From positions 1 through 64,000 of the forward strand of contig LC659289.1 in the NCBI GenBank assembly GCA_020891255.1: a DNA stretch of 64,000 nucleotides, written 5' to 3'. Of the stretch, positions 1 through 64,000 are shown one piece after another; within the stretch, counting starts at the first letter, position 1; the number at the start of each line of letters is the position of its first letter. The notes under the pieces were generated by a model, which did no database searches, had not been told where the DNA came from, and worked only from the letters and a program-made list of their open reading frames with translations. Source of the stretch: Entomortierella parvispora E1425 (Eukaryota > Fungi > Mortierellomycota). A program made the position numbers and the translations under genes.

Positions 1-231
1 GTTGTTTTACAAACAGAATTAAGAGTATATTATAATAGTTACACTATCTTATTCTTTGTTTTTATTAATAAAAGTGATTAGTTTACTTTGTAGATTATTT
101 TTAGATAGGTATCTAAAATAATAGGGTTCAGCTCTATATAAGGGGGGTATATTTAGCTATAGTAAGCTATAAAGAAGAAAAGGTCAATAAACAATGTGTA
201 AAAAAAATAACAGTAATGATATGTAAAATAA

Positions 232-3200
232 TTTTCAAGATAATAAAGAGATTAATTGAGGATGACTAGCCAATGATTATAAAGGAGGTATAAATACCAA
301 ATATCCTAGCTAATAATTTCAAGCTTAGCTAAATCTAGGATTATCCTATGGGAAACCAAAAATTTTTAAATAAATAAATAACCTTATGAACTGAAACATC
401 TAAGTAATAAGAGGAAAAAAAATCAACTGAGATTCTGCTAGTAGTGGTGAGCGAAAACAGATAAGCCTGCCGGCATAAAGCTGGCTATAATATATAATTT
501 AATTATGAATAATTAATTTCTTCCCCGGTATTATATAAATGCTTTGGGATTAATGAAATTTCTGGAAGTGAGATATACCAAAGAGGGTGATAGTCCCGTA
601 ATAATTAAATTATAATTTGTTCATTCGTTACTTTTGTAATGGATAGTAATAACAAATAATTATGCTTAAAGCATAATTTATATAAAAAAAGTAAGATGGA
701 AGATAATCTGTCTGAATAAGGGGAACCATCCTCTAAGGCTAAATATGAATCATTGAGCGATAGTGAATAGTACCGTGAGGGAAACGTTGAAAAGCAAGTA
801 GATAACTGGTGAAATAGATCCTGAATCAATAATCTTATAAGCAGTCGGAGTATGAAAAAAATAAAATAGTATGACGACGTACCTTTTGCATCATGGGTCA
901 GCGAGTTTATAGGTAGTGCAAGTAAATTTAATGAAATAAGAAATTTCTTATAATAATTAAATACTTAGTGAAAGCGATCATAAATTATTTATTAATATAT
1001 GAGGAAAGTACTATATATAAGACCCGAAACCAGGTGATCTTACCATGGCCAGGTGTAAGACCGAACCAACTACTGTTGCAATAGTACTGGATGAGCTGTG
1101 GTAGGGAGTGAAAGGCTAATCTTACCTGGAGATAGCTGGTATTCTGCGAAACCTATTTAGGTAGGATCTATATTTGAATTATAGCAAGTAGTGCTCTGCT
1201 TTTAGCAATCCATTTGTTATTATGATAAATGGGATTGCATTAAAAATGCAATTTATATTTAATGGGGGGATTATTATGATTCTATCCACTGAAGGCAATC
1301 AAACCAATGGTTATAAATTCAAGATATAGGGTCAGACTATGGGTGCTAAGGCCGATAGTCGAATGGGGAAGAGCCCAGAATAGTAACTAAGGTCCCTAAA
1401 TAAATACTAAGTGAATATAAGGTAGTGTTGTATAGAAAACATCCATTATGTAGGCTTGGAGGCAGCAATCATTTAGAGAAAGCGTAAATGCTCAATGGTC
1501 TTTTTAATATATGATGCACCAATAATTTAACGGGTCTAAAGTATTTTACCGATGTTCTATCTGCAAAATAATATTAATAATTTACCTAGCCTTCGGGATA
1601 GGCCTTTTTGTTTATCAAATAAGGTGGTTCCTAGTGAACTGTTATAAAAATTTGCTGGGTAGCAGAACATACTATAAATGGAATGAAGGGTATTTTTTAA
1701 TTACCTTGACATAATAGTAGAGATTATGCTGACATGAGTAACGCAAAAGCATTAAAATATGCTTCACCGAATGCCTAAGGGTTCCATAGAAAAATTAAAT
1801 TGCTATGGGTTAAACGGTCTCTAAGAATATAAGCGAAAGCTTTGATTGATGAGGAATTTATTATAAATATATTTAATAAAAAGTAAATTAATTAAAAATT
1901 GATTTATTTTTTTTATTTATACAGGAAAAAATAATATAAAATATACCGTACTCTAAACCGACACTGGTAGGCAGGTAGAATATACTAAGGTGTTGAGAGA
2001 ACTCTCCTGAAGGAACTAGGCAAAATAACTCTGTAATTTCGAAAGAAAGAGTGGCTATTAAATTGTATAATTTGATAGCTGGCACATAAATGTGAGGTAC
2101 GACTGTTTACTAAAAACACAGCACTTTGCCAACATAATAATGGATGTATAAAGTGTGATACCTGCTCAATGCCAAACGTATAAATTTTTTGGTTTCACGA
2201 TCAAAAATTAAACATTGGTCAATAGCGGCTGTAACTATGACAGTCCTAAGGTAGCGAAATACCTAGTCGGATAATTGCCGACGTGCATGAATGGTTTAAC
2301 GATACTTCAACTGTCTCCAGGAGAGACTCAGTGAAATTGAACTAACCGTGATGATGCGGTTTACCTACAGCTAGACACGAAGACCCTATGAAGCTTTACT
2401 GTAGTTAATTATTGTTAATTTTATATTAAGATACAGCAATAAGGTAGTTGATTAAACAAAACTGAGAGCCCTTAACTTAATATAAAATTAACTAAGATAA
2501 TATTCAATCTTTATATAGCTTCTTTCTTGTACCTTTTAGGTAAAGGTTTTGAAGGTTTTTGACTTTCAGAATCTTATAGGCTGAAATATATAAAGTATCT
2601 TGAATATTCTTCCCCCTCCTGCGGAGGGGGACCTGGAAAATTTTATAAAATAATAGCTTCTCTATTAGGAGGAGATCTGTCTTTCGGGACAGATAAAATA
2701 TTAATTTATAAAGGTACCCCAAAGGGAAAATGATTAATTGGCAGTTTACCTGGGGCGGGATTCTCATAAATAGTATCTGAGAAGTACAAAGGTTTGTTTA
2801 AATTGGATGGAAACCAATGGGTTTATGATAACCTAATTAAGCGTAATGGTATAAACAAGCTTAACTGTAAGACAAAAAAGTCGAACAGACGCGTAAGCGG
2901 GTCATAGTGATCCGATAGTTTCATTATGGAATGGCTATCGCACAACTGATAAAAGTTACTCTAGGGATAACAGGCTAGTCACTGACGAGAGTCCATATTG
3001 ACTCAGTGGTCCGGCACCTCGATGTCGACTCATCTTTTCCTGGGGGTTGTAGTTGCTCCCAAGGGTTCGACTGTTCGTCGAGTAAAAAGGTACGTGAGTT
3101 GGGTTTAATACGATGTGAATCAGTATTGATTATATCTACTGTAGGAGTTAGAATAAGAATAGCAGTTTATCTTAGTACGCAAGGACCAGATTAAGTGCAC

Positions 3201-3480
3201 CTATGGTTTACCAGTTGTATAACATTATAATTAATGAATGCATGGCTGGAAAGCTATGTGCATAAATGATAACTACTGAAAGCATATAAGTAGGAAACAG
3301 AGCTATGAATTATTCTTTTCCTTACATTCTTTGGATGTAAAAGGAATTAAATTAGCAATAGACTATTGCTTTGATAGGCTACCCAATATTATAACAAATA
3401 GGGAAGTTAACTTTTTAGTTGACTGTGAGGTGTAAGAATAGTAATATTTTAAGCCATCTATGTACTAATCTTTAATAATC
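232..3480 (+). rRNA. rnl: Mitochondrial LSU rRNA, no intron seen; ends approximate
   Basis: Conserved LSU motifs GAACTGAAACATCTAAGT (~388), GACCCGAAAC (1021), CCTAAGGTAGCGAAAT (~2246), GGGATAACAGGCT (~2965), GGCACCTCGATGTCGACTC (~3013). Confidence 0.95.
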
Positions 3481-4043
3481 TTGAAAATTACTTATCATTA
3501 ACGCCCGTAGGGGAAATTAAAATAAAATAATAAATATAATTTTATATAAATCAATATTTTCATTAGAAAAGAAGATATTAGTAAGAATTTTGTTTAATAT
3601 AAAATAAGCTATAATATAAATAAGCTATAGTATATTACCTACTATAATTTTGATTGCTTATTTATAGATATATAAAAAATCTATCGTTTTTAAAATAATT
3701 TTCTATTTCTGATATATTAGAGATGATTATTAAATTACAATTAAAATGTTTGTTATTTCTGAATAACACATAAAAAAGTACTGTTGAATTGACACTAAAA
3801 TAAACAAAAAATTTTTAACATAAATTTTGAAATTTTTGTTTAATATTTCTATATTTTAAATACTTCTTTATGGATTCACTTATAAATATTAGTTTTACCT
3901 TTATTATTTTACAGGGTATTTGATCTGTCTGTTTCTGAAATAAAATAAATTATTACAGATAAATTATAAAATAAGTCTGAAAACTCTTTGATTTCTGATA
4001 AATAAAAATTTTTTTATATAAATTTATTATTATAAATATAGAA

Positions 4044-4115
4044 GCGCGGATGACAGAATTGAACTATCAATACAAGATCATGAGTCTTGGGTGTTAACCA
4101 TTACACTAATCCACA
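4044..4115 (-). tRNA. trnfM: tRNA-Met(CAU), probable initiator
   Basis: Cloverleaf, anticodon loop CTCATGA, weak T-G first pair, D arm resembling fungal mt fMet tRNA. Confidence 0.8.
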
Positions 4116-4308
4116 TTTTTTTTTAATAAATTATATAAATTTTATAAATTTTTACCTTGTGAGGAAAGGGAATATCTATCTCAAATGAATTTAGTTTTTC
4201 AGAAGATAATGAAAAATTTTTTAATAAAAAAGAAACTTAGCTTTATTATACTTATTTATAAATTATTTATAAATTTATATAATTATAAATATATTTAGTT
4301 TTATATCT

Positions 4309-4382
4309 TAGGACTGAGAGGACTTGAACCTCTACTATCGGTCTTATCAAGACCGCGCTTTAACCAATTAAGCTACAATCCT
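4309..4382 (-). tRNA. trnI: tRNA-Ile(GAU)
   Basis: Cloverleaf; CGGTC-TTGATAA-GACCG anticodon arm. Confidence 0.95.
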
Positions 4383-4443
4383 TATTTATTATTATTTATT
4401 TAACAAGTAAAATAAAAAGGGGGAGATTTTTTAAAAGCAGAAA

Positions 4444-4866
4444 TTACTCAGTACCATATCTAGAATCTTGATCGTTATTATTAGCTTGAATAATTGCCAA
4501 ATTAAGAAAGGCATGAAAGTTAGCTAAATTTTCAGAATTATCATCATTTAGATCAATTGGTCCAAAAATAATAGTATAAAGGATATATAAGAGTATCATA
4601 TGACTAAGCATATCTTTAAAATTTTTAGGACTTCCTTCAAATGATGTAGTATATACTTTATGCAAAAACCCAATTAAACCAGTTCTTACTCTCTTTCTGG
4701 GTTGAGGTATCTCGGACTCTACATCTATAAAGATCTCACTATAAAGATCATTTGGCATACAATAAACTTCGTTATCTGTAAAAATTAAAGAAATAATAAA
4801 ATATAATATATAAATTATAAGAAATCTTATAAGTTTATTCTTAAAAAAGGAAATTAGAAATAACAT
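4444..4866 (-). CDS. Orphan ORF140, two predicted hydrophobic helices
   Basis: 140-codon ORF in AT-rich DNA; leader is a copy of the cox2 5' region; C-rich motif at 4419-4423 after the stop. Confidence 0.6.
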   Translation of the reverse strand: MLFLISFFKNKLIRFLIIYILYFIISLIFTDNEVYCMPNDLYSEIFIDVESEIPQPRKRVRTGLIGFLHKVYTTSFEGSPKNFKDMLSHMILLYILYTIIFGPIDLNDDNSENLANFHAFLNLAIIQANNNDQDSRYGTE

Positions 4867-5000
4867 TGTTAATAAAAAAAGTTTAGTACAAAAAAATATT
4901 ACTTAATTATTAAGTATGTATAACGATAAAAATATCCGTGGCCTATTCTTTTTTATTTATTATTCTATCGTTGTAAAAATATTAAAATGGGGCTTTAAAA

Positions 5001-5072
5001 AGATTCGAATTATTTAAGTTTTTAAACTTTAATTTTAATGATCTTAAAAAGACTAATTATGTAATTACTGAT
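5001..5072. repeat. 72-bp inverted repeat of 17275-17346 (1 mismatch)
   Basis: ATCAGTAATTACATAATTAGTCTTTTTAAGATC...TTCGAATCT present at both loci in opposite orientation. Confidence 0.85.
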
Positions 5073-5094
5073 ATTTATATCAAATTAAAAACAT

Positions 5095-5123
5095 CGCGCT
5101 TTAACCAATTAAGCTACAATCCT
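5095..5123 (-). pseudogene. Exact copy of the 5' 29 nt of trnI(GAU)
   Basis: Identical to 4354-4382. Confidence 0.9.
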
Positions 5124-5240
5124 CTAATTAAATTTTAAGCAGATGTCCTATTTATAAATAACTTTAGTCATTAGTTAATTAGTTAGATGAACATAAAAAT
5201 ATTAATCGTTATATATAATTAATAAGAATTTATTAAGAAT

Positions 5241-5325
5241 TAGTTTATTATAATTCAGGTCTTAATTGACAAAAGAAAAGAAATAAAAATAAAATGTTAG
5301 CAATCTTAAAAGGACCAGGTTTATA
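5241..5325 (+). pseudogene. Degenerate copy of atp9 5' UTR and first codons
   Basis: AGTTTATTATAAtTCaGGTCTTAATTGACAA...AAAATGTTA matches ~6206-6266; continues ATCTTAAAAGGACCAGGTTTA, similar to atp9 ATCATAGGTGCAGGATTA. Confidence 0.65.
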
Positions 5326-5344
5326 AAAGGTTTAGATTTTTTAT

Positions 5345-5960
5345 ATAGCACTAGATTAATTAAAGAAGAAAAGAACTCCTTTATTGTTTCATCTAAATTA
5401 CATGATATGCTAATTGGTATATGTTTAGGTGATTTGTATATTAATAGAAGAAGTATTAATTCATATTTATATTTTCATCAGGGACTTTTAAATAAAGAGT
5501 ATCTTTATCACTTATTTGAATTATTTTTGAGTTATTCTAATTATAAGGCTCCAATTTATAAAGAATATTTAAATAATAAATCCAATAAAATATATAATTC
5601 TACTTTTTCAATATGTTGTCATTGCCCTGTTTTAATTATTATCATGAATTATTCTATGTTGATAAGATTAAAATAGTTCCATTGAATATTGGTGAATTAT
5701 TAAATGCTAGATCTTTAGCTTATTGGGCAATAGACGATAGCTTTAAAATTGAAAGTGGATTTTATTTAAATACCAACTCTTTTACTTTAAGTGAAGTAGA
5801 ATTATAAATTAATGTTTAAAAGAAAATTTTTATTTAAATTGTACGAATCATAATAAAGGAAGAGATCAATATATAATATATATTAGAATTGAATCAATGA
5901 TTAAATTTATATCTTTTGTTACACCATATTTTCATGAATCTATGATGTATAAATTAACTG
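5345..5960 (+). pseudogene. Frameshifted LAGLIDADG_2-type homing endonuclease
   Basis: MLIGICLGDLYI and LAYWAIDD motifs in different frames; ends [10 protein letters not shown] like the cox1 intron 1 insert. Confidence 0.85.
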
Positions 5961-6209
5961 CTTATATATTATAATATTTATTTAGTGTCTGGTAAGGACT
6001 TTATCAATATATTAGTAAGCCTTTTATTTTTCATTACTATTCAAATGAACACCCTCAGTAGGCTTATTTCAAATATAGTTGTTATAAAAATTCTTTTTTA
6101 TAAAAACATTCTTTTAAAAATCTTTTTTTTTAGAAATTACAAAAATCTTAAGTGGTCATCAATTATTTTTACCGTTATTAATAAATAATAAGAATTGATT
6201 AAAATTTAG

Positions 6210-6482
<273 letters not shown>

Positions 6483-6533
6483 TTTTAACAAGTGCAAAAT
6501 CCCCCTTTTTAATTAAATACTTATAAAAATACA

Positions 6534-7265
6534 ATGAATACAATATATAATTTAATTTTCAATTACTTTAATAGTAGTTTTGACTCCATTAATTTGGAAA
6601 ATTTCCTTATTATTTTAGATTTTATTGGTCCTGAATTTTCTACAGATTCTACTAATATTATTCTATTATGCTCTAGCATGGTTCCTATTAAAATTTATAG
6701 TAATGCAGATACTATGAAACAAGATATACTAAAAGATAATTTTAAAAAAGTAGGTGTGTATAGATGGATTAACAATGATAATAATAAGACTTACGTGGGA
6801 AGTTCTATTAATTTATCTAATCGATTTAGACTTTATTTTAATAATGATTTTATTTCTGATAAAACCAGAAGTAAAAGTTTAATCCATGACGCACTTACTT
6901 TATACGGTTATTCAAAATTCACTCTAGAAATATTGGAGTATTGCGATAAAAGTTCAGTACTAAGTAGAGAGCAGCATTATCTGGATACTTTAAATCCAGA
7001 GTATAATCTGTTAAAAATAGCAGGTAATTCTACCGGATTTAAACATTCAGAGGAATCTATATTGAAAAGAGTAACAGCTTTTACAGAAAACAAAAAAGCT
7101 AGAAAAGCTTTAAACCTTTTAAAATTAAAAGAAAATATTAAAGAATATAAGATTTCTATTAATTTCCCTTTACAAGGTTCAAAAAGATCTCTCGAAACTA
7201 TAGAATTAATGCGGAAAAATCACTCTAGAAGTAAAACAGTTTACGAATATAAATCAGATAAATAA
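6534..7265 (+). CDS. Free-standing GIY-YIG endonuclease, C-terminus probably truncated
   Basis: GVYRWINNDNNKTYVGSS, REQHYLD, NLLKIAG...GFKHS. Confidence 0.85.
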   Translation: MNTIYNLIFNYFNSSFDSINLENFLIILDFIGPEFSTDSTNIILLCSSMVPIKIYSNADTMKQDILKDNFKKVGVYRWINNDNNKTYVGSSINLSNRFRLYFNNDFISDKTRSKSLIHDALTLYGYSKFTLEILEYCDKSSVLSREQHYLDTLNPEYNLLKIAGNSTGFKHSEESILKRVTAFTENKKARKALNLLKLKENIKEYKISINFPLQGSKRSLETIELMRKNHSRSKTVYEYKSDK

Positions 7266-7789
7266 TTTTAATTATTAAGTACAATTCTTTAAAACAAGCC
7301 CAGAAAATAATCGGATTTATTTGTGAATATATCGTGATATGTGTAAAAGCAAGTAAATTATCATATAACTCATCTTAATACTCTTTTACAGAATTGTAAT
7401 AATTTTGCCATTAAAAAACTCTTACTCCTTTACTAGGATCTATTATTATACTCATAATTGTAATAACAAAATTTCCCTTGATATATTATTTTTGTTAATT
7501 AATATTGCTTATTTTAACTATATAAATTATACAGTATATACAATATAAAATTTATATTATTATTTATGAATATCTTTTAAAAATTAATCTTTTATTTCCA
7601 ATAGTCTTTGAATTCCATTCTATTTGAAAAAGCAGAGTTATAGTTTTTAACATCATATTTTTAAATACTTTAATAAGAGTTATATTTTAATAAGAGCTAT
7701 ACATAATATAGACATATTAAAATATTCAATTATATCTGAACGGTAGAAAAGAAATAAGTAATTTAAACTATCCAAAATTGGACTTTGAA

Positions 7790-7942
7790 GTAATAAATTT
7801 GTTTGAAATAACCCTTATAATATTTCAATAAAATAAATACTAATAGCAATATTAGAAAAGCAAATCTATAAATTAAGATTATTAACAAGTGTTAAGATGG
7901 TATAGTTAATACTAGAATTTAAAATAAATTTAATAGTAACAT
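7790..7942 (-). pseudogene. nad2 5' fragment (about 50-60 codons)
   Basis: Starts ATGTTACTATTA; ILIYRFAFLILLL and GLFQTNLL resemble Nad2 ILIHRIAFLVLLF and GLFQTTLL; has stops. Confidence 0.75.
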
Positions 7943-8053
7943 ATTTGACATTTATTTTTAAATTTTTCTTTTTTATAATAATTTATTGTTATACTTACCC
8001 ACCAATTAAAGCTAAACCCTTTTATTAAAAAATATTTATAAGAGAGGGGGGAG

Positions 8054-8416
8054 TTAAGACTCTTTGTCTTTGTTAGTGTAATTTAACGCTCCAGAGGAAT
8101 ACTCATAAATGAATCCAACTGTTAATACAATTAAAAAGAATAAAAGAATCCAAAATCCGGATTGAGAAATGCTATTCATTGAAACAGCAGCTGGGAATAA
8201 TAAAAGTACTTCCAAATCAAAAACTAAGAATAAAATACCTACTAAGTAGAAATGAATAGAGAATTTTTGTCTAGCTTGTTCAACTGGAGAAAAACCACAC
8301 TCAAAAGTAGTTAATTTTTCCTCGTTTGGTTTAGATTGAGCAAAAAATAAATTTAAACCTAATAAAGCTATTACAATAACCGGTACTAATATAAAATAGA
8401 ATAAAAATGAATTCAT
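8054..8416 (-). CDS. nad3: NADH dehydrogenase subunit 3
   Basis: EKLTTFECGF, FLVFDLEV; start overlaps the nad2 stop (TAATG). Confidence 0.98.
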   Translation of the reverse strand: MNSFLFYFILVPVIVIALLGLNLFFAQSKPNEEKLTTFECGFSPVEQARQKFSIHFYLVGILFLVFDLEVLLLFPAAVSMNSISQSGFWILLFFLIVLTVGFIYEYSSGALNYTNKDKES

Positions 8417-9963
8417 TAGCAGTAATATTGAGTCGTAGCTATCATATGAATACTATTTAATATTGGTGTAGGGTAGATCATAAAGAAAATAATAAATAAA
8501 GTTAATATTGCTACAATGTAAACTAATATTGGTGATAAATTATTACTTCCTGATATTGAAATTGTATTATTATTAGTATCAGGTAAGAAAAGAGTTTTTA
8601 TAATTTGTAAATAATATACTGTACTAATTACAGAAGTAATTACGATAACTAAACTTAAAAAATAATTACCATTCATTAAAGCTGTGTTAATTACAAAATA
8701 TTTACCAAAAAATCCTATTAATGGTGGAATACCACTCATTGAGAACAATGATAAACTAAATGCTATACTAAGAGCAGGATTGTAATAAAATTTACCTCGA
8801 AGTTGGCTAATATATTGTATAGGTGAGTAAATAGAAGTAATAGAATTTTTATCTAAAGTATTACCTAATAATATTAAAATTAAGAATATATTTAAACTTG
8901 TTATAGAATATTGAGTAATATAGAATAACGTACTTTCTAATCCATTAATAGTATCATAACTTAAGGCTAATAATATTAATCCTACATGTGAAATAGTACT
9001 ATAAGCTAATAATCGTTTTATTTTATATTGAGCTAATCCTGTAATAGATCCTAATAATAATGATAATAAAGCAGATATCATTAATAAATTAGAATCTATT
9101 AAGAAATTATTCATGATAAAAAATATTAAAATTGATAGTTTTGGCATTATTGTTAACCAAGTTGTAACTATAGTAGGTACTCCATCATATACATCAGGAG
9201 CCCAAGAATGTAATGGTGCAGCCCCAATTTTAAATAATAAACCAATTGTTAAAATTAAAGTACCTATAGCTAAATAATTATAAGAATTTTCTTCAAATGA
9301 TTGACCAATAACACTTTGTAAAATATTTAATGATTCAAAATTTGTTAAACCTGTATAAGAATATATTAATGATGAACCTAATAAAATAAAACAAGAAGAA
9401 AGACCACCAAGTAAAAAATATTTCAGCCCTGCAGCTACTGCTGATTCTGAATTTCTATTCATAGTAGCTAAAATATATAAGGCGAAACTTTGAGTTTCAA
9501 TTGATAAGAACATAATAATTAAGTCAGAACTAGATATTAAAGATATCATACCTAACGTTGTAAATAAAACAATTAATGGGTAATCTATTAATTGCGTATT
9601 ATTTTTTACAATTGGTAAAAATTTTTTAACAGAGTTAGAAACTAAATTATCCCAATAATTGAACATATTTGTTGTTGTTTTATTAAGATCTTTAATTTTT
9701 TCGTCTGAAGGCGTTATTAGTAAAATAATACTACCTAAGATTAATATGAAAATTTCTAAGGAATGAGATAATAAAGTTGTTTGAAATAACCCTCCTAGTA
9801 TTCCTATTCCTGATGATAGTGGTGTTACATACAATGTATTATATGTTAATAAACCACTAAATAATAGTACTAGAAAAGCAATTCTGTGAATTAAGATTGT
9901 TGATAAATAAGTAGAAGCTAATGGTATCGTCATTACTAGAGTAATTATTCCTAATAGTAACAT
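8416..9963 (-). CDS. nad2: NADH dehydrogenase subunit 2
   Basis: AGLKYFLLG, FKIGAAPLHSWAPDVYDG, KRLLAYSTISH, GIPPLIGF. Confidence 0.97.
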   Translation of the reverse strand: MLLLGIITLVMTIPLASTYLSTILIHRIAFLVLLFSGLLTYNTLYVTPLSSGIGILGGLFQTTLLSHSLEIFILILGSIILLITPSDEKIKDLNKTTTNMFNYWDNLVSNSVKKFLPIVKNNTQLIDYPLIVLFTTLGMISLISSSDLIIMFLSIETQSFALYILATMNRNSESAVAAGLKYFLLGGLSSCFILLGSSLIYSYTGLTNFESLNILQSVIGQSFEENSYNYLAIGTLILTIGLLFKIGAAPLHSWAPDVYDGVPTIVTTWLTIMPKLSILIFFIMNNFLIDSNLLMISALLSLLLGSITGLAQYKIKRLLAYSTISHVGLILLALSYDTINGLESTLFYITQYSITSLNIFLILILLGNTLDKNSITSIYSPIQYISQLRGKFYYNPALSIAFSLSLFSMSGIPPLIGFFGKYFVINTALMNGNYFLSLVIVITSVISTVYYLQIIKTLFLPDTNNNTISISGSNNLSPILVYIVAILTLFIIFFMIYPTPILNSIHMIATTQYYC

Positions 9964-10150
9964 CTATGTACTTAACATGTTTGTTTTATTTTTTCTTCTT
10001 TATAGCTATCAAAAACCAAATATACCTCCCCTATTCTGAAGCTGAACCTTCGGTTTTTATTCTTAATTATAGATAGAATGAGTCTAATATAATTAACAAA
10101 AGAGTTCATTATCACTTCGTTAAAAGAGTTTATCAACAAACTGATTTATG

Positions 10151-10960
10151 TTAATATATTAGTACTAAAGATATATAATTTTTATAAACTTTTTTAGTAT
10201 CTAGATACGTAGATATAGTAGTTCTAGGTTTCTCTAATTTACGAACTGATTCTGAAACCGAATATAATTCATATAGTAATAAAAGGTCCGAATTATAAAT
10301 ATATATTCTTACCGGTTTAGTTGATTTAAGGAAAACTTTTTCATCTAATTTATTAACTATATTTCTATTCAATAGGTCCATTGAAAAATAAATATTATTT
10401 TTAAACAATCTACCAATTTTATATATTTGAATATACTAACATCACTTATGTTAAATTTTTTTCCTGTCTCTTTAGCAGAGGGATACTGATTTAGTAATAT
10501 TTTATCTGAGGAGAAAACATTTATAAACCCATTCCCTAATAATAAATCTTCAGAAGATTTACTTTGACTCATTAATCTTTTACTCTCTGAGGAATACTTG
10601 TGTCCAGCTCTAGAATCCGCCCATCTTAAAATATTATATTTAGAATTATAGTTATTAATTAAATATTGCTCAAATTTTATAACTTCCTTAGTATTACTAT
10701 CAGGTAATGTAGTTATTATTAAAGAGAAATTCTCATTCACAATTTAATAAAGCACTAATTATTAAAGAAGAATAATTCAATTTATGAGTATTATAAGTAT
10801 AATAAAATTTTAATCGAGAAGCTAAATTAATTAAATTATCAATGTAACATTTAGAATTGTTTCTATTTAGCCAGATATAATAACCAGAAACATTTTTAAC
10901 ATTATTGAAAATTTCTTCTCTTTGAAAAAAGGATTATTGTAAACGGAAGTTTGGCTTATA
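10151..10960 (-). pseudogene. Degenerate GIY-YIG endonuclease
   Basis: SGYYIWLN...CYI, FEQYLIN...YNILRWA...GHKYSSE across broken frames. Confidence 0.7.
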
Positions 10961-11008
10961 TTTTTTATTTCCAAGGGTAAAATATCTTATTAATAGTCTT
11001 CATTTAAC

Positions 11009-11071
11009 AAGGGGGATTTTTAATCCCTTGGTTTATAACTACTCCGCTGCTCGTTCCCGAACACCGACTAT
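11009..11071 (-). pseudogene. Second copy of the rns 3' terminus (helix 45 plus C-rich tail)
   Basis: 11011-11071 aligns ungapped to 12134-12194 with 6 differences, all in the helix 45 stem. Confidence 0.9.
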
Positions 11072-11181
11072 TAAAAAAATTTTCTCAAAGTAAAACTCCC
11101 CTTGTGTAAGGGGCCAATCCCACCCACCCATTCTACTTATGAGAAATTAAATTATAGTCTATTGACTATAACTTCTAAGTA

Positions 11182-12066
11182 CTATGACTCTGCAAACCAA
11201 ATGTTAATTATTTCTTGTCTTATTTCCTGAGTATAAACATTATTTTTATTTATATTATACTTATCAATAACAGATAATATTTTAATAATTTTATTTAAAT
11301 TTTTTAATTTAATACCATATAAAGGATATTTTTTAAAAAAAGGAATTAGAGTAGATCTAAAAAATTCTTTATTTTCTATTAATAATCGTATTGTATTATT
11401 AGGGTAAATATTTAATTTATTATTAATATTAAAAAATTCTTTAATTTCATTCATTAATAGGAGATTATTTTTATGTTGAGTAAGACTAATAAAAATCTTA
11501 CAAAATTTAGAGTTATCCAGAGTTAAAGTACTAGGATATATACTGATAGAACCATCACCTGCTATAAAACCTGATATATAATTACCATTAATAGGAATAT
11601 AATTCTCACTATTTTTATTACAATGTGAAGGTAAATAATCTTCTAAACTTACACGTGAGCGATTCATATTTTTAAATAAATCTTGTAATTTTACTATCCC
11701 TTCTGAAGTCAAATGACTTTTAGATGTTATAATTTCAGCAGCTACACACCAAGAATAAAAATCTTGTAATTTATTACCTCTTAAAGGATAATTTTTAAAA
11801 TGTGGTATAAGAATATTATTTATATCTGATATCTTAGAAATAGTTAAATGTACCATGTCATTAGATCTAGGTTTAGAAATAATCCCACAATTCAAATAAT
11901 TTTTAAATTTATTTAATAAATCTAAATCATTTTGCATTATTGCTATACTAAATCTTAATTTAGCCGTATATTTTCCAGCTTTCGTTTTGTAAATATTTAT
12001 ATTAAAACAACCTTCTGCTTCAGTAAACCCAGTAAAAAACCATCCAAAATCTTTATTATTTTGCAT
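11182..12066 (-). CDS. Intact double-motif LAGLIDADG endonuclease (294 aa from ATG 12066)
   Basis: WFFTGFTEAEGCF and YISGFIAGDGSI motifs; YPLRGNK. Confidence 0.92.
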   Translation of the reverse strand: MQNNKDFGWFFTGFTEAEGCFNINIYKTKAGKYTAKLRFSIAIMQNDLDLLNKFKNYLNCGIISKPRSNDMVHLTISKISDINNILIPHFKNYPLRGNKLQDFYSWCVAAEIITSKSHLTSEGIVKLQDLFKNMNRSRVSLEDYLPSHCNKNSENYIPINGNYISGFIAGDGSISIYPSTLTLDNSKFCKIFISLTQHKNNLLLMNEIKEFFNINNKLNIYPNNTIRLLIENKEFFRSTLIPFFKKYPLYGIKLKNLNKIIKILSVIDKYNINKNNVYTQEIRQEIINIWFAES

Positions 12067-12133
12067 ATTTTTGTTAACCAAGGGTAAAGTGTAGATCCCC
12101 TCTTAAGTCTATTGACTTTTTAGATCTTAAAAA

Positions 12134-13695
12134 GGGGGATTTTTAATCCCTTGGTTTATAACTACTCCCCAGCACGTTCCCGTACCCGGACTATGTTTCG
12201 ACTTAACAGCAGTTGTGAAGAAATGGACATAAGGAGAAATCATAGATATAAATTATATCTGGATACCGTTTTAATGGTAACTATTTTAGTTAAGATAAAT
12301 TATAAATAAGACCTCCCTATTTGAGATTACTTCACTTCCGCCGCTTGACGAGCGATTTGTACACGCCGAATATTATGTTTCACCAGGACATCCTGATTCC
12401 TGATTACTAGCAATTCCTACTTCATATAATCGAGTTGCAGATTATAATTCGTTTATTAACCTTTTTTAAAGATTAGCTCAAATATAAATTTTTGCTTCTT
12501 ATTGTAAAGGTCTTTGTGGCACGTCTATAGCCCACTTCATAAGGGCCATGAAGGCTTGTCTTAGTCCTAATTAACTCAACATTAATCGAGTACTTCTGTA
12601 GTTTAAATTAAACTTTATACAAAATTTCACCCAAGGGTAGATCTTCTTATTTTTAATTTTTATAATTACAGACAAGGGTTTTGCTTGTTAACGAAATTAA
12701 TCTAACGTCTTACGATACAAGCTGACGACAGCCATGCAACGCCTGTGTTACCAATTATATTGGTACATTGCAAGAAGTGGTAAGGTTATGCGTGGATTAT
12801 CGAATTAAATAACATGCTTCACTGCTGGTCTTCAGCACCGTCAATACTTTTGGGTTTCAATCTTGCGACAGTACTCCCCAGGTGGAGTGGTATAGTCTTC
12901 ACATTAAAACTGAACTTAATTTCCAATTTTATCCACTCATAGTTTAGGGTATGGACTACAAGGGTCTCTAATCCTTTTTGCTCCCCATACTTTAGTATCT
13001 CAGTGTCAGTGTTTAATTAGATAGATGCCTTCGCCTTTAGTGTGTCTACCAAGTATAATAAGATTTCATCCTTACTCCTAGTATTCCTCTATCTTCAATT
13101 ACACTCTAGTATCTCAATTACATTTTATAGTTTTTCTATTGAAATTTTATAACTACTGTTTGATAATACAACCTACATACGCTTTAGACCCATTTATGCT
13201 GAATAACGTTAACCCCTCTCGTATTACCGCGACTGCTGGCACGAGATTGGTCGGGATTAATAAATAGGTAACGTCATTATCCTCCCTATCTTAGAGGTAT
13301 ACCATAAAGATGCTTTTCCTCTTCTAGTTAGCTGGATCAATCTTTCGATCATTGTCCAAAATTCTTTACTGCTGACCTTTTTGTTAGGTATGGCTATTAT
13401 TTCAGAGCCATTGTGGCGAACCCTCCTCTCAGACTCGCTACGGATAATAGGCTTGGTAAGCCATTACCTTACCAACTACCTAATCCGAAATAGGCACATC
13501 CCGCGGCGAAAACTTTCCTTTTTCTTCTGGCAAGCCAGAAGTATATTAGGGATTAACCCTATCCATGGTGTAGCTTCCTATTTATTCCTCACCTGGTCGC
13601 TATGAATATATAATATTCATTCAACTAGCATGTATTAAACTTCTAGATAACGTTGATTCTGAGCCAAATTCAAACTCTTGCGATATTAACCATAT
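12134..13695 (-). rRNA. rns: Mitochondrial SSU rRNA; ends approximate
   Basis: AGAGTTTGAATTTGGCTCAG 5' motif, GTGCCAGCAGTCGCGGTAATAC, GCTGTCGTCAGCT, helix 45 with GGAA loop. Confidence 0.95.
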
Positions 13696-13959
13696 AATGG
13701 TGACAAAATTTATTATTATTTCTATAAAAAAACGGAGATACCCGCATATATTTAATTATATAATGAGAGCCATAACAAATCTAAATATATATTTTGAATA
13801 AAATTATTAATTTATTGGGCTCATTGTTAATATTTAGGGGGGTGTTTATTCGTGTACTTATTGTTATATTTATATACCCTCTATCAGATACTAAATAAAG
13901 ACTATTATATTTAATTAACAAGTTTATACATCATTGACTCACGGAAGTAAGGAGTAATA

Positions 13960-14540
13960 ATTGATTTGAATTTATCCATTGATTCGGGTTTATATATATA
14001 TTCTATAACTCTCTTTTTCTCTATTACTATAGTACAATTTAAATAAAAATTTTCTTTTAAACATTAATTAATAATTCTATTTGATTTAAAGTATAAAAAT
14101 CAGTATAAAGGTTAAAACCTCTATTGTACTTATACCTGTTATTCATTGTCTCAGTATGCTAAACCAGCTGGTGTTAAGAACTTACCAATATTTAAAGATA
14201 TTTTTTTAACACCGTCAGCATTAAATAAACTATTATTATAGTTGAAACAAGGTAAAGATAGTTTTTAAATCTTACAGAAGAATATATTTTCTGTTCTTTT
14301 ATTTAGTTTAGACTCATAATGTTTAGGGGCAGTACCACAATATGATTTAAATAAATCATATATATGTAAAAGATAAGATTCATTTATTAAATCTTGTGCG
14401 AATTGTAATATTGGATTTTTACCTCGTTTAGTTATACATAGATTTCCAAGGCATAAACCAAGAATAAATTAGTTAAAATTTTCATTTACAGTAAAGAATT
14501 TCTTTAGTCTTTAAATAATCTATCAGTACTATAGGATCTA
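13960..14540 (-). pseudogene. Degenerate LAGLIDADG_2-type endonuclease
   Basis: ILGLCLGNL, ESYLLHIYDLFKSYCG, LSLPCFNY, LTPAGLAY; homologous to 28638-29240 and 5345-5960. Confidence 0.8.
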
Positions 14541-14629
14541 TTAAAGAATTCTGCACTCGTTAATCCTGTAACAAAATCAATATTTAATTTTTGTTTAGGT
14601 TTTTAAATATTCGTGATATAAGAAGATAG

Positions 14630-14716
14630 TAATTGTGGCATTTTTATATTTTAAAATAATTAAAATTTAATCCTCTCGCAAGAAGACAGCAGGTTAACCA
14701 AAAATAAAAATTAATA
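14630..14716 (-). repeat. Copy of atp8 5' UTR and start (ATGCCACAATTA)
   Basis: Matches ~30675-30764 including CCTCTCGCAAGAAGACAGCAGGTTAACC. Confidence 0.9.
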
Positions 14717-14811
14717 GGCTAATTAAGAAATTGGATATTATTAGTTTTTATTAGTAGTCTATTAAAGTATATAAATATATGATTATATTATGAATTACTT
14801 AATAAGTAATT

Positions 14812-14884
14812 AGGTTAGTGTATGACTCGAACATACCTCTTAAAGTTTTGCAAACTTATACATTACCAAATATGCTAACTAACC
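14812..14884 (-). tRNA. trnC: tRNA-Cys(GCA)
   Basis: Cloverleaf, loop TTGCAAA. Confidence 0.9.
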
Positions 14885-15339
14885 ATAATTATTTAATATA
14901 GAAAATTAAATAATGTATTTCTATAATAAATTATTTTTTATAGAAGAATTAAACTTTTATTTATATAAATATTAATTAATTATATTTAATAACAATTTTA
15001 TGTTATTGTTATAATAAAAGAACAAAAATTTAAGAGGTTCTGAAGGGGTATCTTAAAGAAAGGTAATTAATATATAATCCAATTTTCTTATATTTTAATT
15101 AATATAATACAAAACTATTTATATAATTGACATAAAATATCTAAAAGTATGAAAATTTTTAATTTTAAGAAATAGGTTTTTTAACTAAAATTATATTTTA
15201 ATTCTTTTAGGATTAGAATTATTTATTATGTAATTTCATCATTTTGTGGTAAATTAATATATGCTATTAATTGGTGTTTTAAAATTTATTTTTTAGAGTT
15301 TTATTTTTAAAAATAATAAAAAGTGTGTTGGGTGTCTTA

Positions 15340-15960
15340 GATTTTTATAAGCCAGATTCAGTATAGTTAATTATATAGAATATTTTTCTTATATAGATAG
15401 TTTTTTAAAAGTTGATATTTAATTTATATTTTTATTAAATTATATCTGTTTACATGAAAATTCATCTTACTCTTAAAGAGCTAAACTATAATAGGTCTTA
15501 TATTAACATTCTTATAATTTTTAAGGTTTATTTTTTTTTTCTATATATTATCTTATAACATAATTTTTATGAAGCCCTTAATAAAAATTTAATTTTTTAC
15601 AAAGGTTGAAAAATTAATTAATTAATATAAATTTTATTTAATAATATATAAGAAGTATATTAATTTATTTATATTTAAATTAATTTATAATAACTTTAAA
15701 ATTAGACTTCTAGGCTTCTCCTCAACAAGTTATCTTAAAGAAGAGAAGGGGAAGTAAAAAGATTAGATTTCTTTAAAAGTACCTCAATTTTTAATGATTT
15801 TTTAAATATTATTATATTCCAAATTAAAAGAATTATAATATCCCTTTGGATAATTAAAAAAATATATACTATTTATATTAATTCTTATTTTCTTAATTTT
15901 AGTATTCTGGACTTTCCTTTAATTGAATCCTAATTTTCATAAAGTCAAATAAAACTTTTT
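15340..15960 (-). ncRNA. rnpB: Mitochondrial RNase P RNA; ends approximate
   Basis: CR-I AGGAAAGTCCAG (~15906-15917) and CR-V ACTGAATCTGGCTTAT (~15345-15362) can form P4; GAGTAAG resembles the bacterial GAGCAAG motif. Confidence 0.75.
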
Positions 15961-16094
15961 ATTAAAAATTCCAGCAAAAAGACTTATTTTAATAAGACTT
16001 AAATACTTAATAAATATTTAGTAATATTTCTAAATTAACTTTAATTGATAATAGTATATTAAACCCTACTATTCTTCATTTTTGAGAATTAAAG

Positions 16095-16480
16095 ATATGG
16101 ATATTATCCATTCATTTTTAAACAATTATTCGTTTTTCGCATATTTTAAAATTGTATGATAAAATACATTAAAATTTTCGCCAGCTTTTATAGCAGAAAA
16201 AACTTTCAATTAATGTTAACTTATCTTTTAAATATATAAAAATTGTAGTATCTTTACTAGTACTGATTTTATTTTTATTAAAAGTAGTGAGAATTTTACC
16301 AAACATCAGATAATTCTTATAGATAAAGTAAGATTCATTTTAGTTTTAGTATATTCACTATAAGTAATATTGAATATTGAATGATTTTATCTAATTTGGC
16401 TTTATTTATTATATTTGTTTCAGATAAAAACTCTATTTTTGAATTAATTGTTCATAATTCAAACATTTATTATATTTCCT
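16095..16480 (-). pseudogene. C-terminal GIY-YIG remnant
   Basis: MFGK...TTIFIY...HTILKY...LFKNEWI, as in the C-termini of the other GIY-YIG ORFs. Confidence 0.55.
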
Positions 16481-16716
16481 TTTAAAATCATTAATAATCA
16501 ACTTTAATGCTTTTATTTAAAGATTTAATACACTTAAATCCAGCAATTTATAAATAATTAACTCCTATTGTGTTTTATTTATTAGTAGAAAATTAATTGC
16601 TTAATTAATAATTTTGTATAAATAATTATAATAAATTAATTACTTAATTAATTATTTTGCATAAATAATTATAATAAATATAAATCTAAAACATTATTAA
16701 ATATTCTGAACTGAGT

Positions 16717-16788
16717 TAGGAAATAAAAGAATCGAACTTATTTCTTCTAATTGTAAGTTAGTTGCTCTGACCATTAAGCTAATCTCCT
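16717..16788 (-). tRNA. trnV: tRNA-Val(UAC)
   Basis: Cloverleaf, loop CTTACAA. Confidence 0.9.
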
Positions 16789-17630
16789 ATTATATATAAT
16801 TAATATAAAAAATTAATAAAGGGGGTCTAATAGGGAATGTTAAGAGTAAAATTATTTATTTAGTAAATTAGAATATAATATTTTTTTATTTTATTAAATT
16901 TAGAGATACATATATTTTCTAAAATTATATTATGATAATTTAAGTATTTAAAGTAAGATATAATTATCAATTGAAGAATTTATAATTTTATAAATATCTG
17001 ATTTACATTATTATATGCTAAATAAAGATATCTTACAAATCTTTTCGAAATGAAATTTTCTAAGGACCCATTCCTATCCTCGTCAAAGTTTTATTTTGAA
17101 AATAAAAACATTTTAAGTTGAAAAAGAAGGGGGAAGGAGTTCTTGAATTTAAAATTTATAGGATAAATAGTTTAATAATAAAAGGGTTATTTAAAAATTT
17201 ACCTTAATCTAAAATTTATTATTTGAATAAAAGATTAAAACTTGATCATAATTTTAATATTTTTATTTATAATAATCAGTAATTACATAATTAGTCTTTT
17301 TAAGATCATTAAAATTAAAGTTTAAAAACTTAAATAGTTCGAATCTTCTATTTTTTCATATTTTTGAATTCTATCTGTCTGTGTGAGATGACCTTTAAGA
17401 GACATGAATTGTTTTGTAAATTTATTCTTTAAGGGAGGACCATTTATAAAAGAAGAAGATAAATTAAAATTTTATCCAAATGATGATTAATTAATTATTA
17501 ATTATAATTTAATAGATTAGGCTTGTTTAAATAACGAGTTATTATTTATCTTTTTTTTCATGACGGATAAATTTTCATACTTTTATTTTCTTATAATGAT
17601 CTTTTAAAGTCTTATTAAAATATTTAATAA

Positions 17631-25556
<7,926 letters not shown>

Positions 25557-25959
25557 AAGTTACAAGTTTTAATAAAAAATATTATTTCATCATTGTATTT
25601 ATTTTATTTTTATTATTAATAATTATTATGTATCTTATTTAGTTATTAGTTTAAGTCTGAGATTTTAGTAAATTAAATTTTTACTTTTTCTTTGAATGTC
25701 CCCTTTATGGCTTTTATTAAAATTATTTATTTTAGTAGGCTCGATACCATTAACTTATCATTATTTATTAATAATCTTCATTGAATTTTATTTTTTAGAA
25801 TTTTTATTTATTATTTTTTATAATAACAATGTATAATTATTAAGAGGATTATTTTCAAATAATATTATTATCTGAAAATCCATTAATCTTAATAGTGGTC
25901 GTTATTTTATAAAATAACTTAGTATATAAATATCATATATTTCTTTTTTTTAAAAAAGT

Positions 25960-26660
25960 TTTTTAGTAAGATCTATTAATGTTTATTTTAATGAAGTATA
26001 TTTAAATTATAAATTTTATATTAAAATAAAAAACTGCAATATATTATGGATTTATAGAGAGCCTATAATAAATATGTTAGCTTATGATTTAACTAGATGA
26101 TTAAATTCATATTATTTTATATATGAATTGAAATAATTAATTTTTATGATAATAGATTTATTATCTTATATTCGTTTTATGTTTTTATAATTAATACTAA
26201 AATATATTAATATTTAAAATTTATCTAAAAAAGAAACATGTATATTAATTCTTTCACGTGAAGAATTTTATTTAGACTTGATTTAATTAAATATTACATA
26301 TTTAAATTAGCAGAATTTTCTTTAGGTATAAACATAAAGAAAATTTTATTATTAAAATTAGTGAAAATCTTTAGATTTTTGGAAAAATCATGCTTTAATG
26401 CAATTATTAAATTAAGCGAGAAAATAACCAGATGTTTGAAAAAAGAAAAATTATATTCAATATATAAAGCTTTTTTACTAAAATTCGAGAATTAAGTAGA
26501 ATAGTATAAGGAACTACTATTTTGTATTCTCATTGGACGGTATATTTGTAAATAAATTCTTTTTAGTTAGAGAAGCAGGATTATATTTTAATTGTTTATA
26601 TATTATTATTATTGTGAGGTATGTAAATAATAAAAAATTATTTCAAGGAAAATGGTTTTA
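25960..26660 (+). pseudogene. Highly degenerate GIY-YIG remnant
   Basis: LILSREEFYLD and a NUMOD-like tail still recognisable. Confidence 0.5.
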
Positions 26661-26957
26661 TCTTTATTACTTATATTTTTTTGTAAGGTAGTATAATCGT
26701 ATGGCTATATCTAATAATATATTTTTTAATAAAATTTTCTTTTAAAATAAAGGCTCCATTATATTTAGATACTTTATTAATTATACTTTATTAAAAATTT
26801 AAAATAATACGGAATTTTATTATATAATCAATTTTATATTTCAGCACGTTCTCAGATTTAATTATTTATTCAATAATTTAGCAATACTTCAAGGTCGAAT
26901 TTTAACGCTCTTTTTTAAATATATTAAAGTGGCTATGATTGATTATATGTATAAACG

Positions 26958-27041
26958 GGGTAAGTGGCCGAGTGGTTTATGGCGTTTGGCTTGAAACTAA
27001 ATATGTGAAAACATGCGGAGGTTCGAATCCTTCCTTGCCCG
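26958..27041 (+). tRNA. trnS: tRNA-Ser(UGA)
   Basis: Long variable arm, loop CTTGAAA. Confidence 0.93.
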
Positions 27042-27134
27042 AAAAGATTTGAGACTAAGATAAAATAATACGGATATTAATATTATTTTTAATTAATATT
27101 ATTAATAATTAATATTTTTTAAGGAATTAATATA

Positions 27135-27212
27135 GAAAGTGACTGAGTGATTAAAGTATTTGACTTGAAATTAAATATATGAATTACATATGAAAATTAA
27201 GATCCTTTCTTG
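27135..27212 (+). pseudogene. Decayed copy of trnS(UGA)
   Basis: AAGTGACTGAGTGATTAAAGTATTTGACTTGAAATTAAATAT parallels 26962-27003. Confidence 0.7.
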
Positions 27213-27362
27213 CTTAAAAATAAACATTAAAATTAATAAACTTTTTGAATCAATAGTAAATTATAAAATATTACTTATCAATGAGTTAATACCTTCTTAT
27301 TATTCTAAAGTGGCTACGTCCGATATTCATATATAATAATAAGTACAATATTTTTTTTTAAC

Positions 27363-28139
27363 ATGACAACTTTTATTAATACTGTTTTCATTAACAATCC
27401 ATTAGAGCAATTCGAAATTAAAGAATTTTTCTACATGGGTGGTCCATTATTAGGTGCAAAATTTTCATTAACTAATATTGGTTTATATCTTATTATAGTT
27501 ACTATACTTGTATTAGGGATGAGTTATTTATCTTTAAATAACAATAAAGTAGTACCTTCTAGATGGAGTATCGTTCAAGAATCTTTATTCGGTAGTATCT
27601 TAAACATGATTAAATCTACTATTGGTGGAAAAGGAGAGGCTTATTTACCTTTCTTATATACAATTTTTTTATATGTATTATTATCTAATTTAATTGGTTT
27701 AGTGCCATATTCATTCACACCTTCAAGTCATTTTGTTTTTGGTATTGGATTTAGTGTTGCTATTTTAATTGGTGTTACTATCTTAGGTTTCCAAACTCAT
27801 GCATTAAAATTCTTTGGATTATTTGTACCAGCTGGAACTCCTTTAGGATTAGTACCAGTTTTAGTAATGATTGAAACTATCTCATATTTAGCTAGAGCTT
27901 TAAGTTTAGGGTTACGATTAACTGCTAATATGATTGGTGGACATGTTCTGTTAAAAATCTTTTCTACTTTCACGTGGAAAGCGGTTATTGGAGGACCGAT
28001 CTTACTATTAATTAGTATTATACCATTTGCATTTATAATTGCATTTACTGGGTTAGAAATTGCTATCGCTTTTATCCAGGCGTATGTGTTTACTATGTTA
28101 ACAGCATCTTACTTAAATGACGCGATTAACTTACATTAA
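27363..28139 (+). CDS. atp6: ATP synthase subunit a
   Basis: NPLEQF, NLIGLVPYSFT, LGLRLTANMIGGH, IQAYVF. Confidence 0.98.
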   Translation: MTTFINTVFINNPLEQFEIKEFFYMGGPLLGAKFSLTNIGLYLIIVTILVLGMSYLSLNNNKVVPSRWSIVQESLFGSILNMIKSTIGGKGEAYLPFLYTIFLYVLLSNLIGLVPYSFTPSSHFVFGIGFSVAILIGVTILGFQTHALKFFGLFVPAGTPLGLVPVLVMIETISYLARALSLGLRLTANMIGGHVLLKIFSTFTWKAVIGGPILLLISIIPFAFIIAFTGLEIAIAFIQAYVFTMLTASYLNDAINLH

Positions 28140-28219
28140 TTATAACGTGTTAATTTTATTTTTATAATTAACACCCCCCCCCTTTATTAAAAAGTTTAGA
28201 AAATTTATATGTACAAACT

Positions 28220-28410
28220 AAAATGTGGACATGACCGATGTAAATATAATAATAATAAATACAATTTATTTTTAACATGACAACTTTTATTAATACTGTT
28301 TTCATAAGTTCAAATTTGGTAATTAAAATCAGTAATTATAATATTTTAGTCTTGTATTTAGCTAAAGCTTTAAGTTTAAGGTTACGATTAACTGCTAATA
28401 TGATTGGTAA
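28220..28410 (+). pseudogene. atp6 promoter/5' fragment joined to an internal atp6 fragment
   Basis: MTTFINTVFI identical to the atp6 start; YLAKALSLRLRLTANMIG nearly identical to atp6 at 27880-27940. Confidence 0.85.
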
Positions 28411-28637
28411 AATTATCAATAGAACTATTGGTATTACTATTGGTACAATAAGCAGATTATACCTTTTTTATTCAGTATTGTGCTATTATTAGCTTTTACT
28501 TTTAATGTGTCTATTTCTCAAGAATTTTATATTCTTTCTTATATCCCTCTAATAAATGTAAAAAGTATTAAAGGTTTATATAATAATCCTCAGAAAGGTC
28601 TAGTTACTCGGCATTATACTTTTAAAAATTAACCAAT

Positions 28638-29240
28638 ATGGAAAGAAATTCTTTTACTGTTAGTCCTGAAGTTCATAATATTTTAATAGGTTTATGCTTA
28701 GGTAACCTTTATATTGATAAACAAACTATAAATGCAAGATTGAGATTTGAGCAAGGTTTAATTCATGAATCTTATCTTTTACATATATATGATATATTAA
28801 AAGATTATTGTGGTTCAAGCCCTAAAATTAATAATCGAAAACCTAAACTTCAAACAGGTAATATTAATAACACAATATATTTTAGTACTTATTCTTTACC
28901 ATGTTTCAATTATTAATATGACCTATTTTATTCAAATGGAAACAAAAGTATCTCATTAAATATAGGAGAATTATTAACGCCAGCCAGTTTAGCCTATTGG
29001 GCAATGGATGACGGAGGAAAATTTAATAAAAATAATTTTATTTTATGCACTAATTTCTCCACTTTTGAAGAAGTAAATTCATTGGTTAAAGTTTTAAAGA
29101 AGAATTTTAATCTTAATTGTTCTGTACAGAAAGCTAATAAGGATCAGTATAGAATATATATCTTAAAAGGTTCGATGGATAAATTCCGAACACTAGTTAC
29201 TCTTTATTTCCATGAATCTATTATGTATAAACTAAATTAA
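28638..29240 (+). pseudogene. LAGLIDADG_2-type endonuclease broken by one in-frame TAA (28914-28916)
   Basis: LIGLCLGNL and LAYWAMDDG in the same frame on either side of the stop. Confidence 0.85.
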
Positions 29241-29340
29241 AATATATAGGGTAATAATATATATATTATAGTTTATTATACTGTAGCTTTTAGTTTTAAC
29301 ACTCTTTTTTTTGAAGAATCTATTATTATAAGATGTATTA

Positions 29341-29529
29341 CTTAAAATTTTCTCAACATTTACTTGGAAAGCTGTAATAGATGGACCAGTTTTATTATTA
29401 ATTTCTGTAATATCTTTCGCTTTCATTATAGCCTTTAGAGGTTTATAAATTGCTATTGTTTTCATCTAAGCATACGTTTTCACTATGTTAACAGCATCTT
29501 ACTTAAATGATGCGATTAATTTACATTAA
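29341..29529 (+). pseudogene. Displaced atp6 3' end
   Basis: LKIFSTFTWKAVI...TMLTASYLNDAINLH* with stops and indels. Confidence 0.9.
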
Positions 29530-29683
29530 TTTTTTATTTGTATAAACTTAACAAAAAGTTAACACCTCTCCCTTTTTTAATTTCTATTTGTATAAATTAA
29601 GTATCCTTTTTTACTAATAATGTTCTATACTTACAATAATATTTTTTAATAAATTTAATAAAATAAAAATTAAAATAATAATA

Positions 29684-29766
29684 GAGAAGGATTGTGAATG
29701 GTTAGCAACTTGACTGTAAATCAAGCAACCGAAAGGTTATAGGGGGTTCGATTCCCTCCTTTCTCA
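29684..29766 (+). tRNA. trnY: tRNA-Tyr(GUA)
   Basis: Loop CTGTAAA, long variable arm. Confidence 0.93.
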
Positions 29767-30521
29767 TGAAATAACCAAAAAATTATAAGAATTTAGATTT
29801 TTTTTTTATTATCAAGTAAGTTGAGAATATTAGATAATAATGAAAGATTCTTTTTCAAAATAATTATTATAGTTTTATTTTTAATTTCTAAATTAATAAT
29901 TAAAGAAATACTCATCATTTTATTAATATTAAAGAATGATTTAATTTTAATATTATCAGCAGTAATAATAAAATTAAGGATATAAATACCATTAAAATTT
30001 TTATAATTATATCTCATTCTTATAACTTTTTCACTTTTTTATTAGTTTCTCCATACATACTTTCCAATATTTATTTAAAAAACAAGTTTTTTTCAAATGG
30101 CTAGGTTTTTATTATTAATTAAGTTTTTATAATTAATTAGTAATTAAAGTTAAAATCTGTTTTAACGGACTAATTTTATTTTATAATATTTTAAATTTAA
30201 TTTTAATACAGATATTCTTAAATATAATATATTAGAGACTGGGCTATATTTTATTTGTCCAGTTTTAAAATTTATTTTAATTGTATCATTTTATTTTTAG
30301 CACTAACTAAAATATTAATAATGAGTTAAGTTATATATAAAATATATTTATTATTAATAAATATTGTATTTCAGAATTTAATATATTTAATATATTCATA
30401 ATTATTGAATTATTAATATCATTATTATTTTGATAGAATAAGAATGATTATTGGATTATTATTTTTAATTTATTTATTTATTGAATATTAATAGAATAAG
30501 AAATATTATATACGATTTACA

Positions 30522-30686
30522 TTATTGTTTTAGAGGGGGGGGGAGTTTTGTTAACGCCATTCTTATAGAAAATAATAATGGGTAAGTTGGTAATATATAT
30601 GTTGATAAAATATATAAAATTACTACAAATAATAAAAATGAGTATGATATCATATTTATGAAGTAAAATGGTAATAATTGTGGCAT
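30522..30686 (-). CDS. atp8: ATP synthase subunit 8 (54 aa; not in the ORF track)
   Basis: MPQLLPFYFINMISYSFLLFVVILYILSTYILPTYPLLFSIRMALTKLPPPLKQ. Confidence 0.93.
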   Translation of the reverse strand: MPQLLPFYFINMISYSFLLFVVILYILSTYILPTYPLLFSIRMALTKLPPPLKQ

Positions 30687-30967
30687 TTTTTTTATTTAAT
30701 AAAAATAATTAAAATTTAATCCTCTCGCAAGAAGACAGCAGGTTAACCAAAAATAAAAATTAATAATATATTGTTTAATATAATTTACAATATATTATAT
30801 CTAAAATAAGTAAAATTTATCAAGTATAACTTATATTATAATTAATATTCTTTACTATATTCAGAAAATCCCTTAAATTAATATTCATTTTTTTGGCCTT
30901 ATAGATTTTATCTTATGAGTGTCTATTCTGAAAACCTAAGGGTTGACCTATTTTGATTTAATTTAAT

Positions 30968-31040
30968 CGGGATTAAACGGATTCGAACCGATATCCTCAT
31001 AATCGACAATTATGTGCTCGACCAATTAAGCTATAGTCCC
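30968..31040 (-). tRNA. trnD: tRNA-Asp(GUC)
   Basis: CATAA-TTGTCGA-TTATG. Confidence 0.93.
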
Positions 31041-31213
31041 TTATTAAATAATATTCGTTTAGAATATTATCTTTTTCTAATTTATTCTCTTTCTAAATAT
31101 ATTATTTACTTGAGGAATTTCAAAAGAATATTTATTTAAAAAATTTTAAGTCGTTAAGAAGAATTGAACTTCTATCTAATATATTTAATCTCTTCCGATA
31201 TATGAGGATATAA

Positions 31214-31285
31214 AGTCATTAAGAAGAATTGAACTTCTATTCAGTACGTATGAGATACTTGTTTTAACCGTTAAACTATAATGAC
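31214..31285 (-). tRNA. trnM: tRNA-Met(CAU), probable elongator
   Basis: AGTAT-CTCATAC-GTACT; part of its 3' half is duplicated at ~31149-31170. Confidence 0.8.
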
Positions 31286-31607
31286 TCTTTATATATGTAG
31301 AGGGAAAGTTAATTTGTTATATATAAATACTGATTTTGTTTTTGTTGTTTAACAGAATTTTTATTTATTTTTATATTAGAATAAACAATTATAGATTGAT
31401 TAGGTGGATTCTTATTGAATAATATTATTATATTTTCTATATTTTATGTATGTTTATTCATAAAATATAAATAATTATTATAAAAATAATATTGGACTTA
31501 TTATAACCAACTATTTTATAAATTATAATATAGTCTAGTCAAACATGATTAATGGTTAAATAAATTATGTTGATGGTAAAATTGATATTAAAATATATTA
31601 TTAATAA

Positions 31608-31681
31608 TGGGTTCTAGTATAATCAGGCAGTACACTTAAATTTGACTTAAGAAATTGGTAGTTCGAATCTACCGAACCCAA
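31608..31681 (+). tRNA. trnQ: tRNA-Gln(UUG)
   Basis: CTTAA-ATTTGAC-TTAAG. Confidence 0.9.
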
Positions 31682-31975
31682 TAATCTAACAAGACATTTA
31701 TTTTATATTTTATGATTTAATATCTATATAAATGCTGTGTTATATTTTTTGTAATATTTTATCATATTATTTAAATAAAGATTAATTATATAAAAACCAA
31801 TGAATATTGTCAGCATTCTTAATTACTAGAATGAATAGTAAGATTATATATTATTAGGTACATAACTATTAGAGGTTATTAAAAATTAAAATTATTAGAA
31901 ATAGTGAAAAAATTCGTGTTAACACCTTCCCTTTCTTACTTTATTAAATAATTATAATTATATTTTATATATATA

Positions 31976-32057
31976 GGAAGAGTCGTCATGGGCAAGACAA
32001 AGTATTTGCTAAATCCTTAGAGATTCCTCTTTGTGGGTTCGAATCCCTCTTCTTCCG
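31976..32057 (+). tRNA. trnS: tRNA-Ser(GCU)
   Basis: Loop TTGCTAA, long variable arm. Confidence 0.88.
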
Positions 32058-32556
32058 TTATATGATAAGGATAAATGTATTAATAATTTCTATTGATTTT
32101 AAAGATTTATTTCTACGAATGGATTCAAAAAGTTTCTCGAATAATTAAATATAAAAATCTTTAAGTTAATAATATTCTAAATATTAGAATTGTTTTTTTA
32201 CATAATAAATAACCGAAAGGAAGAAAGGAATATTAATAATATATAATATATTTATATAATATTATCTTAATTCTGTTTGAATAAATTTTTTAATCAATTA
32301 TGAAATTAAAGTATTCAAAATAGCTGGAAAAGATCTTAAAATAATTAGAATTTTCTTTTAAAATTAATTATTTAATATAGTTTATAATTTTTATTTATAC
32401 TATAAGCTATAGTAGATTTTGTATAATATATTAATTATATAAATATGTTATTAAATAAATAATATAATTATATTAATATATAAATGTTATATTACATATT
32501 TTTATTAATAGAGTAAATAAATAAGTTTATATGGGTATTTTCAATAAATATATTAA

Positions 32557-32626
32557 AGGATCGAAGTAAAATTAATTAGGCATTTAAATTAAGTTTATAC
32601 AAAGTTAGTTCGAATCTCACTAATTT
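32557..32626 (+). pseudogene. Decayed trnP-like copy
   Basis: GATCGAAGTAAAATTAATTAGGCATTTAAATT parallels the trnP 5' half; T-loop GTTCGAAT retained. Confidence 0.6.
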
Positions 32627-32674
32627 ATAAAATCTTATTGTAAAGATAGTGTAATAATCAATAAATATATTAAG

Positions 32675-32747
32675 CGGGTCGAAGCCAAATTGGTCAGGCA
32701 CCTAAATTGGGTTTAGGCACTAGAAAGTTCAAATCTTTCCGACCCGA
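32675..32747 (+). tRNA. trnP: tRNA-Pro(UGG)
   Basis: CCTAA-ATTGGGT-TTAGG. Confidence 0.92.
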
Positions 32748-32859
32748 AATTATTAATAAAATTAAAAGGAGGGTATTAATCAATGTTTTGATTTAATAAT
32801 TTTATTTAATGGTATATTAATCTCCTACTATTAATGCATAAATATTTGCTTACTCCTTA

Positions 32860-33420
32860 GGAGTATTTAATAAGGTCTACGAATCTTTAAATAATTGTTG
32901 TGTAATGATATATCTTTTTATTGTTAAAGGAGAACAATTAAAATATTCGACAGCTTTTCTAATAGAGTTAAAAGTATAAGCAAAAGAACCTTGAGAATTA
33001 TAAACAAAAACAGCAGATGTACGATAGCCATCTTCATTTTAGATTCTGCTAAATGATTAAAACCGTACATTACATTATTTTCATCTTAACGGCTCAGACT
33101 CATTAAAGCTTTAGATTCAACAGTGTGAGTTTTTTCAAAATTAGGGTGATTTTCACCCGATTTGATTTTATTCATTAAAGCTTTTGAATTTTTTAAATGG
33201 ATAAATTCTAGCGAAGAACCAGCTATTAAGAGAACATTATACTCAGGTTTAAGGCAATAAATGTGATTCTGCTCGTGTTCTAAAATTAATTTTTTTTGCT
33301 TCATCTTTTGATAAATTACTTTTATCAATATATTCTATAATTGATAAACTAAAGGTAGAATGGTCATGTAAAAATAAAGCATTACTTATATATTGAATTT
33401 TATTATGACTTAAATGTGAT
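32860..33420 (-). pseudogene. Degenerate GIY-YIG endonuclease
   Basis: LILEHEQNH...PEYNVLLIAGSSL...NHPNFEKTHT. Confidence 0.75.
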
Positions 33421-34350
33421 ATTGAATAATATTGTCATTATATATACTAAACGGACATGGCCATCTTCAATCAATGACCATTAGTTAGTTAAAATTTGAC
33501 CGACTCGAGAATATTATTGTAAAGGATATTAAAAAAAATACTTTATTTTTAGTAGAAAAAATAAGATTCATTCGTTTTAAAACAATTTTGTTTAAATTAA
33601 TTAATCGTAGATAAATTAGAGAAATATAGATGATATTTATAATAGTTAATATAAAGATTAAAGGGCTCAACAAAGGAAGTTAATTGATTGATCGTATAAA
33701 TAATTGATTATATAAATAATTGATTTTTAAGTAATTGATTTTTAAATAAAATGTTAAGTGAATAAAATAGTTTATTTTTAGCGTTTGTGAAAATACAAAC
33801 TTTATTGTATCTATAACATTAGAAAAAAAATTTTTTTTGATTTTTGTTAAGGATTTTCAAAATGTTTATAATTTAAAGATGATCCTGTAACCTTAACTAA
33901 ATTATAGTTATTAGATTTATTTTTTAAAGACCAAATTAAGATAAAAATTTAATTTTATGGATTATTTAATACTTACTTTTTTATGTGATTATTGATTCAT
34001 AAGTTTTTTTAACTATTTTAAGATTATTTTATTTATATTTAATTAAAAAATCGGATATTTATAATAAATAAATATAATATATTATTATATTCCTAATATT
34101 TCATTATATTTAATAATAATATTTATTTTCAGTCTTTTAAGAGAGATTAATTATATTAAAATTATTGATTTAGATTAAAATGACTCGGCAATATCCATTG
34201 ATTTTAAAATACTTTTCCACTTTTAATATATTTTAAAATAATTTTATGGTTAGTATAAATATGGTAGATTTGAACTATAATTCCTACAAATAAAAATTTA
34301 CAACAGTTATCTTGTCTTTTCTTATTTTATATTTTTATTTTATAAATAAG

Positions 34351-34430
34351 ACCTGTTTGTCGAAATGGTATACGATGTCGAATTAAAATCGATTGCTTTT
34401 AGCGTGTGAGTTCGAGTCTCACAACAGGTA
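34351..34430 (+). tRNA. trnL: tRNA-Leu(UAA)
   Basis: GTCGA-ATTAAAA-TCGAT. Confidence 0.92.
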
Positions 34431-34444
34431 AATATTTTTATTAT

Positions 34445-34480
34445 AAAGTGTGTCAAATAAATAAGTACAATATTAAAATA
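34445..34480 (+). promoter_or_regulatory. Candidate promoter module AAAGYGTGTYAAATAAATAAGTAYAATATTA, also at 38318 and 60618
   Basis: Three near-identical copies, each upstream of a + strand ORF; core ATAAGTA resembles the yeast mt promoter ATATAAGTA. Confidence 0.5.
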
Positions 34481-34652
34481 CTTTTAATATATTCTCCTGT
34501 GAAGACGACCTTTTAGAATCCTAGGAGTTTGTTATTAATATATTTATATTATTAAGTCTAGATCTTTCAAGACTAAACTCTTTTTATTTTTTAGTAGAAT
34601 TTATAATAGAAGATTAATATTATTTTGGGAATAAAAATAATAATAAATAATC

Positions 34653-34916
34653 ATGAATTTATCAATTACTTTGTTTTTAATAGGAATTTTGGGGTTCATA
34701 TTGAATCGTAAAAATATTATTTTATTAATAATTTCTATTGAATTAATGTTATTAGCAGTAACTTTTATGATTCTTATTTCATCTTTTGCTTTTGATGATG
34801 CGATTGGGCAAGTATATGGTATATATATTATAGCAGTTGCAGGAGCTGAGTCTGCTATAGGATTAGGTATTGTAATTGCCTTCTACCGATTAAGAGGATC
34901 CATTAGAATAAAATAA
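34653..34916 (+). CDS. nad4L: NADH dehydrogenase subunit 4L
   Basis: LNRKNIILLIISIELMLL, AGAESAIGL. Confidence 0.98.
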   Translation: MNLSITLFLIGILGFILNRKNIILLIISIELMLLAVTFMILISSFAFDDAIGQVYGIYIIAVAGAESAIGLGIVIAFYRLRGSIRIK

Positions 34917-34991
34917 TATTTTTATTATTTTATCACTCCTTACTCTTTATACCGTTTTATAAATTAAGAGGAATTTAATAAAATAAATTTT

Positions 34992-35843
34992 ATGGAAAAT
35001 AATACAATATTTTCACCAATTGTATTTTATGATAATACAAATACCGATAAATCACGAATTTTATCAGAAAATAAAGGGAAAACTGGTATATATCAGTGGA
35101 CTCATAAAGAATCTGGTAAAATTTATATTGGTAGTGCAGTAGATCTATCTAGTTGTTTAAGTAAATATTATTCTCCTTTAAACTTAAAACGGTTAGATAA
35201 CTATATTTCTAGAGCTCTTCTTGTTTACACTCATTCTGCTTTTTCTTTATCTATTATTGAGTACATAGATATAACAGGTTTAACTAAGGAAAACGCTCGT
35301 AAATTAATACTTTCTAGAGAGCAATTCTACATAGATTCTTTAGTACCTCAATATAATATATTAAAAGTAGCTGGTTCTTCATTAGGTTATAACCACTCGG
35401 ACGAATCAATAGCTTTAATGAAAAAAATTCAAAAAAATATTGATAGATCGGGTGAAAAAAATCCAATGTTTGGTCGTACTGGTGAAAAAAATCCTTTTTA
35501 TAATAGAACTCATACAGCAGAGACTATCGCTAAGATGAAGGAAATTAATAAAGGTAAAATAAAATCAGAAGAAATAAGAACAAAAATGAGTGTCTCTCAA
35601 AAGAAGATCAATAATTTGGGTGAAAATAACCCAATGTTTGGTAAAACAGGTGATTTAAGTCCTGTAAGCAAAAAAGTTTATGTATATTCAAGTTCTTCTC
35701 CAAGTATTCTTTGTTATGAATTCTTATCTATACTAGAAACTGCTAAGTATTTTAATTGTAGTAATACAACTATTTCTAGATATATAAAGAATGGAGAAGT
35801 ATTTCAAAAAGAGTATATTTTATCTTTTTATCCTTTAATTTAA
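34992..35843 (+). CDS. Intact free-standing GIY-YIG endonuclease with NUMOD-like repeats
   Basis: GIYQWTHKESGKIYIGSA, REQFYID, repeated NPMFG. Confidence 0.9.
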   Translation: MENNTIFSPIVFYDNTNTDKSRILSENKGKTGIYQWTHKESGKIYIGSAVDLSSCLSKYYSPLNLKRLDNYISRALLVYTHSAFSLSIIEYIDITGLTKENARKLILSREQFYIDSLVPQYNILKVAGSSLGYNHSDESIALMKKIQKNIDRSGEKNPMFGRTGEKNPFYNRTHTAETIAKMKEINKGKIKSEEIRTKMSVSQKKINNLGENNPMFGKTGDLSPVSKKVYVYSSSSPSILCYEFLSILETAKYFNCSNTTISRYIKNGEVFQKEYILSFYPLI

Positions 35844-36208
35844 TAATTTTAAGGGATAATATGAATTTTAAATTCTTAATGTACATAATTAATTCACGTC
35901 ATTTTACAACTAAGACAAACTCCCCTTAAGTTTAATTTTTAATAGAAATTAAAAGTTAAATTATTACGTGGATCAATCCGGATTAAATAATTCTTTTCGA
36001 ATTATTTAATAATTAATTATAATTGTTTATATGAATTAATTAATAATTAAATAATAAATATTAATTATATAATAATTATTGTTACAATTATTAACATAAA
36101 TTTTTATTCTAATTGGATAATTAAATTCTTTATTAAGAATAATTTTTAAATTTTGATAATTAGAAATATCCCGTTTTATAAATAAAGAGGAAATTTATAC
36201 ACTTTATA

Positions 36209-38197
36209 ATGTATTTAGCAATTATTTTAATTCCACTATTAGGTTCTATATTTAGTGGAATGTTTGGTAGAAAATTAGGAGCACAAGGTAGCCAATTTAT
36301 TACAACCTTTGGGTTGATTTTTACATGCCTATTATCTTTCACAGCCTTTTATGAGGTAGGATTGAATCATTCGCCAGTATCTGTAGATTTGTTCTCATGG
36401 ATTGACTCTGAATATTTTTTAGTTTCATGGGGATTTACATTTGATAGTTTAACAGTTTCTATGTTAATTCCTATTGTATTTATATCTTCATTAGTACATA
36501 TGTATTCTATTTCATATATGGGAGGCGATCCGCATACGCAGAGATTTTTCAGTTATTTATCAGCCTTTACTTTTTGTATGTTATTATTAGTATGTGGAGA
36601 TAATTTATTAGTGTTATTTGTAGGTTGGGAAGGTGTAGGTGTATGCTCTTATTTACTAATTAGTTTTTGGTTTACAAGAATAGCTGCAACTAAATCAGCA
36701 ATACAAGCTATAGTTACTAATAAAGTAGGTGATTGGGGAATGTCTATTGCTCTTTTTGCAATTATTTTTGTATTTGGAAATTTAGATTATTCTAGTATAT
36801 TTTCTTTAGCTCCATATATTAATACTGATATTTTAACATTCATTAGTTTATGTATATTAATAGGTGTTATGGCTAAATCAGCTCAATTAGGTTTACATGC
36901 TTGGTTACCTACGGCTATGGAGGGTCCTACACCAGTTTCAGCTTTAATCCATAGTGCTACAATGGTAACAGCTGGAATTTTCTTAATGATAAGAACTTCA
37001 CCATTATTAGAATATAGTAGTACAGCATTAATAGTAATTACATGTCTTGGATCATTATCAGCGTTTGTTTTTGCCTCAATAGGATTAGTACAAAATGATT
37101 TAAAACGAATAATTGCTTATTCAACAGCTAGTCAATTAGGTTATTTAGGAGCTGTCTGTGGATTAAGTCAATATAATATAGCTTTTTATCATATTATTAA
37201 TCACGCTTTTTTTAAAGCATTATTATTCTTAGCAGCAGGTTCAGTAATTCATGCAATGGCAGATGAACAAGATGTGAGACGAATGGGGGGTTTAGCTAAA
37301 TTATTACCATTTACTTTTGTAGTAATGTTTATTGCTGCTTTAAGTAACATTGCTTTCCCATTCTTATCAGGATTTTATTCTAAAGAAATAATTATTTTAT
37401 CGGGTTATTCACAATATTCATTCCACGGGTCTTTTGCCTATTGGATGACTACCTTTGCAGCTTTATTTACTTCTATTTATACAACTAGATTGTTATATTT
37501 AACCTTTTTTTCTATACCTAATGGACCTAGAAATAATTATGAAAATACACATGAAGCTCCTTTCTTTATGGCAATACCATTAGGAATTTTAGCTATTCTA
37601 TCTGTAGTTTTTGGTTATTTAAGTAAAGATCTATTTATAGGTATAGGTACAGATTTTTTTGCAAACGCGTTATTTATCCATCCTAATCATATAATAATTG
37701 TAGACGCTGAATTCGCATTACCTCTATTTATTAAATTATTACCATCTATCTTAACTATCTGTGGATTTATTGGAACTTTATTATTTTACGAGTTTGTGCC
37801 TAATATCTTAGTTGAAATTAAATTATCTAAATTTGGTAGAATGTTATATACATTCTTAAATCAAAAATATTTCTTTGATTTAGTTTATTCTCGTTTAATA
37901 GGATTAGTATTAAACATTGGGTACATGACACATAAAGTAATTGATAGAGGAACTTTAGAATTAATAGGTCCAACAGGACTTACTAATTTATTTAATAATA
38001 CTAGTAAAAATATCGCTTCGTTAGATTCTGGATATATCCCTAATTTAGCACTTTATATCATTTTATCTGTTATTACATTAACAGGTGCGATCTTGTATTT
38101 AGACGACGCGCGTTTATTATTGATCTTTATTTCTACTTTATTTCTTCTTAACTCTCGTCATTTTACAACTAAGACAAACTCCCCCCTTTTTTATTAA
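36209..38197 (+). CDS. nad5: NADH dehydrogenase subunit 5
   Basis: GWEGVGVCSYLLI, AMEGPTPVSALIH, HAFFKALLF. Confidence 0.98.
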   Translation: MYLAIILIPLLGSIFSGMFGRKLGAQGSQFITTFGLIFTCLLSFTAFYEVGLNHSPVSVDLFSWIDSEYFLVSWGFTFDSLTVSMLIPIVFISSLVHMYSISYMGGDPHTQRFFSYLSAFTFCMLLLVCGDNLLVLFVGWEGVGVCSYLLISFWFTRIAATKSAIQAIVTNKVGDWGMSIALFAIIFVFGNLDYSSIFSLAPYINTDILTFISLCILIGVMAKSAQLGLHAWLPTAMEGPTPVSALIHSATMVTAGIFLMIRTSPLLEYSSTALIVITCLGSLSAFVFASIGLVQNDLKRIIAYSTASQLGYLGAVCGLSQYNIAFYHIINHAFFKALLFLAAGSVIHAMADEQDVRRMGGLAKLLPFTFVVMFIAALSNIAFPFLSGFYSKEIIILSGYSQYSFHGSFAYWMTTFAALFTSIYTTRLLYLTFFSIPNGPRNNYENTHEAPFFMAIPLGILAILSVVFGYLSKDLFIGIGTDFFANALFIHPNHIIIVDAEFALPLFIKLLPSILTICGFIGTLLFYEFVPNILVEIKLSKFGRMLYTFLNQKYFFDLVYSRLIGLVLNIGYMTHKVIDRGTLELIGPTGLTNLFNNTSKNIASLDSGYIPNLALYIILSVITLTGAILYLDDARLLLIFISTLFLLNSRHFTTKTNSPLFY

Positions 38198-38508
38198 AAT
38201 TTTTAAAAATAGTTAATTATTAACAATAATACGAGAATTTATTAAACAGTCTAATATATAATATTATCTCGTAATTAACTTTTAAGGTTTGAGTCTTCTA
38301 ATCTTTAATTTTACCATAAAGTGTGTTAAATAAATAAGTATAATATTAAAATAATTTAGTTATATATGTTAATAACTAATAGATGATTAATAATATTTTA
38401 GGAATAGAAATTAATATTAAAATATATGATATGATTACAATCATTTTTTTCAATCATCGAGTTATCGACGGGTTACTTACACTTAGCGGAGATTCAAAAA
38501 ATAATTAA

Positions 38509-39142
38509 AATGGAATTAAAAGGTAAACCTGGAATTTACGGGTTTCTTTGTAAAACTAATAATAAATTATATATAAGTTCTTCAAGTAAATTATCAGTTC
38601 GTTTTAATAAACATATAAATGGATTACAATCCAATGTTTTACTTCAAAATGCAATTAATAAATATAATTTGTAGGATTTTATTTTTGTAATTTTTGAATA
38701 TTGTGAGACAGATAAATTATTATCTCGAGAACAATATTATTTAGATACCCTTGAACCTGAATTTAACATCCTTAAAATAGCTGAAAATTGTTTAGGATTA
38801 ATACGTTCAAAGGAGAATAGAGATAAAATTAGTAAATTCTTTAAAGGAGTACCATTATCTGAAGAACATAAATTAAATATAAGTAAAGCAAGACTTGGTG
38901 AATTACATCCAATGTATGGTAAAAATCACTCAAATAGTACAAAAATCAAGATGAGTATTGCTAAAGGTACGCCTATTTTTGTATATTCTAGTGATAGTAA
39001 TACGCTAATTTATAATTTTACTTCATTAAAAAAAGCTAGTGAATTTTTTAATTGCTTAGATCATACGATTAAAAGATATTTAAATGGTAAATTGTTTAAA
39101 AAACAATGGATTTTAACTTCAAGTATTAGAGATTCTTCTTAA
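38509..39142 (+). pseudogene. GIY-YIG endonuclease with premature TAG, followed by a nad5 3'-end copy (39135-39179)
   Basis: MELKGKPGIYGFLCKTNNKLYI, REQYYLD, HPMYGK. Confidence 0.8.
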
Positions 39143-39317
39143 CTCTCGTCATTTCACAATTAAGACAAACTCCCCCCTTCTTATGGAAACATTTTTATAG
39201 TTAATATTGAAAATTATTAATAAATTAATATTGGACTTATTCAATAAAAAATAAGTTAATACTGATAATATAAAATAGATTAATACTTAAAAGTCAGTTC
39301 AGATTATATATTTTAAT

Positions 39318-39388
39318 AGGACAATAGCTTAACGTAAAGCTCTCTGCTCATAACGGATATGATGGAAGTTCGACTCTTCCTTGTCCTA
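39318..39388 (+). tRNA. trnI: tRNA with CAU anticodon, probable lysidine-type Ile2
   Basis: TCTG-CTCATAA-CGGA resembles bacterial/plant Ile(CAU); 5' end resembles trnI(GAU); ATA codons need a reader. Confidence 0.7.
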
Positions 39389-39913
39389 TTCTTCCACTAT
39401 TCTATATAAGAATGGTGATACATTATATAATATGCAGAATTTGTATATTATTAATTTATTTTTAAAATTTTTTAGACTTACTTTCTCAAATATCTGGGGT
39501 TGATCTAAGCTATAAGAATTTTGATTTTAAATTTATAAACAAACAAGTTTATTTGTATTACTTAAACGTATTAATTAAATTATAATTCATTATAATTTAA
39601 TTATATTATAATTCGTTTAAGTAATTATATGGTTAAATGTTAAACCCATAATAGTTATATAAATTATATAAAATGGTTATGAATATATTTGAATTAAAAA
39701 CCAATTTTATTTTTGTTATTTTGCACAATTTTATACGAAGTTTTTATTTATAATAAAAAAAATTAATTAAAAACTTAAAAAAACAAATAAAAATAATATA
39801 TTTCTGTAAAGAAATATACCTTTTTCATTCTTTTACGTTTCAGTAAATATAGTTAATTATTAGAATTTAATAATAAACTTTAGATTAAGGAATATAAAAA
39901 GAATTTAAATATT

Positions 39914-41221
39914 TTGAAACTTTTAAAAACCCATCCTTTTTTAAGTTTAGTTAATAGTTATGTAATAGATTCTCCTTCTCCTTCAAATATTTCATATTTA
40001 TGGAATTATGGAAGTCTTCTTGGTGTTGTTTTAGTAATACAAATTGCTACAGGTGTTACATTAGCAATGCATTATACGCCTAATGTAGATTTAGCTTTTA
40101 TTTCTGTAGAACATATTATGCGTGATGTTAATTATGGTTGGATGATAAGATATCTTCATGCTAATGGAGCTGCATTCTTCTTTATTTTTATTTATATCCA
40201 TATGGCTAAAGGGTTATATTATGGATCATATAAAGCACCAAGAGTAATGTTATGGTCAATAGGTGTAATTATCTTTTTATTATTAATAATAACAGGATTC
40301 TTAGGTTATGTTTTACCTTACGGTCAAATGAGTTTTTGGGGAGCTACTGTAATTACTAATTTAATGTCAGCAATACCGTGGATTGGTAATGATTTTGTAG
40401 AATTTTTATGGGGTGGTTTTTCTGTAGGTAATCCTACTTTAAACCGATTCTTCAGTTTACATTATTTATTACCATTTATTTTAGCTGCATTAGTAATAAT
40501 GCATCTTATTGCACTTCACGAACATGGATCAAATAATCCATTAGGAATTACTTCAAATGTAGATAGAATCAGATTCCATCCTTACTATAGCTTCAAAGAT
40601 TTAGTAGGTCTTTTTGTTTTCTTCTTCATATTTGCATATTTTGTATTTTTTAATCCTAATTTCTTTGGAGAAAGTGATAATTATATACCAGCTAATCCTT
40701 TAGTAACTCCAATTTCTATAGTACCAGAATTCTATTTACTTCCGTTCTATGCGATATTACGATCTATACCTCATAAATTACTTGGAGTAATTGGTATGGT
40801 GGCGGCTATTTTAATCTTATTAGTAACACCTTTCTTAGATACTTCTAGAATAAGATCTATGCAATTTAGACCGATTATGAAATTCTTCTTTTGGTTATTT
40901 GTAGCGAACTTCTTAATTTTAGGTTGGATAGGTGCTAATCACCCGGAATCACCTCTTGTTGAGATTGGTCAAGTGTCAACTATTTTCTATTTCTCTTATT
41001 TCTTGGTAATCTTACCAGTAGTAGGGATTATAGAAAATACATTATTCGATTTAGGAACTAAAACTAAATCAAACTCCCCCTTAACTGTAAAAATACATAA
41101 TGTAAATAAGTCATTTAATCATAACCAAACTAAAAATTTTTATTCATTTTCACTTTTATTAAATGAAAATAATAATATTCCAAATAATGGTAATGAGAAA
41201 TTAAACATTCAATTTAAATGA
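39914..41221 (+). CDS. cob: Apocytochrome b, TTG start, C-terminal read-through extension of about 47 aa
   Basis: [29 protein letters not shown]; no in-frame ATG before the upstream TAG at 39881. Confidence 0.95.
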
Positions 41222-41950
41222 TGGCTTATTGATAATAAACTGGCTAAAATTTATTTAAATAGTATTGAATGTATATAATATTATAGATTTAGAAAATAGA
41301 AATCTATCAGGTATCTATTTATGATTAAATAATACTAATGAAAAATATTATATTGGATCTCTAAAGACTTAGCAAAACAATTTACCAGTTATTATAGTGA
41401 AAAATCCCTTAAAAAAGTATCTTGTCTTATTCATAAAACTATTTTGAAAAATAAACACGATAAATTTTCTCTTTATATTCTAGAGTATTATAAGATTGAT
41501 GAATTATTTCAACAGAAGCAGTTTTATTTTGATTTACTTACCTCTCTTATAATTTTCTGAGATTAGTAAGGAATTCTTTAGGATTTAAACATGCGAAAGA
41601 AACTATAGCTAAAATTAGTAAGGCTAAAACAGGTACTAAATTTGATGAGGAATATAATAAAAACGTAATGAAATTAGTAAGGGATCAAAAAATCCCTTTT
41701 ATGGAAAATCTCACATAGCTGAGATTTTAATTAAATTTAGTGCATCTAAAATTGGATCAAAGAATCCTATGTTTGGTATTATTGGTGAAAAAATATTATA
41801 TTTAAAAAGTATATGTCTATGAAGATAGTAATAATTCTACGATTTTTAAAATATTTAATTCATATGTTGAAGCTGCAATATATTTTGATTGCCATGATAC
41901 GACTGTTTCTAAATACATAGATAAGAAAAAATATATAAAAGTAAGTGTAT
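41100..41950 (+). pseudogene. Degenerate GIY-YIG whose start is in frame with cob
   Basis: Decayed motif region, FSLYILEY, NPMFG. Confidence 0.65.
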
Positions 41951-41971
41951 ATTTTTATTTAGGGCCCTTTA

Positions 41972-42256
41972 GTAATCGGTATGGTTGCTGCCATCTTAAT
42001 TTTACTTATTACTCCATTCTTAGATACTTCTAGAATAAGATCTATGCAATTTAGACCAATTATGAAATTCTTCTTTTGATTATTTGTAGCGAATTTCTTA
42101 ATTTTAGGTTGGATAGGTGCGAACCATTCGGAAAATCCTTTAGTAGAAATTGGTCAAATATTAAGTATTTTCTATTTCTCTTATTTCTTGGTAATCTTAC
42201 CAGTAGTAGGGATTATAGAAAATACATTATTCGATTTAGGAACTAAAACTAAATAA
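41972..42256 (+). pseudogene. Displaced cob 3' end
   Basis: VIGMVAA...GTKTK*; TGG replaced by TGA at 42077. Confidence 0.92.
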
Positions 42257-42416
42257 GAATAAATTCCCTTCTCTCTTTCTTTCTAAATTTTTCCTAACTA
42301 TTTTTGTAGGTTATATATTATATAAAGATAATTAAATAAAAAAAAATTACAATTAAATTTTAATTTAAGTTATTATTAGTTAGTAAGTTCGATTCTTCTC
42401 AATTTAAAAATTATTC

Positions 42417-42489
42417 GCCCCGATAGCTTAATTGGTTAAAGTAGAGGTTTGAAAAACCTTTGACGGTTGTTCGATTCAACCTCAGGGCA
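42417..42489 (+). tRNA. trnF: tRNA-Phe(GAA)
   Basis: GAGGT-TTGAAAA-ACCTT. Confidence 0.92.
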
Positions 42490-43020
42490 AAAATAATAAA
42501 GTAAAAATTAAAAAAATCTTTTACAGTTGTTTGATTTATTCTCGAAGGAAATATCGTAATTAAGATTGACAAAAAAATTTATTTTTTATAAAGAAATCAT
42601 TGTATTTTTAAATAAAAAATTTTATTATTTAATAAAATATTTTATTAATTCCTAATAACATTTAATACTATACTTTAGTATAATATTTTAAAGTATAATC
42701 CTAAAATATATCTATATATAATAATCTAAATATATAATGTTTATCAGTTGTGAAAAGAAAACATTATTTTAAGAATATAAACAAGTTCTTCAATAAGGGG
42801 AAGAACTAAAAAAGTAAAAATATTAATTAAAAAACTTAAATTTATATAAATATTTTTAATAAATTATCAAAATATTTTGAATTATTTTAATTGTATTAAA
42901 TGAACATTATATAATTATATTGATAAATATTAGTTATTTAAAGAATTATAACTAAATAATTTTATATCTTTTCCAATTAAAGGTCCATGGTTTTATTGTA
43001 TTAAACAATAATAATAATAA

Positions 43021-43093
43021 GCACTTGTAACTTAATTGGAAAAGTATAGATCTTCTAAGTCTAGTAATAATGGTTCAAATCCATTCGAGTGCT
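43021..43093 (+). tRNA. trnR: tRNA-Arg(UCU)
   Basis: TAGAT-CTTCTAA-GTCTA. Confidence 0.92.
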
Positions 43094-43649
43094 TTTGCTT
43101 ATTTTAATTGTTTATAACTTACACCACCCGTAGGTATAATATTTTATCCGGGCACGAAGAGAGGAAATAGTTTTATAACTATTTTTATTAAAGAAGTTTC
43201 TTTTAAAGGTAACTAAGATTAATTTGCAATTAAGTTTGTAGAAGGGCTTATTATAAATTTAAATACTGTACTAATTCCATCAAGAATTATTTATTTCTTA
43301 TTATAAATTTCTATCGAATAAATTCTCTGAAAATTCTCTAATACTCAGGATAATATAATAATCTTCAGTATCTGTCATTAACATAACTAAACAAAATAAG
43401 TGTTAAAGTTTTAAAAATACCGAGACGAAGCCTTTATTTCAATATATCTATCTAAAATTTATTAGACTAATACTAAACTAATATTATTTATTTGTTATTC
43501 GTTTTCACAGAAATAACCTAATGATTAAAAAAAAATGTTAGCAATAATTAAACCCGAATCTCAGAGTTTTTTAACAACTTGTTTTTCTAATTTTAGAATC
43601 ATTAAGATATCTACTGTATCTTTAACTAGAGAGAAATATCAGTAACCAG

Positions 43650-44160
43650 GATTGGTTTATCTGATAGAAAAACAATAATTTTAATTACAGATTTACTTTT
43701 CTAATATTGCTATTTAGTGTTTATTTTATTAAAATATTAAGAGGGTTATTTCAAATAACTTTGTTATATTAAATCCTTAATTAAAACAGTTTAATTCCTC
43801 TGGAAGAATCTAATATATCTGTTTTAATATTTATATCTATATGGACTCAGTTGTTGATTAATTAAAACAATTTAAAGACTATTTTATATTATCTTTTATT
43901 TGTCATAAAAATAAAGGAAATAGCCACATTTATAATACAATTAAATTATATAGATATTCTACCTTTAGTTTATCAATTATAGAATTTATAAATATTACAG
44001 GTTTATCAAAGAAGAAGCACGTTTATTGATTTTACAGTGTGAGTAGTATTATTTAGATTTAATTTTTTAGAAAATGGGCCTAATACTTTTAATATTTTAA
44101 AAGTTACTGGTTTTATTCTTGGACTTTTTCATTCTGAAAGAACTAAAAATTAATAGGTTT
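43650..44160 (+). pseudogene. nad2 5' fragment followed by a GIY-YIG remnant
   Basis: TTTTCTAATATTGCTATTTAGT...GAGGGTTATTTCAAATAACTTTGTTA similar to nad2; then YSTFSLSIIEF and YYLD...NILKV. Confidence 0.65.
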
Positions 44161-44182
44161 AGCAAAATCAGGTCTTAATAAT

Positions 44183-45000
44183 CTAATTATTTTTATAATT
44201 TAATTTAAAAGAATTATCTTTTAATTTATAAATAGTATTATTTTCATATTTTCTTATAATTATTTTAATAGAAGATTCTAAAGTTAAAGTTATTGCAGAT
44301 TTAGTAGGATAAATTACTTTTTGACCATTTTCAATGTTTGTACATATTATAATTACATCACCATAAGAAATTTGCATTTTTAAACGAGTTTTCTCTAATT
44401 GAGTAGTTCAAGTTCTATTAATTCTATAGATATTTTTTGTATATTTACTAATGTTTTTATTCTTTATTTTCTAATATTTCTATTGAATGAGCTTTATTGA
44501 ACATAGGATTTAATACCTTGTTATATTTATAAAAGTTTTTTTTCGTCCATTATTAATTCAATTATAGTTTTATTAATTAAAGTTTTTGCTTTTTCAAATT
44601 ATTGAGCTCCTAAAATTTTAAAAAGGAAGAGGAGAGTTTATTAAGGATGTTTAATAAAAATAAAATTAAAAATAAATTATTGTTCAGATAAAAATAGGAT
44701 TCATTTATTCTTATAAATTTTATTCTTATCAAGATAATAATAAATATTACGTATAGAACAATCAAAGTGTTTTGCAGCATCTAAATGAGAAAAAAGATTA
44801 AATTAGTTTAGTCTTTTAAGTTTATGAATTAAAGAAATAAATAGATATTTTTTACTTTTTGCTAAGGATATTAAAGCTTTTGTTTCAGCAGAATGGATTT
44901 CCTGAAAAAGGGGTATTTTCATCTGTTTTATCGAATATTTGATTATTAATTATTAATTGTTTTATAGTTATTAATCTTAGATTTTATCAATTATTATCAA
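44183..45000 (-). pseudogene. C-terminal GIY-YIG/NUMOD remnants
   Basis: HSAETKALISLAK and NPMFNK motifs; ORF fragment 44183-44377. Confidence 0.5.
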
Positions 45001-45087
45001 TCTATATGATAAGATATCAGCTTAATTGAACTAACAATTGTATAAATCCCTCTTTTAAGGGTGGTCATAAACTTTAATAATATTAAA

Positions 45088-45160
45088 GGCGATTATAGTT
45101 TAACGGTAGAACGATAGATTGTGGATCTATATATCAAGGTTCGAGCCCTTGTTTTCGCCC
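45088..45160 (+). tRNA. trnH: tRNA-His(GUG)
   Basis: ATAGA-TTGTGGA-TCTAT. Confidence 0.92.
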
Positions 45161-45374
45161 AAACTTACTTCATTAAAAAATTATTTTTTTTTTAGATCGG
45201 AAAATTTAAGTATAATTTCTTTTTAAAATTAAGATTTTATATACTTATAAAATATTGTTACTCCCTTTTACAAAGAGTCAGAAATTAAATATTTCTATTT
45301 CTAAAATTAACCAGACCAAGCTAGTTAATAAGTATTAAAAATCATTTAAATTAGGAATTTTAATTTTAAATTAA

Positions 45375-45447
45375 GCACTTGTAACTTAATTGGAAAAGTA
45401 TGAGTCTTCGAAACTTAGCAATAATAGTTCAAATCTATTCAAGTGTT
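45375..45447 (+). tRNA. trnR: tRNA-Arg(UCG), paralogue of trnR(UCU)
   Basis: TGAGT-CTTCGAA-ACTTA; first 27 nt identical to trnR(UCU). Confidence 0.88.
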
Positions 45448-45543
45448 TTTATATTTTATAATAAAAACAGATATTTAATGATATATATATATACTATATT
45501 AGTAAGTGGTCTGTGTAATTATTATAGTAATACTGATATATAA

Positions 45544-45614
45544 GCAGTTATAGGTAAATGGTATACCAGTGCTCTTCCAAAGCGATATTCCTTTTTCGAT
45601 TAAAGGTAACTGCA
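45544..45614 (+). tRNA. trnG: tRNA-Gly(UCC)
   Basis: Loop CTTCCAA, acceptor GCAGTTA/TAACTGC. Confidence 0.9.
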
Positions 45615-45794
45615 AACCTGGTTAGCTTTATAAAGTTCGTCCTTCCCTTAGCTCAGGATAGATATGATGATAAGTAAGGTCTCTAAATATATAAGTAAGT
45701 ATATTAATATATTTTACATAATCTCCTTTAGGGATAAAGCTCTTAAAAGGGTAAAAAGAGTTTAAACAGAGATAAAGAATTAATAAATAATAAA

Positions 45795-46793
45795 ATGATA
45801 ATTAATAATACGATGACAATTAATAGTACAATTAATTCATTATTAGAAGCATTAATTGTAATAGGACCTTTATTGGGTTCAATAGCTTACGTAACTATTG
45901 CTGAACGTAAAATAATGGGAAGCATGCAGCGTCGAATAGGACCAAACAAAGTTGGTTATTATGGATTATTGCAAGCATTTGCAGATGCTTTAAAATTATT
46001 AGTAAAAGAATTAGTTTTACCTTCAAATACTGATAAAATACTTTTTGTATTAGCACCTATGATTTCTTTAGTTTGTGGTTTATTAGTTTGGACTCTTATA
46101 CCATATGGAAAAGGTTTAGTAATAGCTGATTTTTCATTAGGAATTGTTACAATTTTAGCTATATCTTCAGTAGCAGCTTATGGAATTATTTTAGCAGGTT
46201 GGGCTTCAAATAATAAATATTCATTTATTGGTTCTTTACGAGCTACAGCTCAATTAATAAGTTATGAAGTAGTTTTTGGGTTAATAATTTTATTAGTAAT
46301 TTTTTTCGTAGGTTCATTTAATTTAACTACAATTATAGAATCTCAAAAAGCTATTTGGTATATTGTACCGTTATTTCCTATAGCATTAATGTTTTTAATA
46401 GCTATATTAGCCGAAAGTAATAGAGCACCTTTTGATTTACCAGAATCAGAATCAGAATTAACAGCAGGGTTTATGACTGAATATTCGGCATTTCCTTTTG
46501 TATTTTTCTTCTTAGCGGAATATGGTGCCATAGTTTTCTTAAGTACATTAAGTTCTATCTTATTTTTAGGAGGTTACTTAGTACCTGGTATCGAGTCAAA
46601 TGGTTTAATGACAGGTTTATCATTAGGATTTAAAACTTCTTTCATTTTATTCTTATTCATCTGGATAAGAGCAAGTTTCCCACGATTGAGGTACGATCAA
46701 CTTATGTCAAGTATTTGGTCTAAAATGCTTCCTATTGTTATAGCCTTTTCTATTTTAATCCCGTGTATCGTTAAAGCTTTTGAAATATATTAA
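45795..46793 (+). CDS. nad1: NADH dehydrogenase subunit 1 (start may be the second ATG)
   Basis: AERKIMGSMQRRIGPN, AESNRAPFDLPE, PRLRYDQLM. Confidence 0.98.
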   Translation: MIINNTMTINSTINSLLEALIVIGPLLGSIAYVTIAERKIMGSMQRRIGPNKVGYYGLLQAFADALKLLVKELVLPSNTDKILFVLAPMISLVCGLLVWTLIPYGKGLVIADFSLGIVTILAISSVAAYGIILAGWASNNKYSFIGSLRATAQLISYEVVFGLIILLVIFFVGSFNLTTIIESQKAIWYIVPLFPIALMFLIAILAESNRAPFDLPESESELTAGFMTEYSAFPFVFFFLAEYGAIVFLSTLSSILFLGGYLVPGIESNGLMTGLSLGFKTSFILFLFIWIRASFPRLRYDQLMSSIWSKMLPIVIAFSILIPCIVKAFEIY

Positions 46794-46814
46794 TTTATAA
46801 TCAAAACTTTTAAA

Positions 46815-46830
46815 TATACACCCCCCCTTT
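46815..46830 (+). terminator. Representative C-rich 3'-end motif, AA(C/A)(A/T)CCCCC; also at the ends of atp9, nad3, rns, cox1, atp6, atp8, nad5, cob, cox2, cox3, nad4, rps3 and ORF140
   Basis: Poly-C tracts are otherwise rare in this AT-rich DNA; C-rich cores define mt RNA 3' ends in Schizosaccharomyces and zygomycetes. Confidence 0.8.
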
Positions 46831-47821
46831 TTTCCGGATTTTAACAGTAGTACTATATATAAAATAGAGTTTAGTTTCATATAAAACAAATATAATTAGT
46901 CATAAAAAGATATAGGGTATTTCTTTATTTAATATCTTTCCTACTTGTTAATTATTAATTTATTAAAAAATTTAATTATAAATCTATTTTTTTTAATAGT
47001 ATTTTTATACTTATGTTATATGTTAGAGATTTAAAAAGAATTGTTAAAACAACACTATTATTTTAAATCTCTAATTTAATAATTTTTTCTTTTGTAAAAT
47101 AACCTAATTTCTTATTAAGATTAATTCTTATAATTTTTTAAAATGTAGACTTTGAAAAATCATAAAATTATTTAAATTATAATAAAGAGAATAAATTTAA
47201 TATTTAATTTTTAAACATGGTTTAATTTTTAAACATAGTTTATTTTTAATAAATTTATGAAATTTTCTTAAAATAATATTAAATTCATAAATTTAATTTA
47301 TACTGAAAATTATAGTTTATTCAATATATATCTCTAATATATTAATAAATATTATATAAGGTTTAGTATTAATTTAAAACATCGTTTTTATTATTATTAT
47401 TTTCTTTATGTTTTAGAATATTGTGATGTTAAAAATTAATTTTATAAGAACAATATTATATAGATTTACTAATTTCTCATATTATATTTATTTTACAGTT
47501 AATTTATAATTAGGTTACAAATATAATAAAGATTTTAAAAGTATATAAAAAATATAATAATACGCCATATTAAGAATGATAAGTTATTATAGATAAATGA
47601 ATTTTCCACATTTATTTTTAATTTAATTTTAAAACAAGACAAGGATATTTAATTCTTATTTATAATAGGATTATAATATTATAATAGGATTATAATTTTA
47701 TACTTAATGACTAAAATAAAGATACTAATTTTATAAATTTATAAACTCTTCTTTCCCTTTAATAAAATTATTATTAATAATTTTAAAATTTAATTTTAAA
47801 ATAAATGGTTATAATATAATT

Positions 47822-48000
47822 TTATCGTTATTAATACTTAATTATTAAATATTATTTTTATACAAAATTTTTTTATTTAAATATTATTAGAATTATTAAA
47901 TATATTCTTAATTGCTCATTGTGATATAACAGAGCCATGGGAATTATTATTTCAAGATGATGCATCATCTTTTGAAGGAATTGTAGATTTTCATTTTAAT
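47822..48000 (+). pseudogene. Decayed copy of cox2 leader and first ~35 codons
   Basis: CD.TEPW...FQDDASSFEGIVDFH resembles Cox2 [26 protein letters not shown]; leader matches 48692-48760. Confidence 0.85.
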
Positions 48001-48059
48001 TCTAAAATTAATTATGATTATTTAGCCTTTATTTCAAGATTTAGAAATTTTACAAGTAA

Positions 48060-48480
48060 TAATTCTCAAATGTATATAATAATGATATTAATAAATTAAA
48101 CTCTAATTCTGTAATAGATTTTACTGATGCTAAGGATTGTTTTCAATAAAAATTATTAAAGTAAATCATATAGTACAGGTTGATAAATACAAGTTGTATT
48201 TTTAATAAGACTTTATGTTAAAAATATAGAAGTTTTATATAAAATAAAGGAATACTTTAAAGATGTCGGTCGAATAAAAAAAGTATTAACTCAATAAGTT
48301 ATTAATCCAGAAATTACGAAATTAGATAATTTAGTTAATGTTACAATTCCACATTTTAAAAAATATCTTTTACAATCAGTCAAAGGAATTAACTTAATAA
48401 TTTCATCATTTGGACTAAAATAATAGAACTATAACAAATAGAGTTCATTTAACAGAGAAAGGTAGAGTTAAATTAAGAGA
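48060..48480 (+). pseudogene. LAGLIDADG remnant between the cox2 5' copy and cox2
   Basis: DFTDAK.CF resembles GFTDAEGCF; IPHFKKY.LQSVK motif. Confidence 0.6.
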
Positions 48481-48752
48481 ATTAAAATCTTTTTTAAATA
48501 AAGATTAATTTAAAAGTTTTTATTGTAAGCAAGATATATCAAGTATGTTTATTTAATATAATTTTATTATTGATTAATAAATACCCCTTCTCACGGATCT
48601 ATTTCATGGTTCTCTAATCTTATTAACAGATAAATAATAATGAATAGTTAAATTCATATTTATACTAGACTTTTATTTAAAGCGGCTATGACCGTTATCA
48701 ATACTTAATTATTAAGTATTATTTTTTTGTACGAAACTTTTTTTTTTTAATT

Positions 48753-49788
48753 ATGTTATCAAATTTTTTATTTAAATTATTACCCACTGTTAATTGTGAC
48801 GTAGCTGAACCGTGGCAATTATCTTTCCAAGATGGTGCATCACCATCTTTTGAAGGAATTGTAGATCTTCATGACCAAATAATGTTTTATTTAGTAATAA
48901 TTGTTATTGGAGTATCTTGGATGTTAGGTATAATTATAGTTAAATTCAATACAGCTAAAAATCCTATTGTATACAAATATTTTACACATGGTACAGTTAT
49001 AGAATTAATCTGGACTGTAACTCCTGCATTTGTATTAGTTGCAATAGCATTTCCAAGTTTTAGATTATTATATCTTATGGATGAAGTAATAGATCCTGCA
49101 ATTACTGTTAAAGCTGTAGGTTCTCAATGGTTCTGGAGTTATGAATATTCTGATTATATTTCAGATTCTGGAGAACCAATAGCTTTTGATAGTTTTATGG
49201 TACCTGAAGCTGATTTAGAAGAAGGTCAATTTAGATTACTTGAAGTAGATAATAGAGTAGTATTACCTGTTGATACACATGTAAGATTTATATTAACAGG
49301 AAGTGACGTTATTCATTCTTTTGCCGTACCAGCTCTAGGTCTTAAATTAGATGCAATCCCAGGACGGTTGAACCAAACTTCAACGTTTATTAACAGAGAA
49401 GGTTTATTCTACGGACAATGTTCAGAGATTTGTGGTGTAAACCATGGGTAAAAAAAAGCCCCTTAAAATAGTAATATTTTAATGCAAATAGGGAAAATTG
49501 CAAGGACATCCATAAATGGACAATTTGCAGCGGAGCGTATATCAGTGTTTAAAAGGTATACGAACGTTCAACGACTAATCGGTGAGCCACACTAGCAATA
49601 AACCGGACACGATAACCCTACAACCAATTATTATAATTAACTGGTTGATGACATAGTCTAAGCCAATAGGTAACTATTGGAGGATAAAGCTAAACACTTT
49701 ATCGATAATAATAACTGTTATGCCAATTGTGATTGAGGCTGTTTCTTTAGAGAAATATATGGCCTGGCTTAACGAGCAATTAAGCTAA
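48753..49788 (+). CDS. cox2: Cytochrome c oxidase subunit 2; exons 48753-49449 and 49718-49788
   Basis: Join gives [15 protein letters not shown] (CuA ligands); ends AWLNEQLS*. Confidence 0.95.
49450..49717 (+). mobile_element. ORF-less 268-nt group I intron in cox2
   Basis: Follows T, ends in G; GTTCAACGACTA and GATGACATAGTCTA core shared with cox1 intron 4. Confidence 0.9.
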
Positions 49789-49983
49789 ACTCCCCCCCCC
49801 CTTTGACTTTTTATAGTGTTATAGGATTACTCTAAAAATTTAAAGATTTCTATCTTAATATGTAATTACATAAAGACATAGAAATAAATAATATTCATAT
49901 CTTTTAAAATCAAAAATTATTAAAAGAGGATAATATTTAATTAAAAATAATTTAGAAAGTAAGTTCGATTCTTACATCTGGAT

Positions 49984-50165
49984 ATAAATATCAAGGGAGG
50001 CGTAATCGCCACTCGTCCTAGTCTGATTTTATAGTTTTATTTAACTATATTGGTCCGGATAATCAAAGCTTTGATCTATCATAGGCTGAGATTTTTTATT
50101 TGAAAAAAAACTAGGAAAGTTATATTTAACATGGACTAAATTAGGATTAAAGAGGGAAAACAATA
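49984..50165. repeat. 182-bp perfect inverted repeat of 59912-60093 (trnT-rps3 leader)
   Basis: Base-by-base reverse-complement identity. Confidence 0.95.
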
Positions 50166-50714
50166 CTTAATATATAATGAAAAATAAAAAAATTTAAAAA
50201 ATTTTAATTAATTAACTAAAAAAATAATAATCTGAATTTACTTATACTTTTTGTTTATTTGTGATAAATTAATTTTTAATTTATTATATTTATTAAATGA
50301 TATCTAAACCTTTTTAATTAAATGTGGAATTTTTTGAATATGTTAAATATGTTTAGAATAAGCTAAGTAAATTTTTATGGAATATTAATAAGGAATATTC
50401 TTTTCATTATCATGATGTGAAACACATTTTAAAATTGTTTATAAAATAAAACATTATTTATAAAAAGTTAAGTTAACTAAAAAATTAATGAATTTTATAT
50501 ATACTTTAGCGAAAATAGAAATATTCTTAAAAATGTTTTTTAAACTATAATTAGAAAGATGTACTATCATTTATGGTAAAATGAATTTTTTTGCCTGTTT
50601 TTTAGTAACTATTTCTTTAAAAATAGATTAATTCTTCTTTAAATCTTAGTTAGAATTTGTTTATTAATTAAGTTTTGTTTTTAAAAATAATAAGACTTTT
50701 TCACGATCATGGTA

Positions 50715-50786
50715 TGGAGACAAAAAGACTCGAACTTTTCTCTTTGGTATGCAAAACCAATATATTACCAGATATACGATGTCCCC
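50715..50786 (-). tRNA. trnA: tRNA-Ala(UGC)
   Basis: TTGGT-TTTGCAT-ACCAA. Confidence 0.92.
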
Positions 50787-50940
50787 ATATTTATTATGAT
50801 GTAAATTACCCTCTAGAATTAATTATTTCTATTAAAATTAAATTTACATTTTTACTACTTTTATTTTGAAATTAAATTTGTTAAAAATTAACATTTCATC
50901 TTTTTTATTATTTGGGTTAGATAGTATAAATGAATATTTT

Positions 50941-51023
50941 TATGGGTAGTGAGACTTGAACTCACATGATAATAAATCAAGTTAGCCTAAATAACTCGCG
51001 TAAACCAATTCCGCCTTACCCAT
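50941..51023 (-). tRNA. trnL: tRNA-Leu(UAG)
   Basis: AGTTA-TTTAGGC-TAACT, long variable arm. Confidence 0.92.
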
Positions 51024-51202
51024 ATTTATATGTTATATCTGTTTACACCTACTTTATTAGAAAAGATATTAAAATAATTTTTATTCTTAATTTTACTAAT
51101 AAGAATATTTTTTATATAAAAGATAATAGTTTAATTAGTAAAGTGTTCGATTCTAAATAGCTTATTTACAATTTAATTCTTCTTACCTTAAACAAAAAAA
51201 AA

Positions 51203-52230
51203 TGATAATATTCGAATTAATTACTTTAGTACTGTCTATATCGTTAATTTATAATTATTTGTTAACAATCTTAGTCACAGATTTGCTTTTTATATAATCT
51301 CTATTCTTATATTATATCTCGGAGATTTATTGAGGGTTATTTTAAACAATTTTATTTTCTCTAATTTCTCCAATCTCGGGTAATTTTCTTTAATAGAAAA
51401 ATTTGATATATTAATATTATATACTTCACCTTTTCAAAATAGTTTTTATTAGTACTTATAATGGTTTATTCTAATGGAAAAATAGATAAATTACGAATTT
51501 TATCTAATAGTAAAGGTCTTGCTGAAATATATCTATGGACTCATAAAGTGTCAAGTAAAAAATATATTGGTAGTGTAGTAGATCTATCTAAACGATTAGA
51601 ATCTTATTATGTATTTTCATCGCTAAAATAAAAAAATATTTGTATTTTTAAAGCTATAATTTCACATAGTCATTTGACCTTCAGTTATTTATTATAGAAT
51701 ATGTATATATATTCGTATCTAACTTATTTAATATAAAAATACGTTTATTGATTCTTTCTAGAGAATAAATAAATTTAGATAAAATGTTTTTAGAAGATAA
51801 TCAGATTCTTATAACATACTAAAGATAGCTGGCTCTCCGTTAGGTTACAAACATATAGAAAAAGCTTTAGAAAAATTTAGAAGTAAAATTATCCTTTATT
51901 TGGTAAATCTTGTTTACCTGAAACTCAAATTAGGATTAACAAAACAATTATAAGTAAAACTCATTCTGTTGAAACTAAAGTTTTAATTAGAAAAGTAGGT
52001 AAAGTAAATATATTTCGGCTGAAACCAAAGCTTTGATGTCTTTAGTAAAATATAAAACTATATTTGTTTATACTTTAGATACTGATTCTAAAAATATAAC
52101 TTTATATAAATTATTTAATTCTTGTACAGATACTGCAAAACACTTTGATTGTTCTACACGTACTTTATCTAGATATTTAGATAAAAATATATTATACAAA
52201 GATTAATAGATATTGTTATCATCCTTAATT
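51203..52230 (+). pseudogene. nad2 5' fragment followed by a degenerate GIY-YIG of the ORF283 family
   Basis: ACAATCTTAGTCACAGATTTGCTTTT and GAGGGTTATTTTAAACAA similar to nad2; then IYLWTHKVSSKKYIGSVVDLS. Confidence 0.75.
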
Positions 52231-52276
52231 AAGAGTAAATAGTTTAAAAACTGTCTCTATAATATAATAATATATT

Positions 52277-52349
52277 AGGATGATAGTTTAATTGGTTAAA
52301 GCAGTCGACTCCAAACCGACAAATGGAGGTTCAAGTCTTCCTCGTCCTG
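52277..52349 (+). tRNA. trnW: tRNA-Trp(CCA)
   Basis: GTCGA-CTCCAAA-CCGAC; consistent with TGG-only Trp usage. Confidence 0.92.
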
Positions 52350-52640
52350 CAATAGGTTTATTTTTCTAATTTCAACAAATAGAGTTAATTAATTAATTAA
52401 ATAGGTAACTGACTTAAGCAAACGTGATAGTCTATTTTTATCTTTTTATTATTAATAATAACAGGATTATTTTCTATTTGAAATATAATCAGTTTCATAT
52501 TTAGTGTATTAGATAAAATCAATATAAAATTGTTAAGTGTAAAATTACTATAGAGATATCTATGAGAATTTCTTAAAATCAATATTCTTTCAATTAAAAT
52601 TAAGAGTTATGGTTATTATGGGATTTATATTATAATTAAT

Positions 52641-53438
52641 ATGCAAAAAACTATACAATCACATCCTTTCCATTTAGTAGAACCTTCACCTTGGCCGTTA
52701 GCGGCTTCATTAGCATTATTAACTACAACACTTAGTGGTGTTATGTATTTTAATAATTATGCAAATGGTGGTTTATTATTAACATTAGGTTTAATTTCTA
52801 CTGTATTATCTATGAGTCTTTGGTTTAGAGATATAATAATAGAAGGAACCTTTCAAGGATCTCATACTTCTAAAGTACAACAAGGATTAACATTAGGATT
52901 TATTTTATTCGTAATTTCTGAAGTATTTTTCTTTATTTCTCTTTTCTGGGCTTTCTTCCATTCAGCTTTAAGTCCTACAGTGGAATTAGGTTGTATGTGG
53001 CCTCCAGCAGGTATTCAAGTTATGAACCCTTGGGAAGTTCCTTTATTAAATACAGTTTTATTATTATCTTCAGGGGCTACTGTAACTTTAGCTCATCATG
53101 GATTAATACAAGGTAATAGAAAATTCACTATTTATGGACTTATTGCTACTATAATTTTAGCAATACTTTTCACAGGATTCCAAGGATTCGAATATATTAA
53201 TGCTCCTTTCACAATCGCAGATTCTGTTTATGGTAGTACATTCTATTTTACAACAGGATTTCATGGATTTCATGTACTTATTGGTACAATATTTATAGCT
53301 GTAGGTTTATATAGAGTTATAAATTATCATTTTACTGATTTCCATCACGTAGGGTTAGAAGCTGCAATTATATATTGGCATTTTGTTGATATTGTGTGGT
53401 TATTAGTGTTCATTTTCTTCTATTATTGGGGTTCATAA
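52641..53438 (+). CDS. cox3: Cytochrome c oxidase subunit 3
   Basis: HPFHLVEPSPWP, TGFHGFHV, YWHFVDIVW. Confidence 0.99.
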   Translation: MQKTIQSHPFHLVEPSPWPLAASLALLTTTLSGVMYFNNYANGGLLLTLGLISTVLSMSLWFRDIIIEGTFQGSHTSKVQQGLTLGFILFVISEVFFFISLFWAFFHSALSPTVELGCMWPPAGIQVMNPWEVPLLNTVLLLSSGATVTLAHHGLIQGNRKFTIYGLIATIILAILFTGFQGFEYINAPFTIADSVYGSTFYFTTGFHGFHVLIGTIFIAVGLYRVINYHFTDFHHVGLEAAIIYWHFVDIVWLLVFIFFYYWGS

Positions 53439-54479
53439 TAACCCAACTAATAAAACTCCCCCCTATTTTATATATATCTAATAAAATATTAAGTCTCTTT
53501 ATGATAATTAAGCTTATAGAGTTTAGTTATTATTTTATTGTATCTATAATATTTAGAAAGGATGGGATAAAGCTACTTTACATATTATCCTAGATAAAAA
53601 ATATAAAGAATATTTTTATATAGAAGAAAGGATAATACTAATATAAATTTTATGTTTAAAGCATTTTTCAAATTTTTGAATAAAAATTTTTTAAATAAAT
53701 AAAATGACTAAGACATTTTAAATTAATTATTATTTGAAATATTAATAATAATTTATCCAAATATTAATAATAATTTATCCAAACATTAAGAATTAATTAT
53801 TAATATTTGGAATATAACCAAAATATTAAGAATATAACTAGGATATTTCTAAATATATAATAATATTAATTAAGATTTTGTTGGAAACTTATTAATATAG
53901 AATGAAAATTTTTAATATTCCGTATATATTTTTATATTTAGTTATAAATATTTTTCTGAATCTATAAAGTTTATAATTAGTTTTTGAATTTAAAAATTAA
54001 TTATTATAGAATCTTAATATTTTTTGATTGAGAATTTTTAGACTGTAAATTATTTTTATTTAAAATTAAAATGGGTAAAATTTAATACTAATTTAAAAGA
54101 AGGAGGTATTTATACAATTTATCATAATGTATATTTATTGTGTATATTTCCCTACAATAATTCTGAATAATTAAATCTTAATTATGTATTAATCTTGTTG
54201 AATTGAATATAACATCCATTGGTTTTTATATAATTAATTTTTATTTAAATAATATGATATTATTTTAGTATTATATTCAAAGAGTTTAGTAGCATCCCTA
54301 TCAGTATTAAAAGATTTATATGGTATAGTTTCTTGAGTTTCTGAATTAAAATAATAAAAAAATAATCCTTTTAATAAAAAATATATTTTTTTTTTATTAA
54401 TTTAGCAATTCTTAATTTCACACAAGTTTTATAGAAGGTGATTTATTATAACTAGAGTTTTTATCTTGTCGAACTAAGC

Positions 54480-54960
54480 TAATTAAAATTTTGGTTTCAT
54501 CTAAGTGATTTTCACTGAATATTCTATTTCCTTCTTTTCTTTATGAGTTGCCTAATTTTAGCATGGATTTTTTGTTAGTATACAATTTGTTGGAGAACCT
54601 GTTTCAGTAAAAATATTATATTATGGTTTATGCTGGTTTAAATATCTTTGTTTATTGTTAATAGTACTTCTTTATTTTTAATAATAAATTCTTTAATAAC
54701 TAATTTAAACCCTTTTCAAGAGTATATTAACTATTTCTTTTCTCTATATAATAAAAGTATATGAGTATAATTAAGATTAGAATCAACTCTAACATAGTAT
54801 CGGATTCTTTCCCATAAATTTATAGAAGAATCTATATAAGTTTTGGAAGGATCCTCTTTATTTATAAATTGATAAATTCCGCATTTTCCTTTAAGGTCTT
54901 TTTGTATTTAAGATTGAGAACTAATAATATTTTCATAAATATATAATGGGTTTATTAAAT
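54480..54960 (-). pseudogene. GIY-YIG remnant downstream of nad4
   Basis: KGKCGIYQFINKEDPSKTYI motif. Confidence 0.65.
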
Positions 54961-55023
54961 TAGATTTCTCTTTATTAAATTCTTCTTTATTTTTATTTAA
55001 TAAGATAAAAGCGAGGAATAAAC

Positions 55024-56484
55024 TTAATAAGACTTCAGAGGGGGGGTGTTTACCGAAATTAGTAAAGAACTTAATCCAAGATGAAGTGACTCTAATACTA
55101 TGTTAGGGTAAATACCTAAAATGAAAGAAACAATTATTAATGGTAATACAACGAAAAATTCTCTTCTAGTAATATCTGGCATAGTGCTCATATAACGAGA
55201 AGCTTGACCGAACGCAACTCTATTAAATAACCAGATAGAATAAGCTGCAGATAAGAACATACCAGTAGCACCAAGAATAGTAATTATTGGGTTTAGTTGG
55301 AAAGCTCCGGCGTATGACATAAACTCACCAATAAAATTACCAGAGAATGGAGTACCAATATTTGCAAGTGTAGCAAAGAAGAATATTAATGATAATATTG
55401 GCATAGATGTTGCAATACCTCGGTAGTATTTAATAATTCTAGTATGGGATCTTACATATAAGATATCACCTACAATAATAAATAATAAAGGAGAGATAAC
55501 ACCATGGGCTAATCCTAATATAACAGCACCTTCAAGACCTTGAAGATTGTTAGAGAATAATCCTAAAACAACTACTCCCATATGCGAAACTGAACTATAG
55601 GCGATAATAGCTTTAACATCTATTAATCTTAAACAAGTTAAAGAAGCATAAATAATACTTATTACAGCAAGTGTATAGATTAAAGGTGTAAAATATAAGG
55701 TAGCTTCTGGGAAATAAGGGATCATAACTCGTAACGCTAAATAAGTAGCCAATTTAAGGATTACACCTGCCAATAATACTGATCCTCCTATCGGTGCAGC
55801 TACATGTGCAAATCCTAGCCATACATGACCAGGAATTAATGGAGTTTTAACTATAAAAGCTATTAAAAATCCTACAAATAATAATTTTTGAATATCCGTA
55901 CCAAAATCTATAGTAGATAAGATTTGAAAATCTGTAGTTCCTGTTAATATGTAAATAGTAATAATTGATAATAACATAAATAATGATCCTGCTAAAGTAT
56001 ATAAGAATAATAAAAATCCTGCTTTTTCCTTAGTTAATAAATCTCCATAACTTAATATGATTATAAATAAAGGAATTAAGATTGATTCAAAGAATATATA
56101 GAATAATAATAAATCTAAAACTATAAAAGTTGCTATTAATAAACTTTCTAAAATTAAAAAATTTAATAAATAATGTTTAAGACTATTTTTATGATTCCAG
56201 CTTGTCAATATTATAATTGGGAATAAAAACGTAGTTAATAATATAAAAAATAACGAGATACCATCAATCCCTACATTAAAATGACAGAATGAGATTTCAG
56301 TCCATTCTTGAACAAATTGGTATTCATGAGTGTTATTGTCGAATTTAGCCCATATTACCATAGAAACGAAAAAATTTAAAATCATAGATCCTAGTGTGAT
56401 CTGTTTCATTAATGATTCATTTTTGTTTACAAAAAGTAAACTTAAAGCACCTATTAAAGGTATAAAAAATAATGCTGTAAGCAT
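55024..56484 (-). CDS. nad4: NADH dehydrogenase subunit 4
   Basis: GIDGISL, FYIFFESILIP, IIAYSSVSHMG, GNFIGEF. Confidence 0.98.
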   Translation of the reverse strand: MLTALFFIPLIGALSLLFVNKNESLMKQITLGSMILNFFVSMVIWAKFDNNTHEYQFVQEWTEISFCHFNVGIDGISLFFILLTTFLFPIIILTSWNHKNSLKHYLLNFLILESLLIATFIVLDLLLFYIFFESILIPLFIIILSYGDLLTKEKAGFLLFLYTLAGSLFMLLSIITIYILTGTTDFQILSTIDFGTDIQKLLFVGFLIAFIVKTPLIPGHVWLGFAHVAAPIGGSVLLAGVILKLATYLALRVMIPYFPEATLYFTPLIYTLAVISIIYASLTCLRLIDVKAIIAYSSVSHMGVVVLGLFSNNLQGLEGAVILGLAHGVISPLLFIIVGDILYVRSHTRIIKYYRGIATSMPILSLIFFFATLANIGTPFSGNFIGEFMSYAGAFQLNPIITILGATGMFLSAAYSIWLFNRVAFGQASRYMSTMPDITRREFFVVLPLIIVSFILGIYPNIVLESLHLGLSSLLISVNTPPLKSY

Positions 56485-57973
56485 ATTGATTATTATATTT
56501 AACGCCTTTGAGGCGATGTTTAATTTCTAATTTTTATTTAATTTCTTAATAAAGCTCAAACAAGTATCAGGAAACTTTCTAAATCCCTTTAACAAATTGT
56601 AAGAGTTTATGAAATAACTCTCTTTATTCGAGGTATAATCTTTATTATAAAAAAATAATCTATGGACTATTTTAGTTGTCTTAATTATTTTTCCTTTTTT
56701 TTTAAAGAAAGAAAGTTCCAGGAAGAAATTAAATAAAAATAATTTTTTTGCTTGATTTATTATAATTTAACGATATATAGATAAGAATATTTTTAATGAG
56801 AAATATTGGATATTATATTTATATTTGGGAGAGAGTTTATTTATTACTTACGGTAAAGTTTTTTATGGCCTCTTATGTTGTTTAATAATTGATTTGTTTC
56901 ATTAAATAAAATAATAAAGAATACCTATTATAAGAATTACCAAAATTATATTAATCATTTAATAGCATAATTTTTAATATATTATGTTTGTTATTCTTTA
57001 TATAGATTAATTAATATTTTACTTAATTAAAATTACATAATTATATGTTAATAAAATTTAAGAATTTAGTGATTACTCGTTAAATTTATAAGAATAAAGA
57101 GATATTTAACAATAAATTAATAATTTCATATAAAGTATATAAATATTATAATGTTTTATTTAAGACTTAAAAATAATATTTACTGATCTTAAAATAATTA
57201 ATCATTTTTAGCATATTTAAATATAATTGTTTAAGAAATTTCTATAATTATTATTTTTCTAGCTGAAATGAAGGTATTCAATAATGTTATATTATCACTA
57301 TTATAAACATAAATAGTATAATCTTTAACTTTACTTATATTTATTTAAGTTTCTAGGTAATTGTTATACCTTTTACAGATTCATTTATTTTAACATATGT
57401 CTCGATTGAGATAGTTATCTCAAATCTATGATTATTCATACTTTTCATATTTTTATTAATGAATTTTCGTAATTCAAATGAATGTATTTGTTTTAAAAAC
57501 TTTTTTTTATTTTTAGATCTTAAATTCAGGTTCTAAATTATTTAAATTATATTATTTGTATTGTAATATTAATTTTCGTGTCTCTTTCTTAGAAAAATTT
57601 GTATATCTATTATTTCAATAACGGTTAAAGAAAATGCCTTATAATCATGATAAATAAATGCATTACAAAACATAGATTATTTAATTCATTCTAAATAGGG
57701 TTTAAAAATAAGAATTAAAATGTAAACGTAAATGATGTAAGATCTTATATATCTTAAATTTTAATTTAATAGTATTCATAAATATATCTTTATTTTTCTC
57801 TTGAGTATCAGTTAAAATTAATAATCTTTCAATATTAATATTTTTATAAAGATAGTATAATTACTTTTACTAAATTTATTTTCATTCTTATTATTAACTA
57901 AATAATGATGAATTCTTTAAGAAATAGTTTTAAAAATTAAATTTGTTAGAATTATGAATAAGGGGGTGTTAAT

Positions 57974-58039
57974 TTAAGGTAAAATTGACACGTTATTTGA
58001 TATTGGTTTAGATGATGAAATCCAAACTTTCACAGTAAT
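57974..58039 (-). pseudogene. Displaced rps3 3' end with stop and C-rich tail
   Basis: ITVKVWISSSKPISNNVSILP* aligns ungapped to Rps3 ISIKVWLSSSMSNNNQVSNLN; AACACCCCC follows at ~57962-57970. Confidence 0.85.
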
Positions 58040-58163
58040 CTGGAACTTATACTTTAACTCATAAGATATGTAGTATATATTTATACACCCTACTAATATC
58101 TTATTATTTCCTATTATGGAAATCAAGTTAAATTTCTTATTTTTATCTTAAACTTTGCTATTT

Positions 58164-59123
58164 CTATAAAATAACTCTTGACAGAATAAAATTTTCTTTA
58201 AATATTTTATCACTTATACTATAATTTAAAATAGTTTGTATACTACGATTAAAATACTCTGCTGCTTTATTAGCCGAAGGAAAAGTATTAATAAGATTAG
58301 ACTTATCTAAAGTATAAACATATATTGTAGTACCTTTAGCCATACTCATTTTAAGTTTAGATTCTGCTAGATGGTTACGACCATACATCACGTTATTTTC
58401 ACCTTTAAATTTTGCATTTGTTTCCTCCGATCGTTTTTGACCTTTACGACTTTCACTAATTTTAGCTTTGGACTCTTCAGTATGAATAAGACCTAACATT
58501 CCTCGTGGAAGATCTTTAATAGAAACTTTATACATTGGGTTAGCTTCACCTGTCATTTTAATACTTCTAATTAATTTGGATTCTTCAGATTGTTTATGAC
58601 CTAAAGGAGATCCGGCTGTTTTTAATAGGTTATAACTAGGTTTTAAGTTATCTATGTGTTTTTGCTCGATTTCAAGAATAAGTTTACGAGCATCAAATCT
58701 TGAAAGATTTGATACATCTATATATTCAAGTATAGAAACACTAAAATTTGAGTACCCGTGTTGTAAGATTGCATTGTAAATATAACTATTCCCTTTATTT
58801 TTATTAGAAATAATAGATACTTTGTAATAATCTCTCAATCGGTTAGATAAATTAATTGAACTTCCAATATAAAATTTTCCTGTATCCTTATGCTCCCACA
58901 TGTAGACACCACTAAGATTTTTATTCTCCTTTAAAATACGCGATTTCTCAATAAAAGCATTTTCATAAAAGATAACGGGAGTAATATTTACAGATTCATT
59001 ATTTATATTAGTAGAATAAGATCGAATTATTGGGTTTGTTAAATTGTTAACCCCTCCTTTTAAAATAGCTGTATTTCGTACAAGGGGGTGTTCATTATAT
59101 TTGAAGAAAATGAACGGTTTAAA
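58164..59123 (-). CDS. Intact GIY-YIG endonuclease frame (319 codons) overlapping the rps3 3' end in the -1 frame; first ATG (58901) is inside the GIY motif
   Basis: Frame open from 59123 without a stop: ...ITPVIFYENA...SGVYMWEHKDTGKFYIGSS. Confidence 0.85.
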   Translation of the reverse strand, partial: FKPFIFFKYNEHPLVRNTAILKGGVNNLTNPIIRSYSTNINNESVNITPVIFYENAFIEKSRILKENKNLSGVYMWEHKDTGKFYIGSSINLSNRLRDYYKVSIISNKNKGNSYIYNAILQHGYSNFSVSILEYIDVSNLSRFDARKLILEIEQKHIDNLKPSYNLLKTAGSPLGHKQSEESKLIRSIKMTGEANPMYKVSIKDLPRGMLGLIHTEESKAKISESRKGQKRSEETNAKFKGENNVMYGRNHLAESKLKMSMAKGTTIYVYTLDKSNLINTFPSANKAAEYFNRSIQTILNYSISDKIFKENFILSRVIL

Positions 59124-59905
59124 TTAGAAACCTGATTATTGTTTGACATAGACGAAGATAACCAAACTTTGATACTAATAGCTCCATTTTTTCCTTTAAA
59201 AGAAAATTTGTTAGCATCAATTAAGCTATTATTACTGTTAAGAGATAAAGTACCTATAGATTTTCGTACTACTCGTGTTCTAGAAGCTGCTTTTCGATTA
59301 GATAATCGTCCTGATATAACTATTTTAATACCTGATAAATACATCGGATCTAATCTAGTAGAAGAATACTTAATTAAATCTTTAATATTCTCTAGGTTAT
59401 TTCTAATACTACTAGGTTTAACTAATTTTGCTTTTTTAAATAAATTTCGCGTAATCATATTAAATTTTCCTTTTTTTATATTAAAGGCAATATATTGCGC
59501 TAAAATGCAAGAATTTAAATAAGGATAATGAATTCTTACAGGTCTTAATTCAACAGGTTTACCATATAAATTAGATAATTTTAAAATTAAACTAGAAAAT
59601 TTAATAGCTTGTAAACTATTTTGTAAAGATGATATATTTCTTCTTGACTGTTTAGAAGATTTATTTATTTTTGATATTGGTAAATTTAAAAAATAATAAA
59701 AATTAATTACAATTTTATTAGAATCTTTATTAAATTTAGGTTTCGAAATTAAAGCAAATTGAAAATAATGTTTAATAATATTTAAAGCTATTTTATCTGC
59801 TCCATAATAAGTCTGAAGTTCATTTTCAGAGCAGAAATGATATGATGTGTTTGTCCAATTTTGTTTTGTTTTTAATCGTAAACTTATAGGATGTTTACTA
59901 CCCAT
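59060..59905 (-). CDS. rps3: Mitoribosomal protein S3
   Basis: MGSKHPISLRL, IHYPYLNSCILAQYI, GIKIVISGRL, GAISIKVWL. Confidence 0.92.
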   Translation of the reverse strand: MGSKHPISLRLKTKQNWTNTSYHFCSENELQTYYGADKIALNIIKHYFQFALISKPKFNKDSNKIVINFYYFLNLPISKINKSSKQSRRNISSLQNSLQAIKFSSLILKLSNLYGKPVELRPVRIHYPYLNSCILAQYIAFNIKKGKFNMITRNLFKKAKLVKPSSIRNNLENIKDLIKYSSTRLDPMYLSGIKIVISGRLSNRKAASRTRVVRKSIGTLSLNSNNSLIDANKFSFKGKNGAISIKVWLSSSMSNNNQVSNLNRSFSSNIMNTPLYEIQLF

Positions 59906-60093
59906 TTTTTTTATTGTTTTCCCTCTTTAATCCTAATTTAGTCCATGTTAAATATAACTTTCCTAGTTTTTTTTCAAATAAAAAATCTCAGCCTATGATA
60001 GATCAAAGCTTTGATTATCCGGACCAATATAGTTAAATAAAACTATAAAATCAGACTAGGACGAGTGGCGATTACGCCTCCCTTGATATTTAT

Positions 60094-60164
60094 TGCCAGA
60101 TGTCTGAGTCGAACAAACAAAGTATGATTACAAATCACAAATTTTACCAGTTAAATTAATCTGA
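60094..60164 (-). tRNA. trnT: tRNA-Thr(UGU)
   Basis: Loop TTTGTAA; acceptor GTCAGAT/ATCTGGC. Confidence 0.9.
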
Positions 60165-60560
60165 CTTTATATTTGTATGTGAATTATAGCCACGAGTCGA
60201 CATCGAATAAGCATTTAAAGGGTAGGCTTTAATAAAAAATTGATTAATGATTTATTCTTCTCCTAGTTTCCCTCCTATAAGGGGATCATTAATTAATATA
60301 AAATAATGGTTTAATTACGCTAACTTAATCAAGGTTTTTTACCTTTTTAAACTATTTATTCATTATTGTTTGAAGAGTCCTTATCAGTATTTATTGAGAA
60401 ATCCTCATAAAAAGATAAATGATAATTATTTTTAAACAATTTACTAGTTTTTGCATTTCTAAGTATAGTTGTATGAGAGCAGTTAAAAAATTCTACTGCT
60501 TTATTTATGAAATAGAATGTATTTATAAGTGAATCTTTAGAATTAAAAACAAATATTTAT

Positions 60561-60620
60561 TGTCAAACGTCTGAATCGAACAGACAAGATATAATTACAA
60601 ATCATGTATTTTACCATAAA
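60561..60620 (-). pseudogene. Decayed trnT copy lacking the 5' acceptor strand
   Basis: TGGTAAAAT..ATGATTTGTAA...TCTGTTCGATTCAGAC. Confidence 0.75.
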
Positions 60621-60759
60621 GCGTGTCAAATAAATAAGTACAATATTATAATTAATATTAATTTGGAAACAAAATATACGTATAAGTTCAATGAAAAGTT
60701 CATTAATATTATTCAATTCAAATTTACCTTGTCAATCAGTAATTACTTATAATAACACG

Positions 60760-61569
60760 GAAACAGATAAAAACAGATTTTATTAGAAAATAGAAAAAAG
60801 TGGTATTTATTTATGGATCCTTAAAGATTCAGGAAAAATGTATGTCGGTTCGGCAGTAGATTTGTCTCTAAAATTAAAAGATTATTATTCTCCTTTAAAT
60901 TTAATAAGAAGAGATACTTATATTTTTAGAGCCATAATATCTCACGGTCATTCTGCATTTTCTTTGTCTATCCTTGAGTACATAGATATAACAAATTTAT
61001 CTAAGGAAAAAATAAAAGCTTTGATTTTCTCTAAAGAGCAGTATTATTTTGATTTATACTTACCTGAATATAATACTCAAAAAATAGCAAGAAGTTCTTT
61101 GGGGCAAAAACGTTCAGAAGCCACTAAAGCCTTAATTAGTAAAATTAAATCTGGTTTAACTCATACCCCTAAAACTAGATTAAAAATTAATGAGACTCTT
61201 AAGGGTAAAAATTTAAGTAAAACCCTTAATACTGAAACAAGAACTAAAATGGCTTTAGCAAAAATAGGTAATAAAAACCCTAATTTTGGTAAGGTTCATA
61301 CAGCTGAATCTAGAGCAAAAATGGGAGTTCGAGAAATTCCAATCTTTGTGTATTTGCTAGATGGTACGCTTGAAAATAATTTTACTTCTGTTACTGAAGC
61401 TGGAAAATTCTTTAAAGCTCAAAATAAAACAATATTAAAATATGTTAAAAGTGGTGAAATATTTAGAGAAAAATATCTTCATCTAAAAAATAGTCGGACC
61501 AACAATAATGATAGGGGAAATATATTATTATTACAAGTTATAAATGTCGTTAAATTTGTTAATCAATAA
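60760..61569 (+). pseudogene. GIY-YIG endonuclease with a frameshift in an A6 run just before the GIY motif (ORF 60838-61569)
   Basis: SGIYLW...MYVGSAVDL, KEQYYFD, NPNFGK. Confidence 0.75.
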
Positions 61570-61631
61570 ATTTAACACCCCCCTCTTTTTATTTTTTTGC
61601 AATATCAATAAGATTAATAATAATAATAATA

Positions 61632-61702
61632 GACTCTAGGGTCAGATGGTACGACGCTATTCCTTCACAATAGAATTACCGGTTCGATTCCGGTTAGAGT
61701 TA
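61632..61702 (+). tRNA. trnE: tRNA-Glu(UUC) with C at position 33
   Basis: CTATT-CCTTCAC-AATAG; T arm ACCGG/CCGGT. Confidence 0.85.
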
Positions 61703-62304
61703 ATAATAAATAAGCTTCTCTGAAGTTTATCTTCAGAATTAATAGAAATATTATAAGAGAGTCTAATCTAAAAATGAATAAACCTTACAATAAACTAAAA
61801 TTAAAAGAATAATTGCTTTTCACACTTACCTATATTAGAAAAATGAATGTTCAAAGTTTATAATAAGAACATATATTTAGTTATAATAATATAATATTAA
61901 TAAATATATTTACTTTTGTTAATAATATTAGATAATTCTTAAATTATTTTTATAATACTATTTTATGTCATTATTTATCTTATATCAAAAATTATAAAAT
62001 AATTAAAAAAGACTGGATTTATAATAATTTTTAATAAAGGAGAATTTATTTGTAGGAGTTTAATATTCTTTGGGACGGTCTTCTTTTGAAGATTTATAAT
62101 TTATATTAATTATATCTTTATTTATATCTTTATTTATATTTTCAATTTTTAGTATTGTGAAAGGTTTGTCTATAAGTAAACACTTTCTAAGCCCTTTCTC
62201 ATTATATTATAAATAAACTTTTTATATTCTCAATCTTATTAAAATTCTTTAAATTAAAACAATAATAAGACTTGTTGTTCAAGTCTTATTATCAAAGACA
62301 ATGA

Positions 62305-62376
62305 GGGAATGTTACTTAACGGGTAAAGTGGTAAGCTTTTAACTTATTTATCAGAGTTCGAGTCTCTGCGTTCTCA
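62305..62376 (+). tRNA. trnK: tRNA-Lys(UUU)
   Basis: GTAAG-CTTTTAA-CTTAT. Confidence 0.9.
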
Positions 62377-62573
62377 TTCAACTATAAACTATTAACTATA
62401 AATAATATAGAACCTGGATAAGTCTATAGGTATATTCTGTTTCTTTATTTGTTTATAATCATAAATTATACAAAAAATTATGATCACTGAGAACAACGGT
62501 CATTAATTTCAATTATAATTATCAGTAATTACATAATCTATTTATCAGGATCATTTATATTAAGATTAATTTA

Positions 62574-62658
62574 TATCAAGGTTCAGGTATCTTATCAAGG
62601 TTCAAGTCTCTATATATCAAGGTTCAAGTCTCTATATATCAAGGTTTAAGTCTCTATA
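62574..62658 (+). repeat. Tandem repeat, about 4 x 22 bp (TATCAAGGTTCAAGTCTCTATA)
   Basis: Units start at 62574, 62593, 62615, 62637. Confidence 0.85.
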
Positions 62659-62899
62659 AATCTTAAAGCTTTTTATATAATAAACAATATTCAAACTTTT
62701 CTAGAGGGAAAATAAGTATATTAATTCTTTCTTTTTCTTAAATTTCATTTCTAAAGAGAGGGGGGGCTTTAAAATGATCCTTTTAAACTTATCAAAATAT
62801 ATTATAAATAGAGGATTTTCTTTAAAGTTTAAAATCTATTATTAATTTTTTCTTTTTTTCACAATTTCGGAGAAATAAATGATGTTTTAACATCGGTTG

Positions 62900-63810
62900 T
62901 TCCCATTTTAATTAATTCTAATGGGGAAACGGATAAATCCAAAATTTTATCTGAAAATAAAGGTAAAACAAGAATTTATTTATGACTCATAAAGAATCTA
63001 ATAAAAATATATTGGTAGTGTAGTAGATCTATCTAGACGATTAAAAGATTATCATTTCTCTTATTATTTAAAACGAACTAATAACATTATTAATAGAGTT
63101 ATTATATCTCACACTCATTCTGCATTTAATCTTACTATTTTTGAATATTTTAATATATCTAATCTATCTTAAGAAAATTCACGTAAATTGATTCTTGAAC
63201 GAGAACAATATTATATTGACATATTTTTACTTGAGTACAATATATTAAAATTAACTGGAAGTCCTTTAGGATATGTTCATTCTGCAGAAACTCTTGTAAA
63301 AATGAGTGAAATTCAGAAAAGTATAGATAAAACAAGTGAGAATAATCCAATGTTTAGTAGAATTGGAGAATTAAATCCAATGTTTGGAAAATCGCATACT
63401 TCTGAAACTAAAGAAGTATTAAGCAAAGCAAATAAAAAAAATTAATTTAAGAAATAACTAAACAGAAAATGAATAAAGCCTTGTCCGATGAAAATAATCC
63501 CATGTTTGGAAGAAACCATTCTGAAAAATCTATAGCTTTAATGAATAAAGCTATGATAGGGGATAATTATTCTATGTTTGGAAAATCTTATTCAACAGAT
63601 ACTTTAAATAAATTAAGTTAGGCAAATGGTACAACTATTTATGTTTATTTTTTAGATAAAACTACTCTTGTAAATACTTTTCCTTTAGCTTTTAAAGCAA
63701 GAAAAATTTTAATGTAATTCATTCAACTATTATGAAGTATGTTAGAAAAGACATAATATTTAAAAAACAGTGGATTTTATATACTGAAAATTTGCCTAAA
63801 AATTAACTTA
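62900..63810 (+). pseudogene. Degenerate GIY-YIG of the ORF283 family
   Basis: [27 protein letters not shown], repeated NPMFG. Confidence 0.8.
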
Positions 63811-64000
63811 AGAAAAAGGAATAGAAGGAACTATTCAATATAGTAACCTCGTATTTTTACACCCAACTTTTTATCAAGTTATTTTGTAGAATTTAATTTA
63901 GGGCACAATTGTTTATTTATAAATAATAGTATTGATATGTAATAATAAGTAAAAAATTTAAGTTATAACCTTATTTGTACAAATCTTTCTTAAATAAATA

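Follow-up and report, generated by a model that had tools for sequence, protein, structure and literature searches.

In the mitochondrial DNA of Entomortierella parvispora E1425, the small-subunit rRNA gene (rns) is followed by two copies of its own 3' terminus, with an open reading frame (ORF) for a homing endonuclease between them. The locus raises the question of which copy completes the rRNA and how the other came to lie downstream of a foreign gene. We studied it in a window of 64,000 nt (the whole stretch analysed, contig LC659289.1, positions 1 to 64,000). We consider it very probable that a free-standing homing endonuclease gene (HEG) has replaced the 3' end of rns, as part of a mobile cassette of about 1.12 kb that sits where helix 44 meets helix 45 (h45). 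The features of the rns end and of the cassette are as follows.

12155..13685, minus strand: rns, mitochondrial small-subunit rRNA (Rfam RF00177, 802.6 bits, model positions 1-1533)
12167..12190, minus strand: contiguous (carried) h45, UCCGGGUACG-GGAA-CGUGCUGGGG, continuous with helix 44 and within the Rfam rns match
12127..12166, minus strand: contiguous 3' tail with the C-rich motif AAAAAUCCCCCUU (repeat search)
12067..12126, minus strand: HEG leader, with hairpin AAGUCAAUAGACUU, a G-rich box and the anti-tail box CCCUUGG directly before the ATG (conserved layout)
11182..12066, minus strand: LAGLI-1, the HEG, 294 aa, a double-motif LAGLIDADG protein of the I-OnuI family (Pfam, PDB, orthologues)
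11072..11181, minus strand: HEG trailer, in which the AGUCAAUAGACU hairpin occurs a second time (11156-11167) and which also has a CCCCUU/AAGGGG hairpin (cross-lineage comparison, repeat check)
11004..11071, minus strand: displaced (distal) copy, consisting of AUAG, h45 and the C-motif tail (repeat search, folding)
11044..11067, minus strand: distal h45, UCGGUGUUCG-GGAA-CGAGCAGCGG, part of the displaced copy

The two termini form a single direct repeat of 68 nt (12127-12194 and 11004-11071), with 90% identity and a spacing of 1123 nt as found by repeat search. A preliminary description, made from the sequence alone, had recognised the duplication correctly and had misjudged its lengths, giving 61 nt with an identical tail of 37 nt; the repeat starts 4 nt earlier, at AUAG, and the tail is identical over 35 nt, followed by a T/G difference and then by 4 shared bases. 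Seven bases differ between the copies, and six of these make up three compensatory pairs in h45, where, from contiguous to distal, C-G becomes G-C at stem positions 3/18, G-U becomes U-A at 5/16 and A-U becomes U-A at 8/13. Both copies have the G.G mismatch at 4/17 and the same GGAA loop. This pattern had also been described beforehand and holds letter by letter, in agreement with folding, which gives the same hairpin for the contiguous and the distal helix (-13.6 and -12.5 kcal/mol, z -3.8 and -4.2). By our own combinatorial estimate, six differences would land in three pairing-preserving pairs by chance with a probability of about 5e-5. The hairpin can be assigned to helix 45 by its position after helix 44, its GGAA tetraloop and its stem of about 10 bp.

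The upstream 68-nt copy falls within the Rfam match to rns, and the ORF is flanked on its two sides by terminal copies of the host gene. The mature 3' end of the rRNA is probably at the C-motif near 12134, past the limit of the Rfam match; elsewhere in the window, C-motifs of the same kind mark the 3' ends of other genes or follow them, and the 21-nt core of the tail occurs in the window at two sites only, one in each copy, where none would be expected. An independent soil-metagenome contig (X26), 98% identical, runs from the HEG through the contiguous copy into rns and has the contiguous-type h45, so that the join between rns and the HEG is not an assembly artefact. The RNA runs contained only the conserved rns parts of relatives, and run X7 yielded no contig over 12044-12311.

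LAGLI-1 is intact, from an ATG at 12066 to a stop at 11182, and matches Pfam LAGLIDADG_1 at 7.5e-44, which confirms the earlier claim of an intact 294-aa LAGLIDADG ORF between two copies of the rns 3' end. Its matches among PDB entries (phmmer) include I-PnoMI (1.8e-44), I-OnuI variants (1e-42) and I-SmaMI, each in two stretches, and the matched I-OnuI-family entries are titled 'Ribosomal protein 3/homing endonuclease-like fusion'. With two LAGLIDADG domains in a single chain of about 300 aa and with solved homologues, it has the make-up of an I-OnuI-type monomeric meganuclease. The orthologues are 70-91% identical at the amino acid level with dN/dS of 0.15-0.44, the acid residues of both motifs (..TEAEG.. 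and ..AGDGS..) are kept in six of them, and the gene is, judging by these comparisons, under purifying selection. The layout of the leader is conserved in all six HEG-bearing lineages, and a long-range stem between leader and tail is predicted (z -4.4). The AGUCAANNGACU hairpin was considered as a genome-wide repeat and rejected as such; it is found in this element alone.

The same cassette follows rns in five other Mortierellaceae-type lineages, namely the P. verticillata-type contigs (L001-3, L027), L004, L007, L016 and L023, all with an intact ORF, conserved leader and trailer, and more displaced h45 copies downstream. Empty alleles also exist. L004 equals L014 plus a 1,152-bp insertion, with flanks that are 97.5% identical over 2,488 nt, and the second copy in L004 is the contiguous copy of L014; the whole array of L001 is missing from L013, the rns bodies of the two differing at 0-2 of 1,199 nt. 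Both empty-site alleles, L014 and L013, have a single copy and lack exactly the block of h45, tail and HEG. Close relatives thus possess ORF-less, single-end alleles, and the displaced copy is their native allele, the inserted one being the deviant. A comparison of rns ends had been proposed as a check in the preliminary description, and the result agrees with its expectation: the distal copy of the window is identical to the contiguous, working rns end of L010 (63/63 nt, 100%), and a HEG-free sample with the same organism code as our source (X20) agrees with the distal type at 12183, 12186 and 12188, three of the four positions listed as changed on the 5' strand of the stem. X19 (organism A) has a contiguous-type h45 and could be HEG-bearing or HEG-free. 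The empty-site relatives and the distal type of the working L010 end uphold the proposal, made beforehand, that a free-standing HEG replaced the 3' end of an rRNA gene, and the sequences of related fungi point to end replacement as a repeated event.

Downstream of the displaced copy lie the remains of another endonuclease gene.

10958..10981, minus strand: second copy of the anti-tail box and A-rich leader box (UUUACCCUUGG..AAAAAUAU), before the next endonuclease gene (repeat family D8)
10151..10950, minus strand: GIY-B, a degenerate GIY-YIG/NUMOD1 endonuclease pseudogene (three-frame translation, tblastn)

The GIY-B pseudogene has at least two frameshifts and a weak NUMOD1 match, resembles the GIY-YIG ORFs of L004 (tblastn, 4e-10 and 2e-11) and groups with the intact GIY-B ORFs of L019 and L011. 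It is an earlier occupant of the same site at the rns end. No third displaced copy of h45 and tail was found past this pseudogene in the window, possibly as a result of an inversion breakpoint there.

The variation of h45 across rns alleles is independent of the divergence of the rns body. This decoupling was measured by comparing body and stem in close pairs, instead of by ranking diversity over the whole gene, and L009 and L028 were left out of the rns alignment, their anchor lying in a displaced 234-nt fragment outside the gene. The stems of close pairs differ at 4/20, 6/20 and 8/20 positions, with 0, 3 and 7 differences in about 1,200 nt of body (p of 5e-8, 7e-10 and 6e-12, respectively), and, conversely, identical stems occur on bodies that differ by 6%. 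The h45 window ranks only 359th of 1,236 by nucleotide diversity across rns, because the gene has indel-rich variable regions. Pairing is perfect throughout: 15 complete variants of h45 have standard pairs at 135 of 135 positions with an invariant loop, six of the nine pairs are changed on both sides, and the covariation score is 0.569, compared with 0.117 for shuffles, none of 500 of which reached that value.

Based on these observations, we propose the following series of steps for the spread of the cassette, which sits in the mitochondrial rns of a Mortierellaceae fungus and comprises a replacement h45, a 3' tail with the C-rich end-processing motif, the leader, the I-OnuI-type LAGLIDADG gene and the trailer. 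The enzyme is predicted to cleave an rns allele that lacks the HEG, either within helix 45 or beside it. HEG-bearing mtDNA would serve as the template for repair of the break, with homology provided on the left by the rns body and on the right by the resident h45 and tail. After repair, the rRNA would read directly into the carried h45, and the resident h45 and tail would be stranded 1.1 kb downstream, as a relic no longer in use. Transcription of the HEG probably continues from rns, with release by cleavage at the C-motifs. Because folding of h45 has to be preserved, the carried copy can depart from the target of the enzyme only through paired compensatory changes, and it is plausible, from the sequences compared, that these changes confer immunity to cleavage.

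Two rival explanations deny that the end was replaced at all. The 1.12-kb segment could be an unrecognised intron, of group I or another kind, with the rns body spliced to the distal h45 and the contiguous copy intronic. HEGs in rRNA genes are usually intron-borne, and both copies in the window are complete, so either could in principle finish the rRNA; however, 68 nt of exon are duplicated here and introns do not duplicate exon, an end-processing C-motif stands directly after the contiguous copy, and the distal copies of L004 and L001, which have the same architecture, are 5'-truncated and unable to complete an rRNA. Even with the Rfam cut-off relaxed to E<=10, no group I or group II intron was matched in 10000-12400, the hits there being the rns end and otherwise noise, and at the gathering score the whole window gave no Intron_gpI match. 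Manual placement found no pair of splice sites in the shared AUAGUC letters that would combine a terminal U in the 5' exon with a terminal G in the intron. The segment is not an intron, because a group I core and a U/terminal-G boundary are lacking and the exon is duplicated, and the preliminary description had likewise seen neither a group I core nor an intron; splicing to the distal helix is barely credible. The other rival, a tandem duplication of the rns end with divergence of one copy in place and a HEG arriving separately in the spacer, would suit the tails, which are identical over 35 nt and share the same host-clade A/C variant. Against it, the stem has six differences in 20 bases, all compensatory, and the other 44 bases have one, a pattern that drift in an idle copy would not produce; L010 has the very sequence of the distal copy as its working allele; L014 and L013 are single-copy and are missing precisely the block of h45, tail and HEG; and the same cassette is present in six lineages. 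We therefore regard a tandem duplication as highly improbable. The A/C polymorphism of the tail tracks the host clade in both copies, so transfers have been local or the copies have been partly homogenised by gene conversion.

A further explanation accepts the replacement and questions what the differences in h45 are for: they could be lineage-specific covariation of the donor that was co-converted, with protection achieved otherwise, for example by disruption of the recognition site on insertion. HEG-free alleles, too, have many h45 types, and among 15 circulating types chance alone would usually make the carried copy unlike the displaced one. The carried and displaced helices of L007 differ at one pair only, and the two copies of L025, which lie beside a degenerate HEG of another family, are identical; the difference is therefore not always large. 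The AGU-type helix is the carried one in L004 and L007 and the displaced one in L023, so that a single fixed specificity cannot explain all cases. The insertion nevertheless keeps the junction of rns body and h45 continuous, and a site there is therefore not disrupted unless h45 itself differs. Each of the six LAGLI-1 loci has differences between its carried and its displaced helix at stem positions 3-5, and U5-A16 is present in 6/6 displaced copies versus 4/13 distinct contiguous types (naive p of about 0.008, the loci being non-independent). The copies of L016 and of L023 share the inner module of the stem and differ in the outer one, which looks like homogenisation that halted at the outer pairs, and the diversity of h45 far exceeds the divergence of the rns body. 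Immunity of the carried copy would fit the differences at positions 3-5 in every HEG-bearing LAGLI-1 locus, and co-conversion of donor polymorphism would explain the same letters; on balance, we consider donor covariation with another form of protection rather unlikely.

Replacement of a gene's 3' end by a mobile ORF is known in fungal mtDNA from protein genes, as the preliminary description had also noted with Allomyces and glomeromycete examples, namely atp6 of Allomyces macrogynus, atp6, atp9, cox2 and nad3 of Glomus sp., atp9 of Rhizopus oryzae and cox2 of Mortierella verticillata (PMC3630166). Like those cases, the element described here has an endonuclease ORF without a ribozyme between an inserted, foreign-looking end and a displaced native end, relatives have ORF-less alleles, and the displaced end resembles these relatives (PMC3630166). 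In contrast to them, the host gene is an rRNA gene without a reading frame, the ends differ by base-pair covariation in a hairpin and not by synonymous codons, the duplicated unit also contains a 3' processing motif, and at least four HEG families are stacked at one helix. The same genome also holds a protein-gene example of end replacement, as the end of nad5 is duplicated around GIY-YIG remnants. The I-OnuI-type genes in rps3 of Ophiostoma belong to the same enzyme family (E 1e-38 to 1e-44), with two LAGLIDADG motifs and about 300 aa. Sethuraman et al. reportedly described in 2009 that HEG insertions near the end of Ophiostoma rps3 restore the displaced rps3 end and so keep the host gene working. 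Those HEGs are fused in frame to a protein gene inside an rnl intron, whereas the ORF here is separate and lies behind an RNA gene. HEGs of rRNA genes are also known from introns, such as I-SceI/omega in rnl and the nuclear S1506-type group I introns near helix 45. The present element resembles these in its LAGLIDADG enzyme, its predicted target in a conserved rRNA segment and its presumed spread by double-strand-break repair; intron-borne HEGs, however, restore the rRNA by splicing, whereas this element, without a ribozyme, supplies a spare end. No description of rRNA end replacement was found in the literature searched, and the paper on M. verticillata mtDNA (Seif et al. 2005) may hold an earlier mention.

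The end-replacement strategy, described for protein genes, in which resistance can be hidden in synonymous codons, thus appears to have been applied to a structural RNA, where the only disguise is paired covariation. At least four HEG families are stacked at this helix. As one joint and possible reading, we tentatively suggest that at least four HEG families (two LAGLIDADG, two GIY-YIG) are engaged in an unfinished arms race over h45 of the Mortierellaceae mitochondrial SSU rRNA. Each would spread by writing its own version of the helix, resistant to cleavage yet alike in structure, over the resident one, and one of the most conserved hairpins of rRNA would thereby have diversified into at least 15 covarying alleles, with recombination between inner and outer modules. 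The HEGs may also attack one another's carried alleles; L010, for instance, carries the h45 type that is displaced in the window, and its own displaced helix is of the AUG/UUU-type. If the arms race is real, the stacked relics downstream of rns would be a record of the order of invasion. The 15 perfectly paired alleles on otherwise near-identical rRNA bodies offer an unusually clean case, found in nature, in which RNA structure and DNA sequence are under selection together, and the six LAGLI-1 variants, whose carried and displaced sites are known, a ready series for shifts in the specificity of I-OnuI-type enzymes. A universally conserved ribosomal helix can, it appears, be swapped horizontally, which calls for caution in using the 3' end of rns for the phylogeny and barcoding of these common soil fungi.

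The 3' end of the mitochondrial small-subunit rRNA gene (rns) of Entomortierella parvispora has very probably been replaced by a free-standing homing endonuclease gene (HEG). This HEG separates a contiguous copy of helix 45 (h45, the last hairpin of the rRNA) and its tail, joined to the rns body, from a second, distal copy. The features concerned are as follows.

13685-12155, minus strand: rns, complete (Rfam)
12190-12167, minus strand: contiguous h45, UCCGGGUACG-GGAA-CGUGCUGGGG
directly after contiguous h45, minus strand: tail, AGUAGUUAUAAACCAAGGGAUUAAAAAUCCCCCUU
12127-12194 and 11004-11071: direct repeat of 68 nt, 90% identity, spacing 1,123 nt (repeat search)
12066 (ATG) to 11182 (stop), minus strand: LAGLIDADG ORF of 294 codons between the two copies (Pfam LAGLIDADG_1, 7.5e-44)
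about 10950-10151, after the distal copy: GIY-B endonuclease pseudogene with at least two frameshifts

Read as RNA, the helix 44 end (…GUUAAGUCGAAAC) is followed by AUAG, a 24-nt hairpin and the tail; the tail core is confined to the two copies within the 64 kb, and the 68-nt pair is the single strong direct repeat of its neighbourhood. The copies differ at seven positions, six of which lie within the hairpin stem and make up three pairs: C-G in the contiguous against G-C in the distal copy at 3/18, G-U against U-A at 5/16 and A-U against U-A at 8/13. Both copies retain the G.G mismatch (4/17) and the GGAA loop, folding gives the same hairpin with similar stability for both versions, and the chance of six changes making three pairing-preserving pairs is ~5e-5 by our simple combinatorial estimate. 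The preliminary description had reported two rns-end copies with three compensatory pairs and a kept mismatch and loop, which the repeat alignment and the folds bear out, and an intact 294-aa ORF between them, which agrees with the Pfam match; the duplicated end also stands, with two corrections: the tail is identical over 35 nt instead of 37, and the repeat already begins at AUAG, four bases before the reported start. Contig X26, from a soil metagenome, matches the HEG, the contiguous copy and the neighbouring part of rns at 98% identity, and because it spans all three, the join is real independently of the source assembly. The description's view that the 1.12-kb segment is not an intron holds as well. 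Rfam, which also located the large-subunit rRNA and 20 tRNAs, detected no intron family in the whole 64-kb window, and at E<=10 no group I or II match within 10000-12400, where just the rns end and noise were returned. The letters AUAGUC are common to both copies and therefore any splice would fall inside shared sequence, in which a 5' exon with a final U and an intron with a final G cannot be obtained together; nor would an intron leave behind a second copy of 68 exon nucleotides. We thus reject the intron reading.

The ORF matches the solved I-OnuI-family meganucleases I-PnoMI, I-OnuI and I-SmaMI over both protein halves (1e-32 to 1e-44), and a protein search recovered 16 close homologues (62-91% identity), one of them annotated as a LAGLIDADG endonuclease of Podila (Mortierella) verticillata mitochondrial DNA. 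This homologue and the 92-95% identity between the window's rns and P. verticillata-type contigs identify the window as a Mortierellaceae mitochondrial genome. Our comparison set comprised 28 loci, from the contexts of three homologues and from metagenome contigs scanned with a 21-nt helix-44 anchor. Five other lineages (L023; L004; L007; L016; and the P. verticillata type, L001-3 with L027) have an intact orthologous ORF of 292-295 aa directly after the rns tail and share a leader and trailer layout with the window. The orthologues of this family, LAGLI-1, form three groups (within-group identity 87-91%); dN/dS among them ranges from 0.15 to 0.44 and neither catalytic acid residue has been lost, which indicates that the gene is maintained by selection. 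An identical 12-nt hairpin (AGUCAAUAGACU) stands on both sides of the window's ORF (11156-11167 and 12106-12117, minus strand) and is absent from all other intergenic places of the window; variants (AAGUCAANNGACUU) bracket every LAGLI-1 orthologue in other loci.

The element is present in some relatives and absent from others, and h45 is swapped along with it. L004 equals L014 plus a 1,152-bp block (h45, tail and HEG), with flanks matching at 97.5% over 2,488 nt downstream and 98% upstream, and the displaced h45 copy of L004 is the contiguous h45 of L014. The L013 rns body differs from those of L001-3 at 0-2 of 1,199 nt; the whole 4.2-kb array is absent from L013, and the third relic of L001, the farthest from rns, repeats the 3' strand of the L013 h45. 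At the contiguous, working end of L010, 63 of 63 nt agree with the window's distal copy. In X20, an rns contig without HEG that bears the organism code of the source sample, the 5' strand has four changes from the window's contiguous h45, with distal-type letters at 12183, 12186 and 12188 and an extra change, not distal-type, at 12182. These results answer the preliminary description's own refuting condition, that element-free relatives carry the contiguous-type helix, and they support that description. Moreover, h45 moves independently of the rns body: the body differs at 0 of ~1,200 nt and the h45 stem at 4 of 20 between L002 and L013 (p 5e-8), at 3 and 6 between L004 and L015 (p 7e-10) and at 7 and 8 between L010 and L023 (p 6e-12), and L018, L020 and L023 have one identical h45 despite 6% body divergence. 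Every h45 allele is structurally intact. Across the 15 distinct complete sequences over all loci, standard pairs fill 135 of 135 alignment cells, with both-side changes in six of nine pairs, and the covariation score amounts to 0.569, compared with 0.117 in shuffles (0/500 reach 0.569) and no more than 0.071 in slid registers. The many combinations of outer (3-6/15-18) and inner (8-10/11-13) stem modules imply recombination or recurrent change.

Clustering of the ORFs downstream of rns gave four endonuclease families, LAGLI-1, LAGLI-2, GIY-A and GIY-B, and one unknown ORF family. Every endonuclease family lies directly after an rns-tail copy and precedes a displaced h45 relic that is truncated in a family-typical way, starting exactly at ^AUAGUC for LAGLI-1 (window, L023, L016, L007), inside the 5' strand for GIY-A and GIY-B, and at the loop or 3' strand for LAGLI-2. 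Given the GIY-B pseudogene after the distal copy, the window's order is rns, carried h45, LAGLI-1 (intact), displaced h45, GIY-B (dead), nad2. The intact GIY-B of L028 (303 aa) has pushed 234 nt of the rns end away. Such a 234-nt fragment lies ~1.3-1.4 kb downstream of the true rns end, behind intact GIY-B, in both L009 and L028, and has a CGG/UGG outer stem module, like the window's contiguous h45; the rns ends displaced by GIY-YIG elements are thus much longer than those displaced by the LAGLIDADG element. ORFs of family F5 (190-203 aa, no Pfam match; L001:5281-5892, L007:3516-4088, L025, L028) recur within the arrays that follow rns, placed between endonuclease genes and displaced copies of h45.

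Replacement of protein-gene ends by mobile ORFs has been documented (PMC3630166). By analogy, the enzyme would cut HEG-free alleles in or beside h45, repair would copy the cassette with the rns body and the resident h45 and tail as homology arms, and the carried h45 would escape cleavage through its difference from the target. In each of the six LAGLI-1 loci, stem positions 3-5 distinguish the carried copy from the displaced one; U5-A16 is found in six of six displaced copies versus four of 13 distinct contiguous types (naive p ~0.008, the loci being non-independent); and the two copies of L016, like those of L023, have their inner module in common but not their outer one, as though gene conversion were allowed only if it restored no target. 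This pattern fits cleavage escape. However, the same letters would result if the h45 differences were the donor's ordinary polymorphism, brought in by co-conversion. Two further observations count against immunity: the copies of L007 differ at one pair, and the AGU stem type is carried in L004 and L007 yet displaced in L023, so that immunity would require specificity shifts among HEG variants. For these reasons, we place immunity through the compensatory differences below end replacement, as a reading only somewhat favoured.

C-rich motifs, AAA(C/A)(U)CCCCC, occur on the coding strand at or just past the ends of many window ORFs (for example at 4432, 19805, 38176, 53452 and 55051) and after the HEG itself in L023, L016, L001 and L007, which fits a general 3' end-processing signal; Seif et al. 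in 2005 reportedly described a signal of such kind in zygomycete mitochondrial DNA. The first C-motif comes after the contiguous h45, which argues that the mature rRNA would end at this motif, the HEG message being cut from the trailer. A CCCUUGG box just before the HEG ATG is complementary to the tail CCAAGGG in all six lineages and may form a processing or translation-control stem; the 141-nt rns/HEG junction fold has a z of -4.4. The same type of box precedes the GIY-YIG pseudogene (10958-10981) and the LAGLI-2 gene of L016, and a G-rich box, AAGAGGGG (within 12067-12160, minus strand), is complementary to the C-motif, with complementarity retained in the six HEG-bearing lineages.

In organism A (contig X19), L001 and L004, nad2 and rns are divergent and the nad2 upstream region adjoins the rns 5' end, whereas in the window the two genes share the minus strand and nad2 comes after the HEG array; this contrast implies an inversion of a block at about 10070-13740 that contains rns and both endonuclease genes. 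ORFs of family F1 (329-370 aa, GIY-YIG domain; L004:7094-8083, L014, L020) have an N-terminus (MLLLIIKFLVNAIPLAS…) resembling by eye that of nad2, and may represent a 5'-end replacement or fusion at nad2. The 3' end of a 662-aa ORF, probably nad5 (36209-38197), at 38142-38231 (plus strand) recurs 991 nt downstream at 39133-39222 (plus strand), matching at 76% over 90 nt, C-motif included, and the two copies enclose GIY-YIG remnants (ORFs 38510-38674 and 38912-39142). Here, end replacement of the kind described for rns affects a protein gene of the same genome. The kind of element is already known; its application to an rRNA gene, covariation in place of synonymous recoding and the stacking of several families at a single helix did not turn up in the literature searched.
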